Assembly: GCA_016926955.1 (NCBI GenBank)
Contig: JAFGNN010000001.1
Span: 29,968 to 93,967, forward strand
Direction: 5' to 3'
Length of the DNA: 64,000 nucleotides
DNA from: Spirochaetales bacterium
GTDB taxonomy: Bacteria > Spirochaetota > Spirochaetia > Treponematales > UBA12059
Positions 1 to 64,000 of this stretch are shown piece by piece; positions within the stretch are counted from its first letter, which is position 1; each line of letters starts with the position of its first letter. Both the position numbers and the translations under genes were made by a program. The notes under the pieces are model-generated. The model was not told the DNA's origin. It saw only the letters and a program-made list of their open reading frames with translations, and made no database searches.

Positions 1-3000
1 CGCATCGACAATTCCGGTTCCATACACGCGGACGCGAGCGCCGTCACCGCCGCCGCTGCCGTCTCGGCGGACGCGAAGGGCATCGCCCTGGCCATGGCCT
101 CGGCGGCCTCCGAGGCGGAAGCGTCCGGCATCGATTCGGGCAACGGGAACCACTGGATAACGAACTCGGGCGCCATCGACGCGGACGCCGTGGCCATAGG
201 CGCGGCGGCCAACGTCGCAGTCTCGGGCGAGGGCCTCGCCGCGGGCGTGGACACGGTCTGGGACCGCGGCACCCGCGCCGATTCGGACGCGGCCGCCATC
301 CGGACTGGCGACGGGCTCGACCTGGTCAACAACGCGGGGGCGCTTGCGGCTGAAGCGACCGCTGTCTCCGCCTCGGCGGCAGTCGCGGTGGTCGGCAAGG
401 GCGTCAGCGCCGCCCTCAGCACCTCGAGCGCCGACGCGCAGGCGACGGGCATCTCGACCGGCGCCGGCTGCGACGCCATCACGAATTCGGGAAGCATACA
501 GGCGGACGCGCTGGCCTCCGCCAACGCGCTCGGCGTCGCGGTGAGCGGCAAGGGCATTTCCGGCTCCGGCAACGATCTCTGGGACGGCGGCGTGGAAGCC
601 GCCGCGACAGCCACGGGCATCGACGCGGGTTCTGGCTCGAACCTCATCGTGAATTCGGGTTCCGTGGCGGCGGACGCCCGCGCGATCACCGCCGGCGCGA
701 GCGTCGCGGTCACGGGCACCGGCCTCTCCGCGGCAGTCAGCACGGCCACGGCCTCGGCCGACGCGACCGGCATCGATTCGGGAAGCGGCATCGGCCTCGT
801 CCTCAATTCCGGGACCATTACCGCGGACGCCTCCTCTACGGCGGTACTCGCCAACGTGGCCGTGACGGTTACGGGCGTTTCGGGGGCATCGGGTTCCGTC
901 TGGGACGGCGGCACCACGTCGTCCGCCGACGCCACGGGCATCGCCACGGGCTCGTACGGCGACCTCGTTAAAGGCTCGGGCGCGGTATCGGCCACGGCGG
1001 ACGCCGTCACGGTGAGCGCGTCCGTGGCCGTCACCGGCACGGGCGTGGCGGTCGCGGCTACCACGGCCACCACGGAAGCCGCCGCGACCGGCATAGCGAC
1101 GGGCGACGGCGACGACCGCATCGAGTGGGACGGCGACATCGAGGCGGACTCCGACGCGACCGGCGTGGCCGCGTCGGTCGCCGTCACCGGCATCGGGATA
1201 TCCGCTTCCTTCGACGCGGTCTGGGACGGGGGAACCAAAACCACCGCGCGGACTGCCGGCATCGCGGGCGGCAGCGGCAACGATACGATCGGCTTCTCGG
1301 GCAGCCTTGCCGCCCGCTCGGAAGCTGACTCCGCGGCCATCACCGCCGCGCTGACCGCGAAGGGAGTCGCCGCGGCCTCCACGAGCTCCACCACGCTCGC
1401 GGAAGCCGTCGGCATCGACGCGGGGAGCGGCGACGACCTCGTCACCGCGTCCGGTTCCATCATCGTTGACGCCGACGCCGAGGGCACGTCCGTCTCGACG
1501 GCCCTGACGATAGTCGGCGTCTCGGCGACAATCGACGCGCCGAGCTCGGTCTGGGAAGGCGGGACGAACGCGACGGCGAACTCAGACGGCATCTCGGCGG
1601 GCGACGGATACGATCGGGTGTCCAACTCCGCGACCATCAGCGCAAGCGCCCGCTCGAAAACCACCTCCGTCGAGGTCACGGCCACCCTGGGCGGCATCAC
1701 GGCGGGCGGAGCGAGCTCCACGTCGACGGCGAGCTCCACCGGCATCGATCTGGGCGACGGCGGCGGCTTCCTCGACAATACGGGCGAGATCACCGTGACC
1801 ACGATCGCCGAAGCCCAGACCGTTTCGGTCAGCGTGGTCGGAGTCGGCGCCACCGGCATCGAAAACGAGATCCGCGATTGGGCGCAGGACACGCTGGCAA
1901 ACGCCTCGGCCACCGGCATTTCGGGCGGCGGCGGGAGCGACATTCTGACGAACTCCTCCAGGGTGACCGTCACGGCCAGCGCCGATACCGACGCCACCAC
2001 GGCGAAGGTCGTCCTGCTCGGCTACGGCAATTCGCGCGCGGACGGCGCCGCCTCGGCCGCCGCGACCGGCATCGATTCGGGCGCGGGCGCGGATTCCGTC
2101 ACCAACGAAGCGAGCATCGACGTCACCGCCACCGCGACCGCCGGCGCGAACGGCGTCACCGTGACCGTCGCGGGCGCGGGCAAGGCGAACATGAAAGCCG
2201 GCGCGGCCGCGGTCTCGACCGGCATCGCCGCGGGCTCCGGAGACGACACGGTAGTCAACTCAGGCGACATCAGCTCGGGCACCTGGTCCGATGATCCGCT
2301 CGCAGCCATGGCCGCCGTAAATATCCAAGGCTCCACGTGGATCCTCGCGGGCGCCGGCTCCTCGGGCGCCGCCGCGCAGGCGTCGGCCGATTCCGTCGGC
2401 ATCGACTCGGGGGATGGCGACGACGCGATCGGCAACACGGGCAGCGTCGGAGCCTGGGCGACGGCGCGAGCCGACACGAAGCAGAGCAGCTACACCTTCG
2501 CCGGCGCGTCCGGCAGCTCCGGCACCATCGGGGCGACCGCCGACTCAGCCGGCATCTCGGGCGGCGCCGGGAACGACAAGGTCCGGAACGCGGGTGCCGT
2601 CACCGCGCGCTCGCGCGCGATCGCCGAATCTTCCGGTTCCGCCGCGACGTTCGCGGGCGGTTCCGACGTCTACGCCTCGGCGGACGCCACGGCCTCGGCG
2701 GTCGGCATCGATTCGGGCGAGGGCGACGACAAGGTGGGCAACACGGGCGCCATCGAGGTCGAGGCGGAGGCCGGGACCGTGGTGGATACCGGTTCGAAGG
2801 CGTTCGCCGGGGAGCTCGTCGCGTATTCCGTCACGAAGCTCAGCGCCGGGGCCACGGGAATCGATACCGGCGACGGAGCCGACCTGGTCTGGAACGGCGC
2901 CTCCATCGGCGTCCAGGCGCTCGCCACGGGCAGCGCGAAGGCCAGCGCCGATTCCGACTTCCTTTCCAACGCCTCGGACGCCTCCGCCGCCTCCGTCGCG

Positions 3001-6000
3001 ACCGCCTCCGGAGTCTCTTCCTCGGGCGGAGACGACCGCGTCGTCAACGCGGCGGGCGCATCCGTGGACGTCTCCGCCGAGTCGATCTCGGTGGCCGACG
3101 CCTGGTCCGACGAGGATTCCACGGCGCTGAGCCTCGACAACGCCGCCGAAGCGGCCGGCATGGACGCGGGCGACGGCGCGAACGAGATGGGCAACCTCGG
3201 CTCGATCACGGCGACGGCCGCCGCGGACATCCGCGCCCTCGCGACCTCGAGCTCTACCCAGTACCACGCGAACTCGACCGCCAAGACCTCGGCGCAGGTC
3301 GACGCCTGGGGACTCCGCTCCGGCGCGGGCGACGACCATCTATGGAACGGGGACGAAACCCCCGGCTCGCCGGCGACTATCACCGCCACGGCGACGGCCT
3401 CCGCGGCCTCGAACGCGGTCTACAAGGCGCCGCACACGGACGACGCGACGGCGTGGTCCGACCTCGAGGTCGCCGCGACGGGCGTCCATGCCGGCGAAGG
3501 CGACAACCGCGTGGAGAACCACGGGACAATCACGTCGTCGGCCACAGCCGCCGTCACGACGAAGGCGAAGACCGACACCGACACCACCATCACCCACAGC
3601 ACCGCGGAGGGCTACGCGGACGCCGCAGCGACCGGCATCGGCGCGGGAGCGGGAAACGACACGATTGTAAACATGACGGGCGCGGCCGTTTCCGCCGCGG
3701 CGACGGCGAGCGCCAAGCCGAACGCGCCTGACGACTGGAACGCCTGGGCCGACGAGAACTCGGTCTCCACCTCGGACGCCGACGCGGTGTCGCGCTGCAT
3801 CGACGCGGGCGACGGCGAGAACGACGTCACGAATTTCGGCTCGATCGGGGCTTCAGCCACGGCCGGGGCCGTGGCCCGTTCCGGCGCCGAGGCCGTGGTC
3901 AACAGCACCTACGCCGAGGCGAACGCCCGCGCGGACGCCCTGGCGGTGGGCGTCGCCTCCGGCACGGGCGGGCTTGAACTCGCCAACTCGGGAACGATCA
4001 CGGCGGACGCCTCGGCGAGCTCCAGCGCAGAGGCGCACGCGGACACGGGCATTTTCGGCTCGGATCAGCGGAGGGAAATCGCCGTCGCTAGCTCGACCGC
4101 CGTCGGCGTCGACGCTGCGGGCGGAAACAACCTCATCGTCAATCTCAAGGGCGGCTCCATAGTCGCCCGGGCGAGCGCCGCAACTAACCGCGCCGCGTAC
4201 GGCATCCGCACCGGCGCCGGCGACGACCTCATAGAGAATTACGGGAACATCGAGGCGTGGACGCGCGCATCGTCCGGCCATGCCTGGGAAGCCGGCATCG
4301 GCATCGACTCCGGCGCGGGGAACGACAAGGTCACGCTCGGAGACGGTTCCTTCGTCACGGGCGACATACTCCTCGGCGCGGGGAACGACACGCTCAACGT
4401 GGTCGGCACGGGGAACCTCTCCGGCATCGCGTGGGGCGGCGCGGGCACCGACCTCCTCGAGATCGAGGGGGAAGGCTCGTTCAGCGCCGCGCAGACCCGC
4501 GAATTCGAGAACTTCCTCAAGTACGGCGCCGGCATGCTGACCCTCGAGGGCGCCTCGGTCTTCGAGAGCCTCGAGGTCGCTTCGGGCAGCCTCCGCGTCG
4601 AGGGCGGCCTCGCCCTCACCGACGGCAGCCGCCTGGCCGCCTGGGTGTACGGCGACGGCACCAACGGGCTCATCTCCGTGGGGGGCGAACTCGCCCTCGA
4701 CGGCACCCTTGCGGTCGCCCGCGGAACCGGCGCCTTCCGCGACGGCACGAGCTTCGACATCATCGAGGCCGATTCCCTCTCAGGCGCGTTCGCCTTCCTC
4801 GAACTCCCCGCGCCCACTGAGCTGCTTTCCTTCTCGCTGGTGCCCGGCGGCGCGACGGGTTACCGCGTGGTAGCCAGTGCGGCCGAGTTCACGAGCGTAG
4901 CGAGCACCGCCGACGAGCGCGCGATCGCGTCGGTCTTCGACGCCCTGCTCCCCGCCGCTACGGGCGACCTTTCGCTCGTGCTCGGCGAATTCCAGTCCCT
5001 CGCGTCGGCCGATTACGACGCGGCTTTCGACAGCCTCGGGCCCGGAGCCTACGGCGCGTCCTCGGTGGCCTCGCTGAGCGCCATCGACGGCTTCTCGGGC
5101 GCGATTTTCTCGCGGCTTTCGGCGCTCGAACCGTCCGGGGCTTCGACGGGCCCGACGCTCGGCCGCGCCACCATCAAGCGCCTCGGCCATGCGGGACCCT
5201 CCGGCGCGTCTTCCGGCGCCCGCGCGAAGGCGGAGCACGGGTTCTGGCTTTCCGGCTTCGGCCAGTGGGGCGGATACTCGCCCGATGACGGCGGCTTCCT
5301 CTTCTCGGTCTCGGGCACCGCCGTCGGCTGGGACGCGGCCTTCCGCGACGGCCTTTCCGCGGGTCTCGGGGCCGGGTACTCGGGCACCGGAACCGCCCTC
5401 GCCTCCGGCGCGGGCCGGACCGACTCCATGACGGGATCGGCCTACGGCGCCTGGGTTCAGGGCGTGTTCCGTCTCGACGGCGCCCTGGCCCTGAGCCGGC
5501 AGGTACACTCGCTGACGCGGGAAATCGAGGTCGGGACCATCGACAGGGTCGCCTCGAGCACCCATGAGGGCGACTCGATCAATGCCACCTTCGGCGCGAA
5601 CCTCGCGTTCGGCGCCGGTCCGCTCACCGTTTCGCCCGGCCTCCATGCCAGGTACGTTTTCGTCGCCGAGGAGGCCTTCACCGAAACCGGCGCCGATTCG
5701 GTCTCGCTGGCCGTTGCCGGCAGATCCGACCATTCGCTCTGCTCCGATCTCGGCCTCGCGCTGGCACTCGAGCTCGTCTCCGGGCCGCTGGGGCTCTCGG
5801 CGGACCTATCCGCCCTCTGGCGCCACGACTTCCTGTACGGCTCGGCCCCGATCGAAGCCGCCTTCGCCGACGCGCCCGAGGAGCCCTTCCTGACTCAGGC
5901 TCCCGGGCAGACGGCCGACGGCATTTTGATCGGCGCCGGCCTGCTCGTCAAAACCGGCGCCGGCTTCTCGGTCTCCCTCCGGTACGACTGCGAACTCAGG

Positions 6001-6051
6001 GGCGGCTTCTTCTCGAACGGGCTCTCGGCTGCCGCGCGGTACGGGTTCTGA
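1..6051 (+). CDS. Large autotransporter (type Va-like) with repetitive Ala/Gly/Ser/Thr-rich passenger; 5' truncated by window edge
   Basis: Frame open from base 1 to TGA 6049-6051; many GI(D/A/S)xGxGxDxxxNxGxI repeats; PATR-like strand FLKYGAGMLTLEG; C-terminal beta-barrel-like region (GFWLSGFGQWG...) ending in YGF. Confidence 0.85.
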   Translation, partial: RIDNSGSIHADASAVTAAAAVSADAKGIALAMASAASEAEASGIDSGNGNHWITNSGAIDADAVAIGAAANVAVSGEGLAAGVDTVWDRGTRADSDAAAIRTGDGLDLVNNAGALAAEATAVSASAAVAVVGKGVSAALSTSSADAQATGISTGAGCDAITNSGSIQADALASANALGVAVSGKGISGSGNDLWDGGVEAAATATGIDAGSGSNLIVNSGSVAADARAITAGASVAVTGTGLSAAVSTATASADATGIDSGSGIGLVLNSGTITADASSTAVLANVAVTVTGVSGASGSVWDGGTTSSADATGIATGSYGDLVKGSGAVSATADAVTVSASVAVTGTGVAVAATTATTEAAATGIATGDGDDRIEWDGDIEADSDATGVAASVAVTGIGISASFDAVWDGGTKTTARTAGIAGGSGNDTIGFSGSLAARSEADSAAITAALTAKGVAAASTSSTTLAEAVGIDAGSGDDLVTASGSIIVDADAEGTSVSTALTIVGVSATIDAPSSVWEGGTNATANSDGISAGDGYDRVSNSATISASARSKTTSVEVTATLGGITAGGASSTSTASSTGIDLGDGGGFLDNTGEITVTTIAEAQTVSVSVVGVGATGIENEIRDWAQDTLANASATGISGGGGSDILTNSSRVTVTASADTDATTAKVVLLGYGNSRADGAASAAATGIDSGAGADSVTNEASIDVTATATAGANGVTVTVAGAGKANMKAGAAAVSTGIAAGSGDDTVVNSGDISSGTWSDDPLAAMAAVNIQGSTWILAGAGSSGAAAQASADSVGIDSGDGDDAIGNTGSVGAWATARADTKQSSYTFAGASGSSGTIGATADSAGISGGAGNDKVRNAGAVTARSRAIAESSGSAATFAGGSDVYASADATASAVGIDSGEGDDKVGNTGAIEVEAEAGTVVDTGSKAFAGELVAYSVTKLSAGATGIDTGDGADLVWNGASIGVQALATGSAKASADSDFLSNASDASAASVATASGVSSSGGDDRVVNAAGASVDVSAESISVADAWSDEDSTALSLDNAAEAAGMDAGDGANEMGNLGSITATAAADIRALATSSSTQYHANSTAKTSAQVDAWGLRSGAGDDHLWNGDETPGSPATITATATASAASNAVYKAPHTDDATAWSDLEVAATGVHAGEGDNRVENHGTITSSATAAVTTKAKTDTDTTITHSTAEGYADAAATGIGAGAGNDTIVNMTGAAVSAAATASAKPNAPDDWNAWADENSVSTSDADAVSRCIDAGDGENDVTNFGSIGASATAGAVARSGAEAVVNSTYAEANARADALAVGVASGTGGLELANSGTITADASASSSAEAHADTGIFGSDQRREIAVASSTAVGVDAAGGNNLIVNLKGGSIVARASAATNRAAYGIRTGAGDDLIENYGNIEAWTRASSGHAWEAGIGIDSGAGNDKVTLGDGSFVTGDILLGAGNDTLNVVGTGNLSGIAWGGAGTDLLEIEGEGSFSAAQTREFENFLKYGAGMLTLEGASVFESLEVASGSLRVEGGLALTDGSRLAAWVYGDGTNGLISVGGELALDGTLAVARGTGAFRDGTSFDIIEADSLSGAFAFLELPAPTELLSFSLVPGGATGYRVVASAAEFTSVASTADERAIASVFDALLPAATGDLSLVLGEFQSLASADYDAAFDSLGPGAYGASSVASLSAIDGFSGAIFSRLSALEPSGASTGPTLGRATIKRLGHAGPSGASSGARAKAEHGFWLSGFGQWGGYSPDDGGFLFSVSGTAVGWDAAFRDGLSAGLGAGYSGTGTALASGAGRTDSMTGSAYGAWVQGVFRLDGALALSRQVHSLTREIEVGTIDRVASSTHEGDSINATFGANLAFGAGPLTVSPGLHARYVFVAEEAFTETGADSVSLAVAGRSDHSLCSDLGLALALELVSGPLGLSADLSALWRHDFLYGSAPIEAAFADAPEEPFLTQAPGQTADGILIGAGLLVKTGAGFSVSLRYDCELRGGFFSNGLSAAARYGF

Positions 6052-6069
6052 GCGAGTCCCCGCGGATTC

Positions 6070-6100
6070 AAGCGCCCCGGCCGGATGCCGGGGTGCTTTT
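6070..6100 (+). terminator. Rho-independent terminator after autotransporter
   Basis: AAGCGCCCCGGC / GCCGGGGTGCTT stem followed by T run. Confidence 0.6.
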
Positions 6101-6222
6101 CACGAGTATCGGGCAAAAACGCTCGACAATCCTTTTGACAAAAACCCGAATCGAGTCAAGCATGGGACGACCGCCCGTGCCTGGCCGGACGGATTATCGA
6201 ACGTGAACGGAGGAAGCCGTCG

Positions 6223-7050
6223 ATGAAGAAATTCGCGCGGATCCTTGCCCTCCTCGCGATGGCCGCGGCCATCGTCGCGTGCTCGAGCCCCCTGGCTCCC
6301 GTAGACCAGATCGAAGCCGCCGAGCCCCTCGACCTGATGGCCCCGCCCCGCCTCTCCGGCGATTCGGGCTTCCCGCCCATCGTCGGCATACCCTTCAATC
6401 GGGACGGCGCCGTCTACCTTTCCGGCGGCGGAGAGGACCTGATCGGCTCGGTCATCGGCTGGGCCGCTCCGAAGAGCCTGCCCGGCGACTACTACCACGG
6501 CGGCGCCCTCGACCTCGACAAGTACGACCCGAACAATCTCGACGCTCCCTGCATGCAGTCGGCGATCACCAAGGGCGCCGGCTTCGAGAGCGCCAACGAC
6601 TGGATCCTCGGCAAGGTGAACGTCCAGGTTCGCAACCCCAACTTCACCGTCAACCAGGCGCAACTGAACGCGGCACAGGCCGCGGTCGACTACTACTGCA
6701 ACCTGCCCGCCGACCAGCAGGACTACGGCTTCTTCAAGAACTACGTCAACATCTTCAACGTGGTCACCAAGGAAGACCGGTATTACTGGTACTGCACCAA
6801 GGTAGCCTGGGAGCTGTGGAAGACCTACGGCGTCGACATCGACTCCAATTCCCTCGCCATCGACTGGACCTCCTCGGGCCTCTACTCGATGGTCCGCAAC
6901 TACTACTACACCATCTACTTCTGGTCGCGATCCCGCGCCGAGGCCGCCATCGCCGCCTACATGGCAGACACGCGGCAGAAGATCGTCCTCGCCGAGGAGA
7001 TCATGCTATCGCCCTACCTGACCAAGGTCTTCGAGGTCATCCGCAATTGA
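6223..7050 (+). CDS. Lipoprotein, permuted papain-like amidase (YiiX/YaeF-type NlpC/P60)
   Basis: Signal ending IVA-C; His motif YYHGG precedes Cys motif WYCTKVAWELWKTYGVDID (permuted order); RBS GGAGG. Confidence 0.7.
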   Translation: MKKFARILALLAMAAAIVACSSPLAPVDQIEAAEPLDLMAPPRLSGDSGFPPIVGIPFNRDGAVYLSGGGEDLIGSVIGWAAPKSLPGDYYHGGALDLDKYDPNNLDAPCMQSAITKGAGFESANDWILGKVNVQVRNPNFTVNQAQLNAAQAAVDYYCNLPADQQDYGFFKNYVNIFNVVTKEDRYYWYCTKVAWELWKTYGVDIDSNSLAIDWTSSGLYSMVRNYYYTIYFWSRSRAEAAIAAYMADTRQKIVLAEEIMLSPYLTKVFEVIRN

Positions 7051-8123
7051 CGAACGAGGAAGGGCGGTCGCGCACCGCCAGGCGGGCTTCCGCCCTTCCG
7101 TCCGCCGCGATCGCCCTGGCCGCGGCCTCGCTCGCCATCGCATGCGGGTCGAGCGTATCCGCGCCCGCGCGAAGCGCCTCGACCGCCGGAACTGGCGCCG
7201 ACGCGCCGGCCGGGGGCGTCTTCGCGCTCTCGCGCCTCCTCCGCGCCGCCGACGCGTCCTTCGAACCGTTCGCGCTCGTCGCGGACGCGCGGCTCCGCGC
7301 CGTTGCCCCGAGCGGCGACGGCATCCTGGTCTGGAGCCACGACGACGACACGCTCAGGCGCTACCGGACGGACGGCTCGGTAAGCGCATCGTGGCCACTC
7401 GAGGCAGCGGCCGCCTGGGCATCGCCGTCCCTCGTGCTGACCCGCGACGAGCTCTACACAAGGGAGGCGGGCTTCGGGTTCGCGCTGCACGCCGTCGACG
7501 CGACTCAGGCTCCGCGGAAACTCGGCGCATGGACGCTCGACTGCTTCCCCTCGGACCTGTCCTTCGACGAAGGCGGCGTTTTGCTCGCCGGAGCGGACCG
7601 GGCGGACGCGACGCATTCGGTCCGGCGGCTCGGCGAGGACGGCACCGCGCGGACCCTGTTCGAATTCCCGAAGCGTGACGACTTCGCGCGCCTGGTCGCG
7701 GACGCGGATCGCCTTCTGGTTTTCGCGAGCGCGCGGACGCGGGAAGCTCGCGAGCTCGCCGCGTATCTCGTTGGAGGGAGCGCCGCCCCCGCGCCCGCGG
7801 AAACCCGGCTCGAGCTCCTCGGGCTGCCCGAAAGCGCCCTGTGCTGGTACGGCTCGGGCTTCTTTTTCGAGGAACGCTGGTGGCTGCCCCTCGCGCTCGC
7901 GGACGGCGACACGGCGCTGGCAGGGTTCAGGCTCGCAGGCGACGCGCTTGAACTGGAAGCGCTGGTCCGGGGCTCGCTCGGCGTCTACGCCCCGCTCGGC
8001 CCCTCGGCGGACGGCGCCTCGTTCCGCTACCTGGCCTACGACCACGAGCGGGAGCCTGGCGTCTGGCGGCTCGCGAGCTTCGACGGCGAGACGCTCGCCT
8101 TCGACATCCTCGCCGCTCCCTGA
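7047..8123 (+). CDS. Hypothetical lipoprotein
   Basis: TTG start overlapping upstream stop (TTGA); hydrophobic stretch ending LAIA-C; rest of the 6279..8123 frame reads as a globular protein. Confidence 0.6.
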   Translation: MTNEEGRSRTARRASALPSAAIALAAASLAIACGSSVSAPARSASTAGTGADAPAGGVFALSRLLRAADASFEPFALVADARLRAVAPSGDGILVWSHDDDTLRRYRTDGSVSASWPLEAAAAWASPSLVLTRDELYTREAGFGFALHAVDATQAPRKLGAWTLDCFPSDLSFDEGGVLLAGADRADATHSVRRLGEDGTARTLFEFPKRDDFARLVADADRLLVFASARTREARELAAYLVGGSAAPAPAETRLELLGLPESALCWYGSGFFFEERWWLPLALADGDTALAGFRLAGDALELEALVRGSLGVYAPLGPSADGASFRYLAYDHEREPGVWRLASFDGETLAFDILAAP

Positions 8124-8182
8124 TATCCGGCGCGAGGCGCGGGCGTAGCGATCCTCCCTTCCGCGGCCTATACTTCACTCCT

Positions 8183-10195
8183 ATGCGCGCACGCCCGACA
8201 GCCATCCGACATCTCGCCTTGGCCCTGGTCCTCCTGTCCCCGCTCGCCGAGCCGGCCGCTGAGGCGGAGGCGCCGGAACGCATCGTCGTCGTCAGCGACG
8301 ACAAATACCCGCCCTACATCTTCCGCGATCCGGACGGCGCGCTCCAGGGCATCCTGGCGGACCAATGGCGCGCGTGGGAAGCGGCGACGGGAGTCCGGGT
8401 AGAGCTGAGGGCGATGGATTGGAACGAGGCGCTCGCGGCGATGCAGCGCGGAGAGGCCGACGTCATCGACACAACGTTCCGGACCCTGGAACGCGAGGCG
8501 TCGTGGGACTTCTCCAAACCCTACGCGGACATCGAGGTGCCTATATTCGTCCATCGCGACGTTTCGGGTATCGCCAAGCCCGCGGACCTGCGGGGTTTCC
8601 GCGTGGCGGTCAAGGCCGGAGACGCCTGTGTCGAACAACTGCGGGCGCTCGGCGTCCGCGACCTGGTGGAATACCCGAGCTACGAAGCAGTAGTTTCCGC
8701 AGCGGCCCGCCGCGACATCCTCGCGTTCTGCGCGGATTTTCCGCCCGCCTTGCATTTCCTTTACAAGGCCGGAGCCTACGACGAATGGCGCATCGCCTTC
8801 CGGCTCGAGGGCGGAAGCTTCCACCGCGCGGTGGCCAAGGGTGAGCGCGAGCTGCTCGCCCTCGTGGAGTCGGGCTTCGCCGCGATTCCCCGCTCGGCCT
8901 TGGACGACATCGACCGGGCCTGGCTCGGCCAGCCGCTTCCCGCGCTCGAGCAGGCGCGCCGGCTCCGCGTCCTGGCCCTGATCGCCACAGCCCTCCTCGC
9001 GCTGGCCCTGTTGCTCGGCGTGGTCGCGGCGGTCCTTCGCCGCAGGGTGGCGAGAGCCACCGAAGAGCTCATGGGGAAAATCGCGGAGCTCGAGGCCAGC
9101 GAAAACCGCAACCGGGCCTTCATCGAAGCCTTGCCCGACCTCTTCTTCACCTTCGACCGCGACGGGCGCTACCTCGACTACCGCACCTCGTCGCCCGAAC
9201 TGCTCGCGTTGCCGCCCGAGGCGATGATCGGTCGCCTGATTTCCGATATGCCCTTTCCGCCCGCGGTGGCTTCGCTCTACCTCGAGGCCATAGCCAAAGC
9301 GCTCGATTCGCGAAAGCTCGTGGCCATCGAATACGAGCTCGCGGTGCTGACCGGACCGCGCCGCTTCGAAGGCCGCCTCGTGCCAGTCGGGACGGACAGG
9401 GTCCTGTTCGTCGCGCGCGACATCACCGAGCGCTCGCGACAGGACGCGAGGCTCCGCGAGTCGCTCGCTGAAAAGGAAGTGCTGCTCAGGGAGATACACC
9501 ACCGCGTCAAGAACAACCTGCAGGTGGTATCGAGCCTCGTCGCGCTGCAGCGCGACTCCATCCACGATCCGCGCGACCTCGAGCTGATGGCCGAGACCGA
9601 GCACCGCATCAAGGCCATGGCACGAATCCACGAGATACTCTACCGGAGCGGCAACTTCTCCTCGCTGGACGCGGGGGAGTACGTGAGCGCGATCGCGGAC
9701 GACCTCGCCGAGGCATCCGGCGCTCGAATCGAGGCAGTCCTGGAGGGCGGCCCCTTCCCGATCATGCTGGACGACGCCGTGCCCCTCGGGCTCGCGACCA
9801 ACGAGCTCGTGACCAATGCCGTAAAGTACGGCCGCGCGCCGGGCTCAGGAGTCCAGTCCGTCCAGGCGACGCTCACGAATTCAGGCGGGTGCTACACGCT
9901 CCTCGTCACTGACTCGGGTCCCGGCCTGCCCGATGGCTTCGATCCGAGGCGTGACGGGAACATGGGTTTCACCCTGGTGCGCGCCCTGGCGTCGCAGCTC
10001 CGCGCCGAACTGGCCGTCGTTCCGGGTCCGGGAGCGCGCGTCTCGCTTTCGTTCAAGCCCGGAACCGACGAGCGGCCCTCCGGAAACGGCCCGAAGACCG
10101 CGTCCGAGGGTCCGCCCGCGTCAGGCGTTCAGCAACCCCAACCACAGGGTCCGCAGGGCTCCGCCGCCTCGCGCGAGGCTCGTCCGGAGGCATGA
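8183..10195 (+). CDS. Sensor histidine kinase (SBP_bac_3-type sensor, TM, PAS, HisKA_2, HATPase)
   Basis: DDKYPPY motif; EIHHRVKNNLQ H-box; NELVTNAVKYG N-box; DSGPGLP G1 box. Confidence 0.9.
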   Translation: MRARPTAIRHLALALVLLSPLAEPAAEAEAPERIVVVSDDKYPPYIFRDPDGALQGILADQWRAWEAATGVRVELRAMDWNEALAAMQRGEADVIDTTFRTLEREASWDFSKPYADIEVPIFVHRDVSGIAKPADLRGFRVAVKAGDACVEQLRALGVRDLVEYPSYEAVVSAAARRDILAFCADFPPALHFLYKAGAYDEWRIAFRLEGGSFHRAVAKGERELLALVESGFAAIPRSALDDIDRAWLGQPLPALEQARRLRVLALIATALLALALLLGVVAAVLRRRVARATEELMGKIAELEASENRNRAFIEALPDLFFTFDRDGRYLDYRTSSPELLALPPEAMIGRLISDMPFPPAVASLYLEAIAKALDSRKLVAIEYELAVLTGPRRFEGRLVPVGTDRVLFVARDITERSRQDARLRESLAEKEVLLREIHHRVKNNLQVVSSLVALQRDSIHDPRDLELMAETEHRIKAMARIHEILYRSGNFSSLDAGEYVSAIADDLAEASGARIEAVLEGGPFPIMLDDAVPLGLATNELVTNAVKYGRAPGSGVQSVQATLTNSGGCYTLLVTDSGPGLPDGFDPRRDGNMGFTLVRALASQLRAELAVVPGPGARVSLSFKPGTDERPSGNGPKTASEGPPASGVQQPQPQGPQGSAASREARPEA

Positions 10196-10346
10196 TCGGA
10201 GGCGTCGGCCCCCCGGGTCGACGGCCGCGCGCTCGCCGCGCCCCCCCGGTCCGCAGCCCGCCCCCCGGCGTCGTTGAGTCCGGCTGGAACAACGGACCTG
10301 CCTGTCGCGGCGAGCTCAGCCGAGACTGTCGGCGCCGCGCTGAAGT

Positions 10347-10364
10347 TCAGTTCAGATACCCCAT
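10347..10364 (-). other. Micro-ORF MGYLN* with strong RBS, downstream of attenuator-like terminator
   Basis: Minus strand GGGAGG-N6-ATG GGG TAT CTG AAC TGA. Confidence 0.3.
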
Positions 10365-10415
10365 TTCGAGCCTCCCTGTCTTTCGTTCCCCGACGCGGTT
10401 CGGCGTCAGGGCTTT

Positions 10416-10445
10416 AAAACGAAAAAGCCCCCGACCGGGGGCTTC
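10416..10445 (-). terminator. Intrinsic terminator (attenuator terminator and/or terminator of the cyclase gene)
   Basis: Minus strand AAGCCCCC-GGTC-GGGGGCTT then TTTCGTTTT. Confidence 0.8.
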
Positions 10446-10467
10446 ACGACGGACCATCCGCGCGCGC

Positions 10468-10536
10468 CTACGCCCGACCTTCGGCTCCGAGGACGGGATA
10501 ATAGAAGTAGGCCCCGACGTGGACGTTCCGTTCCAT
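10468..10536 (-). CDS. Putative Tyr/Phe-sensing leader peptide MERNVHVGAYFYYPVLGAEGRA (22 aa)
   Basis: TAC TTC TAT TAT codon cluster; promoter directly upstream; terminator about 23 nt after stop. Confidence 0.55.
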   Translation of the reverse strand: MERNVHVGAYFYYPVLGAEGRA

Positions 10537-10543
10537 AGGTACG

Positions 10544-10572
10544 ATGATGCACGCCCGGGCGGGCGCCGTCAA
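10544..10572 (-). promoter_or_regulatory. Sigma70-type promoter for the leader peptide
   Basis: TTGACG-N17-CATCAT, 7 nt before ATG 10536; the -35 overlaps the cyclase stop codon. Confidence 0.55.
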
Positions 10573-11189
10573 GGGCGGTAGCGCCAGGCCGCTCCGATTA
10601 CGGATGAGCTTTCGTCGAGCGCCGTGAAGTCATGCCCCGCTTCGCCCACCGCCTGCCGGAACGCATCGGTCACGAGGATCTCGCCCGCGCCGGCCGTGTC
10701 CTCTCCGAGCTTGGAGGCGGCGTTGACCTCGCGTCCGAAGACGTCCGAGTCCCCGATGCGCAGCATCGTTCCATAGCCCAGCCCGACGCAGAGCAGGACC
10801 TTCTCCTCGTCGGCCCGGCCCGTGTTGTAGGACGCGCAGGCGTGCTGCATGGAGACAGCGGCCTGCAGGGCCTTGGCGGGTTTGCGGAAGATGACGAGCA
10901 TGCTGTCGCCCTCGGTCTTGAGCAGGATGCCGTCATTGGCCTCGAGCACGGGCACCAGGATGCGTTCGGATTCGAAGATGGTCTGGAGGAAGTGGATGAT
11001 CCCGAATTCCGCGACGTTGCGCGAGAAGCCCGAGAGGTCGGTGAACATGACCGCCCAGTCCTCGCCGAACAGGTCCCAGATACGCTGGTCGATCCTGGCG
11101 CGGTCGGCGCCGGGAGCCATGCGTTGCTCGATGAGGCGCTCGAGTCGCTCCTCGGATGCGGATAGGCCGATGCGTCCACGATAGGGCAT
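10569..11189 (-). CDS. Stand-alone class III adenylate/guanylate cyclase domain protein
   Basis: FTDLSGFS, KTEGDS, DVFGREVNAASKL motifs; purine-rich RBS before ATG 11189. Confidence 0.85.
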   Translation of the reverse strand: MPYRGRIGLSASEERLERLIEQRMAPGADRARIDQRIWDLFGEDWAVMFTDLSGFSRNVAEFGIIHFLQTIFESERILVPVLEANDGILLKTEGDSMLVIFRKPAKALQAAVSMQHACASYNTGRADEEKVLLCVGLGYGTMLRIGDSDVFGREVNAASKLGEDTAGAGEILVTDAFRQAVGEAGHDFTALDESSSVIGAAWRYRP

Positions 11190-11267
11190 GCTTTCCCCCT
11201 TGCCGCCATGGTATGGTCCGCGTGCCGACGGAGCAAGGGAAAAGCGACGGACATAAGGAACTCGGAC

Positions 11268-12257
11268 ATGGAAAACGCGACACCCGGTTTCCGCTTGGTG
11301 CTGGCCCCGCTCCACGGGGTGACGGGCCTCGCGTTCCGGAAAGCCTACTTCGCGAGCTTCCGCGGCTTCGACGCCTGCGTGGCTCCCTTCATCCTCGCCG
11401 CCAAGGTCAAAACCTCCGGGCAGAAGCATCTCCGCGAACTTGAGCCGGAGCGGCAGGCGCGGCTTCCCCTCGTGCCGCAACTGCTCGGCGACGACGCGGA
11501 GGCCTTCGTCGCGACCGCTGCCGCGCTCGCGGGCTCGGGCTACCGCGAGGTGAACTGGAATCTCGGCTGTCCCTACCCCATGGTGACGAAGAAGGGCCGC
11601 GGAGCGGGACTCCTGCCGCATCCGGATCGGGTGGATCGCTTCCTCGACGAGGTCGTTCCGCGCCTCGGGACCTCGCTGTCGGTCAAGGTCCGGCTCGGGC
11701 TCGGGAGCCCCGACGAGATCCTCGAGCTGATGCCGGTGCTGGCGCGCTACCCGCTTGTATCGGTGACCATACACGCGCGGCTCGGAATCCAGATGTACAG
11801 AGGAGCGGTCGACCTGGACGGCTTCGCGCGCGCCGCGGAGAGCTGCCCCCATCCCGTTGCCTACAACGGGGACCTCCGAGACGAAGCGGCCTTCGATGCG
11901 CTCCGCGCTCGATTTCCCTCCGTACGCGAGTGGATGGTCGGACGATGGGCCCTCTACGATCCTTTCCTTCCCGCCCGCCTCAAGCGCCTCGCCCCCGACC
12001 CGGACCCTTCCGCGACGCTCCGGACCTTCCACGACGACCTTTACGCCCTCTACCGCGAGGCGCTCTCGGGACCGGGCCACGTTCTTTCGAAGATGAAGGA
12101 AGCCTGGACCTACTTCGGCCGCTCGCTTGCCTGCCCGGCCCGCGCCCTCGAGGCGCTCGCCCGCGCCAAGGGCTTCGCCGACTACGAAGCGGCCGCCGGG
12201 GCGGCCCTCGCCGATGGGTATCGCGGATCGCCGGCTCCGGCGGCGCGAGGTCGCTGA
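11268..12257 (+). CDS. tRNA-dihydrouridine synthase family protein
   Basis: LAPLHGVT, NWNLGCP, GRGAGLL, SVKVRLG, TIHAR, YNGD, MVGR motifs. Confidence 0.9.
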   Translation: MENATPGFRLVLAPLHGVTGLAFRKAYFASFRGFDACVAPFILAAKVKTSGQKHLRELEPERQARLPLVPQLLGDDAEAFVATAAALAGSGYREVNWNLGCPYPMVTKKGRGAGLLPHPDRVDRFLDEVVPRLGTSLSVKVRLGLGSPDEILELMPVLARYPLVSVTIHARLGIQMYRGAVDLDGFARAAESCPHPVAYNGDLRDEAAFDALRARFPSVREWMVGRWALYDPFLPARLKRLAPDPDPSATLRTFHDDLYALYREALSGPGHVLSKMKEAWTYFGRSLACPARALEALARAKGFADYEAAAGAALADGYRGSPAPAARGR

Positions 12258-12266
12258 CAGGGAGCC

Positions 12267-12289
12267 GCCCGGAAGCCTCGTGACACCCT
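12267..12289 (+). repeat. Short dispersed repeat CCCGGAAGC(T/C)TCGTGACACC, copy 1
   Basis: Near-identical copies at 22959-22981 (inverted), 37862-37884 and 37894-37916. Confidence 0.7.
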
Positions 12290-12859
12290 TCAGGGCTTGC
12301 GGATAACGAAGGTGGAATCGATCAGCGCGGCCAGCCGGGCCAGGTCTGGATCGGAAGCACCCGAAAGCCCGAGATCCCCGATGACGTCCGAACGTTCGCG
12401 GTCGAGCCAGGCCCAGAGCCGCGCGGGGCCGCCCTGGGCGACCTTGAGCATGGCGGCGATCTCGTCGCCTCCGAACAGCTTGTACTCGCCCTTCCATACC
12501 AGGTGGAAGGTCTTGCCGTCCCCGCCGGCCACGAAGCGCGGCGGGGCGCCTGCCGCGGCGGGGGCGGCCTTCGTCGCGGAGGCGCCGGAGCGTCCGCGCG
12601 ACATCTCGAGCTCCTCGCCGAGGCGTTCGAGCTTCCCGACTTCCATGTTGTAGCGGTGGACCCGTGCCTGCTCGATCAGGAACTCGAGCCCCTCCGCGTC
12701 GAGTTCCGAGGCGAGCTCCACGAGCTCGGCCCGGAGCCGTTCGAGGACGGCGTCCTTGCCGGCCGGCTTCTTCGCCCGCTTGGGAGTCCCGTTCGGGCCG
12801 GCCTTCCCCGTGGCCTTCGCTTTTCCCCTGGCGGATTCCGCCCCCGCGACCTTTGCCAT
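12290..12859 (-). CDS. Hypothetical protein with Lys/Ala-rich N-terminus
   Basis: ATG 12859 directly after the GerMN gene; coherent protein-like composition. Confidence 0.65.
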   Translation of the reverse strand: MAKVAGAESARGKAKATGKAGPNGTPKRAKKPAGKDAVLERLRAELVELASELDAEGLEFLIEQARVHRYNMEVGKLERLGEELEMSRGRSGASATKAAPAAAGAPPRFVAGGDGKTFHLVWKGEYKLFGGDEIAAMLKVAQGGPARLWAWLDRERSDVIGDLGLSGASDPDLARLAALIDSTFVIRKP

Positions 12860-12873
12860 GACGCCCCCGAAAT

Positions 12874-13749
12874 TCAGAAGGAATTGCGCGAGAGCGGCTT
12901 CCCGATGTAGAAGCCCTCGGCGCCGAGATAGTCGCGGCGCTCGCCCTCGACGAGGAATTGCACGTCGGTGACCGTCGCGAAGGCGGTGGCCGTCCACACG
13001 ATCTGCTTGACCTGGGCCGCGTAACCCTCGAGCCCCATGTGGTTGAACTGAAAGGCCTCGTTGAAGTTGAGCGTGGCCGTGCTTCCCGATATGCGCACCG
13101 GCGAGAGCAGGCGGGTTCCCTCGGGAATCGCGCTGATGAGGTGTTTCGCCACTTCCGAGGCATTCGGGCCTTCGAGCAGGGCGTTGAGCGCGTCGGTCAG
13201 CTGTGAGCCCGTGTCGGGGATGGAACGACGCGACTCGACGCGGACGATGACCCCGTCGTCATCGATGCGCACGAACCAGAGGCTGGCGACGCGGGTCTTG
13301 GGCGCCGGCGTCGCGGACGCGGGCTTGGTCGGGCTTCCGCCCGACGGCGTTCCGGCGCCCGGCGTCGCCGTCGGCGCGCCGTCCGCGGGAGTCTCGGGCT
13401 CGCTCCCGCCCACGGGTTCGGGTTCCGGTTCCGGTTCCGCGAGGGCAGAAGCGTCGCCTTCCGGCGCGACCACCACCACTCCGCCGGGTGCCGTCCCGGA
13501 CGGCGCGCTTTCCGGACCCTCGTCGCTTTCGGACGGCTCGGAGCCGACCGGCGATGACGGCGGAGCGGCCTCGGAGCCGCGGCCTTTCAGGAGCTCGCTG
13601 AAGCCGGTTCGGTCGAGGGTCTCGCGGATGGCTGGCAGGTTGAGGAAAAAAACGACGAAGACGACGGTGAAAGCCGCGAGCCAGAGCAGGCAGCCGACTC
13701 CGGGCTTGTTCGAGGACCGGGAACTTCGTGAGGAACGCCGGGTGGCCAT
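12874..13749 (-). CDS. GerMN domain membrane-anchored protein
   Basis: N-terminal TM, Pro/Ser/Glu linker, ALLEGP...SAIPEGTRLL...QIVWTATAFATVTDVQFLVEG. Confidence 0.85.
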   Translation of the reverse strand: MATRRSSRSSRSSNKPGVGCLLWLAAFTVVFVVFFLNLPAIRETLDRTGFSELLKGRGSEAAPPSSPVGSEPSESDEGPESAPSGTAPGGVVVVAPEGDASALAEPEPEPEPVGGSEPETPADGAPTATPGAGTPSGGSPTKPASATPAPKTRVASLWFVRIDDDGVIVRVESRRSIPDTGSQLTDALNALLEGPNASEVAKHLISAIPEGTRLLSPVRISGSTATLNFNEAFQFNHMGLEGYAAQVKQIVWTATAFATVTDVQFLVEGERRDYLGAEGFYIGKPLSRNSF

Positions 13750-13755
13750 GGCCCG

Positions 13756-13784
13756 ATGATAGGGACCAGCCGCCCCCCCGTCAA
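13756..13784 (-). promoter_or_regulatory. Sigma70 promoter giving a leaderless GerMN transcript
   Basis: TTGACG-N17-TATCAT, 6 nt before ATG, no SD. Confidence 0.65.
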
Positions 13785-13806
13785 GCGAAGCTCTCCATCA
13801 AAAAGA

Positions 13807-13939
13807 AAACCACGGAGTCGGTGAGTCACGGAGAAAAGAGGGAGGAAAACACAAGAAACTGAAGGAACTGCGAGGACAGGATTTCCGGTCCGCATCCATT
13901 CCTTTCCCAATCTCCCTCTCTCTCCTTTCTCCGTGGTTT
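13807..13939. repeat. MITE/REP-like element with AACCACGGAG terminal inverted repeats, copy 1
   Basis: AAACCACGGAG ... CTCCGTGGTTT; purine-rich left arm, pyrimidine-rich right arm. Confidence 0.7.
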
Positions 13940-13945
13940 CTTCGT

Positions 13946-15067
13946 CTACGCGTGCTCGAGGGTCTCGAGGGCGCGGCGGCTGATCTCGTCGGCGGGGTCC
14001 AGCTCGAGGGCTACGCGGAAATAGCCCTTGGCGTCTTCCTTGCGTCCCTGCCGGATGGCGAGCCCGCCCAGGTTCGCGATGATCTTGACGTTTTCAGGCT
14101 CGCGCCGCAGGGCTTCCTCGAGGCGCTTGCGCGCGCCGGCGTGGTCGCCTGATTCCATCAGGCAGATGGCCAGCTCGTTGAGCGTGTCCGCGTCGTCGGC
14201 TCCGAGCTCGAGCGCCTTGAGGAAAGCGTCGCGGCCCTCGGCCCAGCGCGAGAGCCGGCGATTGCCCCAGCCCACCAGGAACCAGCCGTTCCAGACGCGC
14301 GGATAGGTCTCGAGGAATTCGCGCGCCTTGGCGATGCCTTCCTCCTCTCGACCTATCGAGATGAAGTCGTAGGCTTCCTTGAACAGGGTGTCGAGGAAAC
14401 CCTGTCGCTCGAGGCGGCCGGCGATCTCGCGGGCGCGCGCCAGGCGATTCTCGTCGGAGCCGAGCTGGAGATAGGTTTCGAAGAGCTCGCGGGCGCGCTC
14501 GTACGAGCGCAGGCGGAGATGGAAGTAGCCGGCGTTGAAAAAGGCCTCGGCGTAGGGCGGCTCGAAAGCGAGCAGGCGGCGGTAGACCTCGTGGGCCCGC
14601 TCGCGGAATTCCTCCGCCAGCGTCTCGTTGCCGAGCTTCTCGTAGGCCTCGGAGCGGTCCTCGAGGACGACGGCCAGATTGGACAGGGGCTCGGCGCGCT
14701 CCGGGAAGAGGCCTGCGAGCGCGAGGAAGACCTCCTCCGCCACCTCGAAATCCCCGTTCCGCGCCTTTGCCACGCCGGCCTCGGAGAGCTCGCCGAGTAT
14801 CTCCGGCCGTACGGCCAGCACGAAGCGGCGCCAACCGGGCGCGTTCGGGTCGTCCGGGCGCCAGGCCAGCACGCGCAGCATGCCTGCGACGATGGCCTCG
14901 CGGGTCAGCTCCTCGGGGCGGAAGCGTGCGGGATCCCCGCCGGTCTCCACGGGAATCGGAGCGGCCGGATCGAGCCCGAGGGCGGCGAGTTCGCCCGCGA
15001 GAAGCTCGGGGATCGAGATGAAGGCGATGCCCCGGAGACGGGACTCGTCAGCGTCGTCGTTGCGCAT
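13946..15067 (-). CDS. Tetratricopeptide repeat protein
   Basis: Multiple TPR-like helices (AEAFFNAGYFH, ADTLNELAICL, KIIANLGGLA). Confidence 0.85.
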   Translation of the reverse strand: MRNDDADESRLRGIAFISIPELLAGELAALGLDPAAPIPVETGGDPARFRPEELTREAIVAGMLRVLAWRPDDPNAPGWRRFVLAVRPEILGELSEAGVAKARNGDFEVAEEVFLALAGLFPERAEPLSNLAVVLEDRSEAYEKLGNETLAEEFRERAHEVYRRLLAFEPPYAEAFFNAGYFHLRLRSYERARELFETYLQLGSDENRLARAREIAGRLERQGFLDTLFKEAYDFISIGREEEGIAKAREFLETYPRVWNGWFLVGWGNRRLSRWAEGRDAFLKALELGADDADTLNELAICLMESGDHAGARKRLEEALRREPENVKIIANLGGLAIRQGRKEDAKGYFRVALELDPADEISRRALETLEHA

Positions 15068-15917
15068 TGGCGGCTCCGGATCCCCCGGCGCCCGGGCCGG
15101 CCTCGCCGGGCTCCTTCTTGCGCTGCTGGGAGAGGCATTCGTTGACGTGCAGTTTGTAGGACATTGGAACGCCGGTGGAGTCGAAGACCACGCCGACCGC
15201 CGCGAGATCCTTCCGCCCCTCGACGTCCTCGTAGCGGACGAATTTTCCGGGGATGTCGATGGTTTCGCGCGGCTCGTGGAATTCTAGCCTGAGGAGGCAG
15301 TCCCGGCCCACGAGGAATTTGGCCAGTCCCACGAGGATCAGCTTGGCGCCCGAGAACGAGACGTCGCGCACGATGCACTTGCGCGGAACGCCCTGCACCA
15401 AGACCACCGTCTCCTTGGAAACGAGCTGGAGCTTCGACGCGTTGTCGGGAGTCACCAGGATGCGCTCGTCGCGGCGCCGGGCGGAATTGACGTTGGCCTC
15501 GAGCAGGCGGCCGAGCGTCTCCAGGAGGTCGTCCGGCGGCCGCTGGGTGTACTCCAGCATGATGAACTGGAGATCGCCGCCCGACTGGGCGTAAGGCGCG
15601 AAGCCCGTTGCCTTCGCCGACACGAAAAAACTGACCGGGTCGGCCTTGTCGGCGAATTTGAAGCTGAAACGCAGGCTCACGGAGTTGTTGGCCTTGCGGA
15701 TGCGGTCGGCCAGCGAACCGCGGGCGCTCGCGAGCACCTTGGCCCCCGAGAAGCTGGTGGAGTAGATGACGCACGGCCACTGCTCCCCCACGCACTTGAG
15801 GAAGACGCCCGGGGTCTGGAGACCCGTAGCTTTTATGACTTCCTTGGTGAAGGTGACGTCGATGGCCTTGTAGGTCTCGTAGTACCTGGCGATTTGCTGG
15901 CTGGTCGTAATGGACAT
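15048..15917 (-). CDS. PilZ domain c-di-GMP receptor (spirochaetal PlzA-like, PilZN3 + PilZ)
   Basis: RRRDER (RxxxR) and DVSFSG (DxSxxG) motifs; N-terminal MSITTSQQIARYYE typical of treponemal homologues. Confidence 0.85.
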   Translation of the reverse strand: MSITTSQQIARYYETYKAIDVTFTKEVIKATGLQTPGVFLKCVGEQWPCVIYSTSFSGAKVLASARGSLADRIRKANNSVSLRFSFKFADKADPVSFFVSAKATGFAPYAQSGGDLQFIMLEYTQRPPDDLLETLGRLLEANVNSARRRDERILVTPDNASKLQLVSKETVVLVQGVPRKCIVRDVSFSGAKLILVGLAKFLVGRDCLLRLEFHEPRETIDIPGKFVRYEDVEGRKDLAAVGVVFDSTGVPMSYKLHVNECLSQQRKKEPGEAGPGAGGSGAANAQRRR

Positions 15918-15988
15918 GGCTTGTCTTCGATATTAGGATGGAGACGGCCCCTTGGTCAATCGAAGTCCGGCAAGGAAGCGCGAAGGCG

Positions 15989-16984
15989 ATGCGATCGGTC
16001 TACATCATCGAGAACCCGCTGGTCGACCACATCGCCCACGAAAGCTACGGCTTCGTGGAACGCTTCGGCTCGAGGCCGGGCACCATGCAGCTCGTCAGCC
16101 GCGAAACCTTCGAGGCCATAATCGCCGCGGCCCGCTCGGTCTCCCTGGTTCCCGGCGGCTCGGGCGCCAACACGGCCCGGGCCCTGGCCATGTTGCAGGG
16201 TCCCGGCGGCGGAGCCTTCGGCAGACCCGCCTACGCGGGGGCCATCGGCCACGACAAGGCCGGGTCGACCTTCGCCGAGGGACTCGAGCAGGCGGGCGTG
16301 GACGCTTTCCTGGCTTGCAAGGACGAAGCCACCGGCTCGTCCGCCATCGTCGTTACTCCCGACCACGAGCGCACCATGTTCACCAACCTCGGCGCCTGCC
16401 AGGGCTACGGTCCCGCCGACCTCGACCTTTCGCCGCTGGACGATTGCCGCTACTTTTATTCCACCGGCTACATGTGGGACACGCCGCCCCAGAAAGAAGC
16501 GCTCTTCAAGGCCGTCGACTCGGCGCGATCCAGGCGCGTGCCCGTCTGCTTCGACCTGGCCGACCCCTTCGTCGTCGACCGCTATTACGCCGAGCTCCGC
16601 GAATGGCTGCCCGGGCGCGTCGAGGTGCTCTTCGGCAATCGCGCCGAGCTTTCGCGGCTCTGCGACTGCGAGGGTCCGGATCCGGAGATAGTGCGCCTTG
16701 CCTCGCGCTACGCGTCCGTCGTCGCCATGAAGATCGGCAAGGGCGGCTGCCTGGTGCGCTCGCGCGAGCGGCTGGTGCACGCGCCCGGCGAGCTCGTGGT
16801 GCCCGTGGACACCACCGGCGCCGGCGACTCCTTCGCGGCCGGCTTCCTCTACGGCCTGCTCGTCGACGCGGACCTGGCCGCCTGCGGAAGGCTCGCAAAC
16901 CGCGTCGCGAGCCGCATCGTCGCCGCCGAGGGCTGCCGCTACGACCTGCTCGACCGCGCCGACTGCCTCGCCGCCCTGGATTAA
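15989..16984 (+). CDS. PfkB family carbohydrate/adenosine kinase
   Basis: PGGSGANT, ERTMFTNLGA, DTTGAGDSFAAGF signatures. Confidence 0.9.
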   Translation: MRSVYIIENPLVDHIAHESYGFVERFGSRPGTMQLVSRETFEAIIAAARSVSLVPGGSGANTARALAMLQGPGGGAFGRPAYAGAIGHDKAGSTFAEGLEQAGVDAFLACKDEATGSSAIVVTPDHERTMFTNLGACQGYGPADLDLSPLDDCRYFYSTGYMWDTPPQKEALFKAVDSARSRRVPVCFDLADPFVVDRYYAELREWLPGRVEVLFGNRAELSRLCDCEGPDPEIVRLASRYASVVAMKIGKGGCLVRSRERLVHAPGELVVPVDTTGAGDSFAAGFLYGLLVDADLAACGRLANRVASRIVAAEGCRYDLLDRADCLAALD

Positions 16985-17769
16985 TCTTTCCAGGGGAAAA
17001 TCAGGTTGCGGAGGGTGCGCTTGCCGAGGCGCTCTTCGTCGTCGGCGAGGAGCCGCTTCCAGGGCACTGGCTTCCGGGCGGCCCCTTCCGGCAGGGACTC
17101 GAGCCACTCGTACTTGCGCATGCGCAGGCGGAACGCCTCCGCGCGGGCCAGTGCCGCGCCGCCGAAACCGGGAACCAGGAAGGCCGTGAAGATCGAGAGG
17201 GCCAGCGAAAGAAGCTCCCAGACCGTGACGAAGAGGGTGAAGCCGAGGTTGTCGAGCAGCATGGCGAACGAGGCCTTGAGCCGGGCCCCCAGCGTCCGCC
17301 CCGGCATGCGCGCCGCGGCCGCGGGCAGCCACTGGAGGCCGAGCAGGACCAGGGCCGAGCTCCAGAGCACCGCGCCGAGGGCGAAGGACCCGATCACCCC
17401 GCCCAGGCCAAGATAGAAGGGAAAGGCGACGCTCAGGGCGAGGAAGAGCGCCAGCTCGACCCCGCCGAGGATCAGGGCCGTCGGCACGGCCGCGGGCCAG
17501 GCGGCGAACCAGGCGCGGAACGAAATCGAGCCCCCCTCGGCCAAAGGTTCGAGCGCGATGGTCGCGGCGACGCGGCAGAGCTCGAACGCGAGGAATCCGA
17601 GCGCGAGGAGCAGGTTGCCCGCCAGGCCCGGCCCGAGCGCCGCCGCGGGCAGGATGAAGGCGGCGGCGACGGCGACGAACGAAAGGTTGACGAGCGCGAG
17701 GCCCATGAAGGAGTCCCAGGCGTCGAACAGCGACTTCTTTACGGTGAAGGCGATCATGGCATGCGGCAT
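16981..17769 (-). CDS. Polytopic membrane protein, hypothetical
   Basis: Five to six hydrophobic segments; start could be 17769 or 17757. Confidence 0.7.
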   Translation of the reverse strand: MPHAMIAFTVKKSLFDAWDSFMGLALVNLSFVAVAAAFILPAAALGPGLAGNLLLALGFLAFELCRVAATIALEPLAEGGSISFRAWFAAWPAAVPTALILGGVELALFLALSVAFPFYLGLGGVIGSFALGAVLWSSALVLLGLQWLPAAAARMPGRTLGARLKASFAMLLDNLGFTLFVTVWELLSLALSIFTAFLVPGFGGAALARAEAFRLRMRKYEWLESLPEGAARKPVPWKRLLADDEERLGKRTLRNLIFPWKD

Positions 17770-17778
17770 ACCGCATTA

Positions 17779-17807
17779 TTGACAAAGACGCAAGCGCTTA
17801 CCATAGT
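17779..17807 (+). promoter_or_regulatory. Sigma70 promoter of the decarboxylase gene
   Basis: TTGACA-N17-CATAGT. Confidence 0.6.
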
Positions 17808-17881
17808 CGGCCGAGGAGCGGCGACGCCACCAGGTCCGGCCTTGGGCCGGGCCACATCCCTCTTCACAGAGGTACCCCCCA

Positions 17882-19057
17882 ATGCAGGACCAATACGAGT
17901 TCCCCGTCGAGCGCTACATGCCGCGCGAGAAATTCGAGCGCATCAGGCGTTTCGCCGAGGGAAAGCAGACCCCCTGCCTCGTCCTCGACCTTGACGTCAT
18001 CAAGTCCAACTACGCCGTCCTCCGCAAGCACCTGCCCTTCGCGCAGGTCTACTACGCCGTCAAGGCCAACCCGAACGACGCCGTGGTCTCGACCCTCCGC
18101 GACATCGGCTCCAGCTTCGACGTGGCCACCCGCTTCGAGCTCGACCAGCTGCTCCGCCTGGGCGTCGAACCCGGGCGCATGAGCTTCGGCAACACCATCA
18201 AGAAGGAAAAGGACATCGCGTACTTCTTCGACGCGGGCGTCCGGCTCTTCGCCAGCGACAGCTTCGAGGACCTCGAGAAGATCGCCCGCGCGGCGCCCCG
18301 CTCGCGGGTCTTCGTGCGCATCCTGACCGAGGGCCTCGGCGCGGACTGGCCGCTTTCCAAGAAGTTCGGCTGCCACCCGGACTTCGCCCGCAAGCTCATC
18401 GAGCGCGCGCTCGAGCTCGGTCTCGAGCCTTACGGCGTCTCCTTCCATGTGGGCAGCCAGCAGCGCGACATCGGCCAGTGGTCCACCGCCCTGACCGAGG
18501 TCGGCCAGATCTTCCGCTACGCGAAGGAGGAGCTCGGCGTCCAGCTCAAGATGGTCAACATGGGCGGCGGCTTTCCCGCCAGCTACCTCGAGCCCACGCA
18601 CGAGATCGCGGTATACGCCGAGGAGATCAAGGGCTACCTCGAGAACAACTTCGACGGCGAGTGGCCGGAGATCGTCATCGAACCGGGCCGCTCCATGGCC
18701 GGCGACGCGGGCGTCATCGTCACGGAGATCGTCAACCTGGCGCGCAAGAGCACCCACGATCTCTACCGCTGGCTCTTCGTCGACATCGGCAAGTTCGGCG
18801 GCCTGATCGAGACCCTCGACGAGGCCATCAAATATCCCATCTATTTCGAGGGCTCCGGTCCGCAGGAGGACGTCATCATAGCCGGCCCGACCTGCGACTC
18901 GATGGACATCCTCTACGAGAAGACCACCTACATGATGCCCTCGAGCGCCAAGATCGGCGACCGCGCCTACATCTTCACGACGGGCGCGTACACCCAGAGT
19001 TACAGCTCGATCTACTTCAACGGCTTCCCGCCCCTCGACGCGTACATCCTGGAGTAG
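17882..19057 (+). CDS. Ornithine/lysine decarboxylase, PLP fold type III
   Basis: YAVKAN (PLP Lys), SFHVGSQ, GGGFP, EPGR, GPTCDSMD, GAYT. Confidence 0.95.
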   Translation: MQDQYEFPVERYMPREKFERIRRFAEGKQTPCLVLDLDVIKSNYAVLRKHLPFAQVYYAVKANPNDAVVSTLRDIGSSFDVATRFELDQLLRLGVEPGRMSFGNTIKKEKDIAYFFDAGVRLFASDSFEDLEKIARAAPRSRVFVRILTEGLGADWPLSKKFGCHPDFARKLIERALELGLEPYGVSFHVGSQQRDIGQWSTALTEVGQIFRYAKEELGVQLKMVNMGGGFPASYLEPTHEIAVYAEEIKGYLENNFDGEWPEIVIEPGRSMAGDAGVIVTEIVNLARKSTHDLYRWLFVDIGKFGGLIETLDEAIKYPIYFEGSGPQEDVIIAGPTCDSMDILYEKTTYMMPSSAKIGDRAYIFTTGAYTQSYSSIYFNGFPPLDAYILE

Positions 19058-19075
19058 GCACTACCGAGCGAAGAA

Positions 19076-19200
19076 TAACCACGGAGACACGGAGACACGG
19101 AGACACGGAGAAGGGAGGGAGGAAGACGGGATCAGGGATCCTTATTCCCCTTTCCCGTTCTTCTCCCTCTTCCCTCGGTGTCTCCGTGCCTCCGTGGTTA
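19076..19200. repeat. AACCACGGAG element copy 2 with tandem (CACGGAGA)n
   Basis: TAACC ACGGAGAC x3 ACGGAG ... CTCCGTGCCTCCGTGGTTA between convergent genes. Confidence 0.75.
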
Positions 19201-19202
19201 AA

Positions 19203-19997
19203 TTATTGGGGGGAGGTCTTGGTGACGAGGACGGCGCGGTGGCCGAGGCTGTCGAGGCGGGCCATGGCGGCGCGGTACGCGTCCTCGTCGAGGTCCGCCA
19301 GCACGACGCGCGTATAAGGCGAGCCCGGAGCCTTTTCGAGGACGGCGGCGAGGCCCGAGACGGCCAGCTCGTCGCGGAGGCGCGCGGCGTTGGCCGCGTC
19401 GGAGAAGCTGGCCACCTGGATGCGCCAGCGCGTCCCCTCCGCGGCTGCGCCGCCTTCGGACGCCGGGACCGCGGGCGCCGGGGCGAGCCTGGGCGCCGGC
19501 CCGGGTGGCGCCGCGCCCGCGGGCGCGAGCTCGGCGCGGAGCGTGGCGGTGCCCGCGGCGATCATGCCGAGCTCGCGGGCGGCCGCCTCCGACACGTCGA
19601 GGTCGCGTCCGAGCACAAAGGGCCCGCGATCGGTGACCGTCACCAGGACCGAGCGGCCGTTGGCGGGATTGGTCAGGCGGAGCACGGTGCCGAAGGGCAA
19701 GGTTTTATGGGCGGCGGTGAAGCCGTTCTTGTCGAACACGAGGCCCGAGGCCGTCACGCGCCCGTGGAAGGGCTCGCCGTACCAGGACGCCACCATGGCC
19801 GGCGCCACCGCGGGAAGCGGCGACAGGGCCGCCGTTCCGGGCGCAACTGTCGCGGCACCCGAGCCGGATGCGCCCTGCCCCGCCGCGAAGGACGGCAGGA
19901 AGGTCAACGCGAAGAGGAGCGTGCAGGGGAGAAGCGGCGACCGCCCGCGCGGAACCGCAACGCCCCCTTTTCCCCCTCCCCGATTCCCTCTCTTCAT
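19203..19997 (-). CDS. rlpA: Septal ring lytic transglycosylase RlpA family with SPOR domain
   Basis: ASWYG...TAAHKTLPFGT...DRGPF...LDVS; C-terminal IQVASFSDAANA SPOR motif; start uncertain. Confidence 0.88.
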   Translation of the reverse strand: MKRGNRGGGKGGVAVPRGRSPLLPCTLLFALTFLPSFAAGQGASGSGAATVAPGTAALSPLPAVAPAMVASWYGEPFHGRVTASGLVFDKNGFTAAHKTLPFGTVLRLTNPANGRSVLVTVTDRGPFVLGRDLDVSEAAARELGMIAAGTATLRAELAPAGAAPPGPAPRLAPAPAVPASEGGAAAEGTRWRIQVASFSDAANAARLRDELAVSGLAAVLEKAPGSPYTRVVLADLDEDAYRAAMARLDSLGHRAVLVTKTSPQ

Positions 19998-20059
19998 CCC
20001 TCTCCCCTCTTCTCCCTCTTCTCCCTCTTCACTCCCCGTCTCCGTGTCTCCGTGGTTTT
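19998..20059 (-). repeat. AACCACGGAG element copy 3 (single arm)
   Basis: Minus strand AAAACCACGGAGACACGGAG then (GAAGAGGGA)n leading into the rlpA start. Confidence 0.65.
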
Positions 20060-20081
20060 CTTTTTTATCGGCGACGCCTGC

Positions 20082-21392
20082 TCACACCTCGAGGCGCCGC
20101 GCCAGGGCCGCGGCGGCCCCTTGGATGGCCCCGTAGAGCTCGGGAATGTCGCCTGCCTCGACGCTCGAGAAAGCCACGCGGAGGAAGCCGCCCTGCATCG
20201 AGATGGTGCCGATGCCCTGCTCGTCCAGCAGCTTTTTCCGGAGCTCCTCGGCGTCGATGCCCTCGCAGCGGTAGGACATGAAGTAGCCCGAATTGAAGGG
20301 CAGGACGCGGAGGCAGGCGGGCGGGGGATTCGCGGCCAGGAACGAGCGGACCGCCCGGTAGCGCGTCTCGAGGATGCCCTTGAACTCGGCCTTCTGCGCC
20401 TCGACGCCGGGGGTCTCGAGGGCCTTGAGCAGGATGTGCTGGGTCGGGGCGGTCGAATTCGAGACGGCCGAGCGCACCACGCCCATGAGCTTCTTGACCA
20501 GGGCCTCGTACTGCGCCTCCTCGAAGCCGCGGCAGGCGAAGCTGAGGAAGCCCGCGCGGAAGCCCCACACGTAGTCCTCCTTGGTCGGGCCGTCCACCTT
20601 GGCCGCGAGGATGCGCTCGTTGCGGTCGGCCAGCAGGGCGAAGACCGACTCGCCGAGGGAGTCCGCCTCGTACTGGAGGCCGAAGTAGGCGTCGTCGGCC
20701 ACCACGAGCAGGTCGACGCCGCTCGCCGCGACGCGCTCGAGGGCGGCGACGATGCCGTCAGCCTCGGCCTTCGAGGGCGAGTAGCCGGTGGGGTTGTTGG
20801 GGAAGTTGAGGATGGTGAGCGCCCGCCCGCGCGCGCGGCCCTCGGCGGCCAGGGTTGCCTCGAAGCCCGCGACGTTGAAGCGGCCGTCGGGCGCGAACAT
20901 CGGATAGGTGGCCAGGCGCGCGCCCTTGCGCTCCTCGAGGATGAGGCGGTAGTTCGGCCAGAAGAGGTCGGGCACGACGACGGCATCGCCGGGCTCGATG
21001 AAGAGGTCCGCCAGGAAGGAGACGCCGGCGGTAAGGCCCGGCACCACCACGGGCAGGCTGAAGCGCTTGCCCGCGAGCGAGGGGTTCTTGCGGACGAGCT
21101 CCTGCTTCCAGCGCGCGCGCAGGGCCGGGACGCCGGCGGTGGGCGCGTAGGCCACGGCCTCGCGCTCGGTGAGGCCGGGCAGCTGGGAGCGCACCGCGTC
21201 GAGAACCATGGGCTTGCCACCCGAGAAGGCCATGCCGATGGTGGCGTTGAAGCGCTTCGCCTTCTCGGTGGCCTCGGCGCTCTGGGCAAGTATGCCCTTG
21301 GGGAAGTACATGCGCTTGCCCGAGGCGGAGAGCAGGCGGTCGGCGCAGGTGCCGGCGAGGGCGCGGTTCAGGTCTTCGGCGAGGGGGTTCAT
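20082..21392 (-). CDS. Aminotransferase class I/II, PLP-dependent
   Basis: NFPNNPTGY, DDAYFG, DGPTKEDYVWGFRAG; ATG 21392 after AGGA RBS. Confidence 0.9.
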   Translation of the reverse strand: MNPLAEDLNRALAGTCADRLLSASGKRMYFPKGILAQSAEATEKAKRFNATIGMAFSGGKPMVLDAVRSQLPGLTEREAVAYAPTAGVPALRARWKQELVRKNPSLAGKRFSLPVVVPGLTAGVSFLADLFIEPGDAVVVPDLFWPNYRLILEERKGARLATYPMFAPDGRFNVAGFEATLAAEGRARGRALTILNFPNNPTGYSPSKAEADGIVAALERVAASGVDLLVVADDAYFGLQYEADSLGESVFALLADRNERILAAKVDGPTKEDYVWGFRAGFLSFACRGFEEAQYEALVKKLMGVVRSAVSNSTAPTQHILLKALETPGVEAQKAEFKGILETRYRAVRSFLAANPPPACLRVLPFNSGYFMSYRCEGIDAEELRKKLLDEQGIGTISMQGGFLRVAFSSVEAGDIPELYGAIQGAAAALARRLEV

Positions 21393-21632
21393 GGATGCTG
21401 TCCTCCGGAATTCATGGTGCGGGAACGCCGCGCGGGGTCGACGGGGACGGGGACGGCGGCGCGGATCCGGCCCGACCAGTCTGGACCCGTTCCCGGGTCC
21501 GGTCAAGCGCGGGCACCCCGGCCGGAAGTCGCGGGCGCGGGCGGGCATTTGCGCTCCGCCCGCCGAAGCGCGACACTCTCGGGTGGGCGGATCCGCGTCG
21601 CGGCCGTCCGCACTACCGCGAGGAGAGGGGCG

Positions 21633-21938
21633 ATGCTCAAAAAGGCCTACGCGAAGAACGGGGCGACCTGCAAGGTCACCTTTTCGATCAGCGCCGATGA
21701 GTCGGGCGGGGCCGCCCGGGCCGCCGTGCTCGGCGACTGGAACGGCTGGGATCCGGAGGCGCTGCCCATGAAGCGGCGCGCCGATGGCGGCTTCGAGGCC
21801 ACGGCCCCGCTCGCGACCGGCCGCGAGTACGCCTTCCGCTACCTGCTCGACGGCGAGCGCTGGGAAAACGACTGGAACGCCGACCGTTACGACCTCAACC
21901 CCTACGCCACGGCGGACAATTCGATAGTCATGGTCTAG
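21633..21938 (+). CDS. Isoamylase early-set (CBM48-like) domain protein
   Basis: MLKK...CKVTF, GDWNGW, YAFRYLLDGERWEND; RBS GGAGAGG. Confidence 0.85.
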   Translation: MLKKAYAKNGATCKVTFSISADESGGAARAAVLGDWNGWDPEALPMKRRADGGFEATAPLATGREYAFRYLLDGERWENDWNADRYDLNPYATADNSIVMV

Positions 21939-22085
21939 GTCCGGAACGCGGCCCCGGCGTCCCGCGCCGCGTCCTGCGGAAGCAGCTGCTTGACGTATAT
22001 CGTTACGTTTATATTGACAGAGTTGTTTATTCAAAGGTATCACTCTATCCGTATCGATACGCTTGGAATCCGCAGGAGGAACACC

Positions 22086-22898
22086 ATGAAGCGCATTATC
22101 GCCATCGCGACGCTCCTTTCCGTGGTCCTGGCCGGCGTCGCCGTCGCCCAGAGCTACAAGGACGGCGTCTATTTCGCCCAGCAGACCACCTACTCCAGCT
22201 CCGGCTGGCGCTACCAGGCCGTCATCACCGTCTCCGGCGGAAAGATCGTCAAGGCCGAGTGGAACGGCATCTCCAACCTCGGCGTGGTCGACAAGAAGTC
22301 CTACGCCGCCGCCGGCAAGTACGGCATGGCCAAGGTCGCCAAGAACGGCGAGTGGCACCTCCAGGCCGCCAAGGTCGAGGCCGCCCTGGTCAAGGCCGGC
22401 TCGCCCGACAGGATCGCGGTCAAGGCCGACGGCAAGACCGACGCCATCGCCGGCGCCTCCATCACCGTCAAGGAATTCATCGACCTGGCCAAGGTCGCCC
22501 TCGCCTCGAAGCCCGTCGCCAAGGGCTCCTACAAGAAGGACGGCTGGTACTTCGCCGAAGCCGCCGCCTTCGAGTCCTCCGGCTGGAAGGACAACGTCCT
22601 CCTCACCGTGGTGAACGGACGCATCGTCGACGTGCTCTGGAACGGCAGCTACAAGGACGCCACCAAGAAGTCCAAGCTCGTCGAGGCCTCCGCCGGCCGC
22701 TACGGCATGGCCAAGGTCGCCAAGAAGGGCGAGTGGCACGTCCAGACCGCCGCCATGGAAGCCGCCCTGCTCTCCAGCCAGGACCCGTCCAAGATCGCGG
22801 TCAAGGCCGACGGCAAGACCGACGCGGTCTCCGGCGCCTCGATCACCGTCAAGGGCTTCCTCGACCTCTGCACCCAGGCGCTGAAAGCCGCGAAGTAA
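22086..22898 (+). CDS. Secreted tandem FMN-binding (flavinylation) domain protein
   Basis: Signal peptide ending AVA; two homologous domains with KDGxY and DAIAGASI / DAVSGASI motifs; RBS AGGAGG. Confidence 0.8.
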   Translation: MKRIIAIATLLSVVLAGVAVAQSYKDGVYFAQQTTYSSSGWRYQAVITVSGGKIVKAEWNGISNLGVVDKKSYAAAGKYGMAKVAKNGEWHLQAAKVEAALVKAGSPDRIAVKADGKTDAIAGASITVKEFIDLAKVALASKPVAKGSYKKDGWYFAEAAAFESSGWKDNVLLTVVNGRIVDVLWNGSYKDATKKSKLVEASAGRYGMAKVAKKGEWHVQTAAMEAALLSSQDPSKIAVKADGKTDAVSGASITVKGFLDLCTQALKAAK

Positions 22899-22918
22899 GG
22901 TCCTTACCCCGCCCATCG

Positions 22919-22948
22919 AAACCCCGCCGCCCGTCGGCGGGGTTTTTT
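22919..22948 (+). terminator. Rho-independent terminator
   Basis: AAACCCCGCCG-CCCGT-CGGCGGGGTTTTTT. Confidence 0.85.
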
Positions 22949-22958
22949 CATGCCCTTC

Positions 22959-22981
22959 GAGGTGTCACGAAGCTTTCGGGG
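22959..22981 (-). repeat. Short dispersed repeat, copy 2 (inverted)
   Basis: GAGGTGTCACGAAGCTTTCGGGG is the reverse complement of CCCCGAAAGCTTCGTGACACCTC. Confidence 0.65.
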
Positions 22982-23340
22982 ACGAAGGCGAACGGGCTTC
23001 GCCGCCAGCCCGCCCTACCCTCCCGGCGGGCCCGCGCGCGACGCGGGGCGGCGCCCTTCGCGCCCGCGCGGCGCCGCGAGGGGCTTCACGCGCGGGCGTT
23101 CCACCCGTATCTTGAAGGTAGGTCGCGCCCGGCGCGGCCACGCCCGCCGTCGGCGGGCGGCCGGCGAAACGCCGGCGCGGCCGCGGCCCGTCGCGGGCCC
23201 GTTCGCGACGTTCATTTCCAGCACCATACCCCGAGTTCCGCTCGCCTACCGCGACGCCGGCCAGAATCCGGCGCGCCACGGGACGGAACCGACGGGCCGG
23301 GAAGCGAAAGCGCCCGACCTCCCGCTATTTGGAAAGGAGT

Positions 23341-24987
<1,647 letters not shown>

Positions 24988-25098
24988 TGGTACGCCGCTT
25001 CCGGGCGGCCCCGGAGCTGTCGGGGGGAGGGGCGACCGCGCGCTGAGCGGCAACGCCCCCTTCCACCCGTTCCCCGACTCCGGACCCGGTGCGGGCGC

Positions 25099-25701
25099 TC
25101 AGAAACCCAGCAGCGCCAGGCGGATCCGGTGGCCGAGGAGGAGGAGCCCCGGCGGCAGGGGACGGCCCCGGAAGCGGAGCTCGAAGTGCAGGTGGGGACC
25201 CGTCGAGCGCCCCGTCGAGCCCGAACGCCCGAGCGAGGCCAGGCCGCGCACCAGGACGGGCGCGCCCGCGCGCGTCGAGACCGACTCGAGGTGCGCGTAG
25301 AAGCTCTCGAAGCCGAAGGGGTGCCGCACCCGGACCCAGTTGCCGTAGGAAGCGTCGACGCCGGTTTCCGCGACCACGCCCCAGGCCGCTGGACGGACCG
25401 GCGTGCCGGAAGGCACGGCCAGGTCGACGCCCGGGTGGAACTCGATCGAGAAGGGCGAGATCGCGTCGGGCGCGCGGCGGAAAAAGAAGGACGAGGTCGT
25501 GACGCCGCGCACGGGGTACGCGAAGGGCGGCAGGAGCACCGAGGTCGCGGCGAGGACCGCCGCGATGGCGAGAGCCTTCCGGACGCCCTTCGGAACTGGA
25601 CCGCGCCGCTTCGGCGACCTGCCCTCGGCGAGGGCGGCCGCGTCGCGGGTCGATGCGCGGATGGAGGCGAGCAGCGCGCGGTTCGGATCGGCGTTCGGCA
25701 C
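25099..25701 (-). CDS. M23 family metallopeptidase
   Basis: HPGVD (HxxxD), YAHL, STGPHLHFE (HxH). Confidence 0.88.
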   Translation of the reverse strand: MPNADPNRALLASIRASTRDAAALAEGRSPKRRGPVPKGVRKALAIAAVLAATSVLLPPFAYPVRGVTTSSFFFRRAPDAISPFSIEFHPGVDLAVPSGTPVRPAAWGVVAETGVDASYGNWVRVRHPFGFESFYAHLESVSTRAGAPVLVRGLASLGRSGSTGRSTGPHLHFELRFRGRPLPPGLLLLGHRIRLALLGF

Positions 25702-25781
25702 GGCGGAACTCTACCACGAAGCGCGAAACACGGCTATGCTGGGCCGGATCTACACGACGCGAACCCCTGGGAGGAAGGATC

Positions 25782-26246
25782 ATGAGCGAACCATTCAACG
25801 AGATGACCGGCCACAAGCACTTTTCCGCCGCCTGCTTCAACGCCACGTGGAACTGGATCGACAAGGCCGACAGGACCGAGGACGAGACCGAGGCCATGAT
25901 CCACGCGAGCCACGCGTCGCTGTACCACTGGCGCGCGAGGGCCGACGTCACTGACCTGCAGCTGTCCGTGGGCTACTGGCAGCTTTCGCGCGTGTACTCG
26001 GCGGCGGGCCGCGGCGAGGAAGCCCTGCGCTACGGGATGCTGTCGCTGGAAGCCGCGCGCCGCGGAGCCCTCGAACCCTTCTACGCCGCCTACGCCCGCG
26101 AAGCCCTGGCCCGCGCCGCCGCCCTGCTCGGCCGCCGCGCCGAGGCGGAATCCTTCCTCGAGGAAGCCCGCGAGGACGCCGCGCGCGTCACCGACGCCGA
26201 GAGCCGGAAAGCCCTCGAAGCCGACCTGGCCGGAATCCTCCTCTAG
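25782..26246 (+). CDS. Conserved hypothetical helical protein
   Basis: RBS GAGGAAGG; FNATWNWIDK...HASLYHW...YWQLSRVY. Confidence 0.7.
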   Translation: MSEPFNEMTGHKHFSAACFNATWNWIDKADRTEDETEAMIHASHASLYHWRARADVTDLQLSVGYWQLSRVYSAAGRGEEALRYGMLSLEAARRGALEPFYAAYAREALARAAALLGRRAEAESFLEEAREDAARVTDAESRKALEADLAGILL

Positions 26247-26300
26247 GAAGAAGTCGGGCTCGGGACCGGCGCTTCGGGTTTCATGGCCCGGATGGGTCCG

Positions 26301-27881
26301 CTAGAAGGCGAAGCCCTCGACGGGGGGAGCCGCGTCGCCTTCCGGCGCGTCCTTGCGGGGCGGCTCGGCCGTCTCGTGGACGGCGAGCCCCGCGACCGTC
26401 ATGGCCTTGCGCGGCGTCGCGGGACAGACGGTCTCGCAGGCCCCGCAGCCGATGCAGGTCGGCCCGTGCAGCACGGGCACGGGCAGGGGACGCCCCGGCA
26501 CTGCCTCGATGCGGACGGCGCCGCTCGGGCAGTGCTCGGCGCAGGCTCCGCAGCGCGTTCCCTTCGACACCACGATGCAGTCGGCGAGGACCAGGTTCGA
26601 CTTGCCGATCGCGGTCCGCTTCTTCGCCTCCGGCGCGAGGGGAAGCAGGGCTCCCGAGGGACAGACCCCGGCGCAGGCGACGCATTCGTACTGGCAGAAG
26701 GCGCGGCCGTAGTCGAGGTAGGGAACCAGGGGCCGGGCGAGGCCGAATTCCGCGCCCGAGTGCCTGAGGACGCCCGAGGGGCAGGCGCGCGCGCAGGTTC
26801 CGCAGCCCGTGCAGAGCGAGGCGTAGCGGTCGACCGAAGCGGCGCCCGGCGGCGCGGCGAGGAGCCGCCCCGAGGCTCCCCGGGGAGCCTTCCGGACCAG
26901 GGGCAGGGCGGAGGCGCCCGCGGCCGCGGGCAAGGCCAGGGCCAGGGCGGCTCCCGCCGCGACGGCGCCGGCGTCGGCGATGAAGCGCCGCCGCGAAAGG
27001 TCGGGAGCGCCTGCCCCCTTCGCGGGCCCGGGGCCGTAGGACAGCGCGCCAGTCGGGCAGACGGCCAGGCAGTCGAGGCACTGCACGCAGCGGCTCGCGT
27101 CGAGCCCGGAGGCGTCGACGCAGCGCGCGCGGCAGACCTGCTCGCAGGCGCCGCACGCGACGCAGGCGGCCGGGTCGAAGCGGACCCGGAGCGCGGCCAG
27201 GCGATTGATGGCGCCGAGCGCCGCTCCGACCGGGCAGAGCTCGCCGCAGAACCAGCGGCTCCGGAAGGAGCCGGCCGCGAGGATGGCCGCGAAGGGCAGG
27301 GCCGCGAGGGCGAAGGCGAGCGGCTCCCAGCGCAGGGTGACGACGGGAATGCGGAGCCCGAGCGCTTCGAGGCCGTTCAGGGCGAGGCCGGCGAGATCGC
27401 CCGCGGTGCGTGAAAAGCCCCGCGCGAAGATCGAGTAGGGTTCGAGCAGCGTCGCCGGGGCGGAAAGGCCCGCGGCGAGGGCGCCGGGGACGAGCACCGC
27501 GAGGAGGAGCCTGGCGGCGCCGAAGGCGCGGCCCTTGCGGCGGCCCGGGCCCCGCCGGGCCGAGCGGCCGGCCGAGGCGGCGCGCGCGGCGGCGTCCTGG
27601 CAGGTGCCGAGCGGGCAGAGCAGCGAGCAGTGGAAGCGGCCCAGGACGAGAGCGCCCGCCAGGGCCGCGAGCGCGGCGAGCGCCGAAGCGAGGGCGGCCG
27701 CGAGCAGGGCCCGCTCCAGCGCGTGGAAGGGCTGCGTTCCGGCGAGGAAGCCGGCGAGCGGCACAAGGCCGGGCGCCTCGCTCGCGGGCAGGGCCAGCGC
27801 GAGGCAGAAGGCGGCGAGCCAAAGCCCGGCGAGCAAACCCCGCGCGCGGGCGATCGAGCGGAAGCTCCGGCCTGCCTTCAC
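26301..27881 (-). CDS. Membrane polyferredoxin (NapH/MauN-like TM region fused to NapF/MauM-like 4Fe-4S domain)
   Basis: GRFHCSLLCPLG and WFCGELCPVG motifs, several CxxCxxCxxxC(P) motifs, internal SRRRFI; GTG start overlapping upstream TGA. Confidence 0.85.
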   Translation of the reverse strand: MKAGRSFRSIARARGLLAGLWLAAFCLALALPASEAPGLVPLAGFLAGTQPFHALERALLAAALASALAALAALAGALVLGRFHCSLLCPLGTCQDAAARAASAGRSARRGPGRRKGRAFGAARLLLAVLVPGALAAGLSAPATLLEPYSIFARGFSRTAGDLAGLALNGLEALGLRIPVVTLRWEPLAFALAALPFAAILAAGSFRSRWFCGELCPVGAALGAINRLAALRVRFDPAACVACGACEQVCRARCVDASGLDASRCVQCLDCLAVCPTGALSYGPGPAKGAGAPDLSRRRFIADAGAVAAGAALALALPAAAGASALPLVRKAPRGASGRLLAAPPGAASVDRYASLCTGCGTCARACPSGVLRHSGAEFGLARPLVPYLDYGRAFCQYECVACAGVCPSGALLPLAPEAKKRTAIGKSNLVLADCIVVSKGTRCGACAEHCPSGAVRIEAVPGRPLPVPVLHGPTCIGCGACETVCPATPRKAMTVAGLAVHETAEPPRKDAPEGDAAPPVEGFAF

Positions 27882-28819
27882 AGTTCGATCCTGCGGATAG
27901 CGAGGTTCTCGAGGTCCTCGCGGCCGAGGCCGGCGCGCGCGGCCAGGCCGATGTATTCGAAGGCGGCGGGACCGGGCCCGAAGGTCTTCGCCGCGGCGGC
28001 GTCGAGGGCTACGATGTCGGTCGACAGCACGAGGAGCCGCTGCTCGGAGTAGCGGCTCGACGCGTTCCCCCGCGGACCGCCGGAGAGCATCACCTTGCCC
28101 GCGTCGAGGATGTTGAGGTCGGGCGGCCTGAGCCGCGCGGCTTCCGCTATGCAGGCGTCGAGCCCGCGGGAATGGAAGGCGCCCCGGTCCCAGACCATGC
28201 CCATGAGGTTCTTCATGGCGGCCGTCATGCCCGCGCCGCCGTGGCTCTTGAGCACCGGCACGTTGATGAGGCAGTCGGCCTCCAGCGCGAGCTCGTGGAC
28301 CTTGGCGCGTCCGATGGTCCGCGCCCCCGGGGCATCGACGGTCTGGTAGTAGGACTCGGCGTGGCCCGGCGCCATTTCCGCGCCGGCGGCCTTCGCCGCC
28401 GCCTCGATGCCGGAGTTCGCGTAGCAGGAGCGCCAGACGTCGCAGGTGTGGTCGAACACCGCCACCCGGCGTGCGCCCGCCGCGAGGCACAGCTCGACGA
28501 GACGCCTGACCAAGGCCGGGTCGGTGTTCGCCGCGAGCTCGGGCCGGACATCCCAGCCGATATTGGGCTTGATGACGACCAGGGCGCCCTTCCGCACGAA
28601 ACGGCCGATGCCGCCCGAGGCCGCGAGGGCGGCGTCGAGCCTGGCGGCCGCCCCGCCCCCCTTCACCGCGACCAGGTCGGGGTAGGCGCCTGCCGCGACG
28701 GCGGCCCCGGCGCTCGGCCCGGTTTGAGCGAAAAGCCTCGTCGCGCCTCCGAGCAGCCAGGCCGCGCCGAGGGCGCCGGCGCCCTTCCCGAGCGTCGAAA
28801 GGAATTCCCTGCGGTTCAT
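27878..28819 (-). CDS. DUF362 domain protein with Tat signal
   Basis: MNRREFL twin-arginine signal; VIKPNIGW, ANTDP, NVPVLKSHG, AMKNLMG. Confidence 0.88.
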   Translation of the reverse strand: MNRREFLSTLGKGAGALGAAWLLGGATRLFAQTGPSAGAAVAAGAYPDLVAVKGGGAAARLDAALAASGGIGRFVRKGALVVIKPNIGWDVRPELAANTDPALVRRLVELCLAAGARRVAVFDHTCDVWRSCYANSGIEAAAKAAGAEMAPGHAESYYQTVDAPGARTIGRAKVHELALEADCLINVPVLKSHGGAGMTAAMKNLMGMVWDRGAFHSRGLDACIAEAARLRPPDLNILDAGKVMLSGGPRGNASSRYSEQRLLVLSTDIVALDAAAAKTFGPGPAAFEYIGLAARAGLGREDLENLAIRRIEL

Positions 28820-29601
28820 GGAGCGACCTCCGGGCCGGGTTTGGAGGGGGCGAGCGCCCGACCGGCCACGAGCGCGAGCTCGAAAAGCAGCCAGAGCGGC
28901 GCCGCGACGAGCACCTGCGAGAAGGCGTCCGGCGGCGTCGCAACGGCGGCGACGACGAAGATGGCGACCACGGCCTCGCGGCGGCGGCGGGCCACGGCCC
29001 GGGGATCGAGGGCGCCGACCGCGAAGAGGATCACGAGGACCAGGGGAGCCTCGAAGGCCAGGGAGGAGCCGAGCGCGGCGCCGATCGCGAGGGCGTACCA
29101 CGCGTCCAGGCTCCAGAGCGCTTCGGCGCGCCCCGCCCCGAACGATGCGAAGAAGCGTGCCATGAACGGGACGAGCAGCAGGGCGGCCGCCGCGAGGCCC
29201 GCCGCCTGGAGCGCGAGCGCCGCCCACAGTCCCGCGTCGAGGACGCGGCGCTCGCGTCGGTCCAGGGCCGGCGCCACGAAGGCCCGGATCTGGAGCAGGG
29301 CGAGGGGTACGGTCGCGAGGGCGCCGAGCGCCACGGCGGCCCGAAGCCTCGAGACGAAGAGGTCCTGGGGCCTGAGCGCCGCGAGCGAGGCGCCCGCCGC
29401 CTTCGCCGGCGCCTCGAGAAGGTCGAGGAACGGAGCCGCGAAGGCGAAGGCCGCCACGGACGCGACGGCGAAGCAGGCCGCGGTCGCGAGGACGCGCCGC
29501 CTGAACTCCTCGAGGTGCTCGAGGAAGGGCCGGTCCGCGCCGGAAGCTCCGCCGCGGGCAGGCGCAGGCCGCGCCTCAGCCGTCCTTCCGGCTCTCGGCA
29601 T
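28816..29601 (-). CDS. tatC: Twin-arginine translocase subunit TatC
   Basis: FLEHLEEFRRR, FVAPAL, FEAP, AVATPPDAFSQ, LFEL; start uncertain. Confidence 0.88.
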   Translation of the reverse strand: MPRAGRTAEARPAPARGGASGADRPFLEHLEEFRRRVLATAACFAVASVAAFAFAAPFLDLLEAPAKAAGASLAALRPQDLFVSRLRAAVALGALATVPLALLQIRAFVAPALDRRERRVLDAGLWAALALQAAGLAAAALLLVPFMARFFASFGAGRAEALWSLDAWYALAIGAALGSSLAFEAPLVLVILFAVGALDPRAVARRRREAVVAIFVVAAVATPPDAFSQVLVAAPLWLLFELALVAGRALAPSKPGPEVAP

Positions 29602-29767
29602 CGTCCGCACCCGCTTCCTTGGGGTCCTCGGGCGGCTCGCGGAGTCCCTTGCGGAGCTCGCCCGCGGCGCGGCCGATGCTCCGCGCCAGCTCGGGCAGGC
29701 GCCTGGCCCCGAACAGGACGAGGACGATGACCAGGATGACGACGACTTCGGGCAGTCCGATGTTCAT
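29576..29767 (-). CDS. tatA: Twin-arginine translocase subunit TatA
   Basis: IGLPEVVVILVIVLVLFGARRLPELARSIG. Confidence 0.92.
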   Translation of the reverse strand: MNIGLPEVVVILVIVLVLFGARRLPELARSIGRAAGELRKGLREPPEDPKEAGADDAESRKDG

Positions 29768-29887
29768 TGCGCGCCCCCTTCCCGAGGAGTATACGCCCCT
29801 TCCCGCGAGCGCGCCACGCCCGCAGCCCGGAACGCGTATCGTCCCCGCGGACCAGCTCCGCGGAACCTGAGGCCGCGCTCCGCCTCA

Positions 29888-31693
29888 CTAACGGTAGAGC
29901 TCCGCCTGGCTGTTCCAGAGCGTGGCGTAGTACTCGTCGCGTTCGAGAAGCTCGTCGTGCGCGCCCTCCGCGACGAGGCGGCCCGATTTGAGCACGAGGA
30001 CGCGCGTCGCCTGGCGGATGGAGCCGAGCCGGTGCGTGACGAGCAGGGTCATGCGGCTTTCGCGCGCGAGGATGGCGCGGAACACCGCCGCCTCCTCGAG
30101 CGGGTCGATGCTGGCCGTGGGCTCGTCCACCATGAGGAGCTCGTGGCGCTTGGCGAAGGCGCGGAGCAGGGCGACGCGCTGCCACTGCCCGCCCGACAGC
30201 TCGCGGCCGCCGAACTCGGTGCCGAGCATGGTGCTTTCGCCCTCGGGCAGCTTGGCGAGCAGGGCGTCGCCGAGCAGGTCGGGCAGCTTTTCCGAGGCGA
30301 GCGAGCGGCGGTCCGCCTCGTCGGCGAAGACGTTCTCGGCCAGGGTGAGCTCGAACTTGCAGAAGTCCTGGAAGGCGGCCGAGAGCCGCTCGCGCCAGGC
30401 GCGCGGTTCGAGCTCGCGGAGGTCGACGCCGTTTGCGAGAACGCGGCCGCCCGTCGGGTCGTAGAAGCGCGCGACGAGCTTTACGATGGTGGACTTGCCC
30501 GCGCCGTTCTCGCCGACGAGGGCGAGCGAATCGCCCTCGCGCAGGGTGAACGAGACACCCTCGAGCGCCTTCGCGCCCGAGGGGTAGCTGAACGAGACGT
30601 CCTCGAAACGGAGCTCGCGCAAGGGCCCGTCGAGGACGCGCGTCGAGCGCGACAGGTCGAGGGTGTCGCCGAGCGCGAGATAGGCGAACAGGCGCAAGAA
30701 GAATTCCCGGCCGAAGCGCGTATAGCTCCAGACCATCACGAGCATGAGCACGCTCGACGAGAACTGGAAGATGGCCTGGAGGAAGAGGGCGAGCGAGCCG
30801 GCCGAGACCGCCCCCGTGCGGACGCGCGCGGCGAGGTAGAGGAAGACGCCGCCCGCCGCGGCGACGCGGAACGCGGTGGCGCCGAGCTGCCGGCCGAGGT
30901 TCCGGCGGGCGAGCGCGGCGTTGCGTTCGTCCGTCTCGCGGAAAGCCGCGAACGCCTGTCGGCGGAAGAGCCGGTCGAAGCCGAAGATCCTGAGCTCCTT
31001 GGCGGACTGCGCCGACAGGGCCCGGCCGCGGAGGTACATGACCTTGCGGTCGAGCTTCTTGAGGTCCTCGTCGAGCTTCGCCCTTGCGTCCGCCGTGCGG
31101 AGCGAGGCCAGGGCGCCCGGGACGACCGAGAGGGCCAGGGCGAGGGGTATCCACCAATCGAGCGCGGCGAAGACGGCGGCCACGGAGACGAACTGGAAGG
31201 CGTGCTTGACGAGGTCCGCCGTCTGGTAGACCAGGGCGTTCACGGGATTGAAGACGTAGTTCACCCAGCCGGACAGGTCGTGGTAGGCCGGGTCCTCGAA
31301 GTGCGCGAGCCCCGCGAACGAGAGGCCCTTGTCCATGATGCGCCCGGACAGTATCCGGGCGGCGCGCTGCGAGGTCCGTTCGGCGAGGTATTCCGAGAGC
31401 GTCGAGAGCGAGTACTGGCCGACCATGGTCGCGAGCCAGGCCGCGGACAGCAGCCCGAGGCGGACGCCGCCCGCGCCCGAAAGCCCGCCAGAGACCACGA
31501 GGTCGACCACCGCGCGCATGAGCAGGAGCCCGAGCACGGGCACGAAGCCGTCCGCCAGCGCCGCGACGAGGACCAGAGACATGCGCAGAGGGTCCGCCCG
31601 CCAGACGGTCGCGGCGCCGCGGAGCACGACGCGCCAGTGCGCCTTATTTTTATAGTCCTCCAGTGACGAGGCTTCGCTTTCCGTTTCTTTCAT
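29888..31693 (-). CDS. ABC transporter, fused permease/ATP-binding (exporter)
   Basis: TM helices; GENGAGKST, LSGGQWQR, VDEPT, THRL. Confidence 0.92.
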   Translation of the reverse strand: MKETESEASSLEDYKNKAHWRVVLRGAATVWRADPLRMSLVLVAALADGFVPVLGLLLMRAVVDLVVSGGLSGAGGVRLGLLSAAWLATMVGQYSLSTLSEYLAERTSQRAARILSGRIMDKGLSFAGLAHFEDPAYHDLSGWVNYVFNPVNALVYQTADLVKHAFQFVSVAAVFAALDWWIPLALALSVVPGALASLRTADARAKLDEDLKKLDRKVMYLRGRALSAQSAKELRIFGFDRLFRRQAFAAFRETDERNAALARRNLGRQLGATAFRVAAAGGVFLYLAARVRTGAVSAGSLALFLQAIFQFSSSVLMLVMVWSYTRFGREFFLRLFAYLALGDTLDLSRSTRVLDGPLRELRFEDVSFSYPSGAKALEGVSFTLREGDSLALVGENGAGKSTIVKLVARFYDPTGGRVLANGVDLRELEPRAWRERLSAAFQDFCKFELTLAENVFADEADRRSLASEKLPDLLGDALLAKLPEGESTMLGTEFGGRELSGGQWQRVALLRAFAKRHELLMVDEPTASIDPLEEAAVFRAILARESRMTLLVTHRLGSIRQATRVLVLKSGRLVAEGAHDELLERDEYYATLWNSQAELYR

Positions 31694-31769
31694 GTTTCGT
31701 CCCTTTAATAGCGCTGCCGTTCCCGGCGGCGCGCGGCGCGGGCGGTGGCCGGCGGCGCGCGGCCCGCTT

Positions 31770-33386
31770 TCAGCGCCGCCTGCGCCGCGTTCCGAGCAGG
31801 CCGCGCACGAGCTGGCGGCCGAGTTCCCTGCTCGCGGACTGGACGGCCGCGCGCGCGAGGTCCTCCACGAAGCCGCCCGAGGCGCGGCGCGTCGTCCGCG
31901 CCGGTTCCGCGCGCGGCCGCGGCGCGGGGCGTCGCTCGGGCCCGGGCGCGGCTTCCGCCTCGTCGCGGAAATACGGATCGCCCGACGGGGAAGCGCCGCG
32001 AGGGCTTTCGCCCCGGAGCTCCGCCTCGATGTCCTCGATGGACGGCTCGCCGGAGGCGCCTCCGGAGGGTCCGCCGCCGTAGCCCGCGCCGCCGCCGGAG
32101 CTCCCCACCCTTCCCTTGAGCATCTCGTAGGCCGATTCGCGGTCGACGGCGCGGGCATAGGTTCCGGCGAGCGCCGAGGCGCCGACGAGGGCAGCGCGCT
32201 CCGCGGCCGAAAGCGGCCCAACGCGCGAGGCGGGCGGCACCACGCGGGCGCGCTCGACCGGGAGGGGACGGCCCTCGGAATCGAGGAAGCTGACCAGGGC
32301 CTCGCCGACGCCCAGCTCGGTGATGGCCGCCCGCGGGTCGAGCTTCGGGTTGGGGCGCAGGTTGTCGGCCACCGAATCGACCGCGGCGCGGTCCTTGGGC
32401 GTGTAGGCGCGCAGGGCATGGTGGACGCGGTTCCCCAGCTGGCCGAGCACTGACTCAGGCACGTCGAGCGGGCTCTGCGTGACGAGCCAGAGCCCCACGC
32501 CCTTGGAGCGCACGAGGCGCGCGGTGCGCTCGACCGCGTCGACCAGGGCCTTCGGGGCCTCGTCGAAAAGGAGGTGAGCCTCGTCGATGAGGAGGACCAG
32601 CTTGGGTTTTTCGAGGTCGCCCGCCTCCGGCAGTTCCTCGAAGAGCTCGCCGAGCAGGTGCAGCATGACCACCGCGTAGAGCGCGGGCTCGTTCATCAGG
32701 GCCTCGGCCGCGAGCACGTGCACCGTCCCCCTTCCGTCCGGCCGGGCGCGAAGCAGGTCGGCGATGCCCAGGGCGGGCTCGCCGAAGAAGGCGCCCGCCC
32801 CGCTCTCCTCGAGGACCAGCACCGAGCGCTGGAGGGCGGCCAGGCTCTGCGGCGAAAGGAGGCCGTATTCGGACTTGAGCTCGGCGGCGTGGTCCGAGAC
32901 CCAGCCGATGAGGGCGCGCAGGTCCTTGAGGTCGAGTACGGGCAGGCCCCGCTCGTCGGCGATGCGGAAGAGGATGCGCACCGTGTCCGCCTGCACGTCC
33001 GAGAGCGCGAGGAGGCGCGAGAGGAGGAGGGGCCCAAGGTCGGATACGGTGGCGCGGAGGGGCAGGCCCTGCTTTCCCGCCACGTCCCAGAATTCCACCG
33101 GGCAGGCGGCCCACTCCGGCTGCGGAAGTCCGAGCTTGCCGAAGGCGCCGGCTATCTTCGCCTCGGACGAACCCGGGGCCGCGATGCCGGAGAGGTCGCC
33201 CTTTACGTCGCAGCAGAAGACGCTGACCCCCTCGCGGGAAAAGCCCTCGGCCAGGGCCTGGAGGGTCACGGTCTTGCCGGTGCCCGTGGCGCCGGTCACG
33301 AGGCCGTGGCGCGCCGCCATGGAAAGGTCGAGGGAAAGGTCGCGGCTTTCGTCGGGGATGCGGCACAGGCGGATGTTCGCGGACAT
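31770..33386 (-). CDS. DUF853 / HerA-like ATPase (YjgR family)
   Basis: RHGLVTGATGTGKT, DVKGDLSG, IDEAH, RSKGVG, QLGNRVHHALRAYTP; RBS GAGGAGG. Confidence 0.9.
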   Translation of the reverse strand: MSANIRLCRIPDESRDLSLDLSMAARHGLVTGATGTGKTVTLQALAEGFSREGVSVFCCDVKGDLSGIAAPGSSEAKIAGAFGKLGLPQPEWAACPVEFWDVAGKQGLPLRATVSDLGPLLLSRLLALSDVQADTVRILFRIADERGLPVLDLKDLRALIGWVSDHAAELKSEYGLLSPQSLAALQRSVLVLEESGAGAFFGEPALGIADLLRARPDGRGTVHVLAAEALMNEPALYAVVMLHLLGELFEELPEAGDLEKPKLVLLIDEAHLLFDEAPKALVDAVERTARLVRSKGVGLWLVTQSPLDVPESVLGQLGNRVHHALRAYTPKDRAAVDSVADNLRPNPKLDPRAAITELGVGEALVSFLDSEGRPLPVERARVVPPASRVGPLSAAERAALVGASALAGTYARAVDRESAYEMLKGRVGSSGGGAGYGGGPSGGASGEPSIEDIEAELRGESPRGASPSGDPYFRDEAEAAPGPERRPAPRPRAEPARTTRRASGGFVEDLARAAVQSASRELGRQLVRGLLGTRRRRR

Positions 33387-33535
33387 GGTGACCTCCTCAA
33401 GGAACAGGCCGGTCCAGCCTAGCGCAGCCGCGCTTCCGGCGCAACGATATCGGGGACAGGATATGGAGGGACAGAGCTCGCCGGAGAGAAGAACGGGGCG
33501 CCCGGCCGGAGCGGGACGGCGCCGCGCCGCGGGGA

Positions 33536-33660
33536 ATCGCGCCAGGGATTGCAGCGGAAATCGGGCCGTCCGGGCCGGCCCCGCGGGCGGGACGGGCAGC
33601 GCGGCCCGATTGGAGCGGAAAGCCCGGCCGGAGGCGCCCTCCGGCGCCGACGGGGCGCCC
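33536..33660. ncRNA. Structured repeat/ncRNA resembling the Flavo-1 motif, copy 1
   Basis: AGGGATTGCAGCGGAAATCGGGCC...GGCCCGATTGGAGCGGAAAGCCCGG; homologous copy at 39725; family name from recall, not a search. Confidence 0.55.
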
Positions 33661-33687
33661 GGAGCCCCCGGAGCCCCCGCGTCCTGC

Positions 33688-35052
33688 CTATCCCGGACGC
33701 TTTCCGCCGAGACCGAGGGCGAAAGCTCCGCCCACGGCCGCGAGCGCGACGAGACCCGAGACGAAGAGGTAGGCGGGAGCGCCGGCGGCGTCGATGAGGC
33801 CGCCCGCGTACAGGGCCCCGACGGGGGTGACACCGCCGAACACGAGGGCGTAGAGCGACATGACGCGGCCGCGGTGGGCGTCGTCGGATCGCAATTGGAC
33901 GGCGGCGTTGACGCGGGCGGTCAGCGAGACGGTCGAGAAGCCGAGCAGGGCGAGGAGGAGCGCCGAGGCGGCGAAGCCGCGCTGGAGCGAGAGGAGGACG
34001 TACGCCGCGCCCATGCCGGCCGCGGAGACGAGCAGGGTCCGGTCCGTCGGCTCGCGCTTGCCGCCCGCGGCCATGAGGACAGCGGCGGCGAGCGAGCCGG
34101 CACCGAGCGCGCTCATGAGGAAGCCGTAGCCTTCCGCGCCGAGCCTGAGCACGTCGCGCGCGAGTATGGGCACGACGACGTTGTAGTTGATGACCACGGC
34201 TGAGATGACGGCCAGCAGGGCGAGAGGCAGGGCGATCTCCGGCCTCGCCCGCACCCAGCGGAGGCCTTCGAGGGCGCTGGACACCGTACCGCGCGCCCCG
34301 CCGGGACCGGAGTCGACGCGGGGCGGCTTAAGATCGCGCATGGCGAGGAGGCCGCCGATGACGGCCAGGTAGCTCGCGGCGTTGAGGAGGAAGCTCGGGG
34401 CGACGCCGACCGCCGCGACGAGGAGGCCCGAGAGGGCGGGACCGACGATGCGCGCGGCGTTAAAGGCGGCGGAGTTGAGCGAGATGGCGCTGACCAGGGC
34501 CTCGCGTCCCGCGATCTCCGACATGAAGGCCTGCCGCGCGGGCACGTCGACCGTGTTGACGAGGCCGAGCAGGAAGGCCAGGACCAGCACCATCCAGTAG
34601 CGCACGGCGCCCGTCGCGGCGAGGACGCCGAGCGCGAGCGCGAGCAGGGCCATGAGCGATTGCGTCGCGACGAGGATGCGGCGCTTCGGCCAGCGGTCGA
34701 CCAGGGGACCGGCGAGCAGCGAGAGGAAGGTCATGGGCAGGAACTGCATGGCGCTGACCGTGCCGAGGGCGAGCGGCGAGCCGGTCAGCTCGAGGACGAG
34801 CCAGGACTGCCCGAGGCGCTGCATCCAGGTGCCCGCGAGCGAGACGAGCTGGCCCGTCCAGAAGAGGCGGAAGTTGCGCTGCCTGAGGGCGGGGAAGGCG
34901 CCGCGCCTCGCGCGGGCTCCGATCCGGTCCTCGCTCCGGGCTCCGTTTCGGGCCCTGGCCCCGGCTCCGGGCGCGGGAACTGTCGCGGGAGCGGCGGGTG
35001 GCGCGGTCGCGGCGGCGGCTTCGAGGGCCGGATCGACGCTAGGCCCGGCCAC
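33688..35052 (-). CDS. MFS transporter
   Basis: RNFRLFWTGQLVSLAGTWMQ, DRWPKRR, PARQAF, RGRVMSLY; about 12 TM. Confidence 0.92.
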   Translation of the reverse strand: MAGPSVDPALEAAAATAPPAAPATVPAPGAGARARNGARSEDRIGARARRGAFPALRQRNFRLFWTGQLVSLAGTWMQRLGQSWLVLELTGSPLALGTVSAMQFLPMTFLSLLAGPLVDRWPKRRILVATQSLMALLALALGVLAATGAVRYWMVLVLAFLLGLVNTVDVPARQAFMSEIAGREALVSAISLNSAAFNAARIVGPALSGLLVAAVGVAPSFLLNAASYLAVIGGLLAMRDLKPPRVDSGPGGARGTVSSALEGLRWVRARPEIALPLALLAVISAVVINYNVVVPILARDVLRLGAEGYGFLMSALGAGSLAAAVLMAAGGKREPTDRTLLVSAAGMGAAYVLLSLQRGFAASALLLALLGFSTVSLTARVNAAVQLRSDDAHRGRVMSLYALVFGGVTPVGALYAGGLIDAAGAPAYLFVSGLVALAAVGGAFALGLGGKRPG

Positions 35053-35452
35053 GGCGGGTTCCCGGCGCGGGGCGGCGGCGCGGCGCGGGCGCCTTGGGCG
35101 GCAGGCCGGCCTTCTCGCGCCCGCGGGCGGAGAGACCGTCGAGGACGAGATCGTAGGAGCGGTCGGCCAGGGCGCGCTCGAGCTCCTCGGGCAGGCTGCC
35201 GTCGAGACGCACCGTGTTCCAGTGCTCCTTGTTCATGTGCCAGCCGGGGGTGATGGCCGGGTAGGTGGCGCGCAGGTCGCCCGCGGCCTCGGGGTCGCAT
35301 TTCAGGTTGACGGACGGCGGCTCGGCGTCGAGGGCGACGAGCGCGAACATCTTCCCGCCCACCCTGACGACCAGGGTCACGTCGTCGAAGGGGAAGTCCG
35401 CCGTGGCGAAGGGCTTGGCGCGGCAGTAGTCGATAAGCTCGTCTCTCGTCAT
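35039..35452 (-). CDS. MmcQ/YjbR family DNA-binding protein
   Basis: DFPFD, VGGKMFAL, NLKCDPE, PGWHMNKEHWNTV. Confidence 0.9.
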   Translation of the reverse strand: MTRDELIDYCRAKPFATADFPFDDVTLVVRVGGKMFALVALDAEPPSVNLKCDPEAAGDLRATYPAITPGWHMNKEHWNTVRLDGSLPEELERALADRSYDLVLDGLSARGREKAGLPPKAPAPRRRPAPGTRRGRA

Positions 35453-35621
35453 GGAGCGGCCAGTATGCCCCGCCCCCGGGCGCCGCGGCAAGCGCGGGCA
35501 GGAACTGCGCCGGAGGCGGCAGGAATTTCCCGACCCGCAGGGCTTTCACGCCGCGGGGAATGCTCCTCGCGGCCCTGGAACGGCGCGAATCGCCCTTCGG
35601 CGCCTCATCGGAGCGCCGCTT

Positions 35622-35638
35622 CCTTACCGCTGCCTTAC
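35622..35638. promoter_or_regulatory. Candidate OmpR-family response regulator box
   Basis: CCTTAC-N5-CCTTAC direct repeat (11-bp period) upstream of the SHOCT/ferritin-like pair. Confidence 0.35.
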
Positions 35639-35730
35639 GGCGCCGCCCTTCCGCCCGCCGCGGCACGGTTCCTGCAATTTCCATTGATGCGGGGCCGCGA
35701 CAGACGCCGGCCGTCGCAAGGAGCTGCACG

Positions 35731-36012
35731 ATGTACAACCGCATGTACGGTCTCGGTTACGGCATGAACGCCGCCGGTCCCTTCTTCGGGTTTCCCTGGT
35801 TCGTCTGGGCGCTCGGCGCCCTGCTCGTCGCCGGCGTCGTCGTCGCGATCGTCCTCTCGGTGAAGGCGAATCGCGCCGCGAAGTCCGGCGCCGTCCGCGA
35901 ACATACGGCCGACGGCACGGCCTCCGCGCTCGCGGCGCTCAAGGAGCGCCTGGCGCGCGGCGAGTTGGCCGAAACCGAGTACGACCGCCTCAAGGCGAAG
36001 ATCGAAGGATGA
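35731..36012 (+). CDS. SHOCT domain membrane protein
   Basis: G/M/Y-rich N-terminus, one TM, LKERLARGELAETEY; RBS AAGGAG. Confidence 0.85.
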   Translation: MYNRMYGLGYGMNAAGPFFGFPWFVWALGALLVAGVVVAIVLSVKANRAAKSGAVREHTADGTASALAALKERLARGELAETEYDRLKAKIEG

Positions 36013-36022
36013 GGAGGACGCC

Positions 36023-36559
36023 ATGAAAAGCCTGAAACGTTTCGCATTCGCGCTCGCTGCGCTCGCGGCTTTGGCCGCCCCCGCCCTGGCCGCCCCGCCC
36101 GCGGATTTCGGCGCCGCCGGCGCCCTCGCCGCCCTCGGGTCCGGAGCCAGTCTCTCGGTCGAGGACATGCTGCGCTACGCCGTCGAGGACGAGTACCTGG
36201 CCCGTGCCGAGTACCGCGTCATCATGGCGAAGTTCGGCGCCATGCGCCCCTACACCAACATCGAGACGAGCGAGAACCAGCACCTCGACTGGCTGCGCGC
36301 CGAGTACGCCCTGCGCGGCCTGGCCTTTCCCGCGGACGCCGCGGCCTCGAAAGTCGCCGCTCCCGCCGACCTCAAGGCGGCCGCCCAGGCCGGCGTCGAC
36401 GCGGAAATCGGCAACATCGCCATGTACGAGGGCTTCCTCGCCTCCCCCCTCATGGCCCGGCCCGAGAATGCCTCGGTCGCGGCGCTTTTCGCCAACCTGA
36501 AGCGCGCGAGCGAGAATCACCTGCGGGCCTTCCGCACACAGCTCGCGCGCTTCCCCTGA
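36023..36559 (+). CDS. Secreted ferritin-like protein (DUF2202-like)
   Basis: Signal peptide; EDEYLA, SENQH, AEIGNIAMY, ASENHLRAF. Confidence 0.8.
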   Translation: MKSLKRFAFALAALAALAAPALAAPPADFGAAGALAALGSGASLSVEDMLRYAVEDEYLARAEYRVIMAKFGAMRPYTNIETSENQHLDWLRAEYALRGLAFPADAAASKVAAPADLKAAAQAGVDAEIGNIAMYEGFLASPLMARPENASVAALFANLKRASENHLRAFRTQLARFP

Positions 36560-36679
36560 CGGAAGGCCGGGCTCCGCGCCCGGCGGCGCGCCGTCCCGAG
36601 TTGACCGCGGCGCCCGGGGACGGGTATCGTCCTCTGGCGCCGCCCTTTTCATGATGGGGCGCGACCGGGGGAGGTTGCC

Positions 36680-37813
36680 ATGACGGAACGGGTCACGCGG
36701 GAACGGCGGGAAAAGCGGGGACAGCGGGAAGTCCGCCGCCGGTTCGGCCGCGCGCTTCCCCTGGCGCTCGCCATCGTCGCGGTCCTCGCCCTCGTCCTCT
36801 ACGTCCTCGACCGCATACCCTTCGCGCCGGGACCGGGGGGAGCGAATCCCCTCCGCGTCGAGGCGGGCGAGCTTCCCCTCGTCGTGCCGCACGGCGGGGC
36901 CAAGCGGCTTTATCCGGAGAACACCGTCCTCTCGTACCGCATGATGGCGGAGCGCGGGTGGACCAATTTCGAGATCGACCTGGCGCTCAGCGCGGACGGC
37001 ATCCTGGTAAGCCACCACAACCTTTCCATCAAGGCCACAACCGGCGAGGACCGCTACGTACGCGAGCTCTCCTACGCCGAGCTCACGACGAGGAATTTCG
37101 GCGTCAACTTCACGGCGCCGGACGGCTCGCGGCCCTACGCCGACACCGCGGCCCTCGCGCGGAACGATCCGGCCCTGCTCTCGGAGCTCGCGCCGGCCCG
37201 GCTCGACGCGCTCTTCGCGGCCTACCCGGAGGCCTCGTACATCCTCGAGCTCAAGGACACCTTCGAGAGGACCGGCGCCGCCAACGCCACGGCCGCCGCG
37301 GAAGCCCTCGCGCGCGCCATCGACTCCGCAGGCGTCCGCGACCGCGTCGTGGTTGCCAGCTTCGAGGACGCGAGCACCGCCGCGCTCCGCGCGGCCTCCG
37401 GCGGCGCGATCGCGACCGCGGCGGCCTCGGACGAGGTTCTCGTCTTCTCCGTGCTCTCGGCCCTCGGGCTCGACTTCTTCCTCAAGCCCCGCTACTCCGC
37501 CCTGCTGCTGCCGATCGAGGACCGCATCAAGCCGAAGCAGCGCGCGATCGTCGAGAAGCTGCCGCGCTTCATCCGCGACAGGCTGGCCCGGTACGATCCG
37601 GAGCGCGACGAATGGTATACGCGGCTCGTGGACGCCCGCATCGTCGAGGACGCACGGCGCCACGGGGTCGCGGTGCACTACTGGACGGTCAACGACGAGG
37701 GAACCATGCGGGAGCTTGTCGCGCTCGGCGTGGACGGCATCATCACCGACCGGCCCGACCTGCTCGAGCAGGTGTATGCGGAACTGGAAGCTGAACGAGC
37801 GGCCCGGCCGTGA
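36680..37813 (+). CDS. Glycerophosphodiester phosphodiesterase family protein
   Basis: PHGG...PENT, EID, ELK, WTVND, GVDGIITDRP; N-terminal TM. Confidence 0.88.
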   Translation: MTERVTRERREKRGQREVRRRFGRALPLALAIVAVLALVLYVLDRIPFAPGPGGANPLRVEAGELPLVVPHGGAKRLYPENTVLSYRMMAERGWTNFEIDLALSADGILVSHHNLSIKATTGEDRYVRELSYAELTTRNFGVNFTAPDGSRPYADTAALARNDPALLSELAPARLDALFAAYPEASYILELKDTFERTGAANATAAAEALARAIDSAGVRDRVVVASFEDASTAALRAASGGAIATAAASDEVLVFSVLSALGLDFFLKPRYSALLLPIEDRIKPKQRAIVEKLPRFIRDRLARYDPERDEWYTRLVDARIVEDARRHGVAVHYWTVNDEGTMRELVALGVDGIITDRPDLLEQVYAELEAERAARP

Positions 37814-37861
37814 GCACGGCGCGCGCGACGCGGGCCACGTTCCGCGCCCCGGATCGCGTCT

Positions 37862-37916
37862 TGCCCGGAAGCTTCGTGACACCGCTCGTGAGCTGCCCGG
37901 AAGCTTCGTGACACCG
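37862..37916 (+). repeat. Short dispersed repeat, copies 3 and 4 (tandem, 32-bp period)
   Basis: TGCCCGGAAGCTTCGTGACACCG twice between convergent genes. Confidence 0.8.
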
Positions 37917-37917
37917 T

Positions 37918-38298
37918 TCAGGCCGTGAGCTCGACGCGGTTGCCCTCGGGGTCCAGGACGACGAGCTCGTAGTAGCCGTCGCCGGTCAGCCGCGGCCCGT
38001 CGGCTATCGTGACGCCGGCCGCGCGGAACTCCGCGGCCAGCGCGTCGACCCGCCCGCGGCCTCCCGCGGAAAAGCACAGGTGGGCCCAGCCCGCGCGCCC
38101 GTCCGGATCGGGACCGAGCCGGTCCGCCCGGCGCATCAGCTCGAGGCGCGTCCCGGACTCGAAGGAAACGAAACGCGAGGAAAAGCCGTTCGCGGCGTTG
38201 CGGTACTCGGGCCCGGCGCTGCCGCCGAACCGGGACGCGTAGAACTGCGCCATGCCGTCGAGGTCGCGGACCCAGAGCGCGACATGCTCGACGTTCAC
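37918..38298 (-). CDS. VOC/glyoxalase family protein
   Basis: EHVALWVRDL, RLELM, GWAHLCFS, DPEGNRVEL; GTGA overlap with upstream gene. Confidence 0.9.
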   Translation of the reverse strand: MNVEHVALWVRDLDGMAQFYASRFGGSAGPEYRNAANGFSSRFVSFESGTRLELMRRADRLGPDPDGRAGWAHLCFSAGGRGRVDALAAEFRAAGVTIADGPRLTGDGYYELVVLDPEGNRVELTA

Positions 38299-39158
38299 GC
38301 CTTGCCCCGCGCGTCGAGCCATTCCTCGAGCCATGCGGCGACGCCGTCGTCCTCGACGGAAGGACAGACGCGGCCGACCGCGGATCGCACGGCCTCCGGG
38401 CCGTTGGCCATGGCGACGCCGACGCCCGCGGCCAGCAGCATGTCGAGGTCGTTCTCCGCGTCGCCGAAGGCGAGCACGTCCTCGCGCCCGAGTCCGCGGC
38501 GCAAAAGCCAGGCGTCGAGGGCAGCGGCCTTCGAGACCCCGGGCGGCACCACCTCGAGCATCGACACGCCGGTGGAGACGACGAGGGCCTTTTCGCCCAG
38601 GGTTTCGCGAAGGCGGGGGGCGAACTCCGCGAGAGCGTCCTCGGGAGCGACGAACATGAGCTTGGACCAGCGGAGCTCGTCCACCTCGTCGAAGTCCACG
38701 ACGCCGCCGGGGAGCCCGGAGCGCGCCTCGTAGAAGTCCACGCCCGGCGTGCGCGCCTCGTAGTACCATTTTTCGCCCGACCAGGCGTGGAAATCGAGGC
38801 CGGAGCGCCGGGCCAGTGCCAGTAACTCGCGCGCGACGCACTCGGAAAGGCCGACCCTGAGGAACGGCGCGCCGTCCCTTTCGCGGGCGGCCGGTCCGTC
38901 CCAGACCGACGCCCCGTTGAACGCCGAAAGCCCGTCCGCGCCGCCGAGCTTCTCTACCCAGGGGAACGACGAGATCCTCGCGCGTCCGGAGGCGACGAAG
39001 AAGAGCCGGCCGCCCTCGCGGAAGCGCGCGACCGCGCTGACGACGCGATCGGAGAGGCGGTAGTCGCCCGTTATGACGGTGCCGTCCAGGTCGAGGGCGA
39101 GGACGCGGAAATCGCGCGCGAGCGCGGCCGCGTCGATGATGCCATTGATGTCGCTCAT
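38295..39158 (-). CDS. Cof-type HAD-IIB hydrolase
   Basis: DLDGT, ASGR, GVSK, FGDAENDLDM, GVAMANG. Confidence 0.92.
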   Translation of the reverse strand: MSDINGIIDAAALARDFRVLALDLDGTVITGDYRLSDRVVSAVARFREGGRLFFVASGRARISSFPWVEKLGGADGLSAFNGASVWDGPAARERDGAPFLRVGLSECVARELLALARRSGLDFHAWSGEKWYYEARTPGVDFYEARSGLPGGVVDFDEVDELRWSKLMFVAPEDALAEFAPRLRETLGEKALVVSTGVSMLEVVPPGVSKAAALDAWLLRRGLGREDVLAFGDAENDLDMLLAAGVGVAMANGPEAVRSAVGRVCPSVEDDGVAAWLEEWLDARGKA

Positions 39159-39241
39159 GCGCCGACTATAGCGGCCCGGGGCGCGGCGCGTGAAGCCGCC
39201 CGACGCGCCCGCGCGCACCGCGCGCCGCACGGACCGACGAG

Positions 39242-39550
39242 TCAGGGCAATTCGTCGCGGAGTATCATGAGGGCCGCCATCATGCGGGGAAAGCCCGCGG
39301 TGGTGGCCACGAGCATGACGGCGTGCTCGAGCTCGGCGCGGCTGCAGCCCGCCTCGACGGCGCGCTCGATGTGCGAGCGGAGCGCGTAGTCGTACTGCGA
39401 GGCCGCGGCGACCGCGACCTTGACCAGGGCGCAGTCGCGGGGCGAAAGCGGCCCCGCCTCGTGGAGCGCCTTGCCGAAGGCCTCGTAGGCTGCCCAGGCC
39501 TCGGGATGCCCGCGCTTGAAGTACTCTCGGTTGCCGGTCCTCGTGTCCAT
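39242..39550 (-). CDS. Carboxymuconolactone decarboxylase / AhpD-like protein
   Basis: GPLSPRDCALVKVAV, SHIERAVEAG, AGFP; RBS AGGAAGG. Confidence 0.85.
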   Translation of the reverse strand: MDTRTGNREYFKRGHPEAWAAYEAFGKALHEAGPLSPRDCALVKVAVAAASQYDYALRSHIERAVEAGCSRAELEHAVMLVATTAGFPRMMAALMILRDELP

Positions 39551-39724
39551 GCCCTTCCTCCTCTTCCTGCAGCAAGGCTCGTGGAGCGCGGCGCCGCGCG
39601 CAAGATGCAAACCCCCGAACCGCGTGGGCCGCGGGGCCTGTCCCCATCGAAGCGGCCGCGAGCTTTGTCCCCCGCGAGCCCCGGCCGCGCAGGAACGGAG
39701 GGGCGGAGCGCCGCGCCGCCCGGG

Positions 39725-39842
39725 ATCGCGCCAGGGATCGAAGCGGGACGGGCTTTCCGCCGCGAGGCCTCGCCATGCGGGGGCGGGCCCGTCGGAGCGG
39801 AGAGCCCGGTCGGGGCCGCCCTCCGGCGGCACCGAGGCGCCC
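39725..39842. ncRNA. Structured repeat/ncRNA resembling the Flavo-1 motif, copy 2
   Basis: AGGGATCGAAGCGGGACGGGC...GCCCGTCGGAGCGGAGAGCCCGG; compensatory changes versus copy 1. Confidence 0.5.
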
Positions 39843-39903
39843 CGGCTCGTACCGTCATTGCGAGGCTGGCCTCGCGCGCGGATCGGGGGCATAATCCGAG
39901 GCC

Positions 39904-40881
39904 ATGAACACCGATTTCCACTACTACGCCGTGCGCGCCCTGGCCGAGGCCGCGGGCAGGCCCGACGCGGAGCTGATCGCCTGGGCCAGCGCGTGGGTCG
40001 ACCGCGCCATCCATCCGTACCGCGTGCTCGAGGACGGTCGCGCCCGGGACTGCCCGGCGACGCAGAACTACGTGTTCTGGGACGAGCGCACCCGCGACGA
40101 GGTCTACCTGCCCTTCCATTTCGTGCCGGGCGACGCGGAAGCGGCCGCGCGCCTCCGTCGCGACGGGGCGCGGAACGGGTGGGCCGTGACACCGAACGGG
40201 GAACGCGCGAAGGAACTCATGGTCGCGGCCATGAAATCCGGGGACTCCTGCCGCATCGGCATCGCGGCGCACGCCTTCGCCGACACCTGGGCGCACCAGA
40301 ACTTCACGGCGCGGAACGAGGCCTTCAACGCCCTCGACCCGGCCTCGCGGCTGCCGGCCGCCGGCCACCTGCAAGCGCTGACCAGGCCCGACGACCCGGG
40401 CGGACTCTGGCGCGACGGGCGGCTCCTGCCCGAGGTTTCGGCGATCGACAACGCGGCCCGCTGGACGGAGGCGGCGAAGAAGCTCTACCGCTATTTCTGC
40501 GTCTCCATGAAGCGCCCCTTCGACGACGAGGACTTCCTTCTCGAACGGATCGAGCGCGTGTTCCGCAGCCCGGGCGGCAAGGGCGAGCGGCGCGCGGACT
40601 GGACCATAGAGTTCGATCTCGAGCCCTTCGACGCCAAAGCGCGGCTCTCGGCCGCGGGGCTGCTCGACGAAACCGCCATGGACGAGCCCTTCCGCGGCTA
40701 CGACAAGCTGCTCTGGCTCAAGGCGGAGGCGGGACGGCGACTCGGGGGCGGAGAAGCCCTTCGCGAAGTGCGCGCGGACGGGCGCTTCGCGGGAAGCGAT
40801 CTGGCGCGCTTCTACGAGGCGGCGGAGGAACACCGCGCGCTGGCCCGGAAGCTGTGCGCGGACCTGCGGGATCGGGGATGA
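39904..40881 (+). CDS. DUF6765-like protein (His-rich, possible zinc hydrolase)
   Basis: MNTDFHYY, PFHFVPG, HAFADTWAHQNF, GHLQA. Confidence 0.7.
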   Translation: MNTDFHYYAVRALAEAAGRPDAELIAWASAWVDRAIHPYRVLEDGRARDCPATQNYVFWDERTRDEVYLPFHFVPGDAEAAARLRRDGARNGWAVTPNGERAKELMVAAMKSGDSCRIGIAAHAFADTWAHQNFTARNEAFNALDPASRLPAAGHLQALTRPDDPGGLWRDGRLLPEVSAIDNAARWTEAAKKLYRYFCVSMKRPFDDEDFLLERIERVFRSPGGKGERRADWTIEFDLEPFDAKARLSAAGLLDETAMDEPFRGYDKLLWLKAEAGRRLGGGEALREVRADGRFAGSDLARFYEAAEEHRALARKLCADLRDRG

Positions 40882-41014
40882 CGGGCGGAAGGGAAAGGCG
40901 CGCCCCGTCAAGCCTGCGCCCGAGCCGGGTTTTTCCGGCGACGCTTGACTCGCGGACGATCGGACCCGACCATGGTAGGCGGATCCGGCTCGGGATGGTC
41001 ATCGGGAGGTTCAC

Positions 41015-41656
41015 ATGGGTTCGTTGATCGCGCGGCTGTTCGCCCTCTTCGCCTTCAAGTCGCGCAGGAACCTCATCATGGCGATGGGCGTCACGGGCCT
41101 CATCCTCGCGGCGCCCGCCCTGCTCGGCCCCACGCTCCGCGATCTCGGGCTCGGAAGGCGCGCGCGGCTCGTGGGCGACATCGCGGCGATAGACCGCGCC
41201 AAGCTCAAGGAGCCCCTGCTCCGCGAGAGCTTCGACGCCCTGCTCGAGGATTTCGCCGCGACAGCGGCCGAGCCGGAAGCGCCCGTCGCGGCCAAGCCCC
41301 CAGCGCCGAAGCCGGCCGCCCCGAAGCCGGCCGCCGGCGCGGAGGCAGCGGAAGAAGCCGGCCCGTCCTTCATGGCGCGGCTCTTCGGGGACGGCACTGC
41401 CTGGACCTTCCTGGCCGGCTCGGGCCTCTGGATATTGCTCGGCCTCTCCGCGCTCTTCGCGCCCGGCGTCAAGATCGGCGGCAAGCTCGGCGTCCTGGCC
41501 CTCTTCCTGGTCCTCGGCGCGAGCTGCGGCATCGTCGCGGGCCGAATCAGGACGACCTTGCCCGTCACGGCTTTCGCCGCGCTCGTCGTCTTCGCGGAGG
41601 CGGCGATCCTGAGCTTCCTCGGCACCATGACGGGCGAGCTCGGGGCGCGGAAGTAG
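41015..41656 (+). CDS. Hypothetical membrane protein
   Basis: RBS GGGAGG; about four hydrophobic segments with Pro/Ala/Lys linker. Confidence 0.7.
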   Translation: MGSLIARLFALFAFKSRRNLIMAMGVTGLILAAPALLGPTLRDLGLGRRARLVGDIAAIDRAKLKEPLLRESFDALLEDFAATAAEPEAPVAAKPPAPKPAAPKPAAGAEAAEEAGPSFMARLFGDGTAWTFLAGSGLWILLGLSALFAPGVKIGGKLGVLALFLVLGASCGIVAGRIRTTLPVTAFAALVVFAEAAILSFLGTMTGELGARK

Positions 41657-41710
41657 GCGGAAGCGCCCTCGGCTTCCGTGCTATCCTCCCTTCGACGGAG
41701 GGAGAGGCGC

Positions 41711-42655
41711 ATGGATGGACGGCTGGGAGGGAAAGGAATCCGGGGCTCCGGCAGGCGGGGGCCGACGCCCGGACGGAACGCGCGGCGGAAAGCTGGCCCG
41801 GCCCTGGCGATCCTGGCCCTGTCGCTCTCGGCCTGCGCGCCCCGCCTCCGCTACGTCGCCGACGTCGATCCCCTGGGCTTCCTCGCGCCCGACCTTCGAT
41901 ACTACCTGAGTTCGTCACGCGCCGAGACGCTCGCTCTGGCCGAGCTCTTCCCGGCCTCCGGGCAGCGCGGAATCGCCCTCGAGGCCGCGGGGCGCGTCGA
42001 TCGCCTGGCGCTCGGCGCCGGCGAGGACGGACGCTTCGAGGCCGCCGCGTTCGGGAGCTTCCCGGCCGGCAGGGCCAACGCGCTCCTGGCAGCGGACCCG
42101 GGCTGGAAGCGCGAAGGCGACGGCTGGATCGAGGAGGGGGGGGACTTGCGCGTGGCCTTCGCCGACAAGCGCCTGGCCCTCGTCTCGAACCGCCCGCTTG
42201 GCCTGATGACGCCGCGCCTTCTCGAACCCGGCCCTTCCCCCTTGCCCGCCGCCGCGTCCGACCTGGCCGGCGGGGACCTCCTGGTCATGGTCCCTGACGC
42301 CTACGGGATCCTTTCCGGCCTGGCCGGCGCGGAGGACGGGACCTCGTCCGCCCGCTTCACGCTCGCGGCTGCGTGGTACCCCGACGGCGCCGGTTCGCGC
42401 GAAACACGCGCCGCCTTCGTCTTCCCCGACGAGCGGAGCGCGCGCGTGTACGAGTCCGTGGCTCGCCTCGCGCTCTACGGCGCCGTCCGCGCGCTTTTCG
42501 ACACGGACTCAGGCGACTCCCTGCTCGGAGGCGCGTCCTGGTCCAGGGAGGGCGCGCTCGTCCGGGTCCGCCTGCCGCCCGTCGAAGCCGGACCATGGAA
42601 CGAGGCGCTCGGACGCCTGGCCGCGGGCGTGCGGCGATCGTCCTCCGACCGATGA
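41711..42655 (+). CDS. Hypothetical lipoprotein
   Basis: RBS GGAGAGG; LALSLSA-C lipobox. Confidence 0.6.
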   Translation: MDGRLGGKGIRGSGRRGPTPGRNARRKAGPALAILALSLSACAPRLRYVADVDPLGFLAPDLRYYLSSSRAETLALAELFPASGQRGIALEAAGRVDRLALGAGEDGRFEAAAFGSFPAGRANALLAADPGWKREGDGWIEEGGDLRVAFADKRLALVSNRPLGLMTPRLLEPGPSPLPAAASDLAGGDLLVMVPDAYGILSGLAGAEDGTSSARFTLAAAWYPDGAGSRETRAAFVFPDERSARVYESVARLALYGAVRALFDTDSGDSLLGGASWSREGALVRVRLPPVEAGPWNEALGRLAAGVRRSSSDR

Positions 42656-42732
42656 GCCATTCCTGCCCGGTTCGATCGGATTTGCGCCGCCCCGGGCTAT
42701 CGGCTAGAGTTTGCACGGAGGGTACGCGGGCG

Positions 42733-44727
42733 ATGCGCAAGACGGTATGGACGGCCCTGGCGGTTTTCGTGGTCGTGCTCATCCTGGCCGCGTGGCTCAT
42801 GTTCGACGCGTACGGAGTGACGCGCGACGAGGGCATCGCCCGCCTGCGCTTCCAGGCCCGCGTGCTGGCCGAACAGGCCGCCAACGGGATCGACGAGTAC
42901 TTCGAATACTACTACCGCACCCTCCACTTCCTCGCGGCCCTGCCGGAGATCCGCGACATGGACGCGAACGGCGAAACGACGCTCCGGGCTTTCCACGAGG
43001 AGCAGCGGGGAAACGTCCGCGCCGTGACCCGGATAGCCGCCGACGGCACCATCGCCTGGTCCTGGCCCGACGACTCCGTACGCGGCCGCGACATATCGCA
43101 GCAGGAGCACAACGCGAGGTTCCTCTCCTCGAGGGAAGCCACCCTGAGCCGGGTTTTCATGGCCGTCCAGGGCTACCTGGCCGTCTCGCTCGTCGTGCCG
43201 GTGTGGAACGAGGGCGCGTTCGCGGGCGGCCTGGCCATCCTGGTTCCCTTCGAGGAGATATCGAGGCGCTACGTTTCCCGAATCCGGATCGGCGAGACAG
43301 GCTACGCCGTCCTTCTCGACTCCGACGGCACCGAGCTCTACTGCCCGGTGCCGGGGCACGCGGGCAGGAACGTCAGGGAGACCAGCGCCGACTCGCCGAC
43401 CATGCTCGCCCTCGCCGAGCTGATGGGACGGGGCGGTTCCGGCGACGGGGAGTACCTGTACGCCGCGGTCGGCGAGACGGTGGGTCCGCCCGTGCGCAAG
43501 GTGGCGCGCTACCAGTCGGTGCCGCTCGTCGATTCGTTCTGGACCATCATGGTCACCGTACCCGAGAGCGAGGCCTACGGCTTCATCGCGGGGTTCCGCA
43601 ACCGATGGCTCCAGCTGGCCTTCATCATAGTCGCGGGCAGCCTGGCCTGGTCCGTGATCCTCCTCCGGACTCTCGCGCGCAACCAGAGCGTCAACCGGGC
43701 GCTCACGGACGCCAACGCCTCGCTCGAGACCGTGGTGAGGGAACTCGGCGACGCCCAGGAGCGGCTCGTGCTCCAGGAGAAGCTCGCCGCGCTCGGGCAG
43801 GTGGCGGCGGGCATCGGCCACCAGGTCAATTCGCCGCTCGGCGCCATCGTGTCCGCTTCGGGCAACATACTCGGCGTCGCCGGCAGGGACATCTCTCCGG
43901 CGCTGAAGGCCTACGCCGCCCTCGATGCCGAAAGCCGGATCCCGTTCGACGCCCTGCTCGAACGCGCCTTCGAGAAAGCCGACTCGGGCGAGGGCGAGCG
44001 GCAGGGAGCGCCGCGCCAGGAACGGCTCGAAGCCGCCCGCGAGCTCGAAAGCTCCGGCGTGTCCGACGCGCGCTCCATTGCGGACGACCTGGCGGACATG
44101 GGCCTGCTGGAGGAGCGCGGACGCTTCGCGGCCCTGCTCGCGCGCCCCGAGGCCCCGGCCCTTGTCAGCGAGGCGCAGCGCCTTTCCAGCCTGGTCACGT
44201 CGGCCCGCATCATCCGGCAGGCGGCCGAACGGGCGGGCGCGGTGGTGGGCGCGCTCAGGACCTACGCCCGCGCCGAGCGATCGCGCGAGGCGACCGTCAT
44301 CGAGGTCAGCGCAGAGCTCGAGATGGCCCTCACCCTTTACGTCGGTCCCTCGAAGCCCGGCATCGTGGTGACGCGACGCTACGACGAGCGCTGCCACGTG
44401 CGCGCGGTCCCCGACCAGCTGGTCCAGGTCTGGACCAACCTCGTCATCAACGGCGTGCAGGCGATGGAAGGCAAGGGCTCGCTCGAGATAGGCGCGCGCC
44501 GGAGCGGGGACCGGGTGATCGTGGAGATCGCCGATTCGGGACCGGGCATCCCGGAGGAAGCGCGCGCACGGATCTTCGAGCCCTTTTTCACGACCAAGCC
44601 GCCGGGCGAGGGTTCGGGCCTCGGGCTCGACATAGCCCGGCGCATCGTCGAATCGCTCGGGGGGACGATAGGATTCGAGTCGCGGCCGGGCCGCACCGTC
44701 TTCCGCGTGGAACTGCCCGCGGCCTGA
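42733..44727 (+). CDS. Sensor histidine kinase with Cache-type periplasmic domain
   Basis: Two TMs; GIGHQVNSPL H-box, QVWTNLVING, DSGPGI, FEPFFTTK, GSGLGL. Confidence 0.9.
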   Translation: MRKTVWTALAVFVVVLILAAWLMFDAYGVTRDEGIARLRFQARVLAEQAANGIDEYFEYYYRTLHFLAALPEIRDMDANGETTLRAFHEEQRGNVRAVTRIAADGTIAWSWPDDSVRGRDISQQEHNARFLSSREATLSRVFMAVQGYLAVSLVVPVWNEGAFAGGLAILVPFEEISRRYVSRIRIGETGYAVLLDSDGTELYCPVPGHAGRNVRETSADSPTMLALAELMGRGGSGDGEYLYAAVGETVGPPVRKVARYQSVPLVDSFWTIMVTVPESEAYGFIAGFRNRWLQLAFIIVAGSLAWSVILLRTLARNQSVNRALTDANASLETVVRELGDAQERLVLQEKLAALGQVAAGIGHQVNSPLGAIVSASGNILGVAGRDISPALKAYAALDAESRIPFDALLERAFEKADSGEGERQGAPRQERLEAARELESSGVSDARSIADDLADMGLLEERGRFAALLARPEAPALVSEAQRLSSLVTSARIIRQAAERAGAVVGALRTYARAERSREATVIEVSAELEMALTLYVGPSKPGIVVTRRYDERCHVRAVPDQLVQVWTNLVINGVQAMEGKGSLEIGARRSGDRVIVEIADSGPGIPEEARARIFEPFFTTKPPGEGSGLGLDIARRIVESLGGTIGFESRPGRTVFRVELPAA

Positions 44728-44739
44728 GCGCCTGCCCGG

Positions 44740-47238
44740 TCAGTCCCTCGCGTCCAGCACCGTGAAACGGAGCTCAGCGCGCCTTCCCTCCTCATCCACG
44801 ACGGCGAGCACGCGGACGCCGGGGGCCGGGCGCGCGTCGACACGGTGCTCGCCACGGGTCTCTCCCAGATACTCCCCGTCGAGATGCCAGAAGAGGCGGG
44901 CGTCGGGATCGCGATGCACCGCGGAGAAGACCGCCCGGCCCGGAGAACCGTCGAGCTCGACGGGGACGATGAGCGCCGAGCCGCCGTCAGGCACCACGAT
45001 CTCGAGCGGCGAGTCGTCCTCCGAGCCGCAACCCGGCAGCCAGGGCGGCAGGGGGCGGTAATCGAGCCTCGAACGTCGATACCACCACTCCATCGCCGCG
45101 GGCAGAACGAAGCGCTTCTCGGTCCGGATCGCGGCTTCGCTCACGCAGTCGGCAGAAACGCGGTGGAGTCCGTCGAGGCTCAGGTGCACGAGGCGGCAGA
45201 AGGGGCAGGCGTCCGCCTGGGGCGCGTCGACGGGCACCTGGACCGTCCTCACGGAAGGACAATCGGGCCCTGCGGGGTATCCTGAATCGGCGCAGACTTC
45301 CAGGGGCCGGAACGCGTCGGGGCCGGGTTCGAAGCCTCCGCCGCGGGGCAGGAATCCGAAGACCTCGAACATGAGCGGCGCGGCGGCAAGCCCGCCCGTG
45401 AGCCCCGCGCGCCCTTCCCCGGTGGCGATGCCGGCCCACACCGCCACGACGTGGTCGCCGTCGGTGCCGATCGCCCAGCCGTCGCGCCAACCCTGGCTGG
45501 TGCCGGTCTTCCAGGCTATGCGCCGGGCGCTCGCGAAGCCGCGCCAGCCGATCTCCTCGCTCGGGCGCTCCGCGTCCGCGAGGGCGCGGAGGGTGAGGGC
45601 GGCAGCTCCGGCGGAGAAGGGGTAGCGAGGCGCGTCGGACGCCGCCGTCTCGGGCCGCGGCCGCCACGAGACGCCGAGCACGGCGGCAGGTCCACCCTTC
45701 GCGGCACGGGCCAGGTCCGCGAAGGCGCCCGCCGCCTCGGCCAGGGTGATCTCGGCGCCGCCTATGACCAGGGACAGCCCGTAATCCTCCGCCTTGCGGA
45801 AGAGCTGCCCGAAGCCCAGGGCGCGGAGCAGGGCGTGGAAGCGGTCGACGCCGTAGGAGCGCAGGAGCCTGACGAAGGGCACGTTGAGCGAGCGGGACAG
45901 GGCCTCGTCCGCGGCCACGGCGCCCTCGAAGCGCTTGTCGTAGTTTTCCGGGCTGAACGAACCCACTCGGGTCGGAATGTCCGGCACGAGGGTCTGCGGC
46001 GCGAGCTCGCCTGAGTCGAGCATGGCGGCATAGAGGAAGGGCTTCAGGATGGACCCGGAGCTGCGGGGGGCGGAGGCGCAGTCGACCTGGCCGGTGAAGG
46101 CCTCGACCGCGGGCGTGGGCGCGTTGCCGACCCAGGCCAGCACCGCCCCGTCATCCACCCGCGCCACGATGAGCGCGTAGTTGTCCGCGTTGCGGGACTG
46201 CGCGGCGTAACGTCGCGCGAGTTCGAGGAGCCGTCGCTGCAAGGACGCGTCGAGGGTGCTCGGCTGCTCGGCCCCGCCCGAGGCTGACGCCGCCGCGAGC
46301 AGCCAGGGAGCCAGAGCCGGCAGGCTCTCGGGTTCCGAGGGCAACGGCTCGCCGAGCGAGAAGGGAAGCTCGTCCGTGCGGAGCTCGCCGTGCGCTGCCA
46401 GCGTTTCGAGAAGGCGGTCGCGCTTCGCGGCGAGGCGCCCGCGGTCGCCCGAGGGGTGCACGAGGCCGGGCTCGTTGGGCAGCACGGCCAGGGTCGCGGC
46501 CTCGGCCCAGGTCAGCTCTCCGGGCGGTCGGCCGAACCAGCGGAAACTGGCCGCCTCGAGACCCACCACGTTGCCGCCGAAGGGCGCGTGGGCGGCCCAG
46601 AGCGCGAGCACCTCGTCCTTGGAGCTGACGAGCTCGAGGCGGACCGAGAGGACCAGTTCGACGAGCTTGGTGGCAAGGGTGCGCGCGGGCGGATCTTCCG
46701 GGCGAGCGGCCGCGCGGGCGAGGCGGACCACCTGCATGGAGATCGTGGATCCGCCGGAACGCACCTCGCCCGCGCGCGCGTTGTCGCGGAAGGCGCGGAG
46801 TATGGCACGCGGATCGAAACCGGCGTGGGCGCGGAAGCGGCGGTCCTCCCAGGTCTCGGCCGCTCGGGCGAAACGCTCCGGCACGGTCTCCGAGGGCGGG
46901 AAGCGCCACTGGCCATCGGCGGCGGTCGAGGCGCCGAGCAGCTCGCCGGGCGTTCCGGCGGCTGACGGCGCCGCGCGCAGCTCGGTCGACCATGCGCCGT
47001 CGAAACGGACGGCGGGCAAGGCCAGGAAGGCCGACGCGAAAAGCAGGGCGCCGAGGGCGGGCGGCGACCTGCGCGCGTCGGAGAGGAAGGCGGCTGCGCG
47101 TCTGGCGAGCGCGGGAGCGCTCGGACGGAAGCGGGAGAGCGCGGCACGGAGCCTGGCCCGCGCGCCGCGCCCCCCGGGATCGGAGCGGCGCGCGGCCCCG
47201 TCCGCCGCGCGCCACCTTCCGCCGCCCGCGTTCCCCAC
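44740..47238 (-). CDS. pbpC: Penicillin-binding protein 1C
   Basis: EDRRF, GGSTISMQ, SILK, SLN, KTGTS; C-terminal FWHLDG region; GTG start overlapping A2M stop. Confidence 0.9.
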   Translation of the reverse strand: MGNAGGGRWRAADGAARRSDPGGRGARARLRAALSRFRPSAPALARRAAAFLSDARRSPPALGALLFASAFLALPAVRFDGAWSTELRAAPSAAGTPGELLGASTAADGQWRFPPSETVPERFARAAETWEDRRFRAHAGFDPRAILRAFRDNARAGEVRSGGSTISMQVVRLARAAARPEDPPARTLATKLVELVLSVRLELVSSKDEVLALWAAHAPFGGNVVGLEAASFRWFGRPPGELTWAEAATLAVLPNEPGLVHPSGDRGRLAAKRDRLLETLAAHGELRTDELPFSLGEPLPSEPESLPALAPWLLAAASASGGAEQPSTLDASLQRRLLELARRYAAQSRNADNYALIVARVDDGAVLAWVGNAPTPAVEAFTGQVDCASAPRSSGSILKPFLYAAMLDSGELAPQTLVPDIPTRVGSFSPENYDKRFEGAVAADEALSRSLNVPFVRLLRSYGVDRFHALLRALGFGQLFRKAEDYGLSLVIGGAEITLAEAAGAFADLARAAKGGPAAVLGVSWRPRPETAASDAPRYPFSAGAAALTLRALADAERPSEEIGWRGFASARRIAWKTGTSQGWRDGWAIGTDGDHVVAVWAGIATGEGRAGLTGGLAAAPLMFEVFGFLPRGGGFEPGPDAFRPLEVCADSGYPAGPDCPSVRTVQVPVDAPQADACPFCRLVHLSLDGLHRVSADCVSEAAIRTEKRFVLPAAMEWWYRRSRLDYRPLPPWLPGCGSEDDSPLEIVVPDGGSALIVPVELDGSPGRAVFSAVHRDPDARLFWHLDGEYLGETRGEHRVDARPAPGVRVLAVVDEEGRRAELRFTVLDARD

Positions 47239-50200
47239 TAGGGCGTGGGCCGGCTCGAGGCAGGCTTGACCGGCCCCGAGGATGCCGGAGCGACGCGGCT
47301 GCCCGTCACGGGACCGACCGTGCCGCCCGGCGCCACCGCGTTGATGCTGCCGTCGTACATGAGCTCGACCGTCGTCGCGGGCATCGCGAAGCTGCCGTCG
47401 TAGGCCCTGGTAACGCGCAGGCTGAAGGTCCGGGACTCCCCTCTGGCCAGATCGAAGTACCACATCGAGCGGTCGTCACGGATGTCCTGGTAACGATAGA
47501 CCGGCTTCGGCGAGTCGGACGCGTCGGCGAGCCGCTCGTTGACGATCTCGAAGCCCGCAGGGATGCGGAGCGTCAGGGCGACGTCGGACAGGGCCTTGAA
47601 AGTCAGGTTTCCCACGCGCGCGGTGAGCGTCGCGTCGTCGCCGAGCCGGAGCGTCTCGGGTTCGATGCGCGTCCCCGAAGCGTCGCGCCACGCCACCTCG
47701 AGAGAGAGGCCGTTCGAGGTGGCGCCCTCCTTGCCGGGCTCCGGCTCGCCGCGCGCGACGGCGCGGACCCAGACGGCGCCCTTCCCTTCATTCACCACCT
47801 TGAGCGCGCCGCCCGTGGCGGCTGATACCGGCACGACGAGCTGGCGCACTCCCTTCTCGAGCGCTACCGTGGTTTCCGCGCCACCCGCGAACGAGACGCG
47901 CACCCGCGAGCTGCCGCCCTCTGCGGCTTCCTTGATCCAGGGCAGCACGGCGATGAGGGCGAAGGCGGTCTCCTGGGTGGAAAGCCAGCTGTCGGAGGCC
48001 ATGCGGTCGGCCATGGATTCGAAAAGCGGTTTGCCGCGGGCCGAGTCGCCGAGCGCGTTGAGCGCGTCGAGGATGAGGGCGTCGTCGCGGAAAGCGGAAC
48101 CCCAGGAGCCGCTCCCTTCCAGGTCGGTCCGCGTGGCCAGCAAGCCGCGCGTCATCGAAGCGGCCGCGTCCTTGCGGCCGGCCAAAGCCCAGGCCGCCGC
48201 AAGGCGCCAGGCCGCCTGGGTCGGAAGCACCCGACCCTCGCGCAGGCGGTTCATGGAGGCGAGGTCGGGCTTGCCCGCGAGCGCGAGCACGTAGAGCCGG
48301 TAGGCCTGCACGAGGGCGGAACCGGGTTCGCCCGAATTCCAGAGCGCAGCGTCCCGGGCGAGGTAATCGAGGAGCCGCGTCTCCATGTCGGCGGGCACGC
48401 TCCAGCCCGCGCGCCGCGCGGACACGAGGAAGTGGCCGACATAGCTCGAGAGCCAGTCGTGCTCGACCCCCTCGCCCGGCCAGAAGGAGAAGCCGCCGCG
48501 AGAAGTCTGGAAGCCTTTGAGCGTCTCGATGGCGGCCGCCACGTTCTCGCGTACTTGCGCGAGCCGTTCCGCGTCCATTTCCACGGCCTCGGGCAGGAAC
48601 ACCTGCGGGAACGCTTTCGAGGTGGTCTGCTCCGCGCAACCGTGCGGATACCCGACGAGGTAGGCGAGCCTGCCCGTGAGGTCCACAGGCCGCGCGCGCG
48701 AAAGTTCGACCGTGAGCGAATTGGAGCCCGGCACGCCGGGGAAGTCCAGTTTCTCGGTTTTGGTCGTCCCCCCGTCCAGCTTGAAGGAACGATCCACGGT
48801 TACGGTGGTCGAGGCCGAGCGCACCGGCAGCTCGATGACGTGCTCCGAGCGGAAGCCGCCGCCCTCGGCCGTCAGCACGATCCTGCCCCAGCCGACCGAG
48901 CCTCCGGTCTTGACGGCGAACGCGGCCGAGTACTCGCCGTCGCGCGGCGCGTCCACGGTGACGGTCGATGGTCCGTCGATGGCCACCGCGCCTTCGGCCC
49001 GAGCGCGCACGGTCACGCGCATGGCGCGGCCCGAGCCGGCGAAGAGCGTGGCCGGCAGCTTCGCGCTCTCGTTGACCGAGAGGAAGCGCGGCGCCGTGCC
49101 GAAGACCATGAGCTCGCTGGACACGGTGGCGGTCCGCTCCGACGCGCCGTAGGCGCCCGCGGGAGTGCCGGCCGTCACCATGTAGCGTACCGCGCCGATG
49201 TAGGAGCCGAGCTCGAGCTCGTGCGTGGCGCTCGCGCCCGCGGCCAGCCTGAAGGGTCCGTAATAGCGGACCACCGCCGGGAAGCGCTCGGGCTTGCGCC
49301 CTTCCTTCCCGTCGAACCCGTCGCCGCCGCCGATGGCCAGCAGGGTCTCGAGCTTGCCCGGGTAGGCGCCGGCCACGTAGCGGTACATGTCGAAGGTCGA
49401 AAGCAGGGACGCTTCCTTCCGGTAAAATTCCGCGCGCGGATCTCCCACGCGGTGGCGCGTCAGGCCGAGCAGGCCCTCGTCGACCACGGCCACCGTATAG
49501 GTCATGGCCTTGCCCGAGGCTTCCTTGACGGTGAACGCGCTCTTCTCGTTGGGCCTGAGCTTCTCCGGCGCCAGCACCACGGGCTGAAGGACCGTCGCCG
49601 GATCCTCCACCAGGACGGGCACGATGCCGTAGAGGCGTATGGGCAGCGAGTTGGCCGTCTGGCCGTACTCCTGCACGAACATGACGTGGACGTAGACGTT
49701 GGGCGCCATGCCCGGTTCCAGCTTGAAGCGGAAGCGGGTAGTCTCGGCCCCGCCGGCGATCCATTCCTCGCGCAGCACGCGGCCGGACTTCTCGACCGCG
49801 ACCAGGGCCCGGCCCTTGGCGTTCGAGGGGAAGGTGACCGAGACTTCCTCGCCCACCTTGTACGAAGCCTTGTCGGTGGCCAGCACGAGCATCTCGGCCG
49901 AGCCGCCGGCCTCGTCGCGGGCGCGCCCGGCCCAGCCGGGCCAGTCTATGTAGACCACCTGGCCGGTCGAATGGCCGCCGGAGCGGTCCTCGACGCGCAC
50001 GAGATAGCGCCCCCACTCGGGATACTTGAGCTTGAAGGTCCAGCGGCCCTTCCCGTCGACGATGTCGACCTTCCCTGACAGCAGCCTGCGGGTCGAGGAA
50101 TCGCGGGCGTACTCGGCGAGGCTCTCCTCGCCCTTCTCCCACCACCAGCGCCAACGGATCTCGTGGAGCGAGACCTCCACCGTCGCTTTCGGCACGGGCT

Positions 50201-52862
50201 TGCCCCTGGCGTCCACGAGCACGATCTCGGCCACGTGGTCGACGTCGGTCAGCAGCATGCCGCGGGCAGCGTCGCCCTTCGGCAGCTTGAGGCCCACATA
50301 GCGCTCGTAGGGGTCGTAGTCGACCGAGAAGGACTCGGAGGAGTACACGCCCGAGGGCTCGAAGACGCGGGTCAGGAAGGAGGCCCGGAGGCGGCCCGGG
50401 GCGACGCCCTCGGGGGAAAGGTCCGCGCGGAAGCGCGCCTCGCCCTTGGCGTCGAGCCGGCCTTCCCAGATGAGTCGCGGTTCGGACGCGGATACGCGCC
50501 GGGTCGGGTCGTCGAAGACGTAGCCCGAGTAGCTGGTGAACACGGTCGGCTGCGGGGCGAAGGCCACCGCGACGTCGGCCAGGAGCCCGTCGGCCGGGGC
50601 GCCGTGCAGCCAGGCCGACGAGACGCCGAGCTCCTTGACCGCGGGCGAGAGGGCCGCGGCGCCGCCCGTGTCGAGGGTGGCCTTGAGCCGGTTCGGCATG
50701 ATGGACTCGACTTTGAGCACCTTGGTCCAGGAGCGGCCGCCCGCCGTGAAGGTGGCGCGCCAGTCGCCCGTCTGCGCGTCGGGCGCGGTCGAGGCGTCGA
50801 CGCGCCAGAACCCGTCCACCGGGCTCCGCAGGACCTCGGAGCGCACCACGGCGCCGGTCGGCGAGACCAGGTCGAAGGACACGGGGTGGCCCGCGGGCAG
50901 GACCTTGAGCGGGTCGTGGAGTATGAAGACGAGGTGCATCGCGTCGCCGGGGCGCCAGACGCCGCGCTCGCCGTAGATGTAGCCCTTGACGCCCGACGCG
51001 GCCTTCTCGCCGCCGGAGTCGAAATGGCTTGTGGAGAGGGCGGCGCCGGAATCGACCTTCATCCAGGTCGACATGCCGCCGGAGCGGAGCTCGGCGAAGG
51101 CCGGCTTCGAGCCCTCGGGCGGCGCGAGCCGTGCGAAGCCCTTCGCGTCGGTTTTCGCGCGCGCGAGCTCCCGCTGCGCGTAGGACCACAGCACCACCTC
51201 CGCCCCGGCTACCGGCGCCGCGCTCACCAGGTTCGTCGCCGCCGCGCGCCACGATTCGTCCGACTCGCGCCGCATGACAAGGGCCAGGTCGGAGATCAGC
51301 ACGTTGCGGCGGACGGTGATGTCGTGGTCGTAGACGCGGACGTAGTAGGCGGGATGGCAGGGATCGGTGCGGTAGCGGTACGGATCGCCTCCGCCGGCCC
51401 ACTGCTCGGCCCAGTCCCAGAACGAGGACTCACCCTCGCCGTCGAGCTCGGGGATGCGGTCGTCCGGCCAGGGCAGCTTCGAGAAGTCGTGGTCGACCGC
51501 GCAGACGTAACGGCTCTGGTCCTTGCGGAAGCTCACCCGGATCTGGTACATGCCCTTGCCGAAGCGGGCGCCGAGGGCGGCCAGGTCGAGGCCTCGGGCC
51601 ACCCAGCGGTTCTTCATGCCCTCGTTCCAGTCGAGCTCCACCCGGGCGCTCCAGACGCTTTCGCCGACGCGGTGGAGCTCGCGGCCGCCCGCGAGGTCAT
51701 TCACCTGGAGGAACTGGATCATGTTGTCGTCGTAGACGCGGAAGGCCTCCACGATGAGGCCCGAGACGTTCCTCGTCTCGACGGGAAGAACGGTGCCGCC
51801 CGTGGAAGGGATGATGACGCCGGAACCGGCGAAGCGCACCTCGGGCTTGTCCCAGGGCGCGCTCACCGACGCCTGGACCGGGACGGCGATGACGTCGCCG
51901 TCCGCCGAGCGGAGCCCGGGCTCGACGCGGACGGACGCGCCTTCCGGCCACGAGAGCGACGCATACACCTTGAGCAGTCCGCCCTCGCGTTCGAAGCGCA
52001 GGTCGGAGGGTGCGGGACCCGAGCCCGCGGCGAAGCCGGTCGGCACCACGAGGCCGCGGAGGTCCTGGGACGGATCGAGCGGCTTGGAGAAGGCGAGCTC
52101 GAGGCGGCGGTCTGGCTCGAGGGCGAAGCGCGAACCGGTCATGGAGAATTCGCCCGCGGCCGGGAGGCGGACGCGGGTCTCGCCGCGGTCGCGGGCGCCG
52201 AGGCTCCGCCCGTCCCAGGCCACCCGGATTTCCGAAGCCCCGTCGCGCGCCGCGAGTCCCGTGACGACGAAGGCCCGCGAACCGGCTTCGACCTCGCCCC
52301 ATTCGATGGCCGCGTCGCCCGCGCCCTTGAGCGATACGAGGCGCTCGAAGGCGGCCGCGTCAGGCGCGACGTTGGTGGAAACCCGTCCGGCCAGCTCGAG
52401 GCCGCCGGAGGCCGCCGCCCGCAGGGGCTCGAGCTCGACGGAGACCGAGGCCGGAGCGGTGCGGAAGGAGAAGCCGAACGCCGCGCCCGCGATCCCCGCG
52501 CTCCCAGGCTCGAAACGGGCCTTCCAGGAGCCTCCCGAAGGAAGGCCACGCGCCGGCACGAAGGCGATGGTCCGCGAGTCCTCCCAGGCCGCATGTCCCG
52601 CGATGGGCGGGTCGAAGGCGAAGGCGCCCTCCACCGTTCCGCCGGGCGTCGCGCCGGGCGCGTCGGTGGCCAGCACCACCCGCACGCGCGCGTCGACGGC
52701 GACGAGGCCCTCGGTGTGCGCGCTCACCACACGGGCGTCGGGCGCGCCCGCCCCGTCGACCTCCGGGCTGCCGCAGGAGGCGAGCAGCAAGGAAAGAACG
52801 CCGGCCGCAAAAAGCAGCGGCGCGACGAGACGGCGGAAATTCGGTGCGGGGTTGCGGGACAT
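47238..52862 (-). CDS. Bacterial alpha-2-macroglobulin family lipoprotein
   Basis: LLAS-C lipobox; ERGVWRPGD, AVVDEG, YPHGCAEQ thioester motif, DIRDDR, ELMYD. Confidence 0.93.
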   Translation of the reverse strand: MSRNPAPNFRRLVAPLLFAAGVLSLLLASCGSPEVDGAGAPDARVVSAHTEGLVAVDARVRVVLATDAPGATPGGTVEGAFAFDPPIAGHAAWEDSRTIAFVPARGLPSGGSWKARFEPGSAGIAGAAFGFSFRTAPASVSVELEPLRAAASGGLELAGRVSTNVAPDAAAFERLVSLKGAGDAAIEWGEVEAGSRAFVVTGLAARDGASEIRVAWDGRSLGARDRGETRVRLPAAGEFSMTGSRFALEPDRRLELAFSKPLDPSQDLRGLVVPTGFAAGSGPAPSDLRFEREGGLLKVYASLSWPEGASVRVEPGLRSADGDVIAVPVQASVSAPWDKPEVRFAGSGVIIPSTGGTVLPVETRNVSGLIVEAFRVYDDNMIQFLQVNDLAGGRELHRVGESVWSARVELDWNEGMKNRWVARGLDLAALGARFGKGMYQIRVSFRKDQSRYVCAVDHDFSKLPWPDDRIPELDGEGESSFWDWAEQWAGGGDPYRYRTDPCHPAYYVRVYDHDITVRRNVLISDLALVMRRESDESWRAAATNLVSAAPVAGAEVVLWSYAQRELARAKTDAKGFARLAPPEGSKPAFAELRSGGMSTWMKVDSGAALSTSHFDSGGEKAASGVKGYIYGERGVWRPGDAMHLVFILHDPLKVLPAGHPVSFDLVSPTGAVVRSEVLRSPVDGFWRVDASTAPDAQTGDWRATFTAGGRSWTKVLKVESIMPNRLKATLDTGGAAALSPAVKELGVSSAWLHGAPADGLLADVAVAFAPQPTVFTSYSGYVFDDPTRRVSASEPRLIWEGRLDAKGEARFRADLSPEGVAPGRLRASFLTRVFEPSGVYSSESFSVDYDPYERYVGLKLPKGDAARGMLLTDVDHVAEIVLVDARGKPVPKATVEVSLHEIRWRWWWEKGEESLAEYARDSSTRRLLSGKVDIVDGKGRWTFKLKYPEWGRYLVRVEDRSGGHSTGQVVYIDWPGWAGRARDEAGGSAEMLVLATDKASYKVGEEVSVTFPSNAKGRALVAVEKSGRVLREEWIAGGAETTRFRFKLEPGMAPNVYVHVMFVQEYGQTANSLPIRLYGIVPVLVEDPATVLQPVVLAPEKLRPNEKSAFTVKEASGKAMTYTVAVVDEGLLGLTRHRVGDPRAEFYRKEASLLSTFDMYRYVAGAYPGKLETLLAIGGGDGFDGKEGRKPERFPAVVRYYGPFRLAAGASATHELELGSYIGAVRYMVTAGTPAGAYGASERTATVSSELMVFGTAPRFLSVNESAKLPATLFAGSGRAMRVTVRARAEGAVAIDGPSTVTVDAPRDGEYSAAFAVKTGGSVGWGRIVLTAEGGGFRSEHVIELPVRSASTTVTVDRSFKLDGGTTKTEKLDFPGVPGSNSLTVELSRARPVDLTGRLAYLVGYPHGCAEQTTSKAFPQVFLPEAVEMDAERLAQVRENVAAAIETLKGFQTSRGGFSFWPGEGVEHDWLSSYVGHFLVSARRAGWSVPADMETRLLDYLARDAALWNSGEPGSALVQAYRLYVLALAGKPDLASMNRLREGRVLPTQAAWRLAAAWALAGRKDAAASMTRGLLATRTDLEGSGSWGSAFRDDALILDALNALGDSARGKPLFESMADRMASDSWLSTQETAFALIAVLPWIKEAAEGGSSRVRVSFAGGAETTVALEKGVRQLVVPVSAATGGALKVVNEGKGAVWVRAVARGEPEPGKEGATSNGLSLEVAWRDASGTRIEPETLRLGDDATLTARVGNLTFKALSDVALTLRIPAGFEIVNERLADASDSPKPVYRYQDIRDDRSMWYFDLARGESRTFSLRVTRAYDGSFAMPATTVELMYDGSINAVAPGGTVGPVTGSRVAPASSGPVKPASSRPTP

Positions 52863-52989
52863 GGTTTGTCTCCTTTTCGATATGGTGAAGGACGGCCGCG
52901 CGCGGCGCCGGTCCGGGCGCGCGCGGCCCCTTCCATGATAGCGCGCCTCCCGCGGAGACGGGAGGCGCGGATGGCGAAAAACGGAAAGG

Positions 52990-53622
52990 CTAGAGGCTGC
53001 CGGCCAGCGCGAGCACGTCGGCCAGCACGAGCGGGGCCGGCCGGTCGGCGTCGACGCGGACCAGGGTGCCCTTGCGCTCGTAGTAGCCGATGAGGGGCGC
53101 CGTGCGCTCGCGATAAACCTCGATGCGGCTGCGCACCGATTCCTCGCGGTCGTCCACGCGGGTCTCGAGCCTGCCGCCGCAGGCGTCGCAGCGGCCTTCC
53201 TCCTTCGGCGGCATGGAAACCACGTTGAAGGACGCGCCGCAGCGGGGACAGACCCTCCGGCCGGAGAGGCGAGCGACTACGATGGCGTCGTCGATCGCGA
53301 AGTCGATGACGCGGTCCTCGGGCCGGAAGGCGTCGAGGGCCTCGGCCTGCGGGATGGTGCGGGGAAAGCCGTCGAGCATCCAACCACGGGCCGCGTCGGC
53401 TTCGTCGAGGCGCTCGCGCACGAGGTCTACGGTCAGCTCGTCCGGCACCAGCTGCCCCGCGTCGATCAGGTCCTTGACCGCGTGCCCGAGCTCGGTGCCG
53501 TGGCGGATGGCATCGCGGAAGATGTCGCCGGTCGAAATGTGCGGCACGCCGAACGTAAGCGCGGCCTTGACGGAGACGGTACCCTTGCCCGCTCCGGGCG
53601 GTCCCAGGAAAATGAGCTTCAT
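52990..53622 (-). CDS. adk: Adenylate kinase with zinc-binding LID
   Basis: GPPGAGKGT, HISTGDIFR, LDGFPRT, CPRC...CDAC. Confidence 0.95.
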   Translation of the reverse strand: MKLIFLGPPGAGKGTVSVKAALTFGVPHISTGDIFRDAIRHGTELGHAVKDLIDAGQLVPDELTVDLVRERLDEADAARGWMLDGFPRTIPQAEALDAFRPEDRVIDFAIDDAIVVARLSGRRVCPRCGASFNVVSMPPKEEGRCDACGGRLETRVDDREESVRSRIEVYRERTAPLIGYYERKGTLVRVDADRPAPLVLADVLALAGSL

Positions 53623-53745
53623 CGCCTTCCCCCTGATCCGGAGCTTACCCGAGCCTGAGCCCCGGCGCAAAGCCCCGAGCCGCATCGGGAAGGCGCGAGG
53701 CGGCGGAATTCGGCGCATACGCGGCCCCGCGCCGCGGCCCCGCGC

Positions 53746-54669
53746 TCATACGTCGCGGAATTCCTCGGTCGCGGGACGCTGACGCCTGCCGCCGAGCCAG
53801 GGCTTGTCGAGGGAATAGCGGAAGATCACCTCGAGATGCTTGATGACCGCCGCGGTCGGGAAGACGATGGTGAAGGCGCCCTCCTGACGGAAGTCCGTGC
53901 TCGAGGGCAGGCCGATCAGCCGCGGGTCGTAGTCGACGGCGATGCCGCGCTCCCGGATCGCCTCGATGAAGGGCGTCGGGTCCGGCGCGCCGATCCGCGC
54001 GATGGCCCGGACCCGGTAGGAGAAGTTCACCGAATGCGCGGCGGCCTCGGCATTCCACCAGGCCAGGTCGTCGGGAAGGAGGTGCGCGACGAAGGGCAGG
54101 ACGTCCGCGCCGACGACGTGGTCCAGCTCGAGGCTCCGCCCCGCCAGCGCCGCGATCAGGCGCCGCCCGATGACTATGGTGTCCGCGTCCTCGCCCAGGT
54201 CGGCAGGGCAGACAAAGGGCTCGAAGACGCCCCTGAGCTGCTTTGCCATGATGTCGAAGCGGTAGCGGTACTCGGAACGGTCCGGCTTGAGCGGGTTCCG
54301 TGCGCCCTCGGGGACGACGAGCACCTGCGAAATGCCCGTGCCGGGGTAGGCGAGCAGCCTGAGGGCCGCGGCTATATGGGTCATCTGGAACGGGTCGAAG
54401 GAACCGATGTAGAGCCCGAGCCGGACCGGCCCCTCGGGCAGGCAGTCCGGGAACTTCCCCTTCCTCGGAAGCCTGAGCTCCCCGTCGCGGCCGCGCCGCT
54501 CGATGCCCGCGACCGCGTCGAGGAAGACCTCGCGGTAGTGCCTGAACTCGGCCCGCTCGCGCTCGGAAAGCCAGGAGTAGGCGTCGAGCTTGCTGAATAC
54601 CGTCTCGACCTTGCGACGGACCTTCGCGGCGGCCGCCGCCGCGAGTTCCCGCTCCTCGTTTGGCTGCAC
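53746..54669 (-). CDS. NadD-like nucleotidyltransferase-fold protein with atypical HxGH motif
   Basis: LYIGSFDPFQMTH, VVGADV, SSTDFR; GTG start with GGGAGG RBS. Confidence 0.65.
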   Translation of the reverse strand: MQPNEERELAAAAAAKVRRKVETVFSKLDAYSWLSERERAEFRHYREVFLDAVAGIERRGRDGELRLPRKGKFPDCLPEGPVRLGLYIGSFDPFQMTHIAAALRLLAYPGTGISQVLVVPEGARNPLKPDRSEYRYRFDIMAKQLRGVFEPFVCPADLGEDADTIVIGRRLIAALAGRSLELDHVVGADVLPFVAHLLPDDLAWWNAEAAAHSVNFSYRVRAIARIGAPDPTPFIEAIRERGIAVDYDPRLIGLPSSTDFRQEGAFTIVFPTAAVIKHLEVIFRYSLDKPWLGGRRQRPATEEFRDV

Positions 54670-54775
54670 GCGCGGCCCTCCCCTTCCCTTCCCCACTGTA
54701 CGGCCAGTTCGAGCCGGACGCAAGCAGGTCGTTGAGGTTTTGGGCATCGGACCATATTATATCTATATTTTTTGC

Positions 54776-54804
54776 TTGTTTTTTGGCGGAAGGGAATTTA
54801 CACT
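54776..54804 (+). promoter_or_regulatory. Candidate promoter of the hydrogenase operon in an AT-rich island
   Basis: TTGTTT-N17-TACACT preceded by an AT-rich UP-like tract. Confidence 0.4.
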
Positions 54805-54913
54805 GCCACCCGGCGGGCGCGCCCAGGCCTGCTTCTCGATAGCGCAACGGCTCGGCACCATGGCACCGCAACGGCCCCGAGAGGCCACTCTCCCGCCCGC
54901 CGGGGAGCTTTCC

Positions 54914-55485
54914 ATGGACTCACGCGCATCGGTCTTCGACATCGAAGCCGCAGCGGAACGCCTGCGCGGCAAGCCGGGCGCCCTGCTCGGCCTCCTCGAG
55001 GAAATCCAGGACGCAGATCCTGCCCGCTACCTCTCCGAGGAGAACCTCAGGCGAGCCGCGGCGGCGCTCGCCGTTCCCGCCTCGCAGGTCTGGTCGGTGG
55101 CCACCTTCTACGGCTTCTTCAACCTTCAGCCCCAGGGCCGGCACACCATCACGGTCTGCCGCGGCACCGCCTGCCATACGCGCGGCTCGCTGGGCCTGCT
55201 CAAGGACGCGGCCGCCCTGCTCGGCTGCGAGGGCTACGATCCCGATTCCGAGGGCGCCTTCACCACGGCGGACCGCGAGTACACCATCCGCACCGTGGCC
55301 TGTTTCGGGCAGTGCGCGCTCGCGCCGGTGGTCATGATCGACGACGAGATCTACTCGCGCATGACGCCGGGGCGGCTCGTCGCCGTCCTTTCCGGAGCGA
55401 AGAAGCGTGGAGCGAAAAAAGCCGCGCACGTGCCGCGGCGGCGCTACGAGGGCGAGGCCGCGCCGAGCGTGGAAGGAGCCGTGCG

Positions 55486-55489
<4 letters not shown>
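54914..55489 (+). CDS. [FeFe]-hydrogenase gamma subunit (HydC/NuoE-like, 2Fe-2S)
   Basis: VATFY, VCRGTACH, VACFGQCALAP. Confidence 0.92.
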
Positions 55490-58638
<3,149 letters not shown>

Positions 58639-58647
58639 GGAGACACC

Positions 58648-60417
58648 ATGAGCGACACCATCACCCTTTCCGTGGACGGCCGGCCGGTAACCGTCAAGGC
58701 CGGTTCGACGATACTGGACGCCTGCGCCGCCTCCGGCGTGAAGGTCCCGACCCTCTGCCACCTGCCCGATGTCTGCTCCAACGCCTCGTGCGGCGTCTGC
58801 GCCGTCGAGGTGGAAGGCGCCCGCGGCCTCGTGCGCTCCTGCGTTCAGCAGGCCCGCGAGGGCATGAAGGTGACGACGGCATCGGCGCGCGTCCTCGAGT
58901 CGCGCCGCACCGTCGTCGAGCTCCTGCTCGCGAGCCATCCCGAGGACTGCCTTTCCTGCCTCCGGCAGGAAAGCTGCGAGCTTCGGGAGCTAGCCGAACT
59001 CGTCGGCGTCCGGAAGCGCGCCTTTCCGCCGACCCGGGCGCCGAGGAAGCTCGACGCGATCTCCGCGGCCATAGTCCGCGACAACGACAAGTGCATACTC
59101 TGCGGCCGCTGCATCGAGGTCTGCCGCGAAGTGCAGGGCGTCTCCGCCATCGACTACGCGGGCCGCAGCCAAAATAGCCGCGTCGCCGTTTTCGGCGACC
59201 GGAGCCTCGCTGACTCGGTGTGCGTGTCCTGCGGGCAATGCACCGTGGTCTGCCCGACAGGCGCGCTGACCGAGCGCGACGAGACGGACGAGGTGCTCGC
59301 CCTGCTCCGCGACCCGGACAAGGTCGTGGTAGTCCAGACGGCCCCCGCCATCCGGGCCAGCCTCGGCGAGGCGCTCGGCATGGACCCGGGCGCCCTCGTC
59401 ACCGGCAGGATGGCCGCGGCCCTGCGCCGCCTCGGCTTCGCGCGCGTCTTCGACACCCAGTTCGCCGCGGACCTGACCATCATGGAGGAAGGCAACGAGC
59501 TTCTGGCCCGCATGGCCGGGAAAGCGAAGGGCAAGCTTCCCATGCTGACCTCCTGCTCGCCCGGCTGGATCAGCTTCATCGAGACCTTCTATCCGGAGCT
59601 CTTGCCGCACGTCTCGAGCTGCAAGAGCCCCCAGCAGATGTTCGGCGCCATCGCCAAGTCGTGGTGGGCGGAAAAGGAAGGCATAGCCCCGGAAAAACTC
59701 GTCGTCGTGTCGATCATGCCCTGCACCGCAAAGAAGGCCGAGGCCAAGCGCCCCGAAATGCGAGACGCCTGGCTGTGGTGGAAGGGAAAGGGTCGGGCGT
59801 CCGAGCCCTACCAGGACGTCGACTATGCCCTGACGACCCGCGAGCTCGCGCGCATGATACGCCGCGTCGGCCTCGACTTCGGGCGGCTGCCCGAAGAGTC
59901 CTTCGACGACCCGCTCGGCGCCTCGACCGGGGCGGCGACCATCTTCGCGGCTACGGGCGGCGTCATGGAAGCCGCGGTGCGCACCGCCTACGAACTCGTC
60001 ACCGGCGAGGCCTTGCCGGGCATCGAGCTCAAGGCCGTGCGCGGCTTCGAGGGTGTCAAGAGCGCCACGCTCGCGCTGGCCGGCAAGGAGCTCACCGTCG
60101 GCGTCGCGCACACCCTCAAGAACGCGCGCGCCGTGCTCGACGGCATCGCCGCCGGAACGAGCCCCTACGCGTTCGTCGAGATCATGACCTGTCCCGGCGG
60201 CTGCGTCGGCGGAGGCGGACAGCCGGTCCTGCCCGACTGGGAGAAGCGCAGGCTGCGCACCGAGGCCATCTACCACGAGGACCGGAAGCTGCAGTTCCGG
60301 AAGTCGCACCAGAACCCCGCGGTCGCGACGCTTTACAAGGAATTCCTCGGCCAGCCCCTCGGCCACCTGAGCCACGAACTCCTGCACACCGAGTACAAGC
60401 GGAAGGAAGTCCGCTAA
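58648..60417 (+). CDS. hydA: Group A [FeFe]-hydrogenase catalytic subunit (M3 type)
   Basis: 2Fe-2S, His-ligated 4Fe-4S and 2x4Fe-4S motifs; H-cluster motifs TSCSPGW, MPCTAKKAE, EIMTCPGGCVGGGGQP. Confidence 0.95.
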   Translation: MSDTITLSVDGRPVTVKAGSTILDACAASGVKVPTLCHLPDVCSNASCGVCAVEVEGARGLVRSCVQQAREGMKVTTASARVLESRRTVVELLLASHPEDCLSCLRQESCELRELAELVGVRKRAFPPTRAPRKLDAISAAIVRDNDKCILCGRCIEVCREVQGVSAIDYAGRSQNSRVAVFGDRSLADSVCVSCGQCTVVCPTGALTERDETDEVLALLRDPDKVVVVQTAPAIRASLGEALGMDPGALVTGRMAAALRRLGFARVFDTQFAADLTIMEEGNELLARMAGKAKGKLPMLTSCSPGWISFIETFYPELLPHVSSCKSPQQMFGAIAKSWWAEKEGIAPEKLVVVSIMPCTAKKAEAKRPEMRDAWLWWKGKGRASEPYQDVDYALTTRELARMIRRVGLDFGRLPEESFDDPLGASTGAATIFAATGGVMEAAVRTAYELVTGEALPGIELKAVRGFEGVKSATLALAGKELTVGVAHTLKNARAVLDGIAAGTSPYAFVEIMTCPGGCVGGGGQPVLPDWEKRRLRTEAIYHEDRKLQFRKSHQNPAVATLYKEFLGQPLGHLSHELLHTEYKRKEVR

Positions 60418-60576
60418 CCGGGGGCGGGGATGAGGGGGTCCGGGGCGGGAAGGGGCGCAGCGACTACCGTCGCGAAGTCCCTTTCCCCCCGGAGGGCTTC
60501 CCCCGGACGGCGCCCCTCGATCTGCGTTTTTCGACGCCGGATGGACAACGCGCGGCGCGACGGGGTATAAACGCGC

Positions 60577-61266
60577 GTGGACATCGACGCCATCGGATTC
60601 GACATCGACGGTACCCTCTACTCGGACCGCGTGCTGTTCTGGCGCCTCGCGACCTTCGCCGTCGCCAGGCTCCGCCTGCTGGCCACCTTCCGCTCCGTGC
60701 GCCACGAGCTCCGCGAGCTGCAGGAAACGCGCGAATACCGCGCCGAGCCGCCCGGCTCCATCGAGGAATTCCACCGCTTCCAGGCCGCCCTGGTCGCGCG
60801 GAAGCTCCGCTGGAACGAGGGAAAGGCCGCGCGCGTCGTGGAAGCGCACATGTACGGCACGGTCTACCGCGCCTTCAGGGGGCTCCCGACCTTCCCCGGC
60901 GTTGCCGAAGCCCTTGGTCGGCTCAAGGCCGCCGGCTTGAGGCTCGGCGCGCTCTCCGACCTGCCCGTCGGCGACAAGCTCGCCGAGCTCGGCGTGGACA
61001 GATACTTCGAGACCTCGTGCACCAGCGAGGAGACCGGCTTCCTCAAGCCGGCTCGCGAACCCTTCGAGCTGCTCGCGAGGCGCCTCGGCGTCGAGCCCGG
61101 CCGCATGCTCTACGTGGGCAACTCGATCCGCTACGACGTGAAGGGCGCGAAGGCGGCCGGCATGAAGACCGCGCTGATCGCGCCTTCGGGCGCGCGCGGG
61201 ACGCACGGCGCGGACATATGCGCGCGCTCGTATGCCGCGCTCGTCGACGCGATACTCCAGAAATAA
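60577..61266 (+). CDS. HAD family hydrolase (subfamily IA)
   Basis: FDIDGTLY, LSD, LKP, YVGNSIRYDVKGA. Confidence 0.88.
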   Translation: MDIDAIGFDIDGTLYSDRVLFWRLATFAVARLRLLATFRSVRHELRELQETREYRAEPPGSIEEFHRFQAALVARKLRWNEGKAARVVEAHMYGTVYRAFRGLPTFPGVAEALGRLKAAGLRLGALSDLPVGDKLAELGVDRYFETSCTSEETGFLKPAREPFELLARRLGVEPGRMLYVGNSIRYDVKGAKAAGMKTALIAPSGARGTHGADICARSYAALVDAILQK

Positions 61267-61321
61267 GCGGCTTTCCGGAAAAGCGGCGAAGAGCGTCATT
61301 CGGACCATCCCGGGCAGGGCC

Positions 61322-61378
61322 TGACGAAGGAATGCTCACCCCACTCACTATCGTTCGGGGGCGCGCATTCCTTCGTCA
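61322..61378. repeat. REP-like stem-loop A
   Basis: TGACGAAGGAATGC / GCATTCCTTCGTCA perfect 14-bp IR enclosing CCCC-ACTCACTATCGTTC-GGGG. Confidence 0.7.
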
Positions 61379-61413
61379 CCCGCCGTCCGGCCAGGTTCCG
61401 CACGGCGCTTCGC

Positions 61414-61547
61414 CGGGTTTGCGCAAGCACGCCGCTTCTCCGTGAAGGTCGCGGCGGGGGGTGCGGCGAAGGGCGCTTTGGGGCGGGGGTGGTGGCGCCA
61501 GACGGGTTTGCGCAAGCACGCCGCTTCTCCGTGGAGGTCGCGACGGG
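61414..61547. repeat. Two 45-bp direct repeats (89-bp period)
   Basis: CGGGTTTGCGCAAGCACGCCGCTTCTCCGTG(A/G)AGGTCGCG(G/A)CGGG at 61414 and 61503. Confidence 0.8.
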
Positions 61548-61961
61548 CGTCGTTTCTTCCGACAGCATCTTGACGGCGGGGCGAAGACGTGCTTCTCCCG
61601 GAACCGCCAAAACGGACCCGCCCGACGAATTTTCCCGGCATCCACGAGCGCTTGAATCAATACCCCGCGCATGCACGCGCGGTTGCGCCAAAATTCCGCC
61701 TAACGGATGTGGTGTCGCTCAACGCGCATCTGTCGCCAGAGACGCATTTTCATACACGGATGTGTGCCTACTATCGATATTTTTCGATCCGAAACCGTTT
61801 TTCCTTCGATATTTTTCCCCCGGACGGGACTAGCATCGCGACGGAACCGGAGTTTCCGTCGGATCCGACGGTTCCCGGACGGAGTCGGCGAGCCCCTTCC
61901 CGCCTCCGTCCGCGACGCGCGGCAATGCTCCGCGCCAGTCCACAGTACCGGAGGATGACAG

Positions 61962-63548
61962 ATGAAAAAGTCCCTTCCCTTTATCGCGCTCGCTCTCGTC
62001 GCGTTCGCGGTCTCCTGCTCGAGCCCGCTCGACGCGATCGAGGACAACGAGTACGCGATCGAAAAGCCCGAGATCACGCGCGAGTCGGCGGAGCGCGTCC
62101 CGATCATGACCAGCGCGGACGCCTACGAGCAGGATGACTCCACCAGCTACGCGAAGACCATCACGGTCAACGCGACGGCGCAGGACCACAACTTCTACGA
62201 CGACGCCACCGACTGGATCAAGTTCACGGCCACCGCCGGCACCACCTACACGATCGAGTCGTGGGTGTTCGGTTACGGCGACACGGTACTCTACCTCTAC
62301 TACGGCACCTCGACCCTCAAGGCGTCGAACGACGACAAAGCCTCGGGCGATTACGGCTCGCGCATCGTCTACACCCCGACGGCCTCGGGCACATACTACA
62401 TCCGCGCGTATTCCTACGGCGGGCGCTCCGGCACCAACCGCGGCTATTCGATCTCGGTGACGGCGGGCAGCTCGGGCGGCGGCGGCACGGTCACCCTGCC
62501 CCAGCCAAAGAAGGCCTGGACCGTCCTCGTCTACCTCGACGCGGACAACAACCTTTCCAGCTACGGCGCGAAGGACATCGAGGAGATGAAGGCCGTCGGC
62601 TCGACCGCCGGAGTCAACATCGTGGTCCTCTGGGACAACACCTCGACGACGCACGGCTACTACTACATCCAGAAAGGCGCGGCGACCCTGGTCCGCGACA
62701 CCGGTGAAGTCAACATGGGATTGACGAGCACCGCGACCGCCTTCATCGACTACGCGGCAACGAATTTCCCCGCGGACAAGTACATGTGGATCTGGTGGAA
62801 CCACGGCGGCGCGGTGGACCGCGCGGCTCGCGGCGTCTGCTGGGACGACACCAATTCGGGCGACCACCTTTCCGAGGTCGAGCAGAAGACCATCATGAAC
62901 TACGGCGTCACCAAATTCGGCAGGAAGTTCGAGGCCGTCGGCTTCGACGCCTGCCTGATGGCCACCGAGGAGATTTTCTACCAGTACCGCAATGTCGCCA
63001 ACTACATGGCCGCCAGCGAGCAGACCGAGCCCGGCGACGGCTGGAACTACGCCTTCCTGTCGACGCTCACGACGACCCCGACCGTCACGGGAGACGCCGC
63101 GACCAAGGCCATCTTCGACAAATACAAGGCCTGGTACTCCTCCTATTCCGACGTGACCTTCTCGACCGCCAACCTGGCCTACGCCGACGACGTCGGCATC
63201 GCGCTCGGCAACTTCGCGTCCGCAGCGATCTCGTCCGGGGTTTCCGGCTCGACGTACAGGAACCTGGCTCCGAGCACCTCGTTCTCCGGCTACACGAAGG
63301 ACATCGTGTGGTACATGAACAACATCATCGCGAGCTCGGCCATCCCGCAGACGGTCAAGGACAAGGCGAGCGCCGTGAAGACTTTGATCACCGGCAGCCT
63401 CATCCGCAACAACTGGTCGGGCTCCGCCTGGCTCAACAAGGCATTCGGCGCATCGATCACGCTCATGGCCGACACGACGACCTACAGCTACCTCGACCTC
63501 TGCGTCGACACGCAGTGGGACGAGTTCCTGACCTTCGCGGGCTTCTGA
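61962..63548 (+). CDS. Clostripain-related (C11) cysteine peptidase lipoprotein with PPC-like domain
   Basis: AVS-C lipobox; DWIKF...DTVLYLY...NDD domain; WTVLVYLDADNNL, WNHGG (His), GFDACLM (Cys), ASEQTEPGDGW. Confidence 0.9.
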   Translation: MKKSLPFIALALVAFAVSCSSPLDAIEDNEYAIEKPEITRESAERVPIMTSADAYEQDDSTSYAKTITVNATAQDHNFYDDATDWIKFTATAGTTYTIESWVFGYGDTVLYLYYGTSTLKASNDDKASGDYGSRIVYTPTASGTYYIRAYSYGGRSGTNRGYSISVTAGSSGGGGTVTLPQPKKAWTVLVYLDADNNLSSYGAKDIEEMKAVGSTAGVNIVVLWDNTSTTHGYYYIQKGAATLVRDTGEVNMGLTSTATAFIDYAATNFPADKYMWIWWNHGGAVDRAARGVCWDDTNSGDHLSEVEQKTIMNYGVTKFGRKFEAVGFDACLMATEEIFYQYRNVANYMAASEQTEPGDGWNYAFLSTLTTTPTVTGDAATKAIFDKYKAWYSSYSDVTFSTANLAYADDVGIALGNFASAAISSGVSGSTYRNLAPSTSFSGYTKDIVWYMNNIIASSAIPQTVKDKASAVKTLITGSLIRNNWSGSAWLNKAFGASITLMADTTTYSYLDLCVDTQWDEFLTFAGF

Positions 63549-63636
63549 CGCATACCCGCGCGCGCTGCCCGGAAAGCGTAGGCGTTCCAGGCAGCGCGGC
63601 GGGGAGCCAGGCTTCGCACCGTTCCGGTGCGGGGCC

Positions 63637-63693
63637 TGGCGGCGAAAGAACATGCCCCGTCGCTGACGCTCGGGGGCATGTTTTTCGCCGCCA
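63637..63693. repeat. REP-like stem-loop B
   Basis: TGGCGGCGAAAGAACATGCCCC / GGGGCATGTTTTTCGCCGCCA enclosing GTCGCTGACGCTCG. Confidence 0.7.
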
Positions 63694-63726
63694 CCCGCGG
63701 CGCCGGATGCCACGAAACTCGGTCAC

Positions 63727-64000
63727 CGCATCGCATCCACACCACGCCGCATTTCCTCCCACGCGCGCGAGGAGGCGTACATCCGCACGGTTGCGGCGCC
63801 GCGGGCCACGCGGTTCGGTGGACGCATCGCATCGACAGCACGCCGTCATTCCGGAAAGTGCGCGCGGGAATCGGGGCGGTAACCCGGAGGATGGCGGCGT
63901 CGGAGGGGCGGCGCGGGGAGGCGTACATCCGCACGGTTGCGGCGCCGCGGGCCACGCGGCTCGGTGGACGCATCGCATCCACACCACGCCGCATTTCCTT
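63727..64000. repeat. About 80-bp imperfect direct repeats, possibly continuing past the window end
   Basis: GAGGCGTACATCCGCACGGTTGCGGCGCCGCGGGCCACGCGG(T/C)TCGGTGGACGCATCGCATC at 63772 and 63918; partial 3' copy at 63727. Confidence 0.8.

Follow-up and report, generated by a model that had tools for sequence, protein, structure and literature searches.

The module at positions 10416–10572 on the minus strand of the window (the whole 64,000-nucleotide stretch of Spirochaetales DNA analysed here) is, by homology, a member of a family of tyrosine leaders that precede a second tyrosyl-tRNA synthetase (TyrRS) gene, tyrS2. It probably represents a tyrosine-sensing leader-peptide transcription attenuator of the tyrS2 family, followed in the window's genus by a slip-gated remnant of the gene. 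Sequence comparison with relatives indicates that the window's genus has lost the catalytic body of tyrS2 by deletion, and that the control cassette and the remnant are kept by selection.

The first-pass annotation had described a promoter whose −35 element overlaps the cyclase stop codon, a leaderless ORF of 22 amino acids with the run YFYY, complementarity between GCCTAC and GTAGGC, and a GC hairpin with a U-tract. Each of these is present, and the reading of their layout as a ribosome-mediated attenuator is borne out by homologous Tyr-run modules that precede a TyrRS paralogue in relatives. The features lie as follows.

10572–10567, minus strand: TTGACG, −35-like hexamer, first element of the promoter-like site
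Between the two hexamers, minus strand: 17-nt spacer
10549–10544, minus strand: CATCAT, −10-like hexamer, 7 nt 5′ of the leader ATG
10536–10468, minus strand: leader mini-ORF MERNVHVGAYFYYPVLGAEGRA, 22 codons plus TAG (ATG 10536–10534, TAG 10470–10468)
10531–10507, minus strand: long stem of the minimum-energy fold, 5′ strand (region 1)
10509–10498, minus strand: control codons TAC TTC TAT TAT (YFYY)
10479–10473, minus strand: GGTCGGG at the mini-ORF end, proposed 5′ half of the antiterminator
10473–10449, minus strand: long stem of the minimum-energy fold, 3′ strand (region 2), GTAGGC included
10445–10416, minus strand: intrinsic terminator, 9-bp stem (6 G-C), loop GGTC and T tract
10439–10433, minus strand: CCCGGTC, proposed 3′ half of the antiterminator, formed by the last part of the terminator 5′ arm together with the loop
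10375–10371, minus strand: Shine-Dalgarno (SD) sequence GGAGG, 6 nt 5′ of the ATG
10364–10347, minus strand: SD-served short frame ATG GGG TAT CTG AAC TGA (MGYLN, then stop)
10362–10356, minus strand: G_GGG_TAT, proposed −1 slip site, with P-site Gly on four G's and a Tyr codon in the A site
10362–10129, minus strand: tyrS2 remnant GVSELN...EAAEPCGPCGWGC, read in the −1 frame, 77 codons and a TGA
10170–10129, minus strand: C-terminal tail EAAEPCGPCGWGC plus stop, common to full-length TyrRS2 tails of the form GP[CST]G[WFYA]GC before the stop

The cyclase stop codon (TGA, 10571–10569) lies within TTGACG. Within 3 kb this is the sole promoter-like site, where shuffled sequences give 0.2 ± 0.4; the number of terminator-like sites, taken by itself, does not exceed chance (two observed, 1.5 expected). 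No SD sequence precedes the mini-ORF ATG, and the distance from CATCAT to this ATG implies a predicted transcription start that would leave the leader mRNA without a 5′ leader. The genome has a GC content of 67.7%, TAT making up 21% of its Tyr codons and TTT 9% of its Phe codons, and contains the module in a single copy. The minimum-energy fold of the leader reached −58.4 kcal/mol (z −2.7), with one of 200 shuffles folding as well, and GCCTAC (10512–10507) and GTAGGC (10471–10466) are paired within its long stem. This stem also appeared in the consensus fold of the three genus genomes, where none of the 40 pairs carried a compensatory change because the three sequences are too alike. The terminator hairpin itself occupies 10445–10424, and its T tract reaches 10416. 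The mini-ORF matched no Pfam or NCBIfam family. It was also considered as a RiPP precursor and as a membrane peptide, and both were rejected: no modifying enzyme lies nearby, no hydrophobic span was found, and only the Tyr run is kept family-wide.

The link to tyrS2 came from a weak match. A covariance model run over 151 genomes of the order returned the three genus genomes and six weak matches of at most 27 bits; five of these were dismissed as terminator look-alikes or poor, and the remaining one (G013, 23.2 bits) provided the lead to the tyrS2 family. The G013 leader is a peptide-level homologue, MDRFRSAQAYYYPILTAARRA, accompanied by a promoter, a terminator and AGGAGG-N6-ATGGGGTAC, and the gene after it is a tyrS (TIGR00234, 252.8 bits at a cut-off of 113.8; PF00579, 2.7e-58). 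Our sample of the family comprised 42 genomes from 12 genera of Spirochaetota. The tyrS2 paralogue is present in ten of these genomes and seven of the genera, at 58–69% identity, and all ten tyrS2 loci have a Tyr-run mini-ORF and a terminator upstream. A tyrS of a third type (L059) is likewise preceded by a Tyr-run mini-ORF and a terminator, and public MAGs yielded two further tyrS2 cassettes, one with a leader and one without. The order of elements in the family is promoter, Tyr-run mini-ORF, terminator, SD, ATG GGG TAY and tyrS2. TyrRS2 is of the Thermus-like type, and its best solved matches were 6bqy and 1h3e. An aro, phe or tyr gene had been the expected target of the module; the family target is instead tyrS2, which encodes an aminoacyl-tRNA synthetase.

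Alignment of the leaders also sharpened the proposed signal. Tyr runs (two to four codons, or Y.Y.Y) occupy codons 8–14 in 13/13 distinct leaders, and a GC hairpin with T5–9 is present in 14/14 leader rows. Similar −35 hexamers stand at the equivalent place in 14 of 15 rows as judged by eye, the distance from the −10 end to the ATG is 6–7 nt in most other rows, and a YCGGG/CCGG motif lies near the mini-ORF end in other leaders. The Tyr half of the Tyr/Phe signal suggested by the first-pass annotation was retained; the Phe half was not, as Phe is missing from most leaders of the family and replaced by Leu in one close relative. The window's own genome contains the housekeeping tyrS only (382.1 bits; 33% identical to tyrS2), a tyrS search of the genome finding no tyrS2 elsewhere. 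An Rfam scan of 9500–11200 at E values up to 10 gave nothing credible (best match RNAI, 17.5 bits against a threshold of 47, E 2.9), and at the gathering threshold the 12 tyrS loci gave no Rfam match and no T-box. A pattern scan of 401 genomes of the phylum (two of the family) used a fixed 8-nt SD–ATG spacing, which was too strict, and gave no matches.

The decisive evidence that the module is genuine is its conservation across the three genomes of the genus (the window's, G001 and G002). Within the module span 144 of 158 columns are invariant (91%), compared with 238 of 298 (80%) in the cyclase CDS and 15 of 44 (34%) in the spacer 3′ of the terminator; neutral-looking spacers in general are 29–34% invariant. 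The mini-ORF (65/69 columns, 94%) and the terminator (27/30) are conserved individually, and the changes seen in the module affect the promoter spacer, synonymous positions, a single codon (V/I/T) and the stretch from the stop codon to the terminator. Both promoter hexamers are unchanged in the three genomes and in two further contigs, and the 17-nt spacer between them varies at three positions in the genomes and four in the contigs. The Tyr codons are invariant across the five genus-level variants. The leader Phe codon is TTT in G001 and G002 and CTT (Leu) in one contig, and a metagenome-contig relative with the changes F to L and P to T keeps all three Tyr codons and both hexamers. A metagenome scan with the back-translated peptide HVGAYFYYP returned one contig, nearly identical to G002, which added no diversity. 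Small-share DNA runs served solely as a source of sequence variants. A search for RNA runs containing the stretch found none, and two metatranscriptome runs from the study of the likely source yielded no contig, a result that does not bear on expression. When the intergenic stretch was searched by blastn against 41 relatives, the element was matched in the two other genus genomes only; three further matches of 40–46 nt came from query sequence lying opposite the kinase tail and were set aside. Cyclase catalytic-domain orthologues occur in 31 of the 42 family genomes, with different DNA 3′ of them, and the covariance model applied at cyclase loci detected the element in G001 and G002 only, the other 27 loci scoring at most 13.8 bits.

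The first-pass annotation had found no gene downstream and proposed a non-coding output. A full-size gene is indeed absent, but the module is followed by a conserved frame of 77 codons that lacks a start codon, and the non-coding output gives way to an SD, a start and a conserved tyrS2 remnant that together span 10375–10129 on the minus strand. The frame of the remnant contains 94 open codons without ATG, GTG or TTG and is missing from ORF lists for that reason. It joins the first tyrS2 codons (about six) to the tyrS2 C-terminal tail (...PCGPCGWGC), with a variable Ala/Gly-rich linker between the N-terminal codons and the Cys-rich tail. The frame is open in all three genus genomes (77, 82 and 80 codons), and the N-terminal anchor and the tail stay in one frame even though the lengths differ by 9 and 15 nt. 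Among these genomes the SD-start block is 73% and the remnant tail 79% invariant, against 29–34% around both, and the middle part is 29% invariant in a sample of three species and one near-identical contig. Eight tail codons vary synonymously only and one varies non-synonymously. The histidine kinase on the opposite strand ends before the tail block in G001 and G002, so that its coding does not explain the conservation of the tail; in G002 the block is also out of the kinase frame.

The C-terminal tail was found in five of ten TyrRS2 proteins. Its motif occurs once in a six-frame scan of the genome and in 1 of 150 TyrRS representatives, and the idea of a general C-terminal tag was rejected on these two counts. 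Searched against longer proteins at E values up to 10, the 77 residues of the remnant gave no homologue, and a search of Pfam and NCBIfam up to the same E value gave no family; a TyrRS catalytic body (HIGH, KMSKS) is lacking. By its sequence the remnant is a tyrS2 derivative and not a synthetase. From its three Cys residues and the CGPC motif, our guess is that the tail might serve metal or redox chemistry.

We infer the following course of events at the attenuator. Transcription would start at or beside the A of the mini-ORF ATG and yield an mRNA without a 5′ leader. With ample Tyr-tRNA, the ribosome would pass YFYY, the long stem and the terminator would form, and the RNA would end near 10416. 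With scarce Tyr-tRNA, the ribosome would stall at the Tyr codons and mask the 5′ strand of the long stem; the GGUCGGG released at the ORF end would then pair with CCCGGUC in the terminator 5′ arm and loop, and this antiterminator pairing would cause the terminator to fail and let RNA polymerase continue.

In stalled-ribosome folds, GGTCGGG (10479–10473) indeed pairs with CCCGGTC (10439–10433), and a T-to-C change in the terminator loop of G001 and G002 converts a G-U pair of the antiterminator into G-C. Across the family, mini-ORF ends pair with their own terminator arm and loop at a mean of −9.96 kcal/mol, compared with −8.13 kcal/mol for those of other leaders, and 56 of 20000 permutations reached the observed mean; the window ranked eighth of 12 for its own terminator in this test. 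The antiterminator duplex exceeded 95% of mononucleotide shuffles in only 3 of 14 leaders. Placing a stalled ribosome on the Tyr codons lowered the modelled terminator probability to below 0.6 in 5 of 14 leaders, including G001 and G002. For the window sequence the equilibrium model showed no switch, the terminator probability being 0.95–0.96 with or without a stalled ribosome. In a window transcript ending after the terminator loop, pairing of the 5′ arm was no lower with the ribosome at the stop codon (0.71) than at the Tyr codons (0.47–0.68), which speaks against the proposed switch.

Beyond the terminator, the frame relations point to a second checkpoint, which would act family-wide. An SD-start block of the same kind lies 5′ of 12/12 tyrS2 genes, and the frame that it serves stops after 5–8 sense codons in all 12 genes and all three remnants; in the 12 tyrS2 genes it reads MGY... 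and stops after 7–8 sense codons, and in G001 and G002 the start codon is TTG. In the same 12 genes and three remnants the long frame is −1 relative to this start and lacks a usable start codon of its own, and G_GGG is unchanged in all 15. At one locus (L055) the long frame has a stop four codons 5′ of GGG with no start codon in between, and at five others (L057, L053, L056, L058 and L079) no ATG, GTG or TTG occurs within its first 24 codons. The long frame keeps N-[DE]-G while third positions vary, which argues that this frame is coding directly after the slip site; at this point the ATG frame gives T-[TKR]-x. Only in the ATG frame does the C/T change in TAY leave the amino acid unaltered. 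Residues 7–8 of TyrRS2 align with residues 11–15 of solved TyrRS, and the nearest ordinary TyrRS relatives begin 8–14 residues ahead of the same helix. Some public calls of tyrS2 proteins are truncated or fragmentary, among them P0007 with its start at residue 57.

On these frame relations, we propose that the SD-served AUG GGG UAY, one base off frame and with a stop after 5–8 sense codons, would lead into the long frame only if peptidyl-tRNA-Gly slips by −1 on G_GGG while the A site is occupied by a slowly decoded Tyr codon, after which GUA would be read. The genome encodes tRNA-Gly(CCC), tRNA-Val(UAC) and tRNA-Tyr(GUA). In tyrS2 genes the SD lies 6–8 nt 5′ of the ATG and about 9–11 nt 5′ of GGG, a distance that we read against the general spacing rule for stimulators. 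A G_GGG run next to an empty A site differs from the classical heptamer, and no conserved hairpin was found 3′ of the slip site (consensus fold −0.18 kcal/mol). A search of the genome for SD-[AGT]TGGGGTAY sites gave three, and a very short start frame is peculiar to the one in the window. Our tentative suggestion, still short of an even chance, is that tyrS2 is switched on through a natural hungry-codon −1 slip stacked on the Tyr attenuator. In the window's genus the complete control cassette would then drive a 77-codon protein, so that starvation would induce only the Cys-rich tail, as a small protein with its own function.

Alternatively, the attenuator and the remnant could be as described and the long frame be entered by termination and restart, at CTG within CTGA in the window. 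By eye, the short-frame stop overlaps the Leu/Ile codon of the long-frame G-[LI] in 10/12 tyrS2 genes and 3/3 remnants, as TTGA, CTGA, TTAA or ATAG (pattern NTGA, NTAA, NTAG), and the restart codon would be TTG or CTG in 6/12 tyrS2 genes and in all three remnants. However, in the other six tyrS2 genes the codon at or near the overlap is TTA, ATA, CTA/ATT or GTA, none of them known to serve as a start, and the protein-type constraint on the long frame (N-[DE]-G with third-position variation) already applies 5′ of the overlap codon. The logic would also be reversed, in that a stall at the short-frame Tyr codon would reduce restart when Tyr-tRNA is scarce. We regard restart as unlikely, though the most credible of the alternatives to the slip-gated attenuator.

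The reason the module is kept might instead be a trans-acting product, either the terminated leader RNA of about 120 nt or the 22-residue peptide. The leader is 94% invariant, beyond the synonymous drift of a plain mini-ORF, and the predicted fold is sRNA-like, with the AU-rich UUCUAUUAU in a loop on the long stem. Precedent exists in Sinorhizobium meliloti, where the RNA rnTrpL and the peptide peTrpL act in trans (PMC7968998, PMC7298713). Unlike that system, a cis output is present here in the form of the remnant frame, and a trans role is only a candidate; conservation of the SD-start block (73% invariant) and of the tail (79%), compared with 29–34% around them, speaks for an output in cis, and the genome has one copy only. 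We find a trans role improbable as the explanation of the module; it may possibly coexist with attenuation, although it is no longer needed.

The first-pass annotation had also allowed for a relic. This was right about the origin and wrong about decay, the module being under purifying selection. If tyrS2 had been lost recently and its leftovers were functionless, the hairpin would merely end the cyclase mRNA; the enzyme body is indeed gone, the antiterminator of the window is weak in models, and the terminator is the first after the cyclase stop. However, across the three genus genomes the module (91%) and the tail (79%) stand against 80% for coding sequence and 29–34% for spacers, 8 of 9 variable tail codons change synonymously only, and the promoter hexamers are invariant on either side of a variable spacer, so a decaying relic is very improbable. 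We give scarcely any weight to Tyr-controlled readthrough acting as an antisense RNA that tunes the convergent sensor kinase (8183–10195, plus strand) at low Tyr-tRNA, which would fit the convergence of the genes, the distance of about 220 nt within which readthrough past 10416 reaches the kinase 3′ end, and the family 3 solute-binding domain of the kinase (PF00497, 4.6e-25), but which leaves the conserved SD, start, frame and tail unexplained, disregards the plain cis target in tyrS2-bearing relatives and shows no antisense-specific feature.

The slip-gated attenuator that we favour resembles several known systems in part. The prfB gene, encoding release factor 2, is autoregulated by a +1 frameshift. 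As in prfB, an early A-site codon is tied to the gene's own pathway; slow decoding would cause a P-site slip into the productive frame, and fast decoding would lead into a short dead-end frame. Unlike prfB, the proposed shift is −1, the slow codon is a sense Tyr codon instead of a stop, and the shift would occur at codons 2–3, directly after initiation. In Bacillus subtilis, tyrZ encodes a second, inducible TyrRS. T-box leaders precede tyrS and tyrZ in Firmicutes (PMC1262725); the signal is the same, a shortage of charged tRNA-Tyr, and the targets include a second, Thermus-like TyrRS, but the T-box binds tRNA directly, whereas here the ribosome would be the sensor.

Classical leader-peptide attenuation of a synthetase is represented by the pheM leader of Escherichia coli pheST, and similar attenuators have been predicted 5′ of trpS and leuS in Streptomyces (PMC1262725). 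The tyrS2 leaders share with pheM a short ORF with a run of cognate codons, a terminator and a cognate synthetase gene, with the ribosome position thought to choose the fold. They differ from pheM, trpS and leuS in using Tyr in place of Phe, Trp or Leu and in a mini-ORF without an SD, 6–7 nt after the −10 element; compared with pheM, they would have a second, translational checkpoint, the synthetase is deleted in the window, and Rfam, Pfam and NCBIfam give no sequence relation. The dnaX −1 frameshift, with its upstream SD-like stimulator, and hungry-codon leftward shifts in E. coli (PMC5009743) share with the proposed slip its −1 direction, an SD about 9–11 nt 5′ of the slip codon and dependence on an empty A site; unlike in dnaX, there is neither an X_XXY_YYZ heptamer nor a hairpin conserved downstream. 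The same source considers it unclear whether hungry-codon shifting serves in nature to make starvation-specific products (PMC5009743). The papers that we searched contained neither a Tyr leader nor a frameshift for tyrS.

Leader-peptide attenuation, known for pheST, would thus have a wider reach, extending to tyrS in Spirochaetota and to mini-ORFs lacking a 5′ leader. In all 12 tyrS2 genes the sole SD-served start lies one base off frame, beside a codon for the enzyme's own amino acid, and the proposed slip, if true, would make hungry-codon frameshifting a natural amino-acid sensor and a −1 analogue of the prfB switch that works on a sense codon. These frame relations also bear on annotation: tyrS2 genes are mis-called in part, and the remnant is unseen by ORF finders. 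In the window's genus, selection appears to have retained the control cassette after deletion of the enzyme it controlled, which suggests an independent role for the tail.

The promoter-like site, YFYY mini-ORF, complementarity and hairpin with a T tract described in the first-pass annotation were all present at 10416–10572 on the minus strand. Their arrangement and neighbours are as follows.

10569–13163, minus: cyclase ORF of 864 codons, ending in a Guanylate_cyc domain (PF00211, 1.2e-07)
10571–10569, minus: cyclase stop codon TGA, inside TTGACG
10572–10567, minus: TTGACG, promoter-like first hexamer
10549–10544, minus: CATCAT, promoter-like second hexamer, 17 bases after TTGACG
10536, minus: ATG of the mini-ORF, 7 bases past CATCAT, without a preceding Shine-Dalgarno (SD) sequence
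10536 to stop TAG at 10470–10468, minus: mini-ORF of 22 codons, MERNVHVGAYFYYPVLGAEGRA
10509–10498, minus: mini-ORF codons TAC TTC TAT TAT
10445–10424, minus: terminator, a GC-rich 9-bp hairpin, then a T tract to 10416
10375–10356, minus: GGAGG-N6-ATG GGG TAT, SD and start of tyrS2 (second tyrosyl-tRNA synthetase gene), kept in the genus (33/45 columns)
8183–10195, plus: sensor kinase, the next large gene, convergent (SBP_bac_3, PAS_4, HisKA_2 and HATPase_c domains)

Over 3 kb, this was the only promoter-like site (0.2 expected); terminator-like sites by themselves did not exceed chance (2 versus 1.5 expected). The 125-nt leader RNA had a fold of −58.4 kcal/mol (z −2.7), a stability matched by 1 of 200 shuffles. 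The GCCTAC/GTAGGC complementarity proved to be part of the long stem of this computed fold, with the aromatic codons in the loop and the terminator separate. No Rfam family matched within 9500–11200. In the cyclase protein, Pfam recognises a domain at residues 703–851 only; its first ~700 residues, without a Pfam match, are 60% identical to G001, versus 88% for the catalytic end.

The module stretch is also present in G001 and G002, two further species of the genus. Among the three genus genomes, 144 of 158 columns of the module were invariant (91%), as were 238 of 298 in the last 298 nt of the cyclase gene (80%) and 15 of 44 in the spacer 3' of the terminator (34%). The promoter spacer varies at three positions, with both hexamers invariant; the mini-ORF shows the synonymous changes TTC to TTT and GCG to GCA and one codon varying as GTC/ATC/ACC; and the stop-to-hairpin stretch, which has an indel, and the hairpin loop vary too. 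These changes sit where a promoter, mini-ORF and terminator would tolerate change. DNA-metagenome contigs from two further relatives added four spacer changes, one synonymous change, P to T, and, in one contig, TTC to CTT (Phe to Leu), with the Tyr codons and both hexamers unaltered. Of the proposed Tyr/Phe control, the attenuator reading is supported for Tyr, the Tyr codons being invariant here and family leaders pointing the same way, whereas the Phe codon is not conserved.

Synteny through the cyclase gave nothing as a route to the module's relatives. A covariance model built from the three genus sequences and searched in 151 genomes of the order returned the genus genomes and six weak matches. 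One of these, in genome G013 (23.2 bits, stem not kept), reads CTTGCA-N17-TATAGT, 6 nt, ATG, then MDRFRSAQAYYYPILTAARRA, a hairpin with T7 and AGGAGG-N6-ATGGGGTAC. The gene that follows is a tyrS (TIGR00234, 252.8 bits, cut-off 113.8; PF00579, 2.7e-58). The window's genome has a single TyrRS, located elsewhere (382.1 bits), with 33% identity to that of G013. A TyrRS match was found in 41 of 42 family genomes, and the G013-type paralogue, tyrS2, additionally in 10 of 42, spread over 7 of 12 genera. The module precedes tyrS2 in all ten of these loci, as well as one third-type tyrS in G051. In these modules, the promoter-like pair ends 6–7 nt (9 nt in one case) before the ATG of a 20–26-codon frame with a Tyr run (YYY, YYYY, FYY, CYY, HYY, YAYCY, FYYYF), CGGG or CCGG lies close to the ORF end, and a GC hairpin with T5–9 follows. 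No Rfam family, T-box included, was found in 12 tyrS loci.

Scanning species-representative genomes for the SD-start pattern returned 18 loci, 6 of them chance matches. The other 12 were tyrS2 cassettes, and every one came from a MAG with Spirochaetes, Spirochaetota, Treponemataceae or Rectinemataceae in its title: ten were the family genomes again, one was new with a leader, and the remaining new one had no leader within 450 nt. The tyrS2 locus L090, from a Rectinemataceae MAG, has the out-of-frame SD-ATG GGG TAT start, but the preceding 450 nt contain neither a Tyr-run mini-ORF nor a T run, so the start cassette does not always come with the attenuator. The third-type TyrRS (L059, G051:C56) shares 36% identity with tyrS2; it is preceded by a Tyr leader, MDAMNVNAIYYYRSYSTRLPRGISRG, and a 15-bp terminator but, unlike tyrS2, starts at an ordinary in-frame SD-ATG. 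The terminator-to-SD distance is roughly 25–70 nt in most tyrS2 loci; L055 and L082 (G005) have ~260 nt of extra DNA there. In G018 (C151:24761-25535), two adjacent TyrRS-like matches (query residues 8–127 and 129–279, 37–38% identity) overlap by ~20 nt in different frames and may represent a disrupted gene or a further change of frame.

In the window, the frame from the SD-served start, whose codon is TTG, still a start codon, in G001 and G002, stops after five codons (MGYLN*). One base back (GGG GTA ..., from 10362), the three genus genomes have an open frame of 77, 82 and 80 codons that ends alike in ...AEPCGPCGWGC*. Its tail has eight codons with synonymous-only variation and one non-synonymous; its middle part is 29% invariant, with length differences in multiples of three. 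Coding on the opposite strand does not explain this conservation, because the G001 and G002 kinases stop soon after the HATPase domain, before the block, which in G002 is additionally out of the kinase frame. The tail motif, which occurs once in the genome, also ends 5 of 10 full-length TyrRS2 proteins (..SWGPCGAGC, ..SGPSGFGC, ..TGPCGFGC, ..VGPSGYGC, ..GGPTGWGC). Retaining ~6 N-terminal codons (GV.ELN versus GV.NEGL), a linker and the tail, the frame is, as read from its sequence, tyrS2 with its catalytic body removed. It has no protein-family or longer-protein match, and ORF lists miss it because its 94 open codons include no ATG, GTG or TTG. Its start (10347–10364) and end (10126–10143, both minus) share TGGGGT-NN-CTGAAC (ATGGGGTATCTGAAC and TTGGGGTTGCTGAAC), which could be coincidence from W-G-C codons or a trace of the deletion's origin. 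The window's kinase ORF continues for ~45 codons (10058–10195, plus) past the end of its G001 and G002 counterparts, which finish after ..ARVSL[AS]FTP..; this tail, which may reflect a lost stop codon or an over-long ORF call, shares 67 nt with the 3' end of the remnant frame.

The same offset recurs in the intact genes. All 12 tyrS2 genes have an SD-served ATG whose frame reads MGY... and stops after 7–8 sense codons, with the synthetase frame at −1 to it. The synthetase frame lacks a usable start of its own: in L055 a stop precedes GGG by four codons and no start codon intervenes, and five loci (L057, L053, L056, L058, L079) have no ATG, GTG or TTG in its first 24 codons. It is nevertheless coding from its first codons. 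N-[DE]-G, which would be T-[TKR]-x in the ATG frame, is kept with third-position variation; the invariant A preceding ACG falls at a first codon position; and the C/T of TAY is synonymous in the ATG frame only. TyrRS2 residues 7–8 align with residues 11–15 of solved TyrRS, and the nearest ordinary relatives (≤51% identity) start 8–14 residues before the same helix. Some database entries for TyrRS2-like proteins are truncated or fragmentary; one starts at residue 57. The nearest non-family relatives (P0003–P0005) include proteins of 651–762 residues with long Pro-rich C-terminal extensions past the synthetase part.

The simplest reading of the out-of-frame start is a −1 slip: with UAY still undecoded in the A site, peptidyl-tRNA-Gly would move back on G_GGG, and GUA would be read next. 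The window's genome encodes tRNA-Gly(CCC), tRNA-Val(UAC) and two tRNA-Tyr(GUA) genes. The SD stands ~9–11 nt 5' of the slip codon, a distance similar to the one favouring −1 shifts in dnaX; no conserved hairpin exists downstream of the slip site. Termination followed by restart at the codon overlapping the short frame's stop would suit half of the tyrS2 genes and the remnants, where that codon is TTG or CTG, but it is TTA, ATA, CTA or GTA in the remaining genes, and the coding signal begins upstream of it.

Every leader shares a layout in which the 3' end of the mini-ORF pairs back onto its 5' part, leaving the Tyr codons in the intervening loop, and the terminator comes next. With a ribosome modelled on a Tyr codon, GGUCGGG at the window's ORF end would pair with CCCGGUC (end of the terminator 5' arm and loop), enclosing a small middle hairpin. 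From leader to leader, changes in one antiterminator partner go with changes in the other; in G013 the pair is GCGUCGGG and CCCGACGC. ORF ends averaged −9.96 kcal/mol against their own terminators versus −8.13 against others', the own-terminator mean being reached in 56 of 20000 permutations, with two genus rows left out as near-duplicates. Just 3 of 14 leaders stood out from mononucleotide shuffles, and in equilibrium models stalling destabilised the terminator in 5 of 14 (G001, G002, L049, L054, L058); that of the window was not destabilised, staying at 0.95–0.96. In a transcript cut after the terminator loop, the window's 5' arm was paired no less with the ribosome at the stop codon (0.71) than at the Tyr codons (0.47–0.68), and at 0.28 when free. 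The window's loop U makes G-U pairs where G001 and G002 have G-C. Given the pairing test and the limits set by shuffles and equilibrium, the antiterminator is supported for the family and weakly suggested for the window itself.

Passages in PMC1262725 describe classical attenuation for pheST, predict attenuation for trpS and leuS of Streptomyces, and place tyrS of Firmicutes under T-box control; the frameshifting review PMC5009743 describes hungry-codon shifting in E. coli and calls its natural use unclear. We found no Tyr leader or frameshift for tyrS in the literature searched.

We infer all functional steps of the attenuator and the slip from sequence comparison. The module had been called an orphan with no biosynthetic gene downstream; the catalytic body of tyrS2 is indeed gone, but its SD, start and tail remain, and the module would be better described as the control cassette left by a deleted synthetase, whose tail it would still drive. 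As a Tyr attenuator it adds a member to an established class; what is new is that its start is out of frame and that the cassette has survived.
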